NCBI GenBank assembly: GCA_000182565.2
Contig: KQ257469.1
Length of the DNA stretch: 64,000 bases
Source: Spizellomyces punctatus DAOM BR117
Lineage: Eukaryota
Reading direction: 5' to 3' (one strand)
Part shown: positions 1 through 64,000 of the stretch, in pieces
Position numbering within the stretch: position 1 is the stretch's first letter
How the letters are laid out: each line of letters opens with the position of its first letter
The notes under the pieces: generated by a model
What the model was told of the DNA's origin: nothing
What the model saw: only the letters and a program-made list of their open reading frames with translations
Databases searched by the model: none
Made by a program: the position numbers and the translations under genes

Positions 1-99
1 AAATATCCTCGTGCCCCGAACATCATGACCGTTATCCTTCATAAAATGTTTCGAGAAACACTTCGGCCCGGACTGGACGAAACCTTTCCTCCGTTTTAG

Positions 100-689
100 G
101 TTCGGCAGGCTGGTTCGTTGCGATATTCCTGCTCCCAAGTCAGCTAGGAGTCTGCCATTTGCGTTTGTCGAGTTTGAGGATTATCGCGATGCAGACGATG
201 CTTACAATAGCATGCATGGAAAGATGATTGATGGTGATCGAATTGATGTTGAGGTGCGTGTCTCTACGCACGTTCTGTGCTTATTTTGCTATTGCTTCGT
301 TTTATTGATTGTGATTTCGTATCCAGTTTGCAAGGAATCGACCCCTAACTACATGGCGGTACGAAGGGCGTGCTCGTTCCCGCTCACGCAGTCCCCCTCG
401 GAAACGTTCTCGCACTCCACCTCGTAGGCGGTCCCGTACTCCGCCGAAGCGCAAACGATCTCCGTCGCCTCGCAGGCGGTCCCCCTTGCGCAATTACAAA
501 GAAAGATCGCCGCCACGCACGAGGCATGGGTCCCCTCGCCATCAAAGCTCATCCCCGCCCAATTGGGCCGATAGCAGTGCCTGGAGTGACAAAGCTACCA
601 AGGACGAGGACAACAATCTTGCTGGTGGATGGGGCTCCCCCGGTGGCGAACACCCGCGTACTCCTCCACCGGAAAGTGGGGGCTGGTAG
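100..689 (+). CDS. SR-family splicing factor (RRM + RS/RP-rich tail), 5' part outside the window
   Basis: Exon 100-253 reads FGRLVRCDIPAPKSARSLPFAFVEFEDYRDADDAYNSMHGKMIDGDRIDVE (RNP1 FAFVEF). GT-AG intron 254-326. Exon 327-689 reads FARNRPLTTW..RSRSRSPPRKRSRTPPRRRS.. to a TAG stop. Confidence 0.85.
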
Positions 690-1783
690 CCGGTTGTGGA
701 TACGAGTCCAGGCTGTCAGTCATATACTCATGCGATGGAATATGACCGCAGTTTAGCATTGCTATTTATCATGGTTTGTAATCTACTCACGGCGTGATTC
801 CGGTTGGTGTTGTGTTGGTATCCTTTTACTGGTAGCAATCATGTGACGTGGGTTAACTGGGGGCACGTATGAAGAGCGAATTATCATGTGGGCTACTGGA
901 AGGCGCTGTGAATGTGGTCTATTAGCGAAAAAAGTCGTGCGTGATTGGTCCGCTGGTTATTAATTGCATTTATCGATACAATATATGTCTTGGTTTTCCT
1001 CGTGCAAATGTTTGCCCTTTTCTTACAGATAGTGACTTGGTGTTCCTTGGAGCTGTTTTTTGGGGAGCTTTGAAATGTCGACGTGTTCTGATTACGTAAC
1101 GCGTCGTGTCATCAATTTGACGTAAGGAGAAGTGATTTCCGAATCTCACCTGGTTTCGTTTTTCAGTTTCCATTTGTGTGAACCTTCAAACTCCCCGTCA
1201 ACTTGCTCTTTTAAGTTTTTAAAAAAGATCAAAACAAGATGATGTGTTTTGGTTTCCTCCAAGAGCCAAAGAGATCGATTGACCGAAAGTCCGACCAGGA
1301 CACTTCCACTTATTAGGAATTTGCGTAATGGGCAATTACTAACATTACATGCTGCGCAGGAAGGAATGCCATCCGATTTCCTGGCAACGGACCTGATGGA
1401 AGGCAGCAGGGAACCCGCATGACTCGCATGACGGCATTAGGATTTCTCATGTTCTTTTGGAAAGACTCCACGTTTTTGTCAGGAATATGACACACAATGA
1501 TGAGATTTCTGGTTTCGTCATGTGTTTTTTTCCCAATGGAGAGAATATATGGAGAAACGAGCAAGCATAAAAAGGGGGGCCTGGACAGGTCTTCCATCCA
1601 TCGCCAGACTCCCAATTTCGAACAGATAACATCTGACAACTTTAAACCTTCATTGCTCCTTTCTTACGTGGTTGTTCCCGCCAACCAGCATTTTCTACAC
1701 CTCCTTTCACCTTGATCCCGCGCATCCACATTTAACGTCTCCCAAACCACAACGTCCTAGCTACCTATAACCTATTCATAAAA

Positions 1784-2390
1784 ATGTAAGTCGCCTTGCT
1801 GAGACCACTCACCGAAAAACACCACTCACTCACACCATGTTCATCACATAGGGCCGTCTTTACTTCCTACCGCAAACAAATGTGGTCAGCTGTCTACACC
1901 CTCTTCTGCCTATGGGGTGTAGCATGGCTCATCGCCTACTTGTTCCGCTCACTCGTGTCAAACCGGAAAGGAACGGGCACCGCTGGAACGTTGGGCCAAA
2001 CTGAGAGTGCTGGAACTGTGACGGGAAACAATGTCACTGGGCCCGGAAAACATCCTATGGTAAAGTTCTTTTTTGTTTCCGCACTCTTGATCGCTCCATT
2101 CATTTCATTTAATAAACTTCTCTTTTCTTTTTAACTAGCACTGGCGCGCAACCTCTGCAGCTCGCATCGCTCAAACCTCCTTCCTCATGGCCCTAGCCGC
2201 AACCACCATCAGCGAATTCGGATATGGAATCACTCGAGCCTCATCTGGACTCTTGTGGGCATTTTTCGCATTGACTGTTTTGCACATCTTTGTTGCCGCT
2301 GCTGTGAGGAACTTGGGCGTGCCGATCGCGTTGGGTCTCCCACAGTTTCTCTTGATTGTTGTTATCATAGGATTGGCTTTTAGGGATTAG
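1784..2390 (+). CDS. Small multi-pass membrane protein of unknown function (about 150 aa, 3 exons)
   Basis: AT|intron 1786-1851|G GCC GTC gives MAVFTSYRKQMWSAVYTLFCLWGVAWLIAYLF. Intron 2060-2138 joins in frame to HWRATSAARIAQTSFLMALAATT..LLIVVIIGLAFRD*. About four hydrophobic segments. Confidence 0.65.
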
Positions 2391-2877
2391 GCATAGTTTC
2401 TTTTTTTGAGTTTTATTTTTTGGGATATGTTTGTTTTTTTTTTGGCAAAGTGTGCGGGGGATATGAGTTTGGTTTACCGTAATGGACGGGAAGGAAAAGG
2501 GTTTGGTATCCTTTACGTTTTTCGGGCTGGTTATCCCGTGTCTCTTGTCAATATCTGTATGCTGAGACTTGGGATTCCCTTCTATCCGTAGTATTGTAGG
2601 TTTGTCGTTCTAGTTTAATTCAAGTTTCATGCATCATTGTTCTAATTTCATAGGCTGATACTGCCAAAACGCAGTCGTGCTTACCAACATCATCGCTTTA
2701 TTCAATCAGCAATGTGGCGCAGTTGATGCGGCTTAGACTGCAAAACAACCGGCTCGATCCGCCCTTGCCAGCTATATATTGCGATCGCGACTTACGTACG
2801 TGGGAACTTTGCTGTTCGCAATTTTCCCACCGACTGAAATCTCTGCGATATAGCATTACTCAGTTTCTGTTGAAGTC

Positions 2878-4605
2878 ATGTCCCCCCCTCCCGATAATAG
2901 CGTAGCTCACAGCCCTTCAGAAAAGGATTCGTCCTCTGAACAACCCAGCTTGTCCGCCCGCGACTTTGCTGCCACGTCAGCCGTGACCGACACTCCAGCA
3001 AACAATGACCCAACCGGTCCTTCTGGCGAATGGCAAATCGTTCAGAACGTTGCCGGTCGGACCTCACAAGAAAACGACAGTAAGAGTCTGGACACAGCGA
3101 AGACCGAGTCCGCAACGTCGTCATCGCAAAGCACAAATGTCAGTCCCTCCGCACCATCTACTTCAGGTCCTACTGAAGTAGGTCCTGAGACAACAACCAA
3201 GACACCTGTGGATCGTCCCCTTGAGGCTCCGTCCATTCTTCTGGAATCGCGTACTATTACTGCTGAGATTGAATTTGACGTCGATCTGGAGCGTAAAACC
3301 TGGTACAGGAGTCCCGCGTTTGGCCATCCCCGAGAGGAATGGAGGGTTACTTTGGACCAGGATCGGAAGACGGAGCAAGTTGGATGTTTCCTAGATGCAA
3401 TCATTGGCTCTGACGAATATGAGAAACGCTCTGTAGAGTTCACTTTGAGTTGGAAGCTGAAATCTGATCGCGAATACTTACATAGTAAAAAGATTGAATA
3501 TTCCTTCGGCTGGCGTTCCACTGATGATCCTGGTCGGGGTGCTCCTGAATGGATTCCATTATCGGTCTTTCCAGCGAACGTGATCATTAAAGTGGATCTG
3601 GCTCCCAAGAAGATTGTCGACAAGGATGTGAAAGTCGAGATTCGTGCCAACCCGGAGGCTGTCGAGCCAGAAAAGGTCTTGACTATCGCGAAGTCGAAGC
3701 TTTACGCAAAGGGCAACTTGTTTAGTTACATGTTTGAGAGTGGTGGAGAAGCTGTGGATGGATGCATATTCGATGAATCAGTAAACACTTTCAAAATTAG
3801 TGGATACTCTGTCGTGGCAGTCGAAGAGATGATCTTACACCAACGCGAGGATGCCTTTGCCTACATGCCGAAAGCGTACGAAATGGACGAGTTGAAGGAG
3901 AGAATACGTCTGGCAAGGTTTTTTGGCGCCCGGGATTGGCTTTCAGAACTGGTTGCCTCTTTTCGTCAGGATCATCTGAATCACAAAACCGTAATGGAGC
4001 ATCTCATGTTTGCTGTCGCAGATGGGGAAGAGAAATGGGAGCTCAGCAAGGAAATCTATCAGGAGCTATGCATGAAGTACATGGACAGGTATCCAAGCCG
4101 TTACAGCACCACAGGACACTTTAATAGACTGCTCCCGGTGAATCTGAAGCCGAGAGAAGCCTTGCAACTTTTCGAATTGGCTTTTGACTACGCAAACATC
4201 GGCCTTGAGAATACTTGCTTGGAATTTATCGACACCAATAACTTGAGCAGGGAATGGAGGGGGTCATACGCTTTTGCCAATTACGGAGTGATGACCCTGA
4301 TTCCGTATATTGTAGAACGTGGTTTGACCACCCTAATGCCTGAATGCATCGAAGGTCTCAAACATATTGAAGGTGAATATACGGATCGTGAATACTGGCT
4401 GGAGGGATTCAAGTATTGCAAGCGATTCTCCGGAGTGGCAGTCGTTAGGAATCTGTCCGTTGCGGCACAAAACAATTGTCCTCGACTCGCGCGCATACTG
4501 TTGAAATGGGCCAAAGAGAATCTGCAAGAATTCAAGAAGGAGAAAGGTTTCAAGGATGCCGTTGCCGGTCTTCCCAGTGCTATGGTCGTGGAACTTTTAG
4601 CTTAG
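2878..4605 (+). CDS. MATH/TRAF + BTB/POZ protein (SPOP-like Cullin3 adaptor architecture), intronless
   Basis: 575-aa ORF. MATH-like motifs SPAFG..WRVTL..VGCFL..GRGAPEWIPL, then BTB-like KDVKVEI..IAKSKLYAKGNLFSYMFESG..E..FKISGYSVVAVEEMI, then a helical BACK-like region. Confidence 0.7.
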   Translation: MSPPPDNSVAHSPSEKDSSSEQPSLSARDFAATSAVTDTPANNDPTGPSGEWQIVQNVAGRTSQENDSKSLDTAKTESATSSSQSTNVSPSAPSTSGPTEVGPETTTKTPVDRPLEAPSILLESRTITAEIEFDVDLERKTWYRSPAFGHPREEWRVTLDQDRKTEQVGCFLDAIIGSDEYEKRSVEFTLSWKLKSDREYLHSKKIEYSFGWRSTDDPGRGAPEWIPLSVFPANVIIKVDLAPKKIVDKDVKVEIRANPEAVEPEKVLTIAKSKLYAKGNLFSYMFESGGEAVDGCIFDESVNTFKISGYSVVAVEEMILHQREDAFAYMPKAYEMDELKERIRLARFFGARDWLSELVASFRQDHLNHKTVMEHLMFAVADGEEKWELSKEIYQELCMKYMDRYPSRYSTTGHFNRLLPVNLKPREALQLFELAFDYANIGLENTCLEFIDTNNLSREWRGSYAFANYGVMTLIPYIVERGLTTLMPECIEGLKHIEGEYTDREYWLEGFKYCKRFSGVAVVRNLSVAAQNNCPRLARILLKWAKENLQEFKKEKGFKDAVAGLPSAMVVELLA

Positions 4606-4702
4606 TACTTGGACGGGCATATGTTAGGATCTATTATTGCGCGAATTATATGTTAGGGTGGTGGATTGCAGAATGTCAGGGAGAATAATGTATATCATTG
4701 AG

Positions 4703-4748
4703 TTGTATATCGCTTAGTTTGTATATCGCTTAGTTGTATGTCGCTTAG
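4703..4748. repeat. Three copies of TTGTAT(A/G)TCGCTTAG (15-16 bp minisatellite)
   Basis: Units start at 4703, 4719 and 4734, downstream of the MATH-BTB stop codon. Confidence 0.85.
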
Positions 4749-5171
4749 GTGTTATGAAATAAGAAGTTGCTGTATATGTGCTATTGTACTGACGACTATT
4801 TATTTATCGAGTTTGTTTAGCACTTTTGTCCTAGACGGCGTTGAAGGGAAGAATGTCATGCAATTATTCGTCTTGCCTCTCACCCACAGAAATCTGCTCG
4901 GCCGCAATTACTTGTTGCCTTTTCGTTCAAGCACCACGGAAGCATAATGCGAGAACACATCGACTATGGTGAGCATGTTGCAAGTGATCGCGCGCGCTAA
5001 GCCTCATAACGTAAGCCTCAAAGTGGCTTAATCGGGTTGAGCTTCGGCCAGTACCGTCTATGCAAATGTGCTTGGATAAAAGAACCACAAAGCATTAAGC
5101 GATTCTCTACACATTTTCCCCAATCTACATATAAAAAAAAATAAAAAAGAGAACATATCCATAAAGAAAGG

Positions 5172-8100
5172 CTATCCACCCCCCATTGACTCTCTCCTCT
5201 CACCCCCAACATCCCCACTCAATTGTCGCTCTACAGGTGATATAGGCACCGATTCGCGGCGCTTACTGGATTCTTTCAGAAGGAAGGAGATCCACATATC
5301 CGTAAAGGACTACATGAAACCGGGCGTTAGATTCCAAATTATCAAATACGAAACCCCATTTGGACATACCTCTCCCACAGCCTCCCTTCTCTCCACCTCA
5401 CCCGCCCCCCGACTCCTCACCAATCCCACTCGAACTTTTTCCTCCTCCTCAAACTTCAACACACTCGAAATGACGCTCAAAATCTCGAACCTCTTGGTAT
5501 CACCCCTGGGAGCAGACAGGAAGGACACAAGGAGGTTGGTGATGAGGCGTCTGTCCACGTTTTCTTCAGAGGCGGCTGCGTCTCGCATCCGGCGCATGGC
5601 TTCGGAGAGATGCGCCTGGAGTTGGATGACTAGGCAGAGTATGTGTGAGATGAAAGCCTTCCAATGAACTACAATGTCTTTTTGAGTAATTACCGTCATG
5701 TCGCAGTTTACCAATCACAACATTCTTTTCCTGCAATTCAGCCTGTATTCGTTGCAAGCTTGGCGCATCCATTCCAATTTTCTCTAACCGTTCCTCAGCT
5801 TTGGAAGCTCGGTCCTTGTATCCCTCCAATTCAGCTTGCACGCTCTTGAGCCGCTCATACACATCCTCAACGGCACCCGCGATTTCCCGCTCTTTAGAGA
5901 TTTGAAATTCCTCCAGGACGCGTTGGAGGTTAGATGCCGCAAAAGCTTCGCGTTCTTTTTCAAGTCGGAGTCGCTCCATGTCTTGTTTAATGGTTTCCAT
6001 TGTTTCGTGCATCTCGTTGACCCGCTCGAGGGCAGCGCGAGCTGCATCCCTTTCCTGAGCAGCAGCTTCCTCCCACTGCTCACGGTCACGTTCGAGCGTC
6101 TCAATTTGCCGAATGTATTCTTTGATGACGGTTTCCTGGTGAAGCGCATCCTGGACTTGGGCATCCTCTGTTTCCATTAAATGAGACCGGAGACGATCAA
6201 GCTCGCGTTCCAGGCGGCCGATACGTTCGCCGGCGGATTCAAGGTCAACGTGGAGACGGGCAGTTTCAGTCATGGAAGATGAGGCCTTGGAGCGAAGTTG
6301 GTCATTGGTGGCTGTTAGCTGGGCAAGTTGGTTTTGAAGCGCCTCATTTTCTTGAGAGAGGAGTTGGACTTCCTGCCGCAGTTTTTGCGATGTTTCCTGT
6401 CCACCAGAATATTAGATGCATGGTATGGGACGACTGGTTCATCAAACTTTACCAGCTCTGCCTGCAGTTTAGGCGCAATGGCATTCTTCATGGTCGTCAA
6501 CTTATCCATCAACATTGTTTTCTCGGTGCCGAGTCTCTTGACGTCCTCCACAGCAGCGTCATATTTGGCTCGCAGGTCCGTCAAATCCTGTCCAGATCCT
6601 GACGCTTGTTCTAATTCATTGACGAGGTCAGATATTCTCTTTTCGTACTCTGGATTCCCATTTGTGAGTAAACAATCTTTATCGCCCATCTACGTAAAAA
6701 GACGTACCAGCTTTGATCTGCTCGTTCGCGGCCATCAATTCCGCCCGGACCTGTTCGACCCGTTCCGACACGCTATCCCCTTGTTCCATAGCCCCTTTTC
6801 TGAGCTCCTTTACCAGTTCTCCAACCTCCAAAAGCTGTTGTTTAACCATATCCGGAACACCATCTTGTGCACCAGAACCAATCTCCTCATTATGTAAAAT
6901 AGCTCTACATAAAGCCAAAATTCCTTCTTCAGCAGTTCCAAAATTGTTTTCTGCCTGCAAAGTCTCAAGGCCACGCTGGGCCTGTTCCAAAGCCACCGAT
7001 AAGGTATCCCTCTCCCGTTGTAACGCATTAAACGATTGCGAAAGTTTCGCTATCTTGTTTTCCAACTCCCGTTCCCGGTTCTCATCCGAGCGGTGTCTCG
7101 CCAAGAGATCCTCCAATTCCGCAATCCGCATAGCATCCTCCTGTCGTCCTTTTACGTAGGGTCCAACAATTCTAGCCAGATCAGATTGGTGTTCTTGGTC
7201 TTCTTTTTCTAATATTTCCTGGAATTCGGCTTCAGTGCGTTCTGCAGCGGATCGGAGGTCCTGGATTTGGTTGCCAAGAATTGTGATCGTTTGGTGGGCG
7301 TTGTCGAGGCTTGCGGCTTTTTCGTCGAGGGCGGCCTGGAGGTTTATGAGGGTTGCGTCTCTTTCGGCGAGATTAGTCTGGAGATCTTGAAGGGTTGCGT
7401 CTCTTTCGGCAAGGGCGGTCTGGAGGTTTTGAAGGGTTGTTGCTTGTTCGTTCGTATGATGAGAGGTATCATTCAGTGCAGTTAGCTGGTGCTGGAGTGA
7501 CTGTATTTCAGCGTCTTTGGACGAAAGCTCGTTCATCACACGCTCGTACTGGTCCTGCAACTTTCTCACTTCCATTTTGCTCTCCTCGGCTATTTGAGAC
7601 GCCTTCCGAGCACCTTCCTTCGCCACCTGACACTCTTCTTCCAACTCCTCGCAGCGCCGACGTGTATCTTGCAATTCCGTTCCCTTCTCCGAAAGGGTTT
7701 GAAGTAGCTCCCGTTCATTGTGCTCTAAACCTTCGATGCGAGCCTGGAGATCCGTATCGATTCCAGGCACATCTAAATCCCATGCATTCGCGACAGTTGA
7801 GTCAGATTTGGATTGCTCAAGCTGTCGAGCCAGAGCATCTTGGCGTGCCTGACTCTCCTCCATCATTGCTTGTAATCGCCCATTCTCATCCGTAAGTCGT
7901 TGTACCAAATCGGACAGCGACTGGTGTTGGTCCTTGTATTGGCTGACGGAAATGAGTTCATTTTCTAATTGGGTATTTGTTTCGGCGATGGCGGAAAAGC
8001 GGGCTTCCAATTGTTCGTGGGCAGTTTGGATTTCTGATAACTGCTGTCGAACCTTGTGAGTTTCTTGCTCAGCGGCCTCCCGGGCAGTATTCGCATCTTG

Positions 8101-9228
8101 TTCAAGCTTGTTATCCAATCGTAGACGAGCAAGCTCCTCGGTCAGTGTGTCCAGTTGACCGGTCTTTGCAGCATCTTCATCCCGAACCTTCTCCAATTGT
8201 GAGGAGAGCTCGGTAACATATGAATTTAGCCGTGCAATTTCATTTTGTGCTTCTTTGGCTGTTGAGTCTGCTTGAGCATGTTCAGAACCTAATGCATCGA
8301 TCCGTCGAACCAGTGCTTCCTCTCGTGCAATGCTCTCTTGGTACTTTTCTTCTAATTGCCGTGTATACTCTTTTACCGCGTCCAACTCTGGGCGCAACGT
8401 TTGTGCTTCCGTTCCATTTTCGTGTACAGGAGCTCTCGAGGCAGTTTCCGACTTTAGTTTCTCCACCTCACTTTTCAACGCTGCAACCTCTTTCTCTATC
8501 TCTCCCTTTTTCTTTTCTGTATCCCCAACCCTTTGATTCAATGCGGCATTCTCTCCAGTCAAATGCTTCAAATGCTGCACTGCCTTTGCCAATTTTGCCC
8601 GATACGACTGTATTTGTTCTGCTTCCGATAATTGCCCGGGAACAGGTGATGGGGGTGGTTGGGGTGAAGAATGGGTCGAGGACGATCGAAGCTGGGCAAT
8701 GCGCGCTTCAAGGCCTTGGATGTGATGATCTTTTTGTAAAAGCTGGGCAGCAAGGTCGGTTTGAATTCGGGACAGCTGCCGGGCGGATGTAGTGTGTAAG
8801 TCGTGGAGCAGTGTGGTGAAGGGTTCGCGTGTTTTCTATATATTTCGGGTTTTGTTTGTCGGCACTTTTTGTTTGGTTTTTTTTTCTTTTACAAAGCCGG
8901 CCCCCAAATCACTCAACATGACATGTCCCATGTCGTGAAACACATATCCCTCCGTCGCATTCGCAATGCACGTCCGCCAAAAACAGCACACCTCTACATG
9001 TCGAAACAAAATAAAACTCACCTCCTCCTCCAAATCCCGGTTCCGTCGTTCCAGGGCCTCAGCCCTCGAATCTCCAAAATCTCCACCAACATCCCACCCC
9101 TCCCCTCCACGCACACCATGTCCCTGCGACGCATGATCGTCATTCAAGGCCGTCTCTGCGATCGATTGGACCTTGGATGCAAATGAGCCGATACTCCCTG
9201 CCAACTTGTTGGTATCAAACCATGACAT
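5172..9228 (-). CDS. GRAB-domain golgin (GMAP-210/TRIP11/Rud3 family), multi-exon coiled-coil protein
   Basis: Starts MSWFDTNKLAGSIGSFASKVQ at 9228. Long heptad exons (6679-8592, 5566-6273). GRAB motif EENVDRRLITNLLVSFLSAPRGDTKRFEILSVISSVLKF. Last exon SFTDMWISFLLKES (GA1-like) ends at a stop at 5172. Confidence 0.85.
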
Positions 9229-9968
9229 TTCAGAGCTGTGTGCGGGAGGATGGGGATAAGATGCTTGCGGGTGAGAAGCGCGGATGCCAGAGGCATGCAG
9301 ATGCCTTAAATGTCGTCTCGTCGCCCCGTCAATAGAGTTTGTTGGCGCGTTCACCGTTTCCGTCCCAGAGCTGGCTGTGTACTAAACCACCGAGTGCGCA
9401 GTAAAGTCTGATTACGATAACAATTGCCGACTCGCCGGAGTTTTTCCTCGGTTATCAAGTGTCAAAGTATCCTGACATGCGGCGCTTGACAAATTTCTTG
9501 GGTGAGTTATTGTTAATCCACGCTCACCCAACTTCTCCAATCCTCCCAAATCACGCTGACGAAATCTACGCAGGATTACCAACCACATGGATTTAAACTC
9601 CATCCTGCGCTCACGCTGCCCCTGATTCGTATCAATCAGCGGCAATGAGGGTTCCTACCGCACCACGGCGCCGAGACATCCATTCATGGGGACGAGACAG
9701 TGGGTTGGGAGATTAGGGTTGTGTTATTTTTGAGTGGGAGACGGGTATAGTGTCACTTGGGGTTTTTAAGGTTACAGATCTACAGCTCAATGTCTAGACG
9801 GTGGCAGGCCGCTGAAGAAATGAGGGATCGGAAGCTTCTTTGACATTTTCAGTTTTTTTTTCGGACGGCACAGAGTAAATGTGAGGGATATAAAACAACC
9901 TGCAGAGGACGACCAGTCCCTGCCGTGGACAAGTCAGTACTCCCAGGACCCATTGACCACAGAAGAAT

Positions 9969-10901
9969 ATGGCTTTCTACAAGCGAGCCAAACTGCCTCG
10001 CAGCGACTCTGCGGAAACCATCGTCTCAGGCGTTGATCACCTCACGGTCTACACCCATAACACCGCCTGCCTCCCCGTTGACCCAGCCTATCACCAAAAC
10101 ATCACCCGCCTAACCTCCTTCCAGCAATCCATTGAAGAAAGCACATATGACATTGTCGCCCTCCAAGAGATATTCGAAACCATCCATCCTCCCTCCGCAG
10201 AGCTCATGTCGCAAGAACTTCACCATAGCATCACAGGCAGAATCCGAGTAATTATGAAAACATTCAAAAAGAACGGTCTGGGAACGACAAAGCACAAACG
10301 ACGACGCTTGAGTTCGTTTCACAGTATAGGAACCCGGTTCAATAAGCAGTTCTTTAGGAGGATTGATGGGGGGTTGTTGACGTATTCTCGGTGGGATTTG
10401 TGTACCAAGGGTCGAGAGCGGTCCAGGTTTGTTCCCTTCAAGGTCCAAACGGATCCCATGGAGCGCGGAATGCTGCTGAGTGTCGTGCAAGTTCCGGGAC
10501 ACTCACCGATCCTCCACATCAACACCCACCTTTCCCCCGACTACCACCCCGAATCACAACGAATTCGGACGCTCCAGATTCTCGAAATCATTCATGAGGT
10601 CTCTACGCGATACGCGGCACTCTCATCTCGGATCATCCTCACAGGAGATCTGAACATCGACCTCCACGGCCCGCAGAAGAACCAGTTGGATCTGTTGATG
10701 GCTGGACTGCAGTTGACCACGTTGAACGAGAGTCGATTGCCACCTGTCACATTTGTTGGGAACGAGAAAGATACGCATGCGGCTGTTTTGGACTATGTGT
10801 TAGTAAGTGAGGCGTTGGGTGAGATAGTTGACCTACGGGCAGTTGACGGAGCCATGTTTGGAGATCATGTTCCAATGGTTGCAACGGTTGCGCTCAAGTA
10901 A
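9969..10901 (+). CDS. Endonuclease/exonuclease/phosphatase (DNase I-fold) enzyme, possibly sphingomyelinase-like; intronless
   Basis: EEP motifs in order: YTHN, DIVALQE, INTHL, ILTGDLN, LDYVLVS, GDHVP. Confidence 0.85.
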   Translation: MAFYKRAKLPRSDSAETIVSGVDHLTVYTHNTACLPVDPAYHQNITRLTSFQQSIEESTYDIVALQEIFETIHPPSAELMSQELHHSITGRIRVIMKTFKKNGLGTTKHKRRRLSSFHSIGTRFNKQFFRRIDGGLLTYSRWDLCTKGRERSRFVPFKVQTDPMERGMLLSVVQVPGHSPILHINTHLSPDYHPESQRIRTLQILEIIHEVSTRYAALSSRIILTGDLNIDLHGPQKNQLDLLMAGLQLTTLNESRLPPVTFVGNEKDTHAAVLDYVLVSEALGEIVDLRAVDGAMFGDHVPMVATVALK

Positions 10902-11063
10902 ATGGGAAAAGTTGTAAAGCTCGTTGTACATATGTGTGTAGTAGAGCTCGCAAGGTATATAGGTACTGCGCTTCGGGATTCGTTATTGTGCATAATATCT
11001 TAGACAAGACGTAACCAGACAAGACAACAATTATGAATTGCGCAAAGTCGAGCGAGACATTGT

Positions 11064-11540
11064 TCAGTCAAAGAGGCCTAAAGTAAACAGTTCATTAGGA
11101 ACATGTCCAGACCTTACCCAAAAGCACATCACGCTCACCAAACCCCATATCTTCATCAGATTCCTCCTCCACCTCCGGCTCCTTCTTCTGTTCCTCCGGT
11201 TTCTTCTCTTCCTCCCCCTTGACTCCATGTGCCTCTCCACCACCGCTTCTTACAGCCCCCAAAACAGCCTTATCCATAAACGCCTTGAGCTCATCAGTCG
11301 GCTTCACACGGAGAGCTTTTGCAAACGTCTCAGGCCAAATAGGGTCAATCTGAATATGAGCTGACTCGAGGAGAGCCTCGAGGTTTTCAGTCTAGAAGAA
11401 CAATCGTGTGAGAACGTGAGAACGCTTGAGTAGTGAAGAAACGACAAGGACTACAGCACAGTAACAGGTTTGTTGGCGTCAAGAAGAAGGAGTGAGGCGT
11501 AGACGCAGGACGCTTCGGCAGTCGATAGGTTGAAAGACAT
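11064..11540 (-). CDS. RPP1: 60S acidic ribosomal stalk protein P1-like (3 exons)
   Basis: MSFNLSTAEASCVYASLLLD..ENLEALLESAHIQIDPIWPETFAKAL.., ending in the P-protein tail EEESDEDMGF|GLFD*. Confidence 0.85.
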
Positions 11541-13343
11541 TTCAAAAGACTACAGAGAAGTGTAGTAAAGCACAGTGATATGTCAGCCTACTTGTACCTC
11601 GATTGCATTTTCATGACGTGAAGCAAATGTTCAAGCCCCCCGTTGGAGTAAACTAGCAAACCCATCAACTTTTGGCAACTTGAAGGACTGGTTTGCGCCG
11701 TAGGAGATGACTCAGAAAAATGGTATGTGCCTTCTCGCAGTTACCCAAAGACAACTAAAGCGAAACGCTCTCCCCGTGAAATGGATGTGGATGGGACCTA
11801 TATATCCATTCGCAGATCACAACATTCAAAATAGCATAAAATCATCAGAGCATATCCATACGGCAGACATTGTATCATGTAGACACTAGGGCTTGAAAGA
11901 GCGGCGCAGATATGACATACACGCATGAATAGCATGGGCATGCACCTCAAAAGCGTTTGTTACATGCTTATATTACACACACGTTTGAGAAAAGCCTTGA
12001 GCATGGACGGTAACAGGTCACCATCACTCTCCAATACCAGATTGGCCTCGAGTCTTGGCGAAAAAACATTGCCGAAGACTTGCCGAGCCAGGAAACCGCC
12101 CTACTTTTTGGCAGTGAACGTCGTAACAGATTCTCCAACGGCAATAAAATTGCCATCACACATTGGCAAAAGCACTGAAACAAGACCCAATTCGTCGTCG
12201 TCTTTCCACCAACATGCAGTCCACAAGTGTCCGATCTCGCTTTGTCCGAACATAAACAAATGCGCGTTTACATAATCTTGACTCGCGCTAGGGGAAGGAA
12301 CGCATGCCAGGAGGTGGAAACGACGACGATGATTGGGCCTTCATGGCGTGCTCAGAAGAATGACGTACGGAGGATAACGTTATCTTCCGCCGAGAATTCC
12401 GAAATGCAAAAAAAAAGCGCAGTCCCCCAGGGTTATAAAAAGGCACCCTCTCCCATATCCCCCCACTCTCTCTTCATCTTTCCTTCCGCCTCGGGATGGC
12501 ATAAAACTCGCTCCAGCCATGGGTACTGGCGTAAAACTCAACTCGGTCCAAAAGTATACCGGATAACTTTAAAGGCCGTTGTAGTAATGCAACGTGATAA
12601 CCTCTTTGAGGTGGGCGCCTGGGACTGATCGTTTGCGCGCGCCAGAAATGGAAGGAGCAACGACTCGCCGGAGCCTTCGGGTGATGATGGCATCCTCTTC
12701 GGGGGAAGGGCCTGTGATAAAGGATGAAAAGGATGAAAATAAGAAAATGATGCAAAGCAAACTCCCTTTGAAGTCCTATCCAGACACTGTATTCTCAGCG
12801 GCTTTCCCAGCAGCAAAGCACCTACCAATACTTGCACTCGCATTCAGATCAACGACAACAGACTTGCACTGAGAGATCGACCAAGGAGACCAGAAAATTG
12901 ATTTTCATCGACTTTGCCACAATGAGTGAACTCAATGCCAAAGCAGGCGTGGAAGCCAAGGTTTGGCAAACCTACGAAAAGTCCTCGCCAATGTTGCTTC
13001 ATCCGTGAAGTGAAAACGAGTCCAAAGAGGCCAGACGACCCAATCAAGGATTTCCATCGCACACTGCTAATAAAGGGCAGCACATAAAGCAGTCCAAGAT
13101 TGTCTGATAGTATTCATAAAAGGATCCGACCGCATTGGATGATCATGGTCACGCCTGTCTTTCACACAGATGAGGGTAGTGAAAGCCCACTATGCACACT
13201 CATCAACCCGAATCATATACTACGCCTCCAAAAGCTTGATGTTCCAACTCCCATCACGTTCCACATCGCAACTCTATACACCTATAAGAGACCAGTCTAC
13301 ACCAAAAAATAACTTTCAACAAAACCGCCAATGTTCCATCGCA

Positions 13344-13853
13344 TCACTCCACCGCAACTCCACCAAAATCCCTCCGCCGTCCGCCTACATGCTTATTCGT
13401 CACCTCTCTACTCACTTCCACCACCGCGTCCTCTCCACTCCCCTGTACCCGCACATGATGTACATCCACAACATACGCAGAAGTATCACACTCCCCCGTA
13501 TCCCCCGAAAAAGCCCACCCATGCAAGGGGCACACAATGGCAACGCCCCATTTAATCCCCATGTCTTCAATATCTACAAGTGATCCGCGTGAGAGAGCCC
13601 CGCCTTGATGTGGGCAGATCTGTGTAGAGAGTATTAGAAAACCCTCCTAAAACAGATCTGAGATACTGTATGAGAGTGGTAAACGCACATTATTGACGGC
13701 CCAGAATTGATTCATATCTGGGCGGTAAAAGACGGCCAAGCTTTTGGTTTTGTCATTTTCGAGGGTGATTCGGACTTTTTGGCATGTGAAGGGCTCAGTA
13801 GAGGTGAAGGAGGAGAGCGGGCCGACGGGAACGTAGGTAAGTGACGACGACAT
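13344..13853 (-). CDS. Rieske [2Fe-2S] ferredoxin-like protein (2 exons)
   Basis: Intron 13688-13620 joins FWAVNN to ICPHQGGAL. The second ligand motif is IVCPLHGWAF, giving the Rieske CxH..CxxH set. Confidence 0.9.
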
Positions 13854-14378
13854 GGTGAATGCGCAAAACGACGAGGAAGACGGGAGAGCGATTTTGATCT
13901 GGGTCATGTGATGGATCGGATCGTGGTTTGATGTAGTAATCACTGCCAACAGTTTCTTCCAATTCCCGCTTCTTGAACGGTTGCGTCTGGCTGCACATAG
14001 TGCGGAATGAGCATTTATCGAAAGGCAGGGCACTGGAGACATTCAGAGATGAAACGTACGTGCGATAGTAGGCTTGTCAGTTGGGTGGAGCAACTTGTGA
14101 GAAAAGGTCAGTGGGGCGACGCTGGGTGATGGGGACTAAATGCAGCGACCGTTCTCTGGCATGTAGACAGGCAGATCTTGATTTCTTTAACGTCCTGCTA
14201 TGTATATTCAATTGGATTCATTTGTGAAGCAAGACTTTGTGACTTCTGTAGCAAATCAGCGGTATTGGCAGTGTTTAATGCCCCAGGGGTGCGAGAGGTC
14301 CATCAGATCTCCAGAAGTTAGTCCAAGGGATAGATTCCGAATTTGTTATGAGATTGACCTTTTCAATAGTTTTTAACA

Positions 14379-14451
14379 GCTTCCTTAGCTCAGTTGGGAG
14401 AGCGTTAGACTGAAGATCTAAAGGTCTCGTGTTCAATCCACGAAGGGAGCA
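14379..14451 (+). tRNA. tRNA-Phe (GAA), intronless
   Basis: 73-nt cloverleaf: acceptor GCTTCCT/AGGGAGC, D arm GCTC/GAGC, anticodon arm TTAGA-CTGAAGA-TCTAA, T arm TCGTG-TTCAATC-CACGA. A T-run follows at about 14471. Confidence 0.97.
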
Positions 14452-14945
14452 TGCGATTCCGCTGAAAATATTTTTTCTTTGGCAATCCTCTGCGACATCT
14501 AAATTCCATATCCAAAGAGCAAAAGTCCGACAGACAAGGTAATAATGGAGATGACTCTGCAAATCTCCTCGCTGTGCCAATGACCCTCCCTTCCAGCAAA
14601 TATCACGTTAATTCTATCATAATAATCCTTTTCTGCAGTGCATCAAAGCCCAAAGCTGAGCCCCAGAGGTCCTCCTCAGACCAATTGTACAAAAGTAAAG
14701 TAGAACGTCATCCCACTGGCGCTTCCCATGTGTCATGTGATTAATTTTCTTTTCATGACGAAACGATTTCTCATTAATCCATTTTAGTATAAATGGATCC
14801 CTGTACATAATAGAACAGGCTCTCACATGATATCACATGATAATAAAGCGGTTTGCGTTCAAAATTGCACAAGGCTTCTTTGCCTTGAAGTTGTCCTCCT
14901 TCCCACGGTTGGAAATTTCCCCATCCATTTGCAACGCAGGTCGAC

Positions 14946-17048
14946 ATGGAAGAGTACATTGCCTACTACACATCCCAGGGACACGAGGACGACGACACAG
15001 AGCATGACAGTGGGTCTTTGCTCATTGTCTCCACCGCCCCCGTCACTCCCGCACGCATACCCTCTCCCAAGCCTCATTCGCCACCAAGTCACCACAACAA
15101 CCACCAGGGTCTCCCAAGATCAAAGAGTTTTGTACTAGAGGTAGGCATACACGCATTTAGGCAAAGAGTAGAGATGGTTGCTCACGCTTGGATGTAGTCA
15201 CCTCTTCGAAAAAGGCCGCAGGATCAAGGTCTCTTATTGCAGGGCCCGTCCGCAGCAACATCCACAATAGGGACTGCTGCACAAGCTACGTCGCCCTCCT
15301 CTTCCCCTTCTTCGTCTTTGGGCGCCATTCCCCTTCCCGCTCCTGCTCCTCTTCCAGCTAGCTCACACTCACACCACAATCTCCACTCGGTCCTCAACTT
15401 GGACCCGCCGCACGACTCGCGAGAGGACGAGCTGCAAGACCCTGCCGACGCCCGCGTGTATGGCGTCGCCCACATGTTTTTGAGCTCAAACACGGCTCAG
15501 CAGCAGCAGCAACAGCGGCAAGAATTAGACTCGGCACTGCCCCCTTCCTTGTCCTTGCCCTCAAAAAATGCGCAGATTTCAAAACGCTCCTCGTGGGTCA
15601 CAAAGTCCCCAAGAGCGGCATACCCGCCCACTCTTCAACAGTTTGATGTCTATCAACACATTGCTCCAGCCGTCGAGACGGGTGTGTCCAGTCCCATGGA
15701 CAAGGATGTCCAATCTTTCCTTGAGACCGATGCGTGCCTCAGCCCGATGGACCAGGAAAGTCTGTGGATGCACGAAACGGATACGCGCAGTGCTGCATAT
15801 AGCCCCATGGACCTGGACGAAAATAATGACTTGACATGCACGCACGAAAGCGACACGTGCACCCCCATGATTGTAAACGACGGTGATACATGGATCCACG
15901 CATCCCGCCAATCCGTTGTTTCGCGCTTCCCTCCAGAACTTTTGCTCCAAATATTCAGCCATTTTGATCCCCCTTCCCGCGACTCGGCTGCCTTTCTCTC
16001 CCCCGTCTCCACGACAGCGGCTCTGCGCGCCTGCGCCCTTGTTTGCCACTGGTGGAATAGAGTTGCCACCCGCGTCCTCTGGCGACGACCGCGCGTTTAT
16101 GACGCCTCGCGATTCGAGAAACTGGTTTTGTGCGTGGAAACTTCTCAACCCGACACATGTCCCAAACCCACCTACCCCTACGCCGAACTCGTCCAACACC
16201 TTTCCCTGTCCCAAACCCTCTCAGAACCTCATCGCCACGCAACGCGTCTCTCATCCCTCCTCACCCGCCTCTTGACTCTCCCCGATCTCCACCTTACGAC
16301 GCTCGATCTTGCCTTTTGCAAGGGCGTCTCCAATTTTGCTCTCCAGCGCTGCGCGCACGCTCTCCGTTCCCTCGTTTCGCTCAACCTCGCCGGAGGCGGC
16401 CGGAGCGAAATCTGCATTATCAAAGTCGCTCGCGAATGCACAAACTTGAAACGTCTTGGATTGGGTTGGAACGAAGCTGTCGGCGATTTTTGTGTCCGTG
16501 AGGTGGGCCGATGGTGTCCGCGTCTCGAGTGGATTGATTTAAGTGGGTGTTGGCGCGTGGGAGATGTAGGTGTGGTTGGTCTTGTTCGTGGGTTATCTGG
16601 GTCCCTTGATACACGCGTTATGGAAACCCCCTCCGTTCCTTCCAATGCCCCTCCCTCAGCGTTCATTAGTCTCCCACCCCCGCCGGCGGGGCCAGCTGCA
16701 GGACCAGCAGCCGGGACACCGATGCCCACGCTTCTTCTACACACTCCGCACCGCCCAACCCTAAAACACATTTCCCTCTCGTACTGCACAAACATTACAG
16801 ACGCCGCCATCCACGAACTTGTCGACCGCCTGGGTTCCTCCCTCCAAGTCGTCAATGTGATTGGATGCGGTGACATTGGCGGCGCCGTACGCCGTCTCAT
16901 CCGTTCCGCCCAACAACGCACACCCGAAGGCGGTGTGTATGTTGATGTGGATGCCATTCGGCGGTGTAGCGGAAGTGTCTTTGAAGCTACAAACAGAAGA
17001 ATTGTCATGAATGTACCAGGTTTTGTCCCATTTTATGACTGCAGCTAG
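14946..17048 (+). CDS. F-box / leucine-rich-repeat protein (SCF substrate adaptor)
   Basis: Exon 14946-15140 and a phase-0 intron to 15242. F-box FPPELLLQIFSHF..LRACALVCHWWNRVATRVLW. Cys-type LRRs: LTTLDLAFCKGVSN, LEWIDLSGCWRVGD, LKHISLSYCTNITD. Confidence 0.9.
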
Positions 17049-17164
17049 ACTTTTCTTGGGTGTTTAAGATGTGTTTTTTTTTGTAAACGTCTGTATGTGT
17101 ATGCGTGTGTATTTTATCAGGGATGGGGAGAATCTACTTGTAGCTCTTTTGTACTTAGGCTTTT

Positions 17165-20100
17165 CTACAACCCGTCAAAAACACCTTTGATGACACGTTC
17201 TTGTTCTGCCTTGTACCGCTTTCCAATACCTGTTGCTGGGACGGCTGAGGGTGGACGGCCATGATATTTCAACTAGAACCCCATTTGTGTGAGCATAAAG
17301 CGTGAGTCAAAAAACACGATTCACAAAAAGGAAATACATACCGAATGCCCTTTTGGCAACACATTGTTCAACCTTGGTTCCATAAATGTGTATGCACCCT
17401 GATTTTGGGGTTCTTCTTGGAGCCAATACCAATCTACAAAAAAGGAACCCATGGAATCAATACTTTACCACTTTCTTCTTCCAAGACGATTCCAAATACC
17501 TGTAACACCGGCATACCCGTCCACAACACTCCGCAACTCGCTCCAGGGCACCGGACAAACCTCTTCAACCCTTACAAACGCCACAGCACCCTCCAACCCT
17601 CGTTGCGCACGCTCTTTAATCAAATCATAATAAATCCTCCCCGAAACAAACACGACACGTTTGGGGTTCACAGCAGTAGGGTCGGGGAGGACGGGGTGGA
17701 ATGTCGTGCCGGGTGCCATATCGGCCAATGTCGATGTCGCGAGTGGATGTCTGAGGAGGGATTTGGGTGTGGCGAGGATGAGGGGTTTGCGGTAGGGACG
17801 GTGTAGCTATGTTGTTTTCCCTTTTTGTTAGTGGATGGAAATGGTAAGACGGGCAGAGGGGGAATGTTTACCTGTCGACGGAGGAGGTGAAAGTACTGCG
17901 CTGGTGTCGTAGGATTCGCGACATGCATATTGATGTTTTCCGTTGGGCCATCGAATCCTTCATCGCACAACTACGCCAAAAGAAAACAAGAAAACGTCTG
18001 AGGAACATAAAACACATTTAAACATCACACATTTACTCACCTGCAAAAATCTCTCGACCCTCGCACTACTATGCTCAGGACCTCCCCCTTCCAATCCATG
18101 TGGCAACAAGAGCACCAACCCAGACTGTCTCAACCATTTAGCTTCCCCACTCCCCAAAAACGTATCAACAACAATCTGCGCCCCATTAAAGAAATCCCCA
18201 AACTGGGCTTCCCAAATACAGAGCCGACGGGGCGTTTCAATACTCATGCCGTATTCGAATCCCATGACTGCGAATTCGCTGAGTGATGAGTTGGCGATCT
18301 CGAGTTTGGAGGATGAAAGGGTGTTTAAGGGTATGGTTGTCCGTTCAGTGTTTTGGTCAACGAGCATTACATGCCGTTGGGAAAAGGTTCCGCGGCCGAC
18401 ATCTTGGCCTGATATCCGGACAGGGAAACCTAATACGCCCCAATCAAAGTCAAAATACACTCGGAACATAATGACACGGATAAACAACCACACACCTTCC
18501 AATAACAGACTCCCAAAAGCAAGTGCCTCGCCCGTAGCCCAATCCAACCCCTTCCCGTCTTCCAATTTCCGTAGCCGAGTATCTACATGGTATTTTTGGA
18601 TACGCGGATGCACGACCTAGTATCATCCACGTCAATGCCGTTGGTTTGTTGCAGTACAAATCAGAAAATGTACATACCGTTCCAGAAGGAGTCTGAACAG
18701 ACTTTTGCCCAACTTCTTTCAAAACCTCCACATCAACACCTAGTATTCCGTTAATACACGGTATACCGGTCTGCACATTTACATACAAGGTACATACCCG
18801 TCTGCGGTGCGCTGATGACTTGCCGTGGAATAGTCATCCCGGACCATTTACCTTTCAATGTATCCGCCTACATGCATAAAGCGGCACATTAGATCACAGC
18901 GATCGTGCAAAGAGATAGTGTGCATACCGTAGGCGTGAACGAATAACTGTCTTCTAAATGCCGATCTAATTGCTCGAAATACTTTGTACGAAGGGTTTCG
19001 ATTTCTTGTTTATCGCCTAATACCTTGTCGTTCTAGAAACCAATTACTTCAAATTCAGTATTTTACATGTACACTCGCTACGAAATGCATACCATCAACT
19101 TCTCTTCATAGAGTCTCGGAACACTCTTTCGGCCTCGAATGTTGGCGTACATGGATGGTTGTGTAAATGCTACGTAATCTCAGTCATGGAATAGATGTAT
19201 TGAATACGGATTGAAAGGCGATACATACCAGGCTCATCCAACTCATTGTGTCCCATCCGACGGTACGCAATTAAATCAATAATAACATCTTTGCGAAACT
19301 TGTTTCTGTATTCAAATGCTATGGCCGTTGCCCTTGCCACATCCTACCAAAGACAAAAAAAATCGACATCAGCCCACGCCCATTTCTCACGAAAGACGTA
19401 AACGAGAAATCAGACAAACTCACCTCGGGGAAATCCCCATTGACATGAATAACCGGACATGAAATCATTTTCGCTACATCCGAGCTATAGTAACTGGATC
19501 GAGCGTTCATGGCGGGTGTCGTGTATCCAATCTGGTTATTAACAATGACGTGCACGGATCCTCCTGCCGTGAAATGCGGGAGGTTGGCTAGACCTAGCGT
19601 TTCGGTTACGACTCCCTAAACAATAAGCCCATGAATACCACCAACAAAATCACAGAAATCCATTATACGATCCTCACCTGCCCACAAAATGCAGCATCCC
19701 CATGCATCTGAATACACATGACACGATCCCCAATGTAGCAATCCGTTTCCGAGCCGCTTTCATACAAGTACATTTGCTTTGCCCGGGCTTTGCCGAGAGC
19801 GACGGGGTTGGCTGCCTATGTTGCGTCGGTTAACAATATACGCAGATACAAAAACCATGCACGAAATAAAGAACATACCTCCAAATGAGACGGGTTATGC
19901 AACATGGATACATGAACAGGATGTTTCGCGCCATACGACAAGTCCACCGAAGTAGCTAAAAAAAATCAATCAGCATCAGCACCCGCTTCCAGCACAAAAC
20001 ATTACAAATTGAAACCAACCTAAATGCGACAGTACATCCCCACACCCTGGGATATCATCCGGAAACTCTGCGTTCCCCTTCACTTTATGAAACAAGGCTG

Positions 20101-21233
20101 TCGGGTTATATTTCAGTAGGTCTGTCAAGAGGTTAAGACGGCCTCGATGGGGCATGCAGAGGACAATATCGCGTATTCCGGCTGTAACAAACGTGGTTTA
20201 AGGCATGCAGCTTGTAGCTAGGCGGGGAAAAGGATAATACATACCATAGTTGGCTTCCTTGAACAAAGCGTCGAGAACAATCTAAGGAGCAGATTAGAAT
20301 ACCGTTGATCAACGTGTCAAATGAAAAATGGGGGAAACGTACCATCATACTCTCGGCACCCTCTAATCCGTATCGCTTCACCTGCGGAAACCTTTTTGCC
20401 ATGAAATGATCAAAGACCTAAAAAGAAGGGTAACTAAAACAAATAATGACAACACAAGAACCCGACAAATACGATACCTCTGATTTGGTCAACAATTCGA
20501 AAATCCGTTTCTTGTCCCCATCTGTTAACGGTTTGACCGGATCTGACTCGACGAGCGTCGCAAACCATTTCCGTTCACTTAAATTCTATAAAAGAACTTA
20601 ATACCAAAGTATCCCACTTGTAAGCTAGAGTCACGTACCGGAATGTGCGTAAACTCAAATCCAATCCTCCCACAGTAAACGTTTCGCAAATGTGTCATAA
20701 TCTCTTGCAAACTCGCTTGCTGCTTATCCATGTGGAGGATTCCTTCTAATGTATACGTTCCTTCCGATAAGCCGTATCGGGTGGGATCCAATTGAAACAC
20801 ATGACTATATAAAGTTAGTGTTGGACTATGGAGGCATTACATTAAGATGACTTACTCGGCAGGCGTTAATCCCAAGGGATCAAGATTGGCAACCCGATGC
20901 CCATGAACACGATACATGTGTACAAGACGAACAAGATTGGCTTGTGCATTCCTATTTTGCTTTTCTTCATTCGTATCTAAACAGAGCGTCAACACACAGC
21001 GTCAACACACAGCGTCAACACGGGACATTCAATTCCATTCCATATTGCAATTCCCACATACAATCAGGCATTTCAAATACCCTCGGCGTCCGAAACCCAT
21101 ATATATCCCGGTCGTAATTGTATCGTCCCACTACAGTGGCATGAAAACTCCGTACCGCGCATCGTGGAAATCTTATTGCCGGTAGAACGCGGACTAGGCG
21201 GTGCATCCTAAGAAGCGACATGCTGCTCCTCAT
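17165..21233 (-). CDS. DHTKD1: 2-oxoacid dehydrogenase E1, DHTKD1-like (2-oxoadipate dehydrogenase); many introns
   Basis: Motifs [92 protein letters not shown]. The N-terminal DIYGFR and the FFNGAQ/GEAKW variants fit DHTKD1 better than OGDH/KGD1. Arg-rich mitochondrial-type presequence. Confidence 0.85.
20985..21021. repeat. 13-bp tandem repeat AGCGTCAACACAC x3 in the first intron of the DHTKD1-like gene
   Basis: Units start at 20985, 20998 and 21011; the last is truncated. Confidence 0.85.
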
Positions 21234-22214
21234 GTCAGTAACGTAATGTCTACATGTTCTCCCATGTCAGACCCTTGATAATACCTTGCAATCTCTACAC
21301 GGAATGCCCCCGTTCGCGGATTCCTTTCAAACGTCCCTTAAATGCGCAGACCTTTAAGAAGCCGCGCATCCCAATTTTGGGCTACAACGTCGCCACGAGT
21401 TTTTGGTGTCGTGTCACCTGAGCAGGTTTCCCGTTTGTGGATTTACATCGTGGACGCTTTTTGTCCGGAAATGGCTTTTGGCCGACGATATTTGCATTGC
21501 AATAACGGACGGATTGGAGTGGTATGAGATGTATTTAATTGTTATAAAGGGTTGGAAGACTGTTGGTATGTTTCTATGGATTCTTCTCCGGTAAAGTCCA
21601 ATGAAAGGCTTCTTGGACCAACCTCCTTTTGAATGGCTATTACATGGACGGGTAGGTCATTGTCACTGCATCCAGTAGGGACTTTCAAGTTACCACGCTC
21701 AATCGTAAAACTCACGCTTGCTAGATTGGTATTTCAACATGGCTCCTGTTGGCTAGCTCTGGTTAATAACGGGGAGCAATTACATAATGTCAACATATAT
21801 GTATTCATCTGTCGCTATGCTTGGGAACATGTCCAATTGGGTAAAAGTTCTGGATTCATGCTCGGAAAGGATAAGTGAGTGGCTTGGAGGATGTTGGTGT
21901 ATAGATGCCATGCGTTAAGAGCCATTCAAAGGTCGGCCTCCGTTAATGGGTCCAACGCCCATACTTGCAAAAAAATCAGCAATCATTTCTGCTATGTTCT
22001 TTGAATCCCATACATGGCTGGGTGCGGCGAGTGCGACAGCACTTTCACTGAATACGACATGACCAACGGGAGGAAGAAGCCTTCGTTCGACCGACTGTAC
22101 GCTTTAATGCCTGAACTTTCGTCATGAGATGATCGAGCTGCACGTGACTCTGTTCATCATCGAAAGATCACCCCCAAACCCCGTCATGTCGCTGGTTACC
22201 ATCACAAAGCCATC

Positions 22215-22725
22215 ATGCCCTCCACTACAACTCTTTACAGCCTAACAGCTCTCTCAGCTCCCGTCTTCGCCCTCGGAGCCGGAATCTCCCTTCTCAGAAA
22301 CCAACAGAAGCGCCCTTTCGGAACCAAAGACGATCCAACAGATCCTCTGACCAAACTGGTCGTTGCGCACCGGAATGCAACAGAGTACGCTGGAGTGCTC
22401 GTCCCCCTTATTCTGGTTGTGGATGCGAGGTGCCGTGGACGTGCGGTTGATGGGATCGTGATTGGAGCGGTTGTTTGCCGGAGTTTGTGAGTGTTGGGTT
22501 TGGTATGGCATATCAGATTATGTTGTTGATTTGCTTGCTTTAGGGTTATTGCATCGTTGGCCACCTGTCGATCTTTGACTGAGGTGGGCATTGGGAGGTT
22601 GGTTGGGGCTTGGGGAACATGTGAGTATACCTTTGCTTTTACTCTGTGCAATGTGATGCTGAAACTCGGCAATTTTCGTAGATATTTTTGGAGGAATTTT
22701 GGCGTTCCTTCCTCTCTGTTTTTGA
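22215..22725 (+). CDS. MAPEG-family membrane protein (3 exons)
   Basis: ISLLR..LVVAHRNATEY (MAPEG AHxNxxEY), VCRSL, GRLVGAWGTY. Two GT-AG introns; TGA stop at 22723-22725. Confidence 0.75.
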
Positions 22726-22952
22726 GATATTTTAATGTAGCCGTCGGTCTAGATCCAGAGTCTTGTATGCAATGGCTTGGGTCTTGAGAATGTTTGAAAC
22801 GCACTCATCATCGAAAATGTTTGGATGTAATCATGCCAATTTGTCAAATATATTCGTGAATATTGCCACGTGCAATGCTGGCAAATACGTAAACCATATT
22901 TCACATCCAGGTACTCGCTCGTCCATTAATCAAGAAATCTGTTTCCGGGTCA

Positions 22953-25003
22953 TCACCGCCCAACTGCAATGTCGCTTTTCCGAGCACCAATGTCGCCATT
23001 CACATCAACACCGTGCTTCCCATCGGCCCGATCTCCAAAGCTACGAGCGAGTTTCCCCACTTTTGAATGGTTCCAGCCCTGTCATATCTCAATTAGCTTG
23101 TTGAATCAAGCCCGCCTTGACAACTGGTTAGCTTACCGCAATGTACATTGCGTATTTCCAGCGGCTGGTTCGGGAAAAGACGGTGGACGCCACCCAGTAA
23201 AGCAGCTCACCATATGAATCTGTGGCGGTATCGTCAACACAACCCACAACAAAAACTAGACCAGCAAAGCAACTTACAAAAGGCCAATCCAGTCTCCTCC
23301 CACCTATTATATCCTCCCCACAACCTACTCTTCACACCCTCCTCACCAACCCATTTGCGGCTTTTGGCATCCACCGAAGACTTTGCTTTACGCTTTGTAA
23401 CCCATGTGGCCGCCTCCATAGGCGTAGGGCGCGTAGCGGGGTCCAGTAGGAAGGTTAGTAAAAGTCGTGTTAGGACACCAATATGAATGTGTCCCGCAGT
23501 CGCGACGGCATCAACATAGGCCTTTGGTAAAGAAACATTGAGATGGCTTGGTCATGTTTTTGTAGAAAAACAGTGAAGACTTACATCGTTGAGGAAAAGC
23601 ATCGTGGGATATTTTGGTGGAAACGCAACACAAAAGAGATTGGGAGGGCGGAACTCGCCTCCTTGTGGCCCTTTCCAAATCTCATCGTCGACAAAGCCAC
23701 TATCAGGGTGTTTGAATCCGGTTGCAAAAAATACCGTGTCAGCTTCCACGTCCGCGGTGCCGCCCTCTTCAGGGAATACAGCAGGTCGTGATATCATGGT
23801 TTGACTGTCCCAGGCGACGCCGGTAACTTTGACTCCAGTAGATGTAAATGTGTCCAGTTTTCCGCGGATGTAGCGAATCTTGTTATTGCGGATTAGGTCT
23901 AGGTAGCGGGTGTTTAGACAGGGTGTCGAGGCGTAGAAGGGACGTTTAGGTGTCATGCCCTGGTTATTATGTGAGATAATGCTTGCGGCCAGCGTGAAAA
24001 GGGACAAGAGCACTTACGTGGAGTTCAGAGCCGTACCAAAAGCGACGGAGAAAGATTTCAAATAGGAAGCCCAATTGAGCTGGGAGCATGCTTGCGATGC
24101 TGCTCAGCAGAACCCCTCTCGGCATACTACCAAGGGCAGCAGCAACAAGAGAAATATTAGCCAGCGCAACCAACACTGAACCGGGAAATAAACCACATAC
24201 ATCCACTTGTCATGCCTCGCAATAACCGTCACCTCGACCATGCCTTCTCCGCTACCCAACTTGGTCTCGTCCCCGTCCAACTTTTGCAATACATAATCGA
24301 TCACCTCCACAGCACTGGCGCCACTGCCGACAACTACAATCCGTTTACCACGGTTCAAGTCCAAATCAACCTTGTCCATCTGTGATGAATGGGCTTTGAG
24401 GCCAGCGAAATCGTCCAGGCCCTTAAACGGGGGAATAAGAATGTCCCCGCAGGTACCAACCGCAGATATAACAGCGTCGTACTCGTCCGTCCCATTGACG
24501 GTGTAGGTTTGGGTGATTGCATCGTAAGTGACCGATGTAACAGGAGTATTGAACCGAGTGCGGGAGGGTAAATCATACATTTCCCAAATCCTTCTCAATT
24601 CCACCAAAATCTCATCCCTGGATGGAAATTGGGTTCGGAATCTCACAGCAGGATGAAATCTATAGAATAGGGCTTGAAACTGTAAGGCACTTGTCTTGTT
24701 CACTCTGGCCCATACACCGCCGACTTGGTCTCCTTTTTCATATATGGTACATTCAACAGAGGATCGTATGCAGGCTGCACCGGCTGACACTCCCGTTACG
24801 CCCGCACCAATGATGGCTACCCGCGGTCGGGCGCTCTGCGGTTTGGTGCTCTTGGAAGGGAGCCAAGGGTACCAGCCTTGGTTGGCTGCCCAAGCAAGAA
24901 GACGGGAGACACCGGTTGCGAGGAAGAGGTTGATCCAGACAAAAAGGGAGATGATGGTAGTGGCGATCGACGCGAGGGTGAGACGAATGTGAAGGAACGT
25001 CAT
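22953..25003 (-). CDS. Flavin-containing monooxygenase (class B) with N-terminal membrane anchor
   Basis: FAD motif VAIIGAGVTG, GGVW, FMO fingerprint FAGLKAHSSQM, NADPH motif VVVGSGASA, and VFFATGF. Spliced through to a TGA at 22953. Confidence 0.9.
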
Positions 25004-25549
25004 GGTGCTTGAATACGGTGCTTTCGAATGGTGGTTGGAATACCAGAAGTGATGGTGAAAACAAGGGCGATGGTGCTGCTTCCAACCCTTTTAAATTTAT
25101 ATGCATCTCCCCATCTCCAAAAAGCAGAACCTTGCCAATGTTGAACCCGCGCGTTGATCGGTGATGACATCACGCGGTAATCCTCGAAATTTCCTGCAGG
25201 CGTCCAAAGTCGCTCGTCACCTTACGAAAACGTCGATTACAAGCTGCTGTTCTATTACGAATAATCTTGGAAGAGGCTGGCAGATGATGGACACTTGGCA
25301 AGATATCGAATCTTCCAAATTATAGAAGGATTTAAAATGTTTTTTTGTGAAAAATAATATTGCAATGAATCTTTTGATAAGATCCTCAGGGACACTAGCC
25401 ACGCGATCGACAAATGACGGAGCACTAGTGAAAAGATGCACAAACAAAAAGCAACGAATTTCTCTTAACAGTTCCGTAACCACATTTTATTATTCCACTT
25501 CTTTCACCAAAGCTTTAGGCTCAACGCTTGCACACAATTCACACCAAAC

Positions 25550-25822
25550 ATGTCAAACGCAGATGCAAATCCCGTTCGCAATTCTGGAGTCGATTCCTGG
25601 ACCGGCCTGCTGAATCCAGCTCATCCATCCTCTTTCCCGGCCTACTTTCCAGAACGATACCGGGAAAGCAGCGCGGGAACCTTTAATTCCTTTTCGGTAC
25701 ACGATGTGATACCTCCTGTATATCAGCCCAAGGACGAGGGATATACCTCTGCTCAAGTAGATGGCGATGACAAAATGAGAAATGACAAGAGAGAAAAGGA
25801 TGAGGCAGGGGAGAGCGCTTGA
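25550..25822 (+). CDS. Hypothetical 90-aa hydrophilic protein
   Basis: ATG in a CAAACATG context after an AC-rich leader; plausible composition; no recognisable domain. Confidence 0.35.
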   Translation: MSNADANPVRNSGVDSWTGLLNPAHPSSFPAYFPERYRESSAGTFNSFSVHDVIPPVYQPKDEGYTSAQVDGDDKMRNDKREKDEAGESA

Positions 25823-26154
25823 TCTCTGTAGTTTCCCTTGGACAATAATTGTTTGCTGGTCTGCGAGCACGCTGTATTTGGATTCGTCACAGTCCAGTTA
25901 GTCGGATGTATCACGAATACGACGTTTCAACAGAAAATTTCAAGAATATCAATAGTTGATACTCAATACAGTCGCACGTTGGCTATGATCATACGTTTGG
26001 ACCATGTAGCACCATTATAGAATGATTTGGTTTATTTGACATTCCTGCACGTAAAAACGCGGCAATTGAGGAGGAAGTTGGGCACGTCGTAGACTTGCGG
26101 GATGGTCAGTAGCGTTGCATTCATATCAATAGATGCCCTGAATACATAGAACTG

Positions 26155-26297
26155 CTATTTGCATCTGTTGCTAAATGTCTTGGACCTTGATTGTTAATTT
26201 ACAGGAGCCAGGGTCCTAAGGGACTGCCATAGTGAAGACACTATTTGCATCTGTTGCCAAACGTCTTGGACTCTGATGGTTAATTTAGACGAGCCAG
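26155..26297. repeat. Direct repeat, 2 x 57 bp (50/57 identical), period 86 bp
   Basis: 26155-26211 CTATTTGCATCTGTTGCTAAATGTCTTGGAC..GAGCCAG versus 26241-26297 CTATTTGCATCTGTTGCCAAACGTCTTGGAC..GAGCCAG. Confidence 0.9.
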
Positions 26298-27336
26298 AGC
26301 AGAGTCCTTGTGAAAAAGAAAGGGACTTACTGAGTGCATCGGGACATTCCGCGGAGCCTTGGGTCGCTTGGTAGCTCTGTGCAAGCTTACAGCATGGGAT
26401 GATAAGCGACTGTCACCCAATCTAGCACCCAATCTGTCCAAACATGCACCTTTTCTTTGGATTACATCAGTGACCGACTGTTTTTTCTGTTTTCTGATTA
26501 TTTAGCCAAATATTCCTTACCACAGGCATGATCAACGCCCATAGGTGGTTCTGCGCGTTTTTCTTTCTGTCGCCGTGGCAAGCGCTGCCACTTTTCCACT
26601 GGCAAATGGGTGCCACGATGCCCATGGTGAACAGAACAGTGTGCAACAAGCCATATGCCGAAACGAGGCCTAACTCTTGAATATTTGTAAACTATTAAGC
26701 TTTTTGGGTTTACTTCAATTCGTGGAACGTGAGGCTGAGCATGGATGTGTAAGCAAGGCAAAAGTTTTTTCTTCTAGATTTAAGAATTTTATAACTTTCC
26801 ATCCCAACTTCCCCGAGAGACCAAAGCCAACACCGACGGGCGATGTCAGCAAAAATGCAGCCAGATATGCCCCGCGGATGGTATCGTGCAAGCTCATCGT
26901 GTGCAAAATATCTGGCCAATATCTCACACAATCTTCCAAAATACACATATAATACGTAGCGTCGGCGGTCCATAATGTATAGTGTAAGTATGTTCAAGCG
27001 AAAACGTGGGTAGCCATCAGCGACGAGGAATTCCAGGCAGTCGTGCACCAAGAAGCAGTTGCACCAAAGACCGCTTTCCACGTCCATGAAAAGGTCAGCG
27101 ATCCCCGGGCGGAGTTCAGTTCTTTTGTCGCAAGTTTACTCGCAAAAAGGACTGAAGAAGATGGCTGATTCCCACGATCAAAGCTGGTGCTTTGTCGTTG
27201 CAATTTTCTGACAATCCCAGAATGACCTAATCCGACCGATGCAAAAAAAAACAGCACCACGATCGGGAACGAAGCGGACTGTCAAAGTTCCGCTTTTACC
27301 GGTTTGTTTATTTCTTTCGCCCAGTCCTTTCTCGTC

Positions 27337-27343
27337 TATAAAA
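27337..27343 (+). promoter_or_regulatory. TATA box of the secreted-protein gene
   Basis: TATAAAA about 73 bp upstream of the ATG at 27416. Confidence 0.55.
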
Positions 27344-27415
27344 GGAGGGCCCCAGGATGCCCTCCCTTGCTGAACAAGATCTGCCAGCAGCGTAGACCTC
27401 GTAGAAACTTCCCAA

Positions 27416-28177
27416 ATGCTTGCCATTCTACTGCTCGCGATTCTTTGCGCCGGTGCGCTTGCACACCCTCTCTCGCCTGAGGCTCAGTCCAACGATGTCA
27501 TTTACGACATCAACGGACATCCCTATGTTCCCTACGGGTTACGGGCCGGCCTCAATGAAAGCCAAGTGATTTGGTCCTCTCGCCAGAACGGCCAGAACCT
27601 TACCACCCGCGGGAGCAACTCCTGGGCTCTACTCGTATCGCAGAAGACGACCTCGGTGTTTATTACGAAATATAATACCAATTACTGTACCAATTGCGGC
27701 CAATGGCTCAGCCAGCAGCCACGCACATCGGACAACAAGCTTCGATGGATTGCAAATGACCTGTGGTCCAAATGCGCAGATCGTGGCTGCGTCGATGAGT
27801 GGTCCGGACATGGCTACAAACTCACGGTCAATGCCAAATACTGGGGATGGGATTGGCGCAATGGCTTGACGCAAAGTATCTTGAAAACTATCGAAGAGGC
27901 ACTCAAATGGGAGGTGTACGACAGAACTTTTGCGACTGGCCGTGCCACGTGGGGGGCCGAAAGAACCATTAGTTTGACGAGTAGCAAGTTCCTGAGCGCC
28001 GTGGTGTACACTGACGGGAAGCCTTCTGCTTGGATGGACTTGACGATTCAAAATGACGAAAAATCAAACTGGTTTTGCTTGTTGTCATCCCAGATCGCGC
28101 AAACTTTGAGTGGATACGTTAGCCCAATTATGGCCGGATTGGCCGGTGCTGGTGGTGATATTTTGTGTAGCAGTTAA
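27416..28177 (+). CDS. Secreted Cys/Trp-rich protein of unknown function, intronless
   Basis: Signal peptide MLAILLLAILCAGALA-HP. Six Cys in the mature part (CTNC, CADRGC, and two near the C-terminus). Gly/Ala-rich hydrophobic C-terminal helix. Confidence 0.85.
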   Translation: MLAILLLAILCAGALAHPLSPEAQSNDVIYDINGHPYVPYGLRAGLNESQVIWSSRQNGQNLTTRGSNSWALLVSQKTTSVFITKYNTNYCTNCGQWLSQQPRTSDNKLRWIANDLWSKCADRGCVDEWSGHGYKLTVNAKYWGWDWRNGLTQSILKTIEEALKWEVYDRTFATGRATWGAERTISLTSSKFLSAVVYTDGKPSAWMDLTIQNDEKSNWFCLLSSQIAQTLSGYVSPIMAGLAGAGGDILCSS

Positions 28178-28406
28178 GAGCATTTACTTTCATGCGCTAC
28201 CTCATAGTTAGATGACATATGGGCGGTATTCACTGCCCTCGTCGCAATATTTAGAAATACATACTCTATAGAAAATGATACGCCTTTGCTTTTCTGGAAG
28301 TTATTGTAGCTGCCCAAACGTGTTCAGAGTAGTCGGCTTGCTGGTGATTGCCGCCGAGCGACTTATTATGATGGATGTACCTAATTTGAAGCCTTTTGTT
28401 TATTTT

Positions 28407-28672
28407 ACAAGCATCACAAGCGAGCAGACACATATATACTATTCAATATGCTGTAATCAAGGAATTCATCACTACAATGTCACTGAAATGTCCACAAGCG
28501 TTGAAACTGAGTAGACATAGATATGCTATTTCAATACGCTATAATCATGCAAAGCATCACTGCTGTTCACTTAAAAGTTTACAAGCGTTACAAGCAAGCA
28601 CGCACGGATACAGATATGCTATTCGAATTTGCTATAGTAAAGCAGCTCAGCACTGCGATTCACCTAAAAATT
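28407..28672. repeat. Degenerate tandem array, about 3 units of 87-92 bp
   Basis: Units start with ACAAGC at 28407, 28494 and 28581 (then ACGAGC at 28673). They share ATAT(G/A)CTATT..GCT(G/A)TA..CA(T/G)CACT..TCAC. Confidence 0.75.
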
Positions 28673-30516
28673 ACGAGCACCATGCCCGGCATTTTACCAA
28701 CACAGTTTTCTCATTCCTCAAACCGGGAAAGTAGGCGAAGTCAAACTGCACATTTGTCTTCTTTCGAGCACTTTTTATCTCCATAATTTCGGGGTCAAGT
28801 TGAGATGGAGTGAGTGGCAACATTCCTCGTGGAACCTTGTCAACATATTGTTCAAGAAACTGTACGTATGTATTGCAGTTCGGGTTTCTGGGCGGTGGTA
28901 GGAACGGCGTAACACCTAAAGCACCACATTGAAGCCTTAGGTGCATACACCGCTGAACGATCTCTTCACGCTGTGTTTCATTGTCTCGGTTGAGAATGTG
29001 CGCCATTAGGAGACAATCCAACTTCTGAGTTGTTTGATCAACCAAGGAATCCACATCTTTTTTCCAATTATCAGGCAATATTTTAGCATCGTAAGCATCA
29101 CTCATTCGCTTCCAATAGGATCGGAGAAATGCCTCATCGGCATCTTTGCGGCTTTGCTGTTCCTGCTCAGTAGACGGACCAATCTGGCGAAGGTAGCTTA
29201 AATCCTCCGACAACTCATTGAACGCAGTAAGAACACGCATTAGAATCTCGGATACTGCGGCTTCCACGACGCAGACCGCTTCGTTCTTGTCCGTAACCTT
29301 TCGCGCAACCCCATGGGCGACAAATGTATTTCGGAGACCCTCCAGCGCTCGAATCTGCTGCTTATCGCACTTTTTTGCCTTTGGATTGGTGACCAATGGA
29401 GCAATCCAACTATGCACCTCGGTAAACAATTCCTCAAAATTTTGGATGAGCTGAGTAGGATTCCATTTTGAGTCGAGTTCGTAAAAACCTTTTGAGGCGC
29501 TGGTCACGCTGAGTTGACATTCCAGAGTCGCTAAAGCTGATTCCTTCCACTGGAGTTCTTCCACTAATTGCTGGTGTATTGTTGCGTCCCTATCAGCACA
29601 GACTCGAATAGTTTCGATGGCTTGTTGCAACCCGTCTTCCAAGTAGTGCAATTGTTGAGAGATGGCATATTTTTTTGCTTCTAGGCGTCCAACGACAGTT
29701 TTGTAACTATGCAATTTCGCAGTCAACTCCTGGTTTTCGCATTCAAGTGCTTTGATCCGCTCGCTATGAGCCGAGCAAGGGTTGTCTATCATTTGAAACT
29801 CATCCGTGTCTCGTTCATCGTCCCTCAAAAGGTCAAATCGCTCGCGTGAGGGAAGTCGTGTACACACCCTGCAGAGCTCGCTCACAATCTTTTCATTGTG
29901 TAGGCGACGGATTTCGGGAAGAAGGTGGTTCTCGACATGTCTCCGAAGCTCGGCAGCCGTTGAATCAAGGCGATTCACCAATGAAAAAATTGGCATATTC
30001 CCGGTACGGACATAGGCTAAAAACTGCTGCAAATCAGATTGCAGGAAGACATGAGTCCGAGGAGCAGCAGCCGCAGCTTTGAGCTGATGGTTTTCCACAA
30101 AAGCAACAAAGCTTGGCCGAAGGTCCGTCATCCACAGCGGCGTGGAATCATGTATATTTCTCAGCGCAATTTCAGTCTTCAACTGTGAACTTTCCAAGAG
30201 ATAGCTCACAATGTTTTTATCCTCTGGTCCAAGATAGGAGAGCACTATTTTCCGCGTGCCCGAGTTTTGAGAGAGATCTTCAATCGTCTGTTCAATAGAA
30301 GCGCAACCCAGCTATTCCATTTTACTAATGCACAAAAGTTTGAAGGTTTCATTTACTTACCCTTGGGAAGTTCTCCAAGGGAATCAAGATGTCACGTGGA
30401 TTCTAGGAAGGCAATGCGGTTGGACATTAGGGATTTGTTTATCTTGCCAATTCTACCTGTTCCTTCACACGAGACGAGCTGCCTACAAGTCGATCTTTAA
30501 TTATGCCGAAGAACAT
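28671..30516 (-). CDS. Coiled-coil protein with GrpE-like C-terminal motif
   Basis: The 524-codon terminal exon extends upstream through two GT-AG introns to MFFGIIKDRLVG (ATG 30516). Central heptad repeats. C-terminus LDPEIME..FAYFPGLRNEKTVLVKCRAWCS. Confidence 0.7.
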
Positions 30517-31012
30517 TTGGACTTTGTCTGAATTTTAATAGATGGTTGACGCTTTGTGCTGTGATTTGGATAGATGGTCGTCACTCCCTTCAACGAATGT
30601 GAAGAGGTTAGGAAGTTAGCCGCAGATGAAATGTTCTCTCAAATTCAGCAGCTGATGCTAAACAAAACCTTTCCACAATAAGTGCTGAACCTACTGAGGT
30701 AGCAAGCTTTGTGACCTGGCATTGAACGAGCTTGGAACTCTATCTCTTTTTCTAGCTGGTAAAATAAGACGTGTTAAGCTCTCACACGTTGTCGAGACCC
30801 CATTTTTGCGTCGAACGTCACCAAAGCAGCATCATCACCATCATCATTCGATTCTATTACCGTGTTTGCAAGGGGTCTGCATCGCAATGATGCAACTCAA
30901 CAGTATCAAAACTTGGGAAATAGTACAAGCTTCCGAGTCTTCCCCTTGCAACCAAGACATTCTACTTCTCATACTTCAATTCTCTTTCACATTTTGTTTC
31001 AGCAAACAGATA

Positions 31013-33326
31013 ATGTCGTTCACAAACCACACGGGTCTTCTGGTTGCCAGTGGACACAGAGTTGTTGTTGGGTTGGATTTCGGGGTTACCCATAGCGGAT
31101 TCGCATATGGTGGGAAACGGCGATGTTCTCATGTTTCCACGTAAACTTACTCATGCCCATGTCTTTGTAACCAGCGCATGTGGCGGATGCTAGCAAAATT
31201 GAAGGGTGACTTTCTGGAAATGAGGACAAGTCGCGAAGTTTGGGTAAAATCCATTGACACTTTTTGATGGTGTTGCAGGTATTATGAGTGGGATGACCAG
31301 ATCATGGTAAGTTAGAATTCTCGCAAAGCCCATATAGCTACTCATTTCGGTATCTGACATTTGACATGCTAGCCATACTGCAAAACCCTTACCGCGCTCC
31401 TCTATGACAAAACGGCCAAGAAGACAATTAACTGGGGGTGAGTTGAACGCATTGCTAAGTACTTTTGCCCGCATTATAACCCCAGAGCTGATGATTAAAT
31501 GCAGATATACTGCCCTGAAGGAGGCTACCACAGGCGATCATCCTAACCAGAAAGTCTTATTGACAAAATTCAAGTTTCTTCTGGAACCAACGGCCGCCGA
31601 ATACATGGAGGATCCCATTCCAGATGATGTGGAACCTTTGGATATCATCGCAGAATATTTGAAAGAGATGCACACGCTGATCATGACCAAGCTGCAAGAA
31701 AAGTTTGGTTCCACGTTGCAGAATGAAGATGTGCATTATGCGGTCACTGTACCCGGTAAGGATTCTCAACAGCTGCGTGGCTACATTTTTTCTTAACCAA
31801 ATCTATTCTAAATTCATTAGCTATATGGAGCGAGCAAGCAAAAACGAATCTACGCAAAGCTGCTGCTATGGCTGGCCTCATTTCTCCTGCTGAAGTGGTG
31901 TCCCCTCGTTTGGTCCTTGTACTTGAGCCGGAAGCTGCTGCAATGTATTGCTGCAAAAAGGTTCCCGAAGCGCAACTACGTAGCAATGAAAACATTATGA
32001 TTGTAGACGCAGGTGAGTAACAGGATAAACATTGTAGGTTCTAAACATAATTACCTACTATTGGTACAGGGGGCGGAACTGTCGATATTGCGGTCGAAAA
32101 ACTCATTATTGGCGCTGAGCGAACAAGGTTGAGTGAAGTAACCAGAGGCACAGGTGATCTGTGTGGATCCACCTTTGTCGATCGACGATTCCTTGATTGG
32201 CTCAGTAGCAAAGTCGGCGCTGATGCATTGACAGAAATAAAAATTGATAATCCAACCGCATACCAACAAGGCAAGCTATAAATGATTGCCAGTATCCTGG
32301 ACTTACCACTCATCGTATCTCTTTAGTCCTACGCGGCTGGGAAACATTGAAGCGCCAATTCAAAGGAGCTGAATCTTTCAATTCCAGGGACCATATGACG
32401 TTTTCAATCCCAGGAGCGTTGTATAACCTAATGGCTGATGAGGAAATGGAAAAGTTAGAAGAAGAGCAAGACGGAACCGCCGACGATCTGTTTATTACAC
32501 TCAAGGATATGCAATCATTTTTTGACCCAGTTGTCGAGCAAGTTCTGCGCTTGATTGAGGAACAGCTTGATCATTGTCCTGGAAAAAGATGCAACAAACT
32601 GTTTCTTGTTGGAGGATTTTCGGTACGTATCCAGCGAGGCTATACTTTAGATCTCAAATTAAGCATTTGTGATAGGCGTCCCCATATCTGAGGAAAGCTA
32701 TGTCCGATAAGTTTTCTGAGAGTTTTGACAATGTAGTCTTTCCTACGGACCCGGGAGCTGCAATTGGTGGGTACCCCGGTGTTCACATCTATAAGAGCAA
32801 TGCGAGTTCATTGTCGTTGTCTTTAGTCCAAGGTGCCGTTCTGTATGGCCTCAACCCTGACAGCATCCAAGCACGTCGCTCCCGGTACTCGTACGGCATG
32901 AAACTTTGCGCATCCGAAGCGGAGTACAGCAGGAAATCTCGAAAGACCTCGAACCGCAGCGACATATTCATTAACCAGGAAACGAATGAGTCGATGGTGA
33001 CTATGTTTTCTCCTGTGATGGTCGCCAATCAGCTCGTCGAGATTGACGATTTTTATTCCACGAAATGTTTTCCGCTGTATTCTTATCAATTGGGAGTGAA
33101 CATCGAAATCTCTGCAACTGCTGCTACTGTTGACCGCGAAACCTCGTATTCGGATGTGAGGGGTAACTTCGTTCTCGGCACTCAAATGATCGAAGGCATA
33201 CCGCGCAATGGCGACAGAAGCGTTACCGTGTACTTTTACTTTGGGCTTACCGAGCTGACCGTAATTGCAAAAGTCAATGCAACCGGAGCCGAAAAGCGAC
33301 AGATTGTGAATTTCACAGCACGTTAA
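31013..33326 (+). CDS. Atypical Hsp70 (HSPA12-like actin-fold ATPase), many short exons
   Basis: Motifs VVVGLDFGVTHSGFAYA, YAVTVPAIW, LVLEPEAAAMYC, MIVDAGGGTVDI, LCGSTFVDRRF, LFLVGGFSASPYL, AIVQGAVLYG..ARRSRYSYG. No EEVD tail. Confidence 0.9.
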
Positions 33327-34052
33327 CCGGTCAAGCAGTGTCTGGCATATCAACATAGTCCTGCAGGATAGGAAATTATGTATGTAGTATCTCATGGCAT
33401 TCCTTTGTTCTTGCTACAAGTTCTGTATCGTACATCCTCAACAAATAGCAAACTTTATGTCATCAGTGCTCAATGTCCTTTGTCCAAGCCTTGTTTCACT
33501 CTCATGAGAATTCAACAGCACTCTTGCGACCCTTGCCCATCAGGAGTTGTTTGGGTAGAGCCGACACCCAATGGGGAATGTTGACTATAACCATTCCCAG
33601 CGGGAGTTTCAATCGCCCGTAGTAGGTATCTCGTCTTTTAGAATGTATTCTTACGGCATTCAATCACAGTGTTCTAAGCGACTGAGATACCTCTGCGGAC
33701 AACAGGAGCTGATAGTGTTGCAGACGAAGATGTGCCAGGTTTGACGACTGCTATTTATCAATATTTACTACTCAAGGTTTTGCTATCAAACAACTTGGGT
33801 TTTGATCTCCAGTGAGGCTGATACTAGCGATACTATCAAATAATCCTTCAGAATAATGTTACTTACATGGTGATTCCCAATTTACAAGCAGATGGCAGAT
33901 GAAAGTCGCTGCGAGATGCGAGCGGCTGGTATATTAATAAAATGTGCCACCCGTGCCACATGGCTCAGTTTTCGACAATGTTATACTTCTTTTTGACAAA
34001 GAAACTCGGGCTTGCACAAGTTCCATTTCTGCTGGAACAGAATACTTGAACC

Positions 34053-35368
34053 ATGACCAGAGTAACCAAAATGGCGCGGAAGACGCACGAAGAGGCGTCC
34101 GGGTTTGTGGTGACACCTCTTTTGCCAAAGTCCAACTCGACAGGGGAGCAGCCGGATAGTACTAAGAAGCGGAAACGTAAGGAGGAAGTCGTGGCTGCTC
34201 CTACAGAGGCGAAAAAACACAAGCACGCCGAAAAGTCTTCCAAGGAGGAAAAGAAAAAGCGAAAGGAAAAAAAATCTCCGGAGGGAACGAGTGACGGTCC
34301 GAAGGTAGCGGATAGTACAGAAGTCAGCGAAAAGACGCCCAAGCCGAATAAGAAGAGAAAAGGAGAGGACAATAGCCCTGCGGTTGGTGAGAGACAGACA
34401 GACAACACTCCAGCTGCTCCATCTACAGGTGGATCCGCTCAAAAGAAAAAGAAGATGCGCCATCGATCAAAAGCTGAGTCGACACAGGGTGCCGGTACAT
34501 CTGGGGGAAAGCGGGGTAAGGGAAAAGTAGCCGAGGATGGTCTATCAAAGTATGGTTAGTATCCGTACATACCTATGAGGCCGACCGAGAGCAGCCGACT
34601 AAATGGTGGGTGGTTTTTAGAGAGGGAAGCCCTCAGAAGACGAACAAGGAGAGAAGCAATGAGGGAGAAGAAAATGGTATGCCAGTAACGATCTTTATTC
34701 TTATGAAGACACCCTGATATCGATTGCTTTCAAGGTCTGCTACCTTTGCAGAAGCATGGGGCACTCCATAAAATTCTGTCCGAAAGCTACGGAACAAGAT
34801 AAACAAGCCGTATCCGGAATTTGTTACAAGTGCGGTTCTACTGCCCACAAATCATCAGAATGCAAAAAAATGGTGGATCCTAGTAAGTGTCCTTATACAA
34901 TAGCTAATTTACTCATACAATTACACACCAGGACAATTTAATCATGTTTGGCGGTCACCTTATTTTAGAGAACCCATATCCTTTTGCGCACTGTTTTGTT
35001 TGCGATCAGCAAGGCCACTTGGCAAGTTTATGCCCAAAAAATGAACGGGGTCTGTATCCGAACGGAGGCGGTTGCAAATACTGTGGTTCAGTTAGGCACT
35101 TGGCGAGGGACTGTAAGCCTGCGTTGCAGGGTACGTAAATGGTTGTTGTGCATGGTACATGAATCACAGGCTTAACTCAATCTCTGTCCGGGTATCGTTT
35201 CTAGAAGCTGGGATTACCACGCTAGGCACCATCGATCTCAAGCAAGGTGGTGACGATGACGATGTGTTCGTAGCGCTACATAAGATGCAAGGTGACAAAG
35301 AAAAGGCGGCTGAGACTACAAAGCCAGGTACTAGGAAGTCTTCAAAGAAAAAGGTCGTAAAATTCTAG
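34053..35368 (+). CDS. ZCCHC9: CCHC zinc-knuckle protein, ZCCHC9-like
   Basis: Lys-rich N-terminus. Four knuckles: CLPCRSMGHSIKFC, CYKCGSTAHKSSEC, CFVCDQQGHLASLC and CKYCGSVRHLARDC, with the linker GLYPNGGG. Ends KKKVVKF*. Confidence 0.8.
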
Positions 35369-35477
35369 GTTAGTGGTGCCGGTATGGGAGAGGAGCTTGC
35401 TGAGCTGTTGAAGTTAGTGATCGATTTAATCATGCATTTACGGGTAGTTTGAGGTAGCTTTTGACTGATAATGATAA

Positions 35478-35558
35478 TTTATGAGAGTTGCATAGTGCGG
35501 AGCCGATGGGTATTGGCGGCACCAGGGATTGAACCGCGCGACAACCGGTTCGGAAAAC
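35478..35558 (-). ncRNA. Fanzor omegaRNA: about 66-nt scaffold plus about 15-nt flank-derived guide
   Basis: Begins 21 nt after the Fanzor stop. Scaffold GTTTTCCGAACCGGTTGTCGCGCGGTTCAATCCCTGGTGCCGCCAATACCCATCGGCTCCGCACTA (35558-35493), then flank TGCAACTCTCATAAA. Self-complementary, and closely resembles the SpuFz1 omegaRNA as I recall it. Exact ends are inferred. Confidence 0.8.
35495..35517. repeat. Terminal inverted repeat, omegaRNA end
   Basis: GTGCGGAGCCGATGGGTATTGGC, the exact reverse complement of 37608-37630. The symmetry extends to 27 bp when the flanking CATA/TATG is included. Confidence 0.97.
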
Positions 35559-35579
35559 CTAATCTAACCAATCTACGTT

Positions 35580-37472
35580 CTACGCTACGGCTGGAACACT
35601 CCTCCTGCTGAACACTTCTGGTCTACAGTGCCCATCCAACATTGATCTCACAATCATTAGCATGTTGCAGGTTGACAGCGTATCTCGATTCCAGTAGCGC
35701 ATTCCCGATGTCCAGGCTTGCTGCAAACAGTTAGGGTTGGTACAACCCAGCAATCCGTGGACTTTTTCAACCTTGCCTTCTCGTCGTCGATAAGGTCTTG
35801 AATGAGCTCGTGTTTTGAAGCCTTTTTTGAGGAAGTCGTTGGATGAGGCCAAACAGCGAGGGCAAACAGATGAGGTCTTGTACTCGTCGAGAAGGAAGCA
35901 GTTGATCCTGTTCCGCTTAAAGAGGGTGCGCCAACCTTTCGTCTTTGATGAGATCTGAAATCTCGCAGTTCGACCGGCGTCGCTCCAATCACCCATCACA
36001 ATGGTGAAGTTTTCACCGTACTTGTTGTGCAAGTTGGATATGAGGTTCGATTCGCTCTTCTGACGGTTTATAGATGCATGCCATTTCCATCGAGTATGAG
36101 CAGGGTGGGCATAGAATTCCTTGCGACGATCCCAATCAGCGCGGCGAACGAGAAGGTAACGCATGAAGTCTATGAGGTTCATCGTCTTGTGGCTTGAAAT
36201 ACGTGATTCTATGAGGTCAATACCGCCGGCTTTCATTGCTTCCCGCTCCCTTGCAAATCGCCGGCTGCCTGTCTCCATGGCTCGCTGGTTTGCGGTGTAG
36301 CGAAACGTTGTACCATTGCTGTCTTGGCAGTAGAGAAGATCGCGCTTGTTTGGGTCAATAACGACAAAGTTCTCTTGACAAGCAGATAAGTTGTTTTCCA
36401 CATAAAGCGCTTTAACCTCTGCCTCCATCGTGTTTGCTGACTTTTTCCCTCCGCTGCGCTTTCCATACTTGTCTGCTTCTGGGTGCTTTAAGTATACAGA
36501 CACCGAGGTTCCGTCCGTCGTGATCGAGCCTTCAAACCACATTCTACGACGAGATCTAAAAGCCTTGTTCTGCAGATTACAGACGCGCAACCATAAATCG
36601 ACCTTCTCTACGGCTTCTGCTTCTTGGCGGGTGATGCAGAGGATGTGGGCGTAGAGAATGACCGTGTCGATGCGAATATGGGACTGAATCAGAGACCGAC
36701 GAAGAGGGATTGCACTGAACCGACGGAAGCCATGTCGTTCATACAGCCCAGAGAGTTTGCAGTATGCAGGAAAGAAAGCGAGAGGGTCTACAGCAACCGA
36801 ATATGCGAGCTGCTGGTCAGAAAGGGGAATGAAGGACCACATCTCTTCTAGAAGTTCACTCTCTTTAGCAGTCAAGTCATCAAGTGACTCGGGCACAATA
36901 TCAAAAAGGAAAATTGACTTCAAGTAGCGTAGCCGAGCAAAGAAAGCTTTCCGCGCTTCACTCTTTGGAGGCCCTTTCCGTCCCTTCACGTCGAGCCGCA
37001 GATTGATATACCGAAGGAGCATCTGCATGAAATGCTCTTGAACGTTGACTTTCAGGTTCGTCATCATACTCACTGTCAGGTAATTGACTGATTGCTGCTC
37101 GCCTCGTAGATTTGGGTGAACAAAGCCGACGATTTGGCAGTACCGTTGAACATATGGCAGCAAACAATCCCGCCATGCCTTCTTTGCTTCCTTTCTTGGA
37201 TGCCAAGCCTCCCCCTTGTTGAGAAGGTAGAGAATCGCTTCGATGGTCTCCTCATTCACGGTGAAGGATGGTGCAGATAGGGTGTAGAATTTGAGAGCGT
37301 GGGAAGCGTGGGAAGCGAGTTGATGGATGATGGCGATGTAATCTAGAAGACGCTGCCGGTAGGTCTCATTAGGCAAGAAAGCCTTTGCAAAGGACGTCTT
37401 GTTGCAGGTATGTAAGGTGGGTTTGTCGAGTTTTTCGAGCCTTTCGAGCTTTTGCTTTTTCTTTGGCGGCAT
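35580..37472 (-). CDS. Fz1: Fanzor1 RNA-guided DNA endonuclease (eukaryotic TnpB/Cas12 relative), SpuFz1-like, 630 aa, intronless
   Basis: NLS PPKKKQK. SITTDGTSVSV motif. RuvC-I VVIDPN (D373). MGDWS motif. Displaced RuvC-II LLDEYKTS (E530). Zn finger CPRC..CTNPNC (C537, C540, C577, C582). RuvC-III YWNRD (D597). Confidence 0.97.
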   Translation of the reverse strand: MPPKKKQKLERLEKLDKPTLHTCNKTSFAKAFLPNETYRQRLLDYIAIIHQLASHASHALKFYTLSAPSFTVNEETIEAILYLLNKGEAWHPRKEAKKAWRDCLLPYVQRYCQIVGFVHPNLRGEQQSVNYLTVSMMTNLKVNVQEHFMQMLLRYINLRLDVKGRKGPPKSEARKAFFARLRYLKSIFLFDIVPESLDDLTAKESELLEEMWSFIPLSDQQLAYSVAVDPLAFFPAYCKLSGLYERHGFRRFSAIPLRRSLIQSHIRIDTVILYAHILCITRQEAEAVEKVDLWLRVCNLQNKAFRSRRRMWFEGSITTDGTSVSVYLKHPEADKYGKRSGGKKSANTMEAEVKALYVENNLSACQENFVVIDPNKRDLLYCQDSNGTTFRYTANQRAMETGSRRFAREREAMKAGGIDLIESRISSHKTMNLIDFMRYLLVRRADWDRRKEFYAHPAHTRWKWHASINRQKSESNLISNLHNKYGENFTIVMGDWSDAGRTARFQISSKTKGWRTLFKRNRINCFLLDEYKTSSVCPRCLASSNDFLKKGFKTRAHSRPYRRREGKVEKVHGLLGCTNPNCLQQAWTSGMRYWNRDTLSTCNMLMIVRSMLDGHCRPEVFSRRSVPAVA

Positions 37473-37519
37473 GATGATATCTGAAAAAGATGAAAGCCTG
37501 GGAAAATGGGCACGACAAC

Positions 37520-37526
37520 TTATATA
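37520..37526 (-). promoter_or_regulatory. TATA box inside the element, upstream of Fanzor
   Basis: TATATAA on the minus strand, 47 bp upstream of the ATG at 37472. Confidence 0.55.
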
Positions 37527-37607
37527 GGATTTTTTGGATCAAACCATAGTTCATGAGTCTACATCGAGTAAAATTATGATTAAATTGGTTGGAATCTATG
37601 TACTAGT

Positions 37608-37630
37608 GCCAATACCCATCGGCTCCGCAC
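37608..37630. repeat. Terminal inverted repeat, promoter end
   Basis: GCCAATACCCATCGGCTCCGCAC followed by TATG, i.e. CATA immediately 5' of the element on the minus strand. Confidence 0.97.
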
Positions 37631-37973
37631 TATGTATCTACACATCGTGGTGATTTTCCAAGTTATCTGCATGCGCTGCCATTGGAGTCTTCTTGCTAGA
37701 TATTTGATGTTCAAGTAACTACGTCTGACGCTAGTGTCCTATATGTTAGTGCCCTAATGAGCTGAGATTCAACAGAAGAATATTGCCACAATTTGATATA
37801 ATGGGAAAGAATGGCCCGAACATATATTCTCGCTATTGATTCTGCCTTTTACTCGCAAAGACCAAGTTGACAGAGAAATTAGATATCTACATGCACGCAT
37901 ATCTGCAAAAAATATACTACAATAATGCAAACATCGGAGTTTCCAAATCATGAAATATTCGCCGTTTATATCC

Positions 37974-39603
37974 TCAACCTTGCCGTATCTTCTTCATTCG
38001 ATCTGTCTCGGTCCCGCCATCGCGTCGACGTTTAGACCATTGTGGATTGTAAGAAACCTGATATTTGGCGCCCACGGCAAAGTCCTCAATTACCGGACCG
38101 CTATAATCGTCTTGTCCAGGCGATAAAAAATCCTCAAGCGTATATTGTTCTACAATGCGGACTTTGAGTTGCGATGTTCGCCGCCAAGGCAGTATAGTCC
38201 ATACCTTCTGGTTCCTCCGCGACAAGTACAGGAGAGGTGGGGTTTAATGATACGTTACGTGAAGAGTCCATACTGAAAAATAAGCGATTACGTCAACTCC
38301 AAAGTGCCAATGATTATGACTCTAATTACGGGACCACTCACCCGTCGTTTATGAAAGCAACCTCCCCAAGCAAGGGCTCATCTCCCTGACTTTGCGTTAG
38401 GTCAATGCCTTCTACCATAACCATCCCTCCGGGTGACGACTGCTTGCTGAGAAGCGATCGTCGTTTGTCTGGCAGCGGTGTCGTATGTTGCCATTTTTTG
38501 TAAGGCCGCGTGACAACCTTATCGTACACCCCGGGTTTGCCGTTCGGATACGTTGATTTAGCCCCTTCTGCATAACGTCCTTCGCCCAGTCCTGATGTCT
38601 GCCTTTGCTGCCGCGGGCTCACCGGCGACGCGGTTGATGAAGCATCGCCTGTTCTCTTTGATGGAGTAACCTCCGGTCTTCGACCTTCAGCAGACTGTTC
38701 GGTGATCGGCTCCGACTGTGGTAGCGTTAAAGGCGATGAAGGGAGACTAGGATTTTCCGCGCTTTGTACAGAGGGAGCGAGGTGTTTTAATGGCCTTCGT
38801 AAAGTTTTTGGTGTGATATCAACCAAAACGCTTGTCGTTCGAGAAGCAGCTATTCGGCGGGGTGACGAGGATGTTCCCGTAGCCCTACCTAATATCGAAC
38901 TTGTTGGGTTCGTTTGTTTTGTACGCAGCGCACCGGAGCTATCAGCAAGGGTAACAGTTTCTTCTGAATTCAACGGTGAAGACGCTGAACGGACGAATAG
39001 TAGACAACATGAGCCTTCTGGAGCCGAAAGCGTTCATGTCCCAGACCGAGCACACCTGTAGCGTCTAGGATATTGACAAGCCCGTCTTCCTGCGACCAAG
39101 TTTCTACCCCTGACGGCACCGCTTCGACGGACACAATCTTGGAATGCGTACCCTGAGCTGAACTCTGTATCGACCCTGGCTTTGGACTCTTTTTGACAGC
39201 AAGGCTGACGAAATGTTGGGCAGCTGTTGTTAGCTGCCCTTTTCCTGTCAGACTTTCAAATCTTTCAACTGCCTCTTTGACCGTTACAGAAACCGTCGGA
39301 GGAGCCACGTCCTGTGTCGCTTCGTCTTCCGACCACACTTCAGCTCCGTCGGGTTCTTTTTCGTCTACTTCTTCCCCATCATTCGGAAATGTCTGACTCT
39401 CCGCAGCTGCAAAAAGGAGACCAGGATATCTTTAGATTCATGCTCGCGTGTTCTCGTGCCAGTCAGTTGCCGTCGGGCCGGCTCAGATCGCCGCAGTTAC
39501 CTCTAGCGTCGGTTACAATGCTATTCGAAGTTTCTTGCTCCGTTTCCTCATCTTCAAAGCCTCCTAGACCAGAGAGTCTAAGCACACGCTTTAGCAATGA
39601 CAT
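37974..39603 (-). CDS. Hypothetical Ser/Thr/Pro-rich, largely disordered protein (about 4 exons)
   Basis: MSLLKRVLRLSGLGGFEDEE from ATG 39603, spliced into ORFs 38970-39338, 38338-38973 and 37974-38225. Confidence 0.6.
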
Positions 39604-39882
39604 TGTGCTGGCGGTCAGTCCATAAAGTTGCGTAGGATGAACGAGGAAACCACGCGCTTTGGTCGCCTGGCGAAGTCACACGCGTCATGAAACCTCTCTG
39701 GGAAAGCTTTGGGTAAGCAGCTGCCGAAAGTCTATTTCGCTCCAAATTTCCCATCCGCCTGTCATCTCATCTGTCAATCCCCTCCTGCATAACGGAATCA
39801 CCCAAGAGGTAATATTCTGCGGATATTTTTCTCCCCAACGAATGCTTATTAACCGCCTTTCAGTTCCTTCATATCAGGCAAC

Positions 39883-42871
39883 ATGTCAACGAGCTCATCC
39901 AAATTCAGGGAGCACGTCATCCCTTTGCGAGAATTGACAATGGGAGATGTTCTCACAGTGGACCGTGGCGAACTCATCAAGTAGGTATCAGAACCAAGCT
40001 GAACTTTGTTGCACGGCATCTTCCATGGAGTCCTCACTGTTTCAGGCAATTGAGGATGACCCACTCTGTAGCTATTGTTTATGACGACAACAATGTAAGA
40101 TTAGCAATGTTCGCCGACAATGGGTCTATTTAGGACCTCTTGTGAAGTTTGTTCTTTTTGTTATAGCTGAAACTGTGGCTTTTTAGGCTATACGAGTATG
40201 GGGCCGTCAACAAGATGTGACGGATGCGTAAGTAGCACATCTGATCTATTTTGCACATGCGCTACTTCTGAAGATATCGCATGCAGTCTGCAAGAGTTGA
40301 TGGTACATGTGGAAAAGTGGGAATTGGACGCGGCTGCATCTAAGCGTCGTGATACCGCCCAGCCTGCCTCAGAAGCCTCAAAAGTTATTTTGTTGGCTGA
40401 CTGTAGGCCGTCTTCGCGCCAGACAGGAACTAACCGCGGCATGCCGCATGCCCCAACCGCGGAGGGGAAAGTCTCGAAGCGGGGCGGGGGAAGCGAGGTC
40501 GTTGACGGAACAGTGGAGACTACAAACACGGCTGCTATAAGCATTGTTACATCTCAGTCAAAGTCAGTCCAACACACTACGCCAATTCAAACAGGCCATG
40601 TGACTCAGACTGAGCAGGACCACAAAGCAATATCTAGCAAAGCTCCAATGACGAATGCCATATCTCCCACCAAGAATGAATCAAACCAGAGCGGCGTAGC
40701 ACACCGGACACCACAAAGCTCAAAGACAAACACGACTTTCGACAAGGTCGTTAAGCTCGACAGAAGGGTACTAGAAAGCTCGAGGGACTTGCTTCTGGAG
40801 CAACTACGGCATATTGGAAAGAAAACTAGTGCAGACTGCACGTTAGATGATAGTCTCGCGGTGCGTATAGTTTCTCGTTCATACTAATACATCACACTTA
40901 GCTGAACGTAATCCGGATAGATTGTTGGGGTAAATGGCAGGTCCACCGTGGAGCGGAGTGCAGAAAAAGCCACTGCAAGCCTCGAAGCCTGGCAAAGGTT
41001 AAGGATTATGGCTATCGAGGTAAGTCACTGGCCACGATGGCGTAGAAGGTATTCTAAGTCCCAACGCGTTCCCTAGCGGCAAATGAAACGGACCCCGAGT
41101 CCGAGAGAAGCTTCTGCAACCACTCCGACGACCGCTACGGCGACGACGATGGAGGCTGGGGGAGCACAAGGACTTCACTCGATGACGTTCCCCGATAATT
41201 CCGTTGAACGCGAGGAAATGGAGCAAATCTTAGATGCGTTATCAATACACTTTATGAAATTCGACAGGATATGGGAGCAACATCCACGCGGCGCAGATGT
41301 CGAAGTTGAGTATAGCAACGGGGTCAGTAGACACTTGCACACTAAACTTCCTTAAAGACGAAGTTCTAACGTTGGACCAGTCATTTAAGATAACTGGCCC
41401 AGCTGAAGTGGCCGATGAAATTCATCAGTCATACCAAAATTATTTCGCTGAAGTGGCTCGACCAGCACTGGTATGTCGCAATTCACATAGCTGCCTCCTC
41501 AACGTTTTCTTACCATATAAGTCTCCAGGAAACCCTTCGAAGTGAGCAACAAGTTCTTTTGGATGAACAAACGGCTTTGAATCTTGCAAAGGAAGAAATG
41601 GACGCGCCGTTCAATGATACCAGAGCTCACAGGCCACCAAGCGATATCTCTCATCAGGAGCATGGTCCAAGAGAGCAGTCGTCAGCAGGTCCAAGTGGTT
41701 CATCGAAGCCCATTGTTGAAATTATTCCGCCTTCATGGCCCGTTCCTCCGGTGCATGTAGCTGCGCCTGAGCGCGAAGAAATGAATGGTAAGTAGCAGCC
41801 GCGTGTCTTTTATGCCGCAACCAAGAATGTAACATTTGACAGCCTCAGCGGCGCGAGCATCAGAGCACCAAGCGACTACAACCGCCGCTGATGTGCATTT
41901 AGAACAACCTAGTAGGGAAGCCCCCCAATACCCTGTTTATGTACCACACAAGATGAAAGGCAAGGGCAAATGTACACTGGACGCCATTTCGACCACCAAG
42001 GACGCATCTCCTCCATCAGAAGCGCTGCCACAAACCTCTTTGCCGTCTGCAAAGGAAAATGGTTTTGATTCGGAGGAGGCAATCGTCACCAGTAAGCCTG
42101 CTCCCCCTGAGCTAGCGAGAAATCAGCCAATAGCGGTCATATCCTCCAAACCAATAGCAAGCGGCCTTGCTCCATCAGCGGAACCCGTTGAAAGTAATGC
42201 AGCGCCAACACTTGACTCCGCAACATCACCACAAACAACGGAAGCTTACAAGATCGCCTTGCCAACACGGACGGATACCCCTTCGATAGATGCGTCGATC
42301 ACGACCCTTGGTTACGTCTCATCGCTTTCCAAGTTGCAAGCACTCAGGAGCGATAACCTGGCAAGATTCTTCCGTTTGCCAATTGAGATGCAGACCCTGG
42401 ATACATCCTCGTTTCTGCATCTTCATGCCGTGGTGAAGCGCATTGGCGCGGTAGTCGGTGTTAATGCTGGAGTTTACGACAAGCAGGTACGTTTGGCGCT
42501 TTCCATTGAATGATACATTGGCTTGATCCTTTGTTCCTTTGCAGAGATTGTTTTTCATTGCGTACACGCACGAAGTGCTGGAAGAGGCGACAAGAAAGGT
42601 TGATGAACACATCGCTGCGGTGTGGATGCGACCTGAGATGGACGTTCCATTCGCTGCGAGAACTCCGCCGTTAAGTCCGCCGTTAAGCGTCGTCCGCACT
42701 CAATCCGGCGCTCAAGCGTTTGAAGTGAACACCCTCGTAAGTTCACCATCAAATGGGAGTAGCCCTCACATGCAGCCCTATGGTATGCCTCTAACGACTA
42801 TGTGTGGACCGCCCTATTCTTTGCATCCTTACCAACCCATGATGCGACCGCAATGGTACTACCCGTCCTGA
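39883..42871 (+). CDS. Hypothetical multi-exon protein with degenerate KH-like segments
   Basis: Spliced reading gives QLRMTHSVAIVYDDNN|AIRVWGRQQDVTDA|LQELMVHV. Similar segments are LRHIGKKTSADCTLDDSLA|IVGVNG..AEKATASL and FKITGPAEVADEI. Low-complexity linkers; stop at 42871. Confidence 0.55.
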
Positions 42872-43279
42872 GGCCATATGTGACTTGAAGGGAAATGTGT
42901 TGGCGTATTGCGAAACCTATGTATTAAACAGAAAGGGGCGTAAAGATCCTCTTTAGCATCAAGGACGCCTAGTTAAGGGGTCAACTCCCTAGTAGCCGAG
43001 GAATTTGCAATTAGTAACTCGGATCGTTTTGAATTCGACCAGCAGTAAGAGCTTTGACATACGTAGCAGATATCTTGCTTAATTTTGCATAGAACTTTCT
43101 TCTGAAAATAACAACTGTCTTCTGAGCAGTCGAAGTATATAAATAAGTACATTGCACGCCAAAAATCATTGGCACCTCACACCCACTACAGGATATAGCA
43201 TATCTACAAGAAACCAAAGCGCCTGTACCGTAAAATATGATAAAACCCCTCTTCTAATCACTAAAATAGGTATAATGTA

Positions 43280-44598
43280 TCAAGCCCGACTTCTCCACCA
43301 TTTGAGTCCAGCAACACTCGCCGTCGCTGCCAAAATCAGAGACGCCCCCAAAACGGAAGTAACTTGTGGAACTTCATGGAAGAATACGAGACCAAAAATG
43401 AAAGCAAAGACAATGTCCAGGTTTCGCATGAGAGTAGCTGGACCGGCGTTGGCCAGTTGTAAGCCCTAAGAAGAGGAAATATAAGCAACGAGCTAGCGAT
43501 CGTCGCTCAATAAGCATGTAGACTTTACCGCGTTTAAGAAGCATTGCGCCACAAATGCAGACAAGCCAACCGAAAGCATAACAAGCCATTGTAGTCGAGT
43601 CCATTCTCCCAGAGGGACAGCGTCTTGAAATAAGGCTAGTCCTATTCCGGAGAGTATTGTCGACATGGCTCCGAAATACGTGACATGCACCATAAATGAA
43701 CATCTCCCCCCAATTTTGCGAACAAGGCAGTAGGCAACAGCACTCATCAGCGCACCACCAAACGCGGCCAATGCTGCCCATGACGTGTGGGTCTCGCCGG
43801 TTGCAGAGTGGTGGGTATCGGCCGGAGATCCAAATAGGATCTCGGGACGAGAAACAAGCGCGACACCACATAGACATGCTGCGGACGCAAAGATATCGGG
43901 GCCAGTCAGTGGCTCGCCGAGGACTATACGCGCCAAGATCGCAGTAAATGCGGGGCCAGTAAAGAAAATTGCTAGGAGAACACGCATCTCAGCTTGCATC
44001 AACTGTGACTTGAATCTAGACCAAAGAACCTACTCATTCCATCTCCCAGAGGCATGTTGACAATCGTGAAAAAGTAGAGTCCCAAACCTGCAGCATAGTC
44101 AGCATGGATGTCAGGCATTAACACGTCAATGAGATAAACAGTACCCGTTGCTCCAGCTGTGCCTCGTGCGACGAGCCATGCTCTATTTAGCGTAGGAGGT
44201 CCCCAAGGGGCAACACCAAGATAAACGCAGGAAATGGCACCGAGAACAAATTGAATTACCGAGCGGACGAGAACAATTTGCAGGAATGGGAAAGATGCGC
44301 CAGAAAGTTTCACGAGGACGGACATGAGAGAGAATAAAAGTGCAGATAGGGCCTAATGCCGACAAATAAAGAGTCATTTTACTAGTTTCCTTCTGGCCTT
44401 GAACCAAAAACTCGCATGTACCGTAAACGATAATCCCAAAAGTTCTTTACTGCCTTCTTGCGGAGCTGGAGGCTTGTCAAGAAGGGGCTGTCTTTCAGCA
44501 GCATCTTCGTCTGCAGGAAGAACAACCGCCTCGGCGGGTTCTGGAACTGGACCAGGAGCGATATCCACCTCCATCTCGTTGGCATTGTGCAATGACAT
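43280..44598 (-). CDS. EamA/DMT-superfamily transporter (SLC35G-like)
   Basis: About ten hydrophobic helices. Motifs FPFLQIVLVRSVIQ, LVARGTAG, MPLGD, FFTGPAFTAILARIVLGE, GVALVSRPEILFG. N-terminal ERQPLL dileucine-type motif. Confidence 0.9.
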
Positions 44599-45344
44599 TG
44601 TGTAAGGTGGGTAGTGCCGTAGCAATGAGGCCAATTGTTAATTTCACACTAATGGGTTTTATAAAATCTCGTTGCAAAAAAAAACCAAGAATGCGCGATG
44701 CTGGCTTCCGGTCACGTGACAAACATCGATCAAGCCTCACATGTCAATCTGGTGGGTTTTCAGAAGGCAACCTTCTCTGACTGTTGGTTGGCCGCGTGCC
44801 CATCAATGTGGCCCGTCGAGAATACCAGACGCAAAGTCCATAGCCTTGCAAGTGTTGGTGATTGTCGACATGGTCTGACAACGATGGACATGCGGCCATC
44901 ACGGCTGTTGGACATTTGGAAACAATGTCGTCCTTAAATGCATCCAAAGATCGATATCGGGTGCTATGGTTTGAACACTGTAAAACTAAAACCGGGGAAA
45001 GAAAGCGCGGCGGGGGGGAGATCAAAATGCCCACATCGCCCAATCTCGTGCAAGTGCTCTTTACATGACTGTGCCGTCAATTGCAACCAATGATTTGAGT
45101 TTTCACGAGCACTGCAAGTTGCGACGTCACCCCGCGCCCGCTTGTTTTTCAAACCGATACTTGTTTAGCCTCATTTGCACACATTACCACACACGGGTGA
45201 CGTTGAACACCGAATGCTCATCTGAGCAGCATCTGGGAACAAGACCGATCTCATTGTGCACAGCAGTGTATGTACTTAGTCCTGCGAGCCAATCCACGCA
45301 CGATTTAGCATTCCAACCTTGGTCGGTCCCAATCACAGGTCATC

Positions 45345-48125
45345 ATGTGGCGAAATCTTAAAAGACCTCTGGCAGTCGTCGCGGCAACTGCGACAGCTGG
45401 CGGTGCAACAGCAGCAACACTATACGCGTTTGGTGGTGAAAAGGAGAGCCATGCTTTCCCAGCACCGGGCTTTTTACTTCGTCACCCGCTGCACGCGGAA
45501 GCCCAAGGTCAAACAATTACTGACAAGGACAAGCAGCCGCATTCTTTGTGGACTCCTCCTTCAAGGAAGGAAATGATCAACGCCTTAAAGGGCGTACCAA
45601 AGGACGCAGCCCCGGGAGTAAAGGGACCTGGCGGCGAATTCGATCTATTAATTGTCGGTGCGGGTGCAACTGGCAGCGGTTGTGCTGTAGATGCCGCGAC
45701 GCGAGGACTGAAAGTTGCTTTGGTGGAGCGAGATGATTTTGCTTCCGGTAAGAGAAATAAGCAGACTGCATCCTGCTGGGCAACGACCTTGTACGGTTAT
45801 ATGTGCCCTACGAACGAGTTTGTTTACATGTTTGCTTCCTCACCATAGGAACCAGTTCAAGAAGTACAAAACTGGTTCACGGAGGTGTACGATATCTAGA
45901 AAAAGCATTCTGGGAATTGGATTACGAACAGTACAAGCTCGTAAAAGAAGCACTCCACGAGAGAGGCGTTTTCTTGAAGATCGCTCCCTTCCTTTCTTAC
46001 CAACTGCCCACCATGATCCCGCTCTACAAGTATGTAAAGTGAGGCTCGAGCGGTTGGGAAGCCGTTTCTTATTCTTTTCCTCTCAGGTGGTGGCACTTGC
46101 CGTATTACTGGGGTGGTTGCAAAGCTTACGACGCGCTAGCCGCTTTTAGTGGTGATGCTCTCTCCCAGAGTTACTTTCTAAGCAAGTCAAAGGCCCTCGA
46201 GGCGTTCCCTATGCTGAAAAAGGAGGATCTTGTGGCCGCCCTTGTGTACTATGATGGTACGTTATTTAGTTTTTTGAACGCTTGCAGGAACCGCCTAACC
46301 GGAATGGCATACAGGTGCACACAACGATGCACGCATGAACGTGGCGTTGGCTTTGACAGCGGTGGCTCACGGCGCAGTCGTAGCTAACCATACCGAGGTT
46401 GTAAAGATCTTGAAGAAGAAGAGGACAACGCTCTTGGGCAAATTCAACCTTGGGGAAGAAGAGATTTGTGGTGCCATCGTGCGAGACAACTTAACTGGTG
46501 AAGAATGGGAGGTCAAAGCCAAGGGAGTCATCAATGCTACTGGACCCTTCACTGATGGCCTGCGCAAGTTGGACGCTGGAATATCGACTGCAGAAATTGT
46601 GGCGCCTAGTGCCGGTGTGCATATTGTGCTGCCTAATTACTACAGCCCACGTAACATGGGTCTGATCGACCCGGCGACAAGCGACGGTCGTGTTATCTTC
46701 TTCTTGCCTTGGCAAGGAAGTACCATCGCCGGTACCACCGGTAAGGCAAATGTCTGCCTTGCTCGTTTTGTCGCATTTTAATAACAGATAATTGTTCCCA
46801 GACTCACCTACCGAAGTGACTCAGAATCCAATTCCAACCGAAAAGGAAATCAACTGGATTCTTAGTGAAATCCAGAACTATCTGAGCCCAGAAATCAAAG
46901 TTCGGCGCGGTGATGTGCTTGCCGCATGGTCCGGAATTCGTCCTCTTGTGCGCGACCCTCATGCCAAGAACACCGCGGCCCTAGTCCGTAACCATATGAT
47001 TAATGTGAGCCCTAGCGGCTTGCTCACTATCGCCGGTGGTAAATGGACTACCTACCGTGAAATGGCACAGGAAACTATTGATAAAGCTATCCAAGTGTTC
47101 GGTGCGTATCACAGTGGACTCGCGCTACGAGGGAAGGCGTTTTAATCAACAGATCTACTCTAGACCTCAAGCCAACTGGCCCTTGTGTGACTGAACATGT
47201 ACTCCTCGTCGGCTCCCACAACTGGTCAAAGAATATGTTCATCAAGCTTGTACAACACTTTGGTTTGGACACAGAAGTTGCCCAGCACCTTGTTGGCGCA
47301 TATGGTGATAGAGCATGGGCAGTAGCCTCGCTGGCGTCTTTGAGTGGCAACAGATGGCCTCTTGTGGGTAAGCCATTGGCTGTCGGTTACCCCTATATCG
47401 AGGCGGAGGTTCGGTATGCTGTGCAGAGAGAATATGCGTGCACTGCGGTGGTAAGCAAGCTACTCTGACGCCCGTCACTTCTGCATTAGGAGTCTTACCG
47501 AAAAATACTCTTTATAGGATGTCATTGCACGTCGTACCCGACTGGCGTTCCTGAACGCGCAAGCAGCCCTTGAGGCACTACCACGGGTGATTGATATCAT
47601 GGCTGCTGAACTGAACTGGAACGAGGCCCGCAAGAAACAGGAATACGAGCAAGGCAAAGATTTCCTCAAGTATATGGGCCTGCGTGAACCTGGTGCAGTC
47701 TCATTCCCCATGCCGGATGATGGCGACATCACGTTCTACGAGCGGACACATTTCCGCCCTGACGAACTAGCGCGATACCAAGCAGAGTTCAACAAGCTTG
47801 ACTATGACAAGGATGGTCACATCAGCGAGAAGGATTTGAGTCGCGTGTTGAAACAGCTTGGTGTGAAAATGACTGCCGCGGAGATGGAGGGTGTGATTGC
47901 TGAGGTGGACTTGAACAAGAATGGCTCAGTGGAGTTCAACGAATTTTTGGAGGTAGGCATTGTTCTATCCCGTGTTTTTGCCATGCCAGCATCTGATGTA
48001 TTTCTCCACTCTAGGTTCTGGCCGCCGTAAAGGACTTCCGTGCCCGCTCCAAATTCGCAGAGATTGTGTCAGACTACGAAAAGCGCGAACAGCTCAGCAC
48101 TGAACGCAGCGGCGGAGGCGTATAA
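45345..48125 (+). CDS. GUT2: Mitochondrial FAD-dependent glycerol-3-phosphate dehydrogenase with C-terminal EF-hand pair
   Basis: Motifs FDLLIVGAGATGSG, GTSSRSTKLVHGGVRYL, VINATGPFTD, SDGRVIFFLPW, AWSGIRPL, IAGGKWTTYR. EF loops DYDKDGHISEKD and DLNKNGSVEFNE. Ends TERSGGGV*. Confidence 0.95.
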
Positions 48126-48446
48126 TCTGAATGTCGGGACTGGGGAGTATCTACGGACTGGGGTACTTGGGCAACCTTTAATTTTATCTATTACTTTATT
48201 TAAGGCGGAATTCAGACCGGTTCTAATTTAGTGAGAGTTTGGAGGCGATTTGATTTCTGACCTCGTTTAATGCGTATTCTGTCAGAGGCGTTACTTTGGT
48301 TGTTGTTGTCGAGCTCAAAAATAGGTAGAAAGTAGAACGTTGCAGCGATAGTTTACTACTTGCTTTTTTTTCAATCAACTACCGTTTTACTTTACTGTCC
48401 CCTGCAACCCTTTCGACTGTACAGAACCCTTCACTTTGGAACCATA

Positions 48447-48713
48447 TCATATAATTCGCTCCCTAACATCCAATCTTCTTCTTCGCTCCCGCTCCACTGC
48501 AGGTCCAACATATCCCCTTTTGCCTCGCGAGTTTGCGCAGTCCTGCTGGGCAAACACAGAGGTCAGGTTGGTTGGTTGTTCTACGGAATTTGGGGTTTCG
48601 CGTTGGTGTTGTTCTTGCTGATGTCGTGCTGCGCGGTTGTTGTGAATAAGCTGCAGGAGCTCATCATAGTCTTGTTTGTCGAGTGTTAGCCGAGTGGGCG
48701 TTCGGGAGAGCAT
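48447..48713 (-). CDS. CDC26: APC/C subunit Cdc26/Hcn1 (APC12)-like small protein
   Basis: N-terminus MLSRTPTRLTLDKQDYDEL matches the Cdc26 signature MLRRxPTxLxLxxDDxxE; the rest is short and hydrophilic. Confidence 0.65.
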   Translation of the reverse strand: MLSRTPTRLTLDKQDYDELLQLIHNNRAARHQQEQHQRETPNSVEQPTNLTSVFAQQDCANSRGKRGYVGPAVERERRRRLDVRERII

Positions 48714-48947
48714 CGTTGAGGGGTGGAATTTGTCAAAAGAATGAGGTTTTGCCACCTGCCTGTAAATCCCACAGCTAAGCACTCGCGTAGAGGGGGTGGT
48801 CAGCCATCCGAGATAGCTCTGCCGGCATCAAGCAATTATACCATCTCTCATCGCCCGCCTTTTCTCGCGCGTTTACCTCAACGTCGCTTCCATATCCTGT
48901 TGAGTTCGTTAGACTAGTGACAGTTTACAGCCTTCATCCTATTCGGA

Positions 48948-51172
<2,225 letters not shown>

Positions 51173-51369
51173 AGGTTTAGTGACACGCGGTAGAAGCTTT
51201 CTTTATGTCCTTGAATAACATGTCGCGTGTTCTTATGCTATTCACCCACGGCCGTCCACTGCAAGCTCTTTACACAATGCATGTTTCTCAATGTTTTGCT
51301 GGAGATATTATAGTTACACGTGTTTGCCGTTAAATAATTGGTGACTATGTGCAAAGGTGATGATCTATC

Positions 51370-52982
51370 CTAATGGTTTGTATCCTGAAAGAAATTTTGC
51401 TGGACGATATGCCGTATACATTGCAGGATAATATTCTTCTCTTTTCTGATATCCGCCTCCAGAAGCTGTAGAAAGACAGAGAAACCGATAATGAGGAACT
51501 AAAACGCTGATGCACTTGGCAAATCGAAAAATAAAAAACGCACCATTTTCAGTAAGGGGCGTCTCTTTTGCTGCACAATTGGCGCGGTCGAACGTGGTTT
51601 TTTGGGTTTTGCTTCAGGCTTTTCATGTCGAAAGGTGCATTCATCCCCTTTCAAACATTTCCCGCGAACAAAGTATTTACAGAGCCGTATGGGTCGCTTG
51701 GCTTGTTTCCGTGGTTCAGCGTCATTTTCTCTTTGTCCTTCAGCTTCAGATGTGGAAGAGGACGAAATAGCGTCGTCGTCCGAAGCGTAGGCGGATATCA
51801 TACCGAGAACATTTTCCTCCTGTGGCGTGAAGAATGTTGAGCGCAAGTACGAAATACGAGGCATTATAAACATGAATATGCACCTTGGGTGGCTTCGTGC
51901 TGGATGACGTGTGTGTGCCTTCATGTCCACGTCCACGCCCTCGCCCTCTTGGACCCCCCTTCTCACCTCGAATCACCTCTCCGCGTGCTATTCGTTCTTC
52001 TTCTTCTTGTTGCTGTGTAAAAAAAAAAAAAATTAGGGGCGAGTCTAGCGTCAGACGAACGAACAAAGGCCCAACCTTCTTGCGAATGTTCTCATCCGTC
52101 GGGTATCGCTTCTTCCTCTCTGCAATCCATTTCTCAATGTCCTCGGGAGCTTCGAGGGAGACAAACGTTTTTCTGTACAATGTACAGTCATCAGTCCTCA
52201 TTGACACAACACGCAAATAGTGCAATAGATACATACTTGACCCCGTCAATCATAGCGTGCACTTCCTCTTCATGTAATCTGACCGTTTTTTTTGATGCTT
52301 CAAAATCACATTCAGAACATTTGACGTGAGTTTGGTTGTGGGTTATGTATTGAGAACGGGCATCGAAGGATTTTTCGCAAGTGTCGCAGCGGAACCTGCG
52401 TAAAAAATACCATATGAACACATGCTGAGGTGTAACTGGTAGTAAACTTCAGCTTTACCTTCTATCGGGAACAGCTGGTGGAGGTGCATTTTGATAGTCG
52501 TATGTTACTGTAGGCACTGTAGGGACTGTATGAACTGTAGGGACATTTGAAACTCCATTCGCGAAGGCTCCCATTATCGACTCCCAGCTGTTCATCTGCT
52601 CCATGGCATTTAGTCCCATGGGCACCGAGAACCCAAACATTTGCTGTTGCTGTTGCTGCTGTTGTTGGAGATAGAGCTGCTGTTGCTGGATAAACAACTG
52701 TTGCTGGTTGAACGGAAGGTATTGTTGGGAGAACTGCGGTGCGTACTGCTGGGAATACTGGTAAGCATGTTGTTGGGGATATTCTTGCTGATACTGTGGT
52801 GCCGTGTTTGGTTGCGCTGATACTGACGTTCTCTGATATGGTGCATATCGGTTGTCCTGAGAAGAGTGTCGAGGAGACTCTTGTTGTCGATCCCGATGTC
52901 GCGGGCCACTGCGTGCAGAGTATGTAGGTGGAGGCCCGTATCCATGTGGATGACCAGATCCCGAAGACTGCGATTGTGCCAT
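51370..52982 (-). CDS. NUFIP1: NUFIP1/Rsa1-like snoRNP assembly factor with C2H2 and CCCH zinc fingers
   Basis: Q-rich N-terminus. Zinc fingers CDTC..H..H and CSEC..H..H. NUFIP motif EDIEKWIAERKKRYPT. CCCH finger CKYFVRGKCLKGDECTFRH. C-terminal LLEADIRKEKNIILQCIRHIVQQNFF. Confidence 0.85.
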
Positions 52983-53122
52983 TGTAAAAAGGCTCTACCA
53001 AAAGAAAAACTCGACCAGAAAAGCTCAAGTCTGAGATGAGCTGGTCAGTGGCACAGCAGTGTCGGTTACGTGATCGAATTCTCTGCCTTCCAAACGTTTT
53101 GTCACCTCCCACCAACCGTCCA

Positions 53123-53458
53123 ATGACAGAGCCCCCTGCACCATCTACCAGTTCCTCCGTGGAGAGTCGTGAATCCACTATAGCTAAACTAAAAAGCGAA
53201 CTCATCCATCTCGCCAGTGCGCGAGAGAAAATAGAAAGTGACCTAAGGAGACTCTGCACCGAGGAAGGTCTCCTTTTGGTGGCCATTGATGAGGTCAAGC
53301 AGAGGATGAGAGGAAGGGATGCTGACACAGATAGTTCTTACGATGACATGGGGAATGAACAGAGTATGTGGAGCAATATGTTTGGTACCGGCGTGAATTC
53401 ACTGGACATTGGGGATCTACCGGGGATACATAGGAATGGAAGTCCTTCTCGTCAATAA
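53123..53458 (+). CDS. Small coiled-coil protein resembling SNAPC5 (SNAP19)
   Basis: IAKLKSELIHLASAREKIESDLRRLCTEEGLLLVAI aligns without gaps to the SNAPC5 N-terminal zipper as I recall it; acidic tail. Confidence 0.5.
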   Translation: MTEPPAPSTSSSVESRESTIAKLKSELIHLASAREKIESDLRRLCTEEGLLLVAIDEVKQRMRGRDADTDSSYDDMGNEQSMWSNMFGTGVNSLDIGDLPGIHRNGSPSRQ

Positions 53459-54029
53459 TGTGATTGAGAAGAAGTAGTGCTACGAGTCTTACTAGGTGCA
53501 GGCCACCAGTTTCATAGATAAAGTTGTTCCACTGCAGCAATTGAGTTAGAACCAGACTAAGGTTATATGATGGGCAATAGCACTCCTTCTGTCTGGAATT
53601 GTCTGCACGACATTTCTTTTGCTGATCAGACAGGAACTTCCCTCTGCGCCGAATCATCTTAGTTTTTGGTGAACAATATCAGTTTCCAGCTTTTTTCCAA
53701 TCCAGTACATTTCCATGACAGATAGATGGTTGTATATAAATATTGGAATGCAGTAAATTTAATCTTACATTGTAGGAATCCTTAACTCAACTGTCAATTA
53801 GGAAATCCGCCGGTAGCAGCAGGATGCGGGATGCAATGTGTCGGATATGGCTACTGAATGAATTGTTCAGCATACCGGTGTCAACAGACCCCTTGCTGCA
53901 TTGCCAGGCGGAGCTCAGCAGATATATCTGTCTTAATGCGCTGGAATGGCCGTGATACATCGTCCCAGGGAGCCGTGCGACGGTGTTGGTGAACTGTCTC
54001 TAACTCGAGCCATGCCGCTTCAGTCCAAT

Positions 54030-55120
54030 TCAAATTACTCCCTTTCTTGCTGCACTCCAAAGTTTATACAGCATTTTCCACCGGGCAAGTTTAACCTCAA
54101 ATAAGTTAAAGTTGGCCTTTTCTAGTGCTTGCAGATATGCATCACAGGGAATCGCGGCTAACAGAGCAGGCAGAGCGGACATTGGGGTGTCTTTCAAGAA
54201 GGAGCGGGCGGTAATTAAATGATCGTTTGCTGTCGTCGCCACTTCAAAGGCGACCTCTTCAAGTTCATGACTGGGTCCGTTACGGAATACATCTTCCGTG
54301 GATAGCGAGTGCTTAATGGGTTGATCATAGATTGATCAGAGGCACATTTGGATGCGCTGAACTAAACTTCATTTATACCTTTGCCATAATTTCAGATGGC
54401 AGATAAAATCGCCTTTCTTTGACATGGAAGGGCGTTCCACGGAGGATCGTTGTAATTCCGCCAGCTTTGCCTACATGGCTAGCTGCATGGTCGGCATGAT
54501 GGTCCCGGATCCCTAGAGTCTCTAGCAAAAGGTACAGCACGCTGGAAGCTGTATTCTCAGCGTAGTTCTCCAAATCCTTTATAGTTGGGTATTGAGGATC
54601 TTGAAGATTCGCTTCCTGTGATGGCAGCCATTCAGTAAACGCGTTTGAAGGAGGTAACAGCCACTGCCCATACCCTTGCAGTCAAGATGCGCTTGAACCA
54701 TGAGTGTGAAAGTGGTGCTACATCCATGGAGTGGGCGAGCAACATCGTAACGGGATGATTAGGAGGTCGTCCCTATTCACGGTTTGCTCAGCGACCTCGG
54801 AAACAGAAGGTCATGGTGTGGGCCTAGCCTACCGCGTACGTCTTTTCTATAGCGTCTCTCCACCAATCTATCCTCATCTTTCCCAAGTTTGGATTCTTCA
54901 CATTCTCCCGAATAAGTGCCGTCTCCACATTGAAAGCGCGAACCGCCCAAGCACCAGTTCGTGCAGCGGGCGGTATGAACAATGTCGCTACATAGTTCTC
55001 ATAGTCGCTGTTCCTCAAAAGTTTTTTTGCATATTCTTCTGCATTCTGATAGGTCGAGGTCGACTGCGATCTCCTACAGATGGTGACAACTTGACGGCGC
55101 GTTGAATGAAATGGCGACAT
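54030..55120 (-). CDS. NDUFAF6: Complex I assembly factor NDUFAF6 (squalene/phytoene synthase fold)
   Basis: Motifs [80 protein letters not shown]. Confidence 0.9.
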
Positions 55121-55791
55121 GTTTCAACAGTTGCCGATCTCGAGGAAATGTCGCCTGGTTGCAACAGCTTCACAAGGATTTTGTGGAACACGTGACAAAT
55201 CTCCCCGGCTGTCTGGACAACTTTGCGCTTGCTGAGATTGCAAAAGATGGCACGATTTCAAGTGCATTGAGTATCAAAGAATGCTTCAGCATCTGGGCAA
55301 GTCGACGATGGGATCCCACTGGTAGGATTGATTCGGTCACATTTTGCAGCGATCGCAATTCTTGTTGTCATGCAACTCGTAGGGTGTAGGACCCAGTTGG
55401 GTGTGGTTCGAAAGGCGCCAGTACGACACGGACGTTTGCCTGTATCATACTGGATGATGAAAAAGGAAGCGGAAACGAGCTCGATAGCCCATGAATCTTT
55501 CACTCACATCGTTGCTACAGTCGTGACTCTCAACTTTTTACACGGCGCAGTGACAATATACCAAAAAACCCGTCCCTTTTCATTTTTGACGATGCACGGA
55601 AATAAAGCAATCCGGTGTCGACGACGCCCTGACGCTGTGAATAAAAATCCAGGAAAACAGGAGCAATCCCCCGGATGGTTGGGCAAAAGTCCGTGTGTTG
55701 TCCGGACGGCACGTGATGGCCGATTACCAAATACGCGTCCCAAGGAAGATCTGGTGTCGCTGCACAACGGAATCCTCTAGCTAGATCAGCT

Positions 55792-58700
55792 ATGCAGGAG
55801 GAGAAGAGGGTCTTCCCTTTGGAAGTTGAAGGGGAAGACAATGCCGATGAAAATCTGCCATACATTAGACTGCGATATGCAGCAAATACTTTGGCCTTTG
55901 ATTTCGTATGTGACACCTCCCTTTGAAAACACATAACAAATCTCTTCATTTTTATTCATCGTAGACCTATGCAAATTGCTCGCAATTTGAGCCTTCATGG
56001 AGATATCTGTTGGCGTACTTGGAATCATACGAACCTAGCTTGCGGTCCTTCGCATTGCAGTGCATCGGCATGGCGTCAAAGTCCATATCACGGACCTTGA
56101 TATCATCAGAACTACGGCAGAAGCTTGTGTCGATTTTGATCAAAATGGTGGCTGGAGACGAGGTACTTAGAATGCTGAAATATTTTCTCGGAGTATCGTA
56201 GCTTCTTGTTGCTTTTGTTCTGTCATGTAGCTAATGTGAAAGCGTGGCCCTAACAGGTCTGGCAGAATCGATGCTTAGCTGCGCGAATTCTGGGAGAATC
56301 GGTATCTGTAATGCTATCACACGACTTTCCTGCAAAGTTACGGAAGTTTGCTTTTCAAACCGTCCTCACACAGTTATCACGGGCTTTCCCCGCCGACTTA
56401 GATAGTGCCCTAAAACAAGATCCGACCATACTGGACAATTCGCACTATGTTCCACCACACCTATTTCGATGTAGGATCCATTTCTTACATGCCGCTGCCT
56501 ATTTTTTTGAATGCCCAGAGGCCTTGACCCCGGACGTCCTCGGATATGTGGATCGACTCATATCGTGCCTCCTCGGTCCGAAGGTTCACCATTATCTGCA
56601 GGCCGCGGCAATACATGCCATACATGCTCATTTGCCTGTGACGAATCGAAATAGAATCCGGGTGGAGAAACTTTTCCGAAAGCCGATAGTTGCGCTTTCT
56701 CAGGATTTTTTAACACCGGATGGTACAGAACCGGAGACTGGACAGCCACCGAAACAAGCGTTGCACCCCATCATTACAAAGGAGCTTGCCCTCTTCTGGG
56801 CAGTGTGGTATCAGAGACCAAAGGACTCGCAACTTGTCGCCATCGTACCAAATCCTGAACAGATGAGTCGAATGTTTGAGGGATATGCATTCCGAAGATG
56901 GCAGTGGTTGGTGGCGGAGAACTTTACTATTGCACAAGATTCTCAACCACATGCGCTAGACGTAGAGGCCAAACGGAACGCCTTGCGTAAAACTATAGAC
57001 TGGCCCCAAAGCAGAGCGGTGTCAGCGATGCTCAACGTCAAACTTTTTGCACCTTTAAAAACAATCACTGTAACAGATCCAGGTGGGTGAGGCCCTCAGG
57101 TAGCATTTGAATTAGCATCACGATCTTCAGGGGCGTTCCATAAGCTAATCTCTTGGTCAAGCCAGCGACAGCCCTCAGTCGATGGATAATGTCGAAGAGC
57201 CAGATGAGACGTTTGACATACCAGATCCTACGATGCTGACGTTCAGCATGAACCCACCGATTCTCCTTTTCAATCGTTATCCGTTCCAAAAGGACATATT
57301 TCTACAAAATAAGTCAGTTTCACACGACACCGCATTCCGCTTGCAGGTTGGACCTGCGCGGTATTTTCAAGCCTGGCCGACGATTGGAATACTCCCAAAA
57401 GGGGAATCCACAGTTGTTACCGTGCGATTTACCCCTTGCCCCCATATTGTACGGAAGAATCCGGAAGTTGCGGGCTTCATTCGCATCCGTACTGCTGACG
57501 GTTTACCGATGGAAAGGTAGGAACAAAGCTGCTTTTCCACCATCAGATTACCTAGCCACTCAACACCTCAATGTCAGGATCTCGTTGCGCGCGTATAATA
57601 TGCCGGCTGTCAAGGTTTACCCGCAGATACTCGACTTTGGGATGTGCCCTAAAGGGGACCACCGTGTGATGAATTTCACCATTGCCAACCTCCTGCCAAT
57701 CGACTGTCCAATAGTCATGCTGACGACTCCTTCCGCCAGCAGCTCGATGTTTCAGATATCACCCACCCAGACGGTCTTAATGCCGAAGGAGAGGAAATTA
57801 TTCCAGATAAAATTTTGCCCCACAATGGAAGGAGTTCTCCTGGACCAGTTGCTGTTAGTAGCTTTTGGGGGGGAAGTGTACCGGATACGTTTGGACGCAG
57901 TATGCGGTGAAGCATTGCATATATTGGATACCAAGCTGGATTTCGGCCCAACAGACATCTACTATAATGCTGTCGTCAAACGAGTGACCCTCAAAAACCG
58001 CGACAAGAAGCCACTTCCTGTCAGTTTTGAAGCAAGCACAGATGAGCTGAAGTTGAATAAGGATGTTCCCATCGTACTTGCACCCTACGAAGAAAAGCGA
58101 GTTGAGGTCGAATTTTTGTCTTCGATCACCGGGTCTCGCCAAGAATCGCTAACGTTTCAGGCTCCACATACACTTCCACATCCTATCGAAATCCTGGCAT
58201 TCTCTGGGCCGGCGATTTGGGTACCGGTGATGGAAAACATTATTTTTCCTTCAACTCCAACCTTTCAAGGCGTGTGTGTGCAGATCCCTTTGGTTAACCT
58301 AACCAATGCACTGTCACAATGCCTCATCACAGTCCCCGTTAGTTCGCCCTTCAACTTGCGGCTTGTTGATCCTGAGTTTGCCAATCGGAAACCGGCGAGC
58401 GGTGGCATACTCATTGAAGCGAAATCATACGAAGGACCGGACTGCATAGGGATGTCACTTACCATTGGGGCTCGTCTGACGGCCGTGATTGAGGTGGAGT
58501 TTCTGAGCACAACATGGGGATCATTCAAAACTCCTCTGTCTATTAGTATGGTGAAGCCGAGAAAGTGGCTAGTCACAACAATGATGCTTAATGCGATTGC
58601 TGTCAATGAACTATACCTTTCTCGTGAGAAGCCAACCGATTTCCTGCGACGGTTTCTTGCAAATCCCTCTGCAGAACCCGCGACCGGTCTTCTAGTCAAA

Positions 58701-61700
58701 CGAAACACGGATGCACGTTCAGATTCAGGCACGGCAACCAAAACATCGGAAATTTTTGAACTCGACCCTCCTCTTCAGACGGTATTTGGTGCACATTTAA
58801 GTGGGCGATTTGAAGATGTTTGCGAGTTTGTGACCATAACGAACATCACCAGTGTCACCCAAAGATATCACATTGTTCTATCAGAGCATTTTTATACTGA
58901 TATGCCGCTTGATGGGGAATTAGAAGGGATGGCGAGCATCGAAATTTTGTTGCGCCTTGACACAGCGTTCTTCGATGAAATTGCTGCCCCAGAAGCCCTT
59001 CACCACCTTGTCATTGGATCAATCACGATTTTTGATGAGAATGAAAAGAAGCTTGGGATGGTCAGTAGTGCATTGCATGGCATTATGGGCGATCTAGTAT
59101 CGTTCGAATGTAGAGAGTCAGTAGATACCATCAAATATCCCTCCCTAAAGGTCATGGAGAAGTTCACGAGAAGGTTCCTACTACGTAATAGAGCCCCCTT
59201 TGAAGTCGTATGGGACGGCCGCTTGATATCTGTTGGGCAGCAGGGCGTTGGACTTCAGGCAGACGGTCTGCCTATGATTGTTCCAACCAGCTCGAACGCC
59301 GCGGAATGGTGTCCCTTCAGTTTGTCAGTGCCCCGTGTCAGTTTAAAACCTTTTGAGTTTTACACCGTTGATATAACTTTCCAAGCTACTAGCTCTGGGG
59401 AGTATCGCGCGAAGCTTTTTATGGAATATGTGGATCCTGTAACTCATGTTGTAAATGCGGAACATCTGCGAGGGAAAACAAAGCGTAGTTTGCGCCAGCT
59501 CCTGTTTTATTGCTCCGTTGGAAATCGCGATTTGGCTCACAATCCGGAGATTTTGACGCATGGAGACACACCCATTGGCGAAAGCCAGTCATGTTCCTTG
59601 ACCTTGATCAACAATCAACCTTTAAACATGCAATTAGCACTTGGTGCGACATCGCCATTTAGGCTTCTGGATACGTGGGCGTCGCTGGGCAAGCAATCAA
59701 AGTGGGAACTTCCGGTCTTTTTCGAGCCGGTAAAAAGCAAGGCGTACAGCGACCTGATTACACTGTGCTTCGGAGGAGTAACACGTACTCTTTCTGTCCT
59801 TGGAACTGGCGGGAGGTCAGGACTGGAATCAAATCTAGCTCAACCCATACGAACGGATTATTTGGAACCTATGGTAAATGACGACGGGGATGAGCAACCG
59901 ATCATGCCAAGCGCATCAAATATCATTCGATTCGGATTTGTTGAGCTCGGCCACCCGAAAAACAAAATCTTTGTCCTGACCAATACTGGCACTTTTGACT
60001 ACGTCGTGAAGAATATTACGTTAAGCGAAGATCAGTGCCTAACCTGGAAATTCTTGGAAGACAGCGGGGGTGATAACAGTTCATCTGCACAGTCTGAGCC
60101 TTGGAGTGCTAATTTTGGATCTGAAAAGTTGGATGATATTGAAAATGACTGGGATGAAATAGATTATCGTGCACGAGAAACCGGCGGCACACCAAGTTCA
60201 AGGGCAGGGTTTGACCGTGGGTCGATCACTGCATCGTCTATAACGGCAGCCCCGCGTCGGCGTCGGTACAAGTCTATTTCACATTCAATGGTGCCTACGG
60301 GTTCTTCCAAGTTATTTCCTTTCCGCTTGCCTCCTTATCAGAAATGTGGTATTCTCCTCACGTTTGCAGGATTTGAAAAGGTATATAGTTGTCTGCCGTT
60401 TGTATCCAATACAATATCTGAGCGAAGTCGCATTAGGGTGAGCGTAACATTTCAATCAAAGTTGAAGTCGAGCGAAGCAGTGGCGAACCAGAAACATACA
60501 TGTTCTGGGTATCTGGAAATCTCCAACCAGCGCTTCAATTATGGGAGAAAAAGATTGAATATGGTGTCCGCGCCGTCCATGTTCGACATGCAAGTATTTT
60601 TCCTTCCCTTAACCTCCCCGATTTGTTATTAACGTAGGTATCTTATCACCACAGAAAGCAGAGATAAAGTTTACGAACACAGGTACAGTCCCACTACCAT
60701 GGAGCCTGACACAGGAAAGCACCAAATACATAGCAATAAAGAAGTTTGACCCGGCCCCACTTCCGAAGGATCTGAACAGCATACCGTCTCCCATATCATA
60801 TTTCCCCAACAATGGAAAGCTGCTACCAGGCTGCACCCAATCAGTTGACATTGCTTTTACCCCAAGTCTCGCTCAATATGAAGTCTTCAGCTACTTTACC
60901 CTCCGAACTGAGGATTTCGCAGAGGCTCCTATTATCGTACATGGTGTCGGTGCATCGTCTCGTCTCACGATAGACGTAGAAGAACTGGACTTCGGGGTAA
61001 TAAGAGTCGGAACAAATAAGGCCTTCAAGCTTAGCTTGCGAAATAAGGGTATTCTGCCCTTGAAGTATTTTGTAGAATGTTCCAACATCCAGTTTGCAGC
61101 GGATCCAGAGCAAGGACTATTGGATGGAGATGGACGGGTGGATATAACGGTCAAATTTACGCCCAAAACTGTTGGACAGCTCACCGCCTTTTTGCGCATC
61201 TTACCTCACTCTGCCGAAGGATATAATGTGGAACCTCTCATGGTTTCACTACGCGGAATGGGAAGCTATCCTGAACTTGTTGTGCTTACCAGGACAGTTG
61301 ATTTTGGCACGGCTTTGTTCATGACGCGAAACGTGCAACCAGTGAAAGTGCAAAACAAAGGGGCAGCCGAAGCTCATATCGTCTTTAGCTGCCACCATCC
61401 TGGTATCAGCTTAGACGGTGGAGAGAAAGGGGTGACAGTGGGTCCCCACACTGTCAAAGACATCAATATAGTCTATACCCCCCAAGTGGTTGAGGTGTTG
61501 AACGTCAAAGCATTTTTGCGGTCATCGGATAGCAGGGGCGATCATTTTATGCTGACTTTAGATGGATCTGTGGGAGTGCCCAAATTGACCTTCGAGCCTA
61601 CGGACATTTTAGAGAATCTGGACTTTGGTGTCTGCGCCGTTAACGGCATTTACAAGAAGACATTTAAAATGGCCAACGAAGGTAACATCAGTTTACCTTA

Positions 61701-64000
61701 TGCCCTGAGTCTGGCGCACATGAAGACAGTCCAGCATGATGCCGAAGGACATGCTATGTCCAAACCCAACTCACCTCGACGTAATGTTATCAATATTGAA
61801 CCGTCATCCGGAATCTTAGCGGTGGGAGAAGTTATTGGAGTTACCATCACCTTCATTCCGGATGGTCTCGCAGAATACGAGTACAATCTCAATCTAAATT
61901 ACGAGTTCCGCACTTCGACTGCTATTGTTAAGGGAACAGGAGGCAGAGCAGTGTTGAAAATTGACTCACCACTACGACTCATCGACTTTGGGATCTGTAG
62001 ATTGCGGAGAGTCTTTAAGAAGCCTTTGACCATATCAAATACGGGAAATTTGGGCGTAGAATATCACCTGCGACCAGAACCAACTGACGGTGATTGGACT
62101 GTTTATAAGGATGAATTCAAGAGGAAGTCACAACTGAAATCCCCACAGACTGTCGATGTAAACGAGCAACCACAGGCTGATATAGTTGAAGACGCCGTCA
62201 AAACCGAGACGGAGGTGCCTGAGGAGCCATTCTGGGTCTCGCAGCTTGCTGCACTCGGCTTCACTTTAAAAAACCCCAACGGATATTGCAAACCTTACGG
62301 GAAAACGGATATCATAATTCAATACTCTCCTTCTGTAGAATCGCTTGTGGCAACACGGCTGCGAGTTTACTTTGGCGAAGAGTTTGAGGATGTCGAAATA
62401 TGCGGTCGGGCGTCCGTCCCTCGATTAACAATTTATGGCCCGTCCAACGAGTTGCTTGGGGGTGCTCCGCAAGAGATTCGAACGGTGGATCTCGGGGTCC
62501 ACCCGATCAACTCGGAACACGTTCATACGTTGCAGTTAAGAAACGATGGGCCGTTCGGGGTCGATTACCTGGTTCAGCCTATTGGTATCCGGGAATTTGA
62601 TGTGCAGCCACTTCGCGGATTTATTCTTCCTGGAATATCGAAGCCTCTTCGAGTTTACTTTCGACCCAATTCGGAAAACAAGTTCCAAACTACTATGAAG
62701 GTGCTGTGGGAGAAAGAGCCACTACGCTTGCACCTAGTGGCAAGAGGCGGCATCGGCAAACTAGAGATTGTCTACGCAGATGAGAAGGACCTGGCCATAA
62801 ACGGACTAGACTTTGGCATGGTGCCTTTCAATAGCTCAGCGGAAAAGCACTTCTTCCTGTATAACGTGGGAATGGTTGAGATCTCGATGCAGGCGGATAT
62901 CGACAATGATGAATACGCCATGTCCATCTTAGGTGATCCCACGCCGTACCATCCGCAAAAAAATGTGAAGCCCCAGTCCCCTACCAAACGTACGGTTTGG
63001 AATTGGTATTCTACGTTGCGAACGGTGATACCTCCTGGCACTGGAGTTGAGGTTGTAGCTCGCTTTATTGCGCGATCGCCCACAGTTTCGGCGGGCAATG
63101 TGCAGGTCAGATCTGAAGGCGGCTCCTTTATCGTACCAATGCGAGGGAAAGGAGGCACCATTCAAATTTCCCATAAAGGCGATCTTAACATGGGCGATAT
63201 TGCAACTAACTACACTTACTCTCGTAAAATTGTCATCGTCAATAGCGGATCTATACCATCGAGTTTGACAGCCGAGTGGCTAGTTGTAGGTCATTCAAGC
63301 GAACCATCCTCGGCGTTTATTCAACTGGCGGACAATTTCACTGCATTGGACCCACGATCTAGGTGGGCAAAACAACAACTTTGCCGGGAGCGCGGAGTTG
63401 CGGAGATTACCATGAATGCAAAGGATCGCTGGCGACTGATTGCTCTTATGATACGGAAGGCAGAAGTATTGGAAGACGATACTATCAGCGGGGATCCCCT
63501 TAGTAAACTGTGGGGATCAACCCTTGGAAAAATCCGAACCTTAATGCAGCAAACTCCAGTCGCCCAGCAACCTCCTTCGGCAGCCAATACAAGTAGCTCT
63601 CTTAACTCTCAGGTGGACAGTAGCGCTACAAATAGTGCGACCAGTGTCCAGCCAGGCCGCGCAAGCTTGACCGGGGGCCCTAGTCAGAGCGTTTTGCAAA
63701 AGAAGGGTCTTCCCGCTCACTATTCCGCTCAATTCAAGCGCCGTCAAATGTTTTTCCATCTTATCACGAACACACAGCTGACGAGCCAATCACTACCTAC
63801 GACAAGACCGTACATTAAAGTGGAGCCAGCCACATGCATTCTGCCCAGCTATGGAGAAGTCACCTTGAACGTGGAGATCAACTTGGCTACTGAAGACACA
63901 TTCTTGGCGACTCTCGTGATTCGACCAAGCGTGCTAAACACTCCTCCTCACGAAATCTCCCTCACGGCTACACCAAAGGCGGTAAATATAGTCTGTGACG
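55792..64000 (+). CDS. Giant ASH/PapD-like Ig-repeat flagellar protein (Hydin/CFAP47/CFAP65-like superfamily), runs off the window
   Basis: Helical N-terminal exons from MQEEKRVFPL (start uncertain), then many LDFG-x-N repeats (LDFGMCPK..FTIANL, LDFGPTD..TLKNR, IRFGFVEL..VLTNTG, LDFGVIRV..SLRNKG). The final exon, about 60655-64000, is absent from the ORF track, consistent with having no stop in the window. Confidence 0.85.

What the first reader, a model, noticed from the sequence alone, without database searches (positions are those of the whole stretch)
35478..37634. Complete eukaryotic RNA-guided DNA nuclease locus: TIR transposon + intact Fanzor + omegaRNA
Seen in the sequence: a 2,136-bp element with perfect 23-bp TIRs and TA duplication. 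Its only ORF is an intronless 630-aa protein in an otherwise intron-rich genome, with an SV40-like NLS, an intact RuvC triad (D373, E530, D597) and a C4 zinc finger. A self-complementary non-coding segment follows and reaches the element end. Established: this is the TnpB/Fanzor (OMEGA) architecture, in which a right-end RNA plus flanking sequence guides DNA cleavage. Fanzor1 from Spizellomyces punctatus (SpuFz1) is a characterised programmable nuclease with a 5'-CATA TAM, so the family is not new. Inference: this copy is a diverged paralogue (it differs from SpuFz1 as I recall it by substitutions and small indels) and is probably catalytically competent.
Basis: partly seen in the sequence, partly recalled or inferred. 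Interest (0 to 1): 0.95.

Follow-up and report, generated by a model that had tools for sequence, protein, structure and literature searches.

The report
Intact SPu-1 Fanzor copy, already known
This is one intact copy of the SPu-1 transposon of the chytrid fungus Spizellomyces punctatus, carrying a paralogue of the already characterised RNA-guided nuclease SpuFz1 and its guide RNA, so the reading is correct but the thing is already described.

Summary
On the minus strand, window 35580-37472 is one uninterrupted 630-aa ORF. It lies between inverted repeats with a perfect 23-nt core, 35495-35517 and 37608-37630, each flanked by TA. The perfect match runs to 27 nt, CATA...TATG. The protein matches the solved SpuFz1 structure 8GKH at E=0 and is 85.6% identical (536 of 626 aligned positions) to SpuFz1 itself. 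It keeps 4 of 4 metal-binding residues, 6 of 6 TAM-reading residues, 4 of 4 zinc cysteines and 35 of 38 RNA or heteroduplex contacts. The 66 nt inside the right end fold into two stems and a 6-nt linker, and they match all 18 scaffold nucleotides named in the structure paper. None of this is new. The exact 630-aa sequence is already in NCBI and UniRef, from S. punctatus DAOM BR117. The SPu-1 element was described in 2013 (PMC3627910). A 2023 census counted 19 full-length Fanzor loci in this genome and showed RNA-guided cleavage with a CATA TAM (PMC10432273). Activity of this particular copy is inferred, not shown. The RNA reads could not be assigned to this locus. Verdict: already known, low interest.

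The parts
35478..35492 (-). Predicted 15-nt guide of the omegaRNA, transcribed from DNA flanking the right end. As RNA it reads UGCAACUCUCAUAAA.
   Evidence: In SpuFz1 the guide starts directly after the scaffold's last nucleotide, A75. The native target in the oligo table of PMC11423790 is CATA followed by a sequence that fits the named guide nucleotides U76, C77, U78, A81, G83 and A86. The position in this copy is inferred by homology. No RNA 3' end was measured here.
35493..35558 (-). OmegaRNA scaffold, 66 nt: stem-loop 1 (nt 8-28), linker AAUCCC (nt 29-34), stem 2 (nt 35-66, ending ...CACUA). It includes the right inverted repeat.
   Evidence: The fold of this stretch gives two stems and a 6-nt linker, and the minimum-energy structure equals the centroid. 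Numbering from 35558, 15 of 15 named 5' nucleotides of the SpuFz1 scaffold match: U5, C6, C7, U16-G20, G22, A29, C32, C34, U35, G37 and C40. G70, A72 and A75 match at an offset of -9 (read). In RNA run X11, 124 reads diverge from this locus at 35562, close to the inner edge of the scaffold.
35491..35517 (.). Right-end inverted repeat: 27 nt perfect, made of a 23-nt core (35495-35517), TA (35493-35494) and the two flank bases CA as read on the + strand (35491-35492), which read TG in the ORF's orientation.
35580..37472 (-). Fanzor1 ORF, 630 aa, a paralogue of SpuFz1. RuvC residues D373, N375, E530 and D597. Zinc finger C537, C540, C577 and C582. N-terminal basic motif PPKKKQK.
35822..35935 (-). 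A 114-nt in-frame GT...AG segment that the public 'variant' gene model (592 aa) removes. It encodes residues 513-550, which include E530, C537 and C540.
   Evidence: Apart from this 38-residue gap, P0001 is identical to the ORF. Removing 35822-35935 reproduces P0001 exactly with GT/AG ends. No read joint was seen there, but RNA depth was only 0.5-4, so this was not tested.
37473..37607 (-). Left non-coding region between the left inverted repeat and the ATG. Presumed promoter and 5' UTR.
   Evidence: Position only. RNA reads pile up here, but most carry letters of other copies: at 37562, 81 of 85 and 48 of 48 reads differ from the window.
37608..37634 (.). Left-end inverted repeat plus the TAM. 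Read in the ORF's orientation, CA (37634-37633) followed by TA (37632-37631) gives CATA at the left junction.
   Evidence: Saito et al. report a conserved CA upstream of the 5' inverted repeat and a 5'-CATA TAM. Reads from other copies diverge at 37632, 37633 and 37636, which marks the element boundary.

Best explanation
Window 35491-37634 is one full-length, non-autonomous SPu-1 element of Spizellomyces punctatus DAOM BR117. It has terminal inverted repeats and TA at both ends, and it encodes no transposase. Its single gene encodes an intact Fanzor1 nuclease, a paralogue of SpuFz1.

The last 66 nt inside the right end specify the omegaRNA scaffold. Transcription running about 15 nt into the flank (35492 down to 35478) would supply the guide.

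By homology with SpuFz1, the protein-RNA complex should cut double-stranded DNA that carries 5'-CATA followed by a match to that guide.

At this locus the left junction reads CA+TA. The right flank, read in the ORF's orientation, is TGCAACTCTCATAAA. A site that had precisely lost the element would therefore read CATA+TGCAACTCTCATAAA, which is exactly this copy's predicted target. The occupied right junction reads ACTA before the same sequence, so it should escape cutting. This mirrors the TnpB logic of cutting the emptied donor site so that repair from a filled copy restores the element.

Shown here: the anatomy and the residue-by-residue conservation. Shown in the literature for SpuFz1 only: RNA binding, the TAM and cleavage. 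Inferred: activity of this copy, its guide, and the re-cutting of the empty site.
For: - Similarity: full-length match to the SpuFz1 chain of 8GKH, E=0, 1215 bits. P0004 (SPPG_07727, 638 aa) is identical to that chain over residues 2-638. The window protein is 536/626 = 85.6% identical to it.
- Conserved residues: D383, N385, E541 and D606, 4 of 4. TAM readers R96, Q129, Q130, N133, R291 and Y345, 6 of 6. Zinc cysteines, 4 of 4. OmegaRNA contacts, 22 of 25. Heteroduplex contacts, 13 of 13.
- E530 lies six residues before C537. This is the shifted RuvC2 glutamate described for Fanzors (passages of the preprint).
- Element anatomy matches the published descriptions: about 2.1 kb, a single ORF, 30-33-nt inverted repeats, putative TA duplication, and CA upstream of the 5' repeat.
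- The scaffold fold shows two stems and a 6-nt linker, and 18 of 18 named scaffold nucleotides match.
- The guide starts right after ...CACUA, as in the SpuFz1 native target.
- The exact protein is on record from this organism, on a 405,129-nt contig.
Against: - Nothing shows that this copy is expressed or active. In RNA run X11 (about 6% of the run read), the ORF body 35946-37115 has depth 0-1.6. Reads concentrate on the repeated ends, and most carry letters of other copies: 37562, 81 of 85 and 48 of 48; 35616, 39 of 41; 37282, 25 of 28.
- Three omegaRNA-contact residues differ from SpuFz1: R419E, W570Y and M607T.
- The scaffold appears 9 nt shorter in distal stem 2 than the 75-nt SpuFz1 scaffold. 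This is inferred from named nucleotides only, because I could not see the SpuFz1 RNA sequence.
- The fold energy is not significantly better than shuffles.
- A scan of my Pfam-A copy gave no family above threshold, although relatives carry a precomputed PF26935.
- The empty-site model needs precise excision by an unknown transposase acting in trans. Saito et al. found no transposase inside Spu-1 elements.
Confidence: 0.9

Rival explanations
1. The copy has an open reading frame but is functionally decayed. Substitutions at RNA-contact positions and the shorter stem 2 stop it forming an active RNP, or the locus is silent. It would then be a recent, inert duplicate that has not yet picked up stop codons.
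For: R419E, W570Y and M607T differ at named omegaRNA contacts. The scaffold is apparently 9 nt shorter. There is almost no RNA depth over the ORF body, and no reads can be assigned to this locus. Of the 17 named S. punctatus paralogue models I examined, only 4 (P0002-P0005) keep all eight key residues, so decay is common in the family.
Against: E at position 419, Y at 570 and T at 607 also occur in other full-length paralogues, so they are family polymorphisms. The missing 9 nt lie in C40-G70 of stem 2, which the authors showed to be dispensable in human cells. All catalytic, TAM and zinc residues are intact, and a 630-codon frame is open.
Confidence: 0.15
2. The gene's main product in the fungus is the spliced 592-aa isoform. 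It lacks E530 and half of the zinc finger, so it would be a nuclease-dead, RNA-guided DNA binder or a regulator of the active copies.
For: The public annotation holds a 'variant' model (XP_016604411.1) equal to the ORF minus residues 513-550. The removed 114 nt are in frame and begin GT and end AG.
Against: No read joint at 35822/35935 was seen, although depth there was too low to test. Gene models of other paralogues lack different segments, which looks like gene-prediction noise on a multi-copy family. Removing two zinc ligands would probably unfold the domain that holds stem-loop 1.
Confidence: 0.05
3. The flanking TA is not a target-site duplication but the outermost part of a 25-27-nt inverted repeat. 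The element would then move by a mechanism that makes no duplication, for example a single-strand or HUH-type route as in IS200/IS605.
For: Perfect complementarity continues through TA to CATA/TATG, 27 nt. TA is its own reverse complement, so one copy cannot tell the two readings apart. The scaffold's last two nucleotides are this TA.
Against: Bao and Jurka, working from 17 full-length copies, call it a putative TA duplication. Reads from other copies diverge at 37632 as well as at 37633 and 37636, so conservation often stops right after TA.
Confidence: 0.2

Closest known systems
SpuFz1 (SPPG_07727; PDB 8GKH, 9CEU-9CEZ), Fanzor1 of Spizellomyces punctatus
   Same: Same genome, same element family, same domain order. 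85.6% identity over 626 aligned positions. All metal-binding, TAM-reading and zinc residues are identical. The omegaRNA has the same two-stem layout and matches 18 of 18 named scaffold nucleotides. CATA stands at the left junction.
   Different: 630 aa against 638, with 16 gap columns between the two sequences in a few short patches. About 14% substitutions, among them R419E, W570Y and M607T at RNA contacts. The scaffold is apparently 66 nt rather than 75, shorter in the dispensable distal stem 2. The guide differs because the flank differs. This copy has not been assayed.
SPu-1 element (Bao and Jurka 2013, PMC3627910)
   Same: About 2.1 kb, a single ORF of about 633 aa, terminal inverted repeats, putative TA duplication, and no transposase (compared).
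   Different: In this copy the repeat is perfect for 25-27 nt and does not continue inward to the 33 bp given for the family. I could not check the consensus because supplements are closed.
TnpB of IS200/IS605 (e.g. ISDra2) and its omegaRNA
   Same: RuvC nuclease with a zinc finger. The guide RNA is made from the right end plus flank. The TAM sits at the left junction, so the emptied site is the predicted target (statements of PMC10432273; geometry).
   Different: No sequence-level hit to TnpB structures at E<=1. Fanzor1 is larger and has the RuvC2 glutamate shifted to six residues before the zinc finger. It has terminal inverted repeats rather than subterminal hairpins, and no TnpA. Per the paper, the SpuFz1 omegaRNA lacks the pseudoknot.
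PpFz1 (Parasitella parasitica Fanzor1, PDB 9CF0)
   Same: Next-best solved relative: E=8e-48 over two stretches, with the RuvC and zinc-finger regions aligned.
   Different: Much more distant, and it carries a large RuvC insertion that is absent here (passage).

Membership tests
Fanzor1 (SpuFz1 group) | Full-length sequence similarity to a characterised Fanzor1 | tested here: met
   8GKH chain: E=0, 1215 bits, query residues 2-630. 85.6% identity to SpuFz1.
Fanzor1 (SpuFz1 group) | RuvC1 aspartate in a DPx motif | tested here: met
   D373 in IDPN aligns with D383, and N375 with N385, both metal ligands in the structure. The motif is DPN, as in SpuFz1, not the DPG given as typical.
Fanzor1 (SpuFz1 group) | C-terminally shifted RuvC2 glutamate six residues before the zinc finger | tested here: met
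   E530 corresponds to E541, and C537 follows after six residues.
Fanzor1 (SpuFz1 group) | RuvC3 aspartate | tested here: met
   D597 corresponds to D606.
Fanzor1 (SpuFz1 group) | Four-cysteine zinc finger between RuvC2 and RuvC3 | tested here: met
   C537, C540, C577 and C582 align with C548, C551, C586 and C591.
Fanzor1 (SpuFz1 group) | Match to the Pfam family of these proteins | tested here: inconclusive
   The Pfam-A scan gave only a sub-threshold PyrI_C hit. Relatives carry a precomputed PF26935, which my scan did not return.
Fanzor1 (SpuFz1 group) | OmegaRNA encoded at the right end, bound by the protein | not testable with these tools
   Sequence and predicted fold agree with the published scaffold. 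Binding needs an experiment. Rfam has no matching family.
Fanzor1 (SpuFz1 group) | Guide- and TAM-dependent cleavage of double-stranded DNA | not testable with these tools
   Shown for SpuFz1 only.
SPu-1 transposable element | About 2.1 kb with terminal inverted repeats of about 30 nt | tested here: met
   2,136-2,144 bp. The repeat is 27 nt perfect, or 32 nt at 94%.
SPu-1 transposable element | TA at both ends and CA before the 5' repeat | tested here: met
   TA at 35493-35494 and 37631-37632. CA, in ORF orientation, at 37634-37633. Whether the TA is a duplication cannot be settled from one copy.
SPu-1 transposable element | Multiple copies in the genome | not testable with these tools
   No genome is held for this window. 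Indirect support: 17 named S. punctatus paralogue proteins, and reads that carry other copies' letters and other flanks.

The most novel reading that the evidence does not exclude
This copy may make two products. One is the full nuclease. The other arises by removing an in-frame 114-nt GT...AG segment (35822-35935) that the public annotation already models. That isoform lacks the catalytic glutamate and two zinc ligands, and could be a natural nuclease-dead, RNA-guided DNA binder that tempers or redirects the family's activity. Separately, its omegaRNA may be a natural 66-nt scaffold, 9 nt shorter than the canonical 75-nt one.
Probability: 0.06. Interest if true: 0.5.

Novelty: already known. 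Interest (0 to 1): 0.1.

Why it matters
Fanzor showed that eukaryotes have their own programmable RNA-guided DNA nucleases, and SpuFz1 is being engineered as a compact genome editor.

This locus adds no new kind of system. It is one of the intact copies already counted in the source genome.

Its modest value is as a natural variant. It differs from SpuFz1 at about 14% of aligned positions, keeps every functional residue named in the structure paper except three RNA contacts, and seems to carry a shorter stem 2. Variants of this kind are raw material for comparing activity among paralogues.

The junction geometry at this copy (CATA at the left end, guide equal to the right flank) is a clean worked example of the idea that the nuclease targets its own emptied site.

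Tried and rejected
- **Whole-genome look-up of other copies:** no genome is held for this window. I could not align paralogous elements to fix the ends, find empty sites or estimate selection.
- **tRNA:** the right end contains a stretch resembling a tRNA T-arm plus CCA. ARAGORN finds no tRNA in 34000-39000 and Rfam finds nothing at E<=1 in 35000-38200. I dropped the idea.
- **Other SPu-1 or ghost copies in the window:** none. A blastn of both ends and of the whole element against the 64 kb gave only the element itself and chance hits of 18 nt or less. The 23-mer search at up to 3 mismatches agrees.
- **Metagenome relatives, to test covariation in the right-end RNA:** the scan gave 8 loci at 39-71% identity (best segment). 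Of the six whose reading frames I listed, none has one continuous Fanzor ORF. The three with flanks on both sides (L002-L004) show no flanking inverted repeats like SPu-1. The 3' regions of the three loci I aligned do not align with this right end, at 45% mean column identity. A dead end.
- **RNA evidence:** four runs were laid at 97% likeness or more. X12 and X13 gave nothing. X5, of unknown kind, holds the unique flank-to-right-end junction 35400-35548 with 0 differences. X11, raw RNA reads, gave 1,190 reads, of which 1,136 fit only in part. They lie mostly on the repeated ends and mostly carry other copies' letters. The strand convention of the library is unknown. There is therefore no locus-specific statement on expression, on RNA ends or on the modelled intron. 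The 'opposite strands' joint 35519/37603 (7 reads) is what a read crossing one repeat arm looks like when the arm is placed on the other end.
- **Bacterial promoter and terminator scan:** no more sites than in shuffles, and not meaningful for a fungus.
- **SpuFz1 omegaRNA sequence:** not found in the main texts of three papers (and section 10). Supplements are closed.
- **Not run:** structure prediction, fold search and complex prediction. At 86% identity to a solved complex they would add nothing.
Full report
**What is in the sequence**

On the minus strand, window 35580-37472 is one uninterrupted ATG-to-stop frame of 630 codons. It is the only ORF of 80 aa or more between 35000 and 38200.

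Inverted repeats bracket it. The repeat finder reports arms 35486-35517 and 37608-37639, 32 nt at 94% complementarity. A base-by-base check gives the following:
- TA immediately outside both cores;
- perfect complementarity continuing two bases further, 27 nt in all, CATA...TATG, 35491-37634.

The 23-mer occurs nowhere else in the 64 kb at up to 3 mismatches, and none of 100 shuffles gave two matches. The repeat is therefore not chance.

The protein starts MPPKKKQK.

**What it is**

The protein matches the Spizellomyces punctatus Fanzor chain of PDB 8GKH over its whole length (E=0, 1215 bits). The next-best match is Parasitella Fanzor1 at 8e-48. Nothing else is meaningful.

In the large protein collection the best relatives are 17 named proteins of S. 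punctatus DAOM BR117, followed by other chytrids and unnamed environmental sequences. P0004 (SPPG_07727, 638 aa) is identical to the 8GKH chain over residues 2-638, so it is SpuFz1 itself. The window protein shares 536 of 626 aligned positions with it, 85.6%.

The exact 630-aa sequence is already held by NCBI, UniRef and EukProt, on a 405,129-nt contig. It sits in the same 90% cluster as XP_016604411.1, 'hypothetical protein, variant [Spizellomyces punctatus DAOM BR117]'. The window is therefore from that published genome, and the gene is already annotated, though only as hypothetical.

**Is the protein intact?**

I mapped every SpuFz1 residue that the structure paper names (section 10 of PMC10432273) onto this copy:

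| Residue class | Conserved in this copy |
|---|---|
| Metal ligands D383, N385, E541, D606 | 4 of 4 (D373, N375, E530, D597) |
| TAM readers R96, Q129, Q130, N133, R291, Y345 | 6 of 6 |
| Zinc cysteines | 4 of 4 (C537, C540, C577, C582) |
| Heteroduplex contacts | 13 of 13 |
| OmegaRNA contacts | 22 of 25 |

The three omegaRNA-contact exceptions are R419E, W570Y and M607T. Each of these variants also occurs in other full-length paralogues.

E530 sits six residues before the first zinc cysteine. This is the C-terminally shifted RuvC2 glutamate described as a Fanzor signature (passages of preprint 10.1101/2023.08.09.552727).

Of the 17 named S. punctatus paralogue models, only four (P0002-P0005) keep all eight key residues. 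This copy therefore belongs to the intact minority.

**The right-end RNA**

Between the stop codon (35580-35582) and the terminal TA (35493-35494) lie 87 non-coding nt.

I numbered the RNA from window 35558 and compared it with the nucleotides named in the paper (against the sequence printed):
- U5, C6, C7, U16, G17, U18, C19, G20, G22, A29, C32, C34, U35, G37 and C40 all fall on the same letters.
- G70, A72 and A75 fall on G61, A63 and A66, an offset of 9.

Folded alone, the 66 nt from 35558 to 35493 give stem-loop 1 (nt 8-28), a 6-nt linker AAUCCC (nt 29-34) and stem 2 (nt 35-66). The minimum-energy structure equals the centroid. This is the published 'two stems and a linker, A29 to C34'.

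The energy is not clearly better than shuffles. For the 66 nt, z = -1.22, and 28 of 200 shuffles fold as well. For a 105-nt piece including the flank, z = +0.65.

I conclude that the scaffold is present and looks 9 nt shorter than the 75-nt SpuFz1 scaffold. The missing part lies within C40-G70 of stem 2, which the authors found dispensable in human cells. This length difference rests on named nucleotides only. I could not see the SpuFz1 RNA sequence: it was not in the main texts I searched, and supplements are closed.

**Guide, TAM and the logic of the locus**

The oligo table of PMC11423790 gives the SpuFz native target as CATA followed by a sequence that fits the named guide nucleotides U76, C77, U78, A81, G83 and A86. 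The guide therefore begins directly after the scaffold's terminal ...CACUA, which is the element's terminal TA.

Here that puts a 15-nt guide at 35492 down to 35478, UGCAACUCUCAUAAA.

At the other end, read in the ORF's orientation, the flank ends in CA and the element begins with TA. The left junction therefore reads CATA, the SpuFz1 TAM, in line with the 'conserved CA upstream of the 5' IR'.

If the element left precisely, the site would read CATA+TGCAACTCTCATAAA, which is this copy's own predicted target. The occupied right junction has ACTA before the same sequence, and the paper reports that changing any TAM base abolishes cleavage.

This re-cutting of the emptied site is an inference by analogy with TnpB. 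It is not shown here or, as far as I read, in the papers. Saito et al. found no transposase inside Spu-1 elements and leave the biological role open.

**What is already in print**

Bao and Jurka 2013 (PMC3627910, passages) described SPu-1: about 2,100 bp, one ORF of 633 aa, 33-bp terminal inverted repeats, putative TA duplications, and 17 full-length copies of which nine have intact ORFs.

Saito et al. 2023 (PMC10432273, passages and section 10) reported:
- 42 Fanzor loci in DAOM BR117, 19 of them full-length, and 134 'ghost' loci;
- proteins sharing about 82% identity;
- 30-nt repeats;
- a 75-nt scaffold plus a 14-15-nt guide;
- native expression of the RNA at four loci;
- the CATA TAM, cleavage, and the 2.7 A structure.

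Later work engineered the protein and the ghost scaffolds (PMC13434818, abstract and passages).

A text search for the accession numbers of this copy's spliced variant found no paper naming them. No paper seems to single out this copy, but it falls within the published census. I could not check the supplementary locus lists.

**Expression**

The one reads experiment was uninformative for this locus.
- In raw RNA run X11 (about 6% of it read), 1,190 reads were laid at 97% likeness or more, and 1,136 of them fit only in part.
- Depth is high on the two ends (up to 58 at 35478-35555, and 125-136 at 37506-37661) and on the 5' part of the ORF. It is 0-1.6 over 35946-37115.
- At several positions nearly all reads differ from the window: 37562, 81 of 85 and 48 of 48; 35616, 39 of 41; 37282, 25 of 28. 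Most reads therefore come from other copies.
- 124 reads diverge at 35562, near the inner edge of the scaffold. Reads run into other flanks at 37632, 37633 and 37636. Both patterns fit many loci sharing only the ends.
- No splice joint was reported, but depth at the modelled intron was only 0.5-4.
- X5, of unknown kind, contains the unique flank-to-right-end junction without a difference.

**The annotated variant**

XP_016604411.1 (592 aa) equals the ORF minus residues 513-550. Deleting window 35822-35935, 114 nt beginning GT and ending AG, reproduces it exactly.

That isoform would lack E530, C537 and C540. Other paralogue models lack other segments, so this may be prediction noise. It remains untested.

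**Surroundings**

The right end lies 124 nt downstream of the stop codon (35366-35368) of a plus-strand, multi-exon gene with four CCHC zinc knuckles. No second SPu-1 or ghost copy lies in the window.

**Dead ends**

These are listed under Tried and rejected:
- no genome was held;
- the metagenome relatives I checked were broken, lacked SPu-1-like repeats and were not alignable at the 3' end;
- no tRNA or Rfam family was found;

**Verdict**

It is an intact member of a family that has been named, counted in this genome, assayed and solved. Novelty: already known. Interest: low.

Noticed in passing
window 35822-35935 (minus strand): The public 'variant' gene model removes an in-frame 114-nt GT...AG segment. 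The resulting 592-aa product lacks the catalytic glutamate E530 and the zinc ligands C537 and C540.
   Followed up: partly
window 34663-35368 (plus strand): A multi-exon gene with four CCHC zinc-knuckle motifs ends at 35368. The SPu-1 right end starts 124 nt downstream of its stop, so the element and its guide region may lie in or next to that gene's 3' UTR. The flank 35400-35477 has RNA depth of about 25 on one strand in run X11.
   Followed up: partly
window 35493-35558: By offset of the named nucleotides, the omegaRNA scaffold of this copy appears to be 66 nt, 9 nt shorter in distal stem 2 than the published 75-nt SpuFz1 scaffold.
   Followed up: partly
window 35491-35494 and 37631-37634: The reconstructed insertion site would be the palindrome CATATG. 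In this copy the conserved CA before the left end is mirrored by TG after the right end.
   Followed up: no
window 37601: In RNA run X11, 27 reads carry a run of T immediately before 37601, just inside the left inverted repeat. This could be a polyadenylated end of a transcript entering from outside, or an oligo-dT priming artefact. The reads may come from other copies.
   Followed up: no
L002:1213-3499 and L003:302-2588: Contigs from two metagenome data sets (L002, L003) carry a Fanzor1 relative with the same ORF layout and end sequences (48% identical to this protein). Its frame is split into 251-aa and 503-aa parts about 20 nt apart, and no SPu-1-like terminal inverted repeats are present.
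   Followed up: partly
P0006, P0007, P0009-P0011, P0013-P0016, P0018-P0020: Twelve of the 17 named S. punctatus paralogue models are truncated or lack segments, and eight of them lack catalytic or zinc residues. Nearly all models that keep the N-terminus also keep the basic MPPKKKQK start.
   Followed up: partly

Follow-up and report, generated by a model that had tools for sequence, protein, structure and literature searches.

An SPu-1 copy with an intact Fanzor1 gene in Spizellomyces punctatus and the CATA-guide arrangement of its reconstructed empty site

The window analyzed here is a 64-kb stretch of DNA from the chytrid fungus Spizellomyces punctatus. Positions 35493-37632 of this window hold an element of 2140 bp, delimited by direct reading and a coordinate script and read as a copy of the SPu-1 transposon. 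The copy sits between two convergent host genes. The insertion is 125 nt downstream of a CCHC zinc-knuckle-like host gene, and a spliced RNA-derived contig with GT..AG joints spans 34019-35575. On the other side, the transcript contig of the second host gene ends 171 nt from the element. The RNA-derived contig 34019-35575 crosses the right end of the element; its strand and the RNA ends are not readable from the contig. The features of the locus are as follows, with right and left end named from the strand of the Fanzor (Fz) gene.

34019..35368, plus strand: host gene with introns and CCHC zinc-knuckle-like ORF pieces; stop codon at 35366-35368
35478..35492, minus strand: predicted 15-nt guide, identical to the protospacer, just outside the right end; placed by position only and read from 35492 to 35478
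35493..35494, no strand: TA on the right-end (omegaRNA) side; putative target-site duplication (TSD) and last two bases of the predicted omegaRNA scaffold
35493..35579, minus strand: predicted omegaRNA scaffold region, 87 nt from the Fz stop codon to the element end
35495..35517, plus strand: right-end inverted repeat (IR), perfect over 23 nt, 25 nt with TA; shortened by an internal 9-nt deletion relative to other copies
35580..37472, minus strand: intact Fanzor1 ORF of 630 aa, a SpuFz1 paralog by alignment
37473..37607, minus strand: non-coding, from the left IR to the start codon (5' UTR or promoter of Fz)
37608..37630, minus strand: left-end IR, from repeat analysis
37631..37632, no strand: TA on the left-end side; putative TSD that supplies the last two bases of CATA
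37633..37634, minus strand: TG on the plus strand, CA on the Fz strand; the two bases, reported as conserved upstream of the left IR, that complete the CATA TAM
37803..39408, minus strand: convergent host gene on the other side; transcript contig with CT..AC joints

SPu-1 is described in the available part of PMC3627910 as an element of about 2100 bp with 33-bp TIRs, putative TA TSDs, and a protein, SPu-1-1p, of 633 aa. Saito et al. report 30-nt IRs and a CA that is conserved upstream of the left IR at Fz loci and ghost loci alike, with 42 Fz and 134 ghost loci (~176 in all); TAM boxes are drawn in the published locus scheme (PMC10432273). The present copy agrees with this description in being a ~2.1-kb element with one Fanzor1 ORF near SpuFz1, in having TA at both ends, and in having CA upstream of its left end. 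On the plus strand, the junction at the lower coordinates consists of a flank ending in CA (35491-35492), TA (35493-35494), and the IR (35495-35517), and the junction at the higher coordinates consists of the IR (37608-37630), TA (37631-37632), and a flank beginning with TG (37633-34). The window contains exactly two instances of the 23-nt IR core, in inverted orientation, as against 0 in 100 shuffles. The perfect inverted repeat is 25 nt once TA is counted, and the repeat including the flanks reaches 32 nt at 94% (arms 35486-35517 and 37608-37639). The distance from the element end to the Fz ATG is 160 nt. A blastn search of the element against the window returned the element itself and its own IRs, with no other copy or ghost element, and a 22-mer of the IR had 0 matches in each of the viral, metagenome, and genome contig collections. 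This anatomy of the element is very likely to be correct.

The 630-aa ORF matches the PDB chain 8gkh_P (SpuFz1) in a phmmer search over nearly its whole length (E=0, 1215 bits, query 2-630 to chain 396-1032), and the second-best PDB match is Parasitella Fz1 with 8.3e-48. No Pfam family was found for the ORF at E up to 0.1, including OrfB_Zn_ribbon, the domain named for 8gkh, and membership in the Fanzor1, TnpB-type group is thus assigned because of the full-length match to the solved SpuFz1. The contacts of SpuFz1 with the TAM are reported to be R96, Q129, Q130, N133, R291, and Y345, and its metal ligands D383, N385, E541, and D606 (PMC10432273). In the alignment to 8gkh_P, all six TAM contacts are identical (R93, Q126, Q127, N130, R282, and Y336) and the metal ligands are conserved as D373, N375, E530, and D597; D373, E530, and D597 form the RuvC D-E-D and align with D383, E541, and D606 of SpuFz1. 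This alignment identifies the ORF as closely paralogous to SpuFz1, with all of the named TAM-reading and catalytic residues retained. The TAM of SpuFz1 is CATA, as the original prediction had stated, and DNA with 5'-CATA beside a guide match is reported to be cut (PMC10432273); CATA specificity of the paralog is predicted from the SpuFz1 residues. A Fanzor protein search of metagenome contigs gave 174 pattern matches, none of which was confirmed.

The omegaRNA of SpuFz1 is reported to consist of a 75-nt scaffold and a guide of 14-15 nt that lies beyond the conserved part (PMC10432273). The Fanzor1 guide-RNA scaffold includes the TSD and the TIR (PMC10711439), and according to the accessible part of PMC13565253 the 3' TSD belongs to the scaffold and the guide starts after it. 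The 87-nt stretch that separates the Fz stop codon from the end of the element fits the published ~75-nt scaffold followed by a 14-15-nt guide, a fit of position only. An Rfam search of 35300-37800 gave 0 matches at E up to 1. The predicted fold of the scaffold, alone or together with the guide, was no better than that of shuffles (z 0.41, 0.41, -0.33), a result that is uninformative either way. A tRNA-like 3' end in the scaffold was considered and rejected, as the tRNA scan gave 0 genes. Full-text searches of the literature for the IR or omegaRNA sequence returned only chance 10-mers in unrelated papers and 0 matches to a 12-mer.

The scaffold region of this copy carries a deletion. An RNA-derived contig shows that other, more highly represented copies carry ACTA and CACCC behind 35517/35518, so that 9 nt are missing here, and a second RNA-derived contig set has a loose end before 35519. 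The deletion in the right IR leaves the perfect IR at only 25 nt vs the published 30-33, and the copy's own guide RNA, with a 9-nt deletion in its scaffold, may be impaired. The shortened IR and scaffold are what would be expected if the copy were an inert relic, that is, a fixed and immobile insertion whose TAM-guide match is a historical trace and whose intact ORF at most serves the guides of other loci. The same explanation draws on the lack of a transposase. In its available text, Saito et al. report no transposase within the Spu-1 IRs genome-wide, and none is known for the element (PMC10432273); in the window, where 13 ORFs, the Fanzor ORF included, reach a length of at least 250 aa, 8 of these were scanned and no transposase was found among them. 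An inert relic does not agree well with an intact ORF in which all key residues are present, or with IR cores that are still perfect. Additionally, Saito et al. detected omegaRNAs from four loci (PMC10432273), of which the present locus may be one. 

An empty allele was sought in 4 of the 24 listed sequencing runs, none of which was shown to be from a different strain. One of these runs consists of 38-nt reads and has the same species label as the run that matches the stretch best, and the other three are RNA-derived contig sets with 0 flank differences; the best-matching run and a run of raw RNA reads belong to the remaining 20. None of the 15 listed joints skips 35495-37632 in any of the 4 runs, which are a poor and non-independent test. 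The result counts against the homing reading and on the side of an inert relic, an explanation that is possible but doubtful. The sole other left-end flank visible in the examined runs reads TATA and not CATA.

The empty site was reconstructed by removing the element and one TA. The join 35494|37633 made by the coordinate script yields CATATG, and on the minus strand of the rebuilt site the 15 nt 35492->35478 follow immediately after CATA. The same 15 nt of the occupied allele are preceded by ...CCGCACTA, of which the last four bases are ACTA. Direct reading and the script confirm the original prediction on both counts, namely that the emptied site reads CATA followed by the guide at a CATATG and that the protospacer of the occupied allele follows ACTA in place of CATA. 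In silico, from the coordinates, the empty site is thus composed as in a homing system, with TAM and guide match, and the occupied site is without the TAM. The 15-nt guide string has no second match in the window, and the 19-nt string of TAM and guide is unique in it. That the protospacer matches follows by construction, since the guide is itself the flank; information is carried only by the CA at the left end and the TG at the right end. The predicted guide starts with TG, the complement of CA at 35491-35492.

The weight of these bases can be judged from the 2802 TA dinucleotides of the window that lie outside the element. CA stands upstream of 222 of them (7.9%) and TG downstream of 197 (7.0%), and 13 (0.46%) lie within CATATG. 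With CA before TA at a background of 7.9%, a single locus supports the TAM match only weakly (about 1 in 13). The CATATG palindrome at this site is suggestive but n=1, with odds of about 1 in 200 overall and 1 in 14 once the CA is given. A background of this size would leave room for a nuclease that acts in trans, for which TA alone would be the insertion target, CA would be chance or a weak preference, and the real targets would lie elsewhere, in the donor sites of other transposons or in foreign DNA, reached with Fz and ghost guides. Targets elsewhere are raised as a possibility in the Discussion of Saito et al. (PMC10432273), and the one other copy with a TATA flank points the same way. Chance does not explain the conservation of CA upstream of the left IR across Fz and ghost loci, however, and a flank-derived guide can match only its own flank, as the single match of the 15-mer in the window also indicates. 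A trans-acting role is quite unlikely.

The reconstruction takes the TA to be a duplication rather than a part of the IR. This is putative: the literature calls the TSD only 'putative' (PMC3627910, as far as its available part goes), and one copy cannot decide the point. If there were no duplication, CATA would be the terminus of the element, and the true empty site would lack these bases and the TAM next to the protospacer; both ends of this copy do read CATA and then the IR core. The 94% identity of the repeat over 32 nt, flanks included, could be read in this way. However, Saito et al. find conservation of CA upstream of the left IR only and a variable sequence (the guides) beyond the right end (PMC10432273), and TA duplications are described as the rule in other Fanzor1 elements with similar ends (PMC3627910). 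The absence of a duplication is very improbable.

The favored reading is that 35493-37632 is a copy of SPu-1 (Spu-1), the non-autonomous IR DNA transposon in which Fanzor was first found, inserted at a site that its own nuclease could recognize when empty. Taken as a whole, this reading is fairly probable, and for the in vivo homing function the case could go either way. The element would have entered a CATATG at its TA, which was duplicated in the process. Insertion in this way would make the uninterrupted allele read CATA plus the guide match, and this allele would be the natural target of the copy's own RNP. The occupied allele would escape cutting because the transposon end (ACTA) stands before its guide match. 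A cut in the empty allele would be followed by homologous repair that copies the element back, as in TnpB-style restorative homing or retention. The restorative homing model, in which the 5' TSD belongs to the TAM, is given in PMC13565253, which also argues that DDE cut-and-paste excision usually leaves a break or a footprint and not a clean empty site. An excision footprint would destroy the juxtaposition of TAM and guide match.

That TAM and target site are coupled has been published before, both generally and for the Spu-1 family, and to this extent the coupling proposed in the original prediction stands. A choice of CATATG by the transposase is conjectural: Saito et al. report CA at the left end only and call the guides variable, and the one other visible left-end flank reads TATA. 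The prediction's claim that either insertion orientation gives a valid arrangement is true of this single palindromic site but does not carry over to sites in general. The interpretation is partly supported overall, with anatomy and logic that are right, and it is by inference that the element may be called 'self-protected' and 'gene-drive-like'. The left-only CA may not stem from the transposase, because an enzyme that inserts symmetrically at TA would be expected to make no difference between the two flanks. CA could instead be a signature of survivorship, in which only the insertions that complete CATA are restorable by Fanzor and so persist. This idea is tentative and rather unlikely, and since CATATG is a palindrome here, transposase choice and survivorship are indistinguishable at this locus.

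The finding is real, ordinary, and largely in print. No new principle comes out of it, since SPu-1 itself, its TA termini, the CA, CATA as the TAM, and the idea of a TSD within the TAM are all in the literature; what the locus shows is that the homing model is free of internal contradiction in the case of SPu-1. The biological role of eukaryotic Fanzor is described as still open by Saito et al. (PMC10432273), and a 2026 review, in its available part, lists homing evidence for TnpB and IscB only and none for a Fanzor. A useful question raised by the locus is whether the transposase imposes the CA or whether selection by way of Fanzor accounts for it. If survivorship were true, the flank statistics of the ~176 loci would be the first genomic evidence of Fanzor homing or retention in vivo.

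The copy resembles SPu-1 of S. punctatus in its length of ~2.1 kb, its single Fanzor1 ORF, and its full-length match to the SpuFz1 structure. It differs in its 630 aa vs 633 aa for SPu-1-1p and in the internal 9-nt deletion of its right IR; the 8gkh chain is longer in the aligned part and has many substitutions vs the paralog. The target of Tc1 has a weakly palindromic consensus around TA. Tc1/mariner-type elements that carry Fanzor1 have TA at both ends and inverted terminal repeats in common with SPu-1 (PMC3627910), but the available literature gives no mariner assignment, transposase, or common TIR for SPu-1. The TnpB-omegaRNA systems of IS200/IS605 share with SPu-1 a guide that comes from the right-end flank and a TAM motif beside the left end. 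Restorative homing of IS200/IS605 by TnpB-omegaRNA was reportedly described by Karvelis in 2021 and Meers in 2023. As in the site reconstructed for SPu-1, the empty site consists of TAM and target and the occupied site does not, according to PMC13565253 and 10.1101/2023.11.20.567912. Unlike IS200/IS605, SPu-1 has ends that are inverted repeats with a putative TA duplication absorbed into scaffold and TAM, and its mobilizing enzyme is probably not HUH.

The SPu-1 transposon copy is a 2140-bp insertion (35493-37632, read from 35200-37900) that features a perfect inverted repeat (IR) at its ends. The 23-nt IR core gave no match in 100 shuffles, and the IR grows to 25 nt once the TA next to each core is counted. 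The stop codon of the Fanzor ORF lies 87 nt from the end of the element, the position at which the omegaRNA is encoded in the published sister loci (Saito et al., PMC10432273). Fanzor was discovered in the SPu-1 family by Bao and Jurka, who put SPu-1 at ~2100 bp and reported TIRs of 33 bp, 'putative TA target site duplications', and 17 copies of full length (PMC3627910), and Saito et al. reported 42 Fz loci as well as 134 ghost loci (PMC10432273). A search of the element against the 64-kb window found no second copy or ghost, and collections of viral, metagenome, and prokaryote genome sequences contain no exact match to the IR core. The locus is a published SPu-1 feature that is real, rightly read, and already known in substance.

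Features of the SPu-1 copy and equivalent residues in its protein
35495-35517 and 37608-37630, inverted pair: 23-nt IR core, exactly two occurrences in the window
35580-37472, minus strand: uninterrupted Fanzor1 ORF of 630 aa (ORF scan)
R93, Q126, Q127, N130, R282, Y336: equivalents of the TAM-reading residues (PDB alignment)
D373, N375, E530, D597: equivalents of the metal-holding residues (PDB alignment)

Compared with all PDB chains, the 630-aa ORF is best matched over its full length by 8gkh_P, a construct of Fanzor 1 from Spizellomyces punctatus (E=0 at 1215 bits, with residues 2-630 of the query aligned to 396-1032 of the chain), and the next match is Parasitella parasitica Fanzor 1 (8.3e-48). 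SpuFz1 reads its TAM with R96, Q129, Q130, N133, R291, and Y345 and holds metal with D383, N385, E541, and D606 (PMC10432273); all ten residues are identical in the 8gkh_P alignment. A Pfam search of the protein returned no family, and no confirmed relative was found among metagenome contigs. Transposase is described as absent within the IRs (PMC10432273), and none was found in a domain scan of 8 of the 13 window ORFs of at least 250 aa.

The insertion site features CA, TA, and then the IR at 35495 on the left-hand flank of the plus strand, and on the right-hand side the IR runs to 37630 and is followed by TA and TG. Removal of the element and one TA, a reconstruction from coordinates, gives CATATG. 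On the Fanzor strand of this empty site CATA adjoins the 15 nt running from 35492 to 35478, which is the pairing of TAM and guide match described earlier, although guide and protospacer match by construction. In the occupied allele the same 15 nt are preceded by ...CACTA, so that the four adjoining bases are ACTA and CATA is absent, as had been proposed. The SpuFz1 TAM is 5'-CATA, the omegaRNA consists of a 75-nt scaffold and a 14-15-nt variable guide, and TAM boxes are drawn in the locus scheme (PMC10432273, Extended Data Fig. 3 legend). PMC11423790 gives CATA and TTAA for 'GtFz1 and SpuFz1 ... respectively', the opposite of Saito et al. 2023, and this looks like a word-order slip. The earlier description of the site is exact, and the claim that either insertion orientation would yield a valid TAM follows from the palindrome CATATG here; the literature reports CA at the left end only, and for this reason a palindromic target is probably not general among copies. 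In the window outside the element, CA lies upstream of 7.9% of 2802 TA sites, TG lies downstream of 7.0%, and CATATG accounts for 0.46% (13); statistically, the match at this single locus is thin.

Four public sequencing runs (X2, X10, X11, and X21) were compared with 33500-39600 at 80% likeness, and none of the 15 joints listed skips the element as an empty allele would, although all four are weak tests for the empty allele. X21 consists of 38-nt ChIP reads under the same species label as the run best covering the stretch. X2, X10, and X11 contain contigs that are spliced in the genes on either side of the element, at GT..AG or CT..AC joints, and are therefore RNA-derived; X2 is labelled probable DNA, yet it too contains them. 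These contigs have no differences in the flanks, an exact match that shows no strain difference. Only one of the 24 loose ends listed (87 further ones exist) lies at an element border, an X2 contig that departs from the window after 37633. Read on the Fanzor strand, it shows the left-end flank of another copy to be TATA, not CATA; TAM position -4 thus has T in place of C, one case against strict CA. The TATA flank is in keeping with a surplus of transitions between copies: over 35540-37580 this copy differs from the reads and contigs of other copies mostly by transitions. In X21, C>T (83 places) and G>A (81) lead, A>G and T>C each occur at 52, and every type of transversion at 13-21.

In other copies, as seen in RNA-derived contigs, nine additional bases separate 35517 from 35519. 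X2 has one contig with the extra bases (depth 73/116 at 35517 and 73/96 at 35518), and X11 has a loose end matching them. The right IR of this element is therefore shortened on its inner side by a 9-nt deletion, which lies in the predicted omegaRNA scaffold ~25 nt upstream of the guide, and the perfect IR is consequently 25 nt versus the published 30-33. With the nine bases, the right IR of the other copies would pair with this element's left end over ~33 nt, the published length. Rfam holds no matching model for the predicted omegaRNA, and RNA folding was uninformative.

The neighbourhood offers additional observations. X2 record 16 is a spliced contig of the upstream plus-strand host gene (34019-35575, four GT..AG introns removed) that extends 207 nt beyond the host stop codon, across the right IR and 83 nt inside the element. 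There are two explanations: the host 3' UTR now terminates within the element, antisense to the omegaRNA, or sense and antisense transcripts that overlap were fused during assembly. X21 ChIP-seq depth is ~2-12 in the near flanks (34724-35335 and 37784-38800) versus ~50-70 1 kb further out, which may simply be a promoter-associated mark, because the flanking genes are convergent. Two long ORFs at 57348-63999 carry HYDIN/CFAP65/Cep192-type Ig-like domains; such proteins are flagellar or centrosomal, which fits a zoospore-forming fungus.

In the proposed mechanism SPu-1 would insert at TA, and the omegaRNA would include the TA on the right in its scaffold and use the following 15 nt as guide. The Fanzor protein would read CA and the single TA of the uninterrupted site as CATA and would cut 16-21 nt into the protospacer, the published positions (PMC10432273), and the occupied site would escape because every copy ends ...CAC-TA. 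This mechanism is the best-supported reading, the anatomy alone being observed here. TAM and guide usage are presumed by analogy with sister copies, and we infer that empty alleles would be cut in vivo and then repaired. A genuine difficulty for this mechanism is noted in the 2026 review (PMC13565253): where a cut-and-paste DDE transposon has left, there is a break or a footprint instead of a clean site. The target may thus be present only in a naive allele or where repair has been precise. The interesting question is whether the CA stems from a preference of the transposase or from survival that depends on Fanzor.

The biological role of Fanzor was called unknown by Saito et al. (PMC10432273). 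Yoon et al. showed the TIR and TSD to belong to the Fanzor1 guide-RNA scaffold, with the guide extending ~15 nt past the TSD (PMC10711439). The 2026 review states that 'the 5' TSD is recognized as a part of the TAM', places the 3' TSD in the scaffold, treats every OMEGA system as a restorative homing endonuclease, and lists experimental homing for TnpB and IscB only (PMC13565253). The original synthesis is therefore correct, but what it does is apply this published model to a single locus that is itself published.

What the first reader, a model, noticed from the sequence alone, without database searches (positions are those of the whole stretch)
35478..35558. omegaRNA crossing the transposon end, with an apparently shortened scaffold
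Seen: on the minus strand, 35558-35493 forms a 66-nt scaffold ending ..GCTCCGCACTA, followed by host DNA TGCAACTCTCATAAA as the guide. GAACCGGT (35551-35544) can pair with ATCGGCTC in the TIR (35507-35500) at 7 of 8 positions, with one A-C mismatch. A competing perfect 6-bp hairpin GAACCG/CGGTTC also exists. The promoter end continues inward as TTGGCACTAGTAC, but this end lacks the matching segment, so the TIR stops at 23 bp. From memory, the SpuFz1 scaffold is about 75 nt and contains GGGTGCTAGT at this position. Inference: a roughly 9-nt internal deletion has made a naturally miniaturised or attenuated omegaRNA.
Basis: partly seen in the sequence, partly recalled or inferred. Interest (0 to 1): 0.75.

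Follow-up and report, generated by a model that had tools for sequence, protein, structure and literature searches.

The report
Fanzor guide RNA, shortened hairpin copy
One copy of a well-known fungal RNA-guided nuclease transposon has lost nine bases from its guide RNA, in a part already shown to be dispensable, so the change is real but most likely ordinary.

Summary
The stretch is the right end and omegaRNA of a Spu-1/SpuFz1 Fanzor1 element (2,140 bp; 630-aa ORF, 86% identical to SpuFz1). The 66-nt scaffold is real. It is a net 9-nt loss (canonical G41-U50 replaced by one C), seen in 1 of 38 canonical right ends and in contigs of two public runs. The lesion lies wholly inside C40-G70, which Saito et al. 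2023 showed makes no protein contact and can be trimmed. Every contact base named there is kept. The remaining stem 2 (-9.7 kcal/mol) is stronger than the published working 52-nt trim (-2.1). The best reading is a private, near-neutral hairpin deletion that leaves a usable, perhaps mildly weaker guide and cuts the right TIR from 30 to 25 bp. Similar single-copy deletions recur in this genome, including a 54-nt scaffold. Activity and small-RNA ends were not tested. The scan earlier noted this omegaRNA on other copies and shortened stem-2 forms here and in another genome.

The parts
35493..37632 (-). Spu-1-type Fanzor1 element, TA to TA, 2,140 bp
   Evidence: Ends and length; 83-90% identical to 17 other full-length copies; matches the SPu-1 description of about 2,100 bp, 33-bp TIRs and putative TA TSD
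35580..37472 (-). Intact 630-aa Fanzor1 ORF (SpuFz1 paralog)
   Evidence: phmmer E=0 to PDB 8gkh; 538 of 626 aligned residues identical to the 638-aa L094 protein; catalytic 4 of 4, TAM 6 of 6, heteroduplex 13 of 13, scaffold-contact 22 of 25 residues kept
35493..35558 (-). omegaRNA scaffold, 66 nt (canonical 75)
   Evidence: ends inferred from the published scaffold, not mapped here
35531..35551 (-).
   Evidence: Pair probability 0.97-0.98; 100% of cells paired, one compensatory and three one-sided changes across 13 copies; published stem 1
35525..35530 (-). 6-nt linker A29-C34, unchanged
35519..35524 (-). 5' arm of basal stem 2 (U35-C40), unchanged
   Evidence: Pairs with 35493-35498 at P 0.76-0.91; protein-contacting part
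35517..35519 (-). Deletion junction: canonical G41-U50 replaced by one C (net -9 nt)
   Evidence: Alignments; crossed without gaps by contigs of runs X1 and X2
35499..35518 (-). Remnant distal stem 2: 1x3 internal loop, 3-bp GCC/GGC stem, 10-nt loop
   Evidence: Predicted; whole stem 2 is -9.7 kcal/mol against -18.1 and -19.6 for two canonical copies
35493..35517 (.). Right TIR remnant, 25 bp including TA (left end 33 bp; usual match runs to position 30, or 33 with one mismatch)
35478..35492 (-). Predicted 15-nt guide from host flank; predicted target is CATA plus this sequence, i.e. the empty insertion site
   Evidence: Sequence; guide length and TAM from Saito 2023; mean unpaired probability 0.95; a few minus-strand RNA reads on the flank
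37600..37634 (-). Left TIR (37600-37632) with the upstream CA that completes the CATA TAM (37634-37631)
35205..35369 (+). Last exon of a convergent host zinc-knuckle gene whose transcript runs towards and over the guide region
   Evidence: GT-AG intron 35131-35204 spliced out in contigs of X2 and X6; zf-CCHC in two upstream exons; + strand read depth 13-60 over 35200-35493 in X22

Best explanation
This is an ordinary Spu-1 Fanzor1 copy with a private deletion in the distal part of omegaRNA stem 2. Shown here: the deletion, its uniqueness among the copies examined, retention of stem 1, the linker and basal stem 2, and an intact nuclease ORF. From the literature: the scaffold is transcribed through the right end, trimmed to scaffold plus 14-15 nt of flank, loaded on Fanzor, and directs cutting next to a CATA TAM; C40-G70 makes no protein contact. 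Inferred: this 66-nt scaffold still loads and guides, at normal or modestly reduced efficiency, against the empty allele of this insertion site. The deletion probably arose by slippage or end-joining in a 41-nt imperfect palindrome that holds three GTGC repeats; one route is a 12-nt loss between the outer repeats plus a GCC duplication. Its main cost is more likely at the DNA level, because the same bases are the inner 5 to 8 bp of the right TIR.
For: The lesion (41-50) lies inside C40-G70, reported as non-contacting and non-essential; all contact bases named there (U5, C6, C7, U16-G20, G22, A29-C34, U35, G37, A72, A75) are present. Scaffold plus guide folds into the published two stems, P 0.98 and 0.90. 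Covariation supports those stems (0 of 500 shuffles for percent paired and covariation score). Stem 2 at -9.7 kcal/mol is stronger than the published 52-, 54- and 56-nt trims (-2.1, -5.9, -7.9). The only other differences from the published scaffold, G10A and C62U, are common among copies. Shorter stem 2 also occurs in 2 more of 38 canonical ends (-4, -21) and 3 of 100 listed ghost-type ends (-6, -7, -10; 102 matched), each seen once. Among 40 ORF-anchored copies, 6 of 7 private indels fall in 40-70 (binomial P 0.02). The three changed contact residues (W570Y, M607T, R419E) are shared with 2, 7 and 6 of 7 other intact paralogs. PpFz1 naturally has a 4-bp SL2.
Against: No activity or small-RNA data for this allele were seen. 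The published trims are symmetric and this one removes only the 5' arm. Basal stem 2 falls to P 0.00-0.33 for 5' leaders of 20-126 nt, whereas 11 canonical copies mostly stay above 0.7; the working 52-nt trim behaves as badly or worse in the same test. Trimming does cost activity in some settings, 1.26- to 1.94-fold. The indel clustering drops to 4 of 5 if the copy beside an assembly gap (L114) is left out, was counted without 3 copies that carry another TIR type and without a shared -1 in stem-loop 1, and could reflect mutation bias in a palindrome and not selection. The pattern counts can only see deletions between their anchors. RNA support is thin: minus-strand depth 2-5 on the flank in one cDNA library.
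Confidence: 0.7

Rival explanations
1. The asymmetric deletion strongly weakens or kills this omegaRNA because stem 2 misfolds in the precursor, so the RNA is poorly protected or loaded; the locus still supplies protein that uses other copies' guides.
For: Stem 2 energy is halved; basal stem 2 is out-competed by the 5' leader at lengths of 20-126 nt.
Against: In the mature form both stems are predicted (P 0.98 and 0.90). Published working trims are less stable and misfold as much in the same calculation. Several canonical copies lose stem 1 in the same test, so the test is a poor predictor.
Confidence: 0.15
2. The sequence could work, but little mature omegaRNA is made from this locus, for example because the convergent host mRNA runs antisense over the guide and scaffold.
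For: Host + strand reads at depth 13-60 up to the element end and 7-14 inside it, against minus-strand depth 2-5 on the flank. About 90% of scaffold reads carry ghost-type letters (444 of 494 at 35529). Saito saw the small RNA at only four Fanzor loci.
Against: Minus-strand reads do lie on the unique flank. The library is cDNA RNA-seq, about 6 in 100 read, and cannot show a 80-nt RNA's ends. + strand reads inside the element may come from other copies.
Confidence: 0.08
3. The shortening was selected, either as a streamlined scaffold or to dampen a guide that has a partial self-target in the genome.
For: One site elsewhere in G000 has CATA plus the first 10 guide bases.
Against: About 0.19 such sites are expected by chance; the match stops at 10 nt, where SpuFz1 has minimal activity; the allele is single-copy; similar deletions occur on a frameshifted copy and on ghost-type ends.
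Confidence: 0.05
4. The deletion is an assembly error.
For: The region is a GC-rich hairpin in a multi-copy repeat. X1 or X2 could be related to the source of the assembly.
Against: An unspliced 790-nt contig of X1 (35200-35548, no differences) and a spliced 1,285-nt contig of X2 (35204-35575, no gaps) both join the unique flank to the junction.
Confidence: 0.02

Closest known systems
SpuFz1 omegaRNA of the Spu-1 / SPu-1 element of Spizellomyces punctatus (Saito et al. 2023, PMC10432273; PDB 8GKH; Bao and Jurka 2013, PMC3627910)
   Same: Scaffold overlapping the right IR with a flank-derived guide; stem 1, linker and basal stem 2 as published apart from the common G10A; CA upstream of the left IR; 86% identical nuclease with intact catalytic and TAM residues.
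   Different: 66 nt instead of 75; G41-U50 replaced by C; right IR match 25 bp instead of 30. The junction was not found in the searchable tables of tested omegaRNAs.
Engineered trimmed SpuFz1 scaffolds, 73 to 44 nt, final 52 nt (Saito 2023 supplementary file 4; retested by Chen et al. 2026, PMC13434818)
   Same: Shortening of distal stem 2 with stem 1, linker and stem base kept.
   Different: Engineered trims are symmetric and keep the 8-nt loop on a near-perfect stem; this natural allele loses only the 5' arm and keeps a bulged remnant. It is 14 nt longer than the published minimal design.
Ghost Spu-1 omegaRNAs (Saito 2023; 126 unique, 74-76 nt, Chen 2026)
   Same: Same stem 1 and stem base, with a distal stem 2 that differs freely; several are active in cells.
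   Different: Ghosts lack the ORF and replace the distal stem 2 without shortening it; this locus has an intact ORF and a deletion.
PpFz1 omegaRNA of Parasitella parasitica (Xu et al. 2024, PMC11423790)
   Same: A natural Fanzor1 scaffold with a short second stem.
   Different: PpFz1's SL2 has only four base pairs and is the form tested for that protein; here the shortening is a single-copy lesion.

Membership tests
Spu-1 / SpuFz1 Fanzor1 element (by descent) | About 2.1-kb element with one ORF of about 630 aa homologous to SpuFz1 | tested here: met
   2,140 bp, 630 aa; E=0 to 8gkh; 86% identity
Spu-1 / SpuFz1 Fanzor1 element (by descent) | RuvC catalytic residues D383, E541, D606 (plus N385) and CATA-reading residues | tested here: met
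   D373, N375, E530, D597; TAM residues 6 of 6
Spu-1 / SpuFz1 Fanzor1 element (by descent) | Terminal inverted repeats ending in TA, with CA upstream of the left one | tested here: met
SpuFz1 omegaRNA (functional core) | 5' U5-C7, stem-loop 1, 6-nt linker and basal stem 2 with the protein-contacting bases | tested here: met
   Sequence comparison, folding, covariation, contact list
SpuFz1 omegaRNA (functional core) | A discrete small RNA of scaffold plus 14-15 nt of flank | tested here: inconclusive
   Minus-strand depth 2-5 on the flank in one cDNA run; no shared start or end sites; no small-RNA library was laid
SpuFz1 omegaRNA (functional core) | Binding to Fanzor and guiding cleavage next to CATA | not testable with these tools
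   Needs RNP pull-down and cleavage or editing assay
Canonical intact Spu-1 right end | 75-nt scaffold (74 with the common -1 in stem-loop 1) | tested here: not met
   66 nt; so it is a damaged member by descent, not a canonical intact end
Canonical intact Spu-1 right end | 30-nt IR (33 with one mismatch) | tested here: not met
   Match breaks after position 25
Ghost Spu-1 element | No Fanzor ORF and ghost-type IR | tested here: not met
   Intact ORF and canonical IR letters

The most novel reading that the evidence does not exclude
Distal stem 2 is kept at full length only because it doubles as the transposon's right TIR. Deletions there would then split the two jobs: the copy stops moving but keeps making a working guide, and the genome accumulates a natural series of immobilised mini-omegaRNAs (70, 66 and 54 nt on Fanzor copies, more on ghosts). 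On this reading the 54-nt allele at L020 (8-bp stem, 4-nt loop, stem P at least 0.95 at every leader length) could match the 75-nt scaffold and beat the engineered 52-nt trim.
Probability: 0.2. Interest if true: 0.4.

Novelty: new variant of a known kind. Interest (0 to 1): 0.15.

Why it matters
The system, its structure and the dispensability of this region are in print, so the allele alone changes little. It is a natural check on the published trimming result. Together with the other single-copy deletions it offers a small ready-made test of whether distal stem 2 is conserved for the transposon end and not for the RNA. The 54-nt natural scaffold at L020 is the better candidate for compact Fanzor editing than this 66-nt one.

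Tried and rejected
Fold z-score of the 66-mer is only -1.2 (28 of 200 shuffles as good), so energy alone shows nothing; the support is homology and covariation. Compensating protein change at this locus: none private among 48 listed contact residues. A parent copy: none; the nearest of 17 full-length copies is 90% identical and the nearest neighbour changes along the element, so the lesion cannot be dated. Full self-target in G000: none; the single TAM+10 match diverges after 10 nt. The extra CA outside the right end (27-bp apparent match) arises because the guide starts UG, as do 8 of 71 distinct flanks. Rfam: 0 matches at E up to 1. Pfam: no family for the Fanzor ORF. The bacterial promoter scan is not meaningful for a fungus. 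L014's guide as a sibling-targeting guide: no TAM-plus-guide match. Prior-art search for the junction: 0 hits in the Saito and Chen supplements. The control motif was found in Saito files 4 and 5 and Chen file 5 but not in the GenBank-format Saito files 6 and 7, so those files were not effectively searched.

Full report
What the region is. The finding sits at the 3' end of a minus-strand ORF, 35580-37472, of 630 aa, which matches SpuFz1 in PDB 8gkh at E=0. The ORF lies in a 2,140-bp element bounded by inverted repeats ending in TA, with CA outside the left end. This fits the SPu-1 element of Bao and Jurka 2013 (PMC3627910; two passages read) and the Spu-1 element of Saito et al. 2023 (PMC10432273; passages; section 10 in full; part 4 of supplementary file 4). 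Those authors report an 88-90-nt RNA of a 75-nt scaffold plus 14-15 nt of variable flank, and a CATA TAM. The omegaRNA-across-the-end idea is therefore correct and published.

The deletion is real and private. An anchored pattern found 38 canonical-type right ends in G000: 35 with full stem 2 and three shorter, by 9 (this locus), 4 (L002) and 21 nt (L020). To avoid selecting on the scaffold I also anchored on the ORF's 3' end; 40 of 50 candidates were scored. All 40 keep stem 1 and the base of stem 2, one of them cut by an assembly gap, and only this locus has this junction. Against the published 75-mer (identical to L004) the window differs by G10A, C62U and replacement of G41-U50 by one C. 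G10A and C62U are common among copies. In public runs, a 790-nt unspliced contig of X1 covers 35200-35548 with no difference, and a 1,285-nt contig of X2 covers 35204-35575 with one other letter and no gap. X2's contig is spliced, so I take it as RNA-derived although the tool guessed DNA. Either run might be related to the source of the assembly.

The fold. The 81-nt scaffold plus guide folds into stem 1 (G8-C28 to G13-C23, P 0.97-0.98) and a stem 2 whose base U35-C40 pairs with the last six bases (P 0.76-0.91), topped by a 3-bp GCC/GGC stem. On 13 hand-picked canonical, ghost and deleted ends (L020 is misaligned there and drops out of stem 2), the published stems pair in 99.4% of 170 cells with 4 compensated pairs, and 0 of 500 shuffles reach that percentage. 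Relatedness inflates such scores, but the contrast and the cryo-EM description agree.

Why the loss probably matters little to the RNA. [quoted passage not shown] Every contact base they name is present here. Chen et al. 2026 (PMC13434818; abstract, sections 8 and 19 in full) found the 52-nt trim 1.26- to 1.94-fold weaker than 75 nt in three comparisons and not significantly different in one. Xu et al. [quoted passage not shown] The window's stem 2 (-9.7 kcal/mol) is half as stable as canonical (-18.1, -19.6) but lies between the published 56-nt (-7.9) and 58-nt (-11.2) trims and far above the 52-nt trim (-2.1). Against this reading: with 5' leaders of 20-126 nt the basal stem falls to P 0.00-0.33, while 11 canonical copies mostly hold above 0.7. 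The working 52-nt trim falls to about 0 in the same test, and several canonical copies lose stem 1 instead, so this does not show loss of function.

The protein side. Catalytic (4 of 4), TAM (6 of 6) and heteroduplex (13 of 13) residues are kept, and 22 of 25 scaffold contacts. W570Y, M607T and R419E are shared with 2, 7 and 6 of 7 other intact paralogs. L098, which has the last two, matches in scaffold and guide a tested ortholog listed with TAM CATA. No private compensating change is seen at these positions.

How it arose and what it costs. Stem 2 is a 41-nt imperfect palindrome with GTGC at 37-40, 43-46 and 49-52. The allele can be written as a 12-nt loss between the outer repeats plus a GCC duplication, or as a 9-nt loss plus U50C; either needs two steps or a templated insertion (inference). 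Shorter stem 2 also occurs in 3 of the 100 listed ghost-type ends (102 matched). Among the 40 ORF-anchored copies, 6 of 7 private indels lie in 40-70 (P 0.02). That count leaves out three copies with another TIR type and a widely shared -1 in stem-loop 1, falls to 4 of 5 without the gap-adjacent L114, and may reflect mutation bias. The lost bases are also the inner part of the right TIR: the ends match for 25 bp with the TA, against 30 (33 with one mismatch) in most of the 17 comparison copies printed. Each deletion allele is single-copy, which fits loss of mobility but equally fits recent origin.

Expression. In raw cDNA reads of X22 (about 6 in 100 read, 1,502 laid), the spliced + strand host gene shows as first-mate-plus, so I read first mates as sense. 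Minus-strand depth is 450-990 over the scaffold's 5' part, about 90% with ghost-type letters, and 2-5 on this locus's flank out to about 35452. This suggests some read-through across the end but cannot show a processed RNA, and the strain of X22 is not known to me. A convergent zinc-knuckle gene stops 124 bp from the element end and its reads overlap the guide region.

Target. The predicted target is the empty site, CATA plus the guide. G000 has no full match; one site has TAM plus 10 nt, about 0.19 being expected by chance.

Prior art and verdict. Three literature searches (listings and abstract starts only, apart from the four papers above) showed no report of this allele. The junction was absent from the searchable omegaRNA tables of Saito and Chen; GenBank-format files, two scanned PDFs, one oversized PDF and all figures were not effectively seen, so the locus may well be among the 42 listed by Saito. 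Earlier notes of this scan describe the same omegaRNA on other copies and shortened second hairpins; they are not counted as support. Verdict: a real, single-copy, probably tolerated variant of a solved system. Interest 0.15.

Noticed in passing
L020 / L040 / L092 (G000:C3:1637436-1637489, +): Natural 54-nt scaffold: canonical 46-66 lost, leaving an 8-bp stem 2 with a 4-nt loop (-11.9 kcal/mol; stem P at least 0.95 at all leader lengths). The ORF is frameshifted near residue 455 and the right TIR match is only 9 bp. Its junction was not found in the searchable Saito or Chen tables. A better mini-scaffold candidate than the window's.
   Followed up: partly
L002 (G000:C16:572456-572499, -): 70-nt scaffold with a 4-nt loss at 41-44; basal stem 2 is poorly predicted (P 0.37) and the ORF is broken.
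   Followed up: partly
L010, L011, L112 (G000:C9, C15, C10): Three ends with Fanzor-ORF 3' sequence carry a different distal stem 2 and terminal repeat, with the same stem 1 and stem base. Bao and Jurka list three Fanzor1 families for this species; these may be another of them.
   Followed up: no
G000:C4:717169, C10:817825, C11:889327: Ghost-type right ends shortened by 6, 10 and 7 nt in distal stem 2, each seen once.
   Followed up: no
window 34053-35369 (+) and 35369-35493: A convergent, spliced host gene with a lysine-rich start and four zinc knuckles ends 124 bp from the element; its transcript overlaps the guide region in antisense.
   Followed up: partly
L014 (G000:C17:397559-397657): A right end is followed 17 bp later by an inverted left-end fragment of about 57 bp, giving a second right-end-like terminus; its guide has no TAM-flanked match in G000.
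   Followed up: yes
L022 and L023 (G000:C7:283420 and 276422): Two right ends 7 kb apart share the same flank and guide, so a segmental or assembly duplication and not two insertions.
   Followed up: no
L091 (G000:C6:1372332-1372345): CATA plus the first 10 bases of this locus's guide; diverges afterwards; within chance expectation.
   Followed up: yes
window 35515-35577 in run X22: About 90% of minus-strand scaffold reads carry ghost-type letters, so ghost loci dominate omegaRNA-region transcripts in this library.
   Followed up: no
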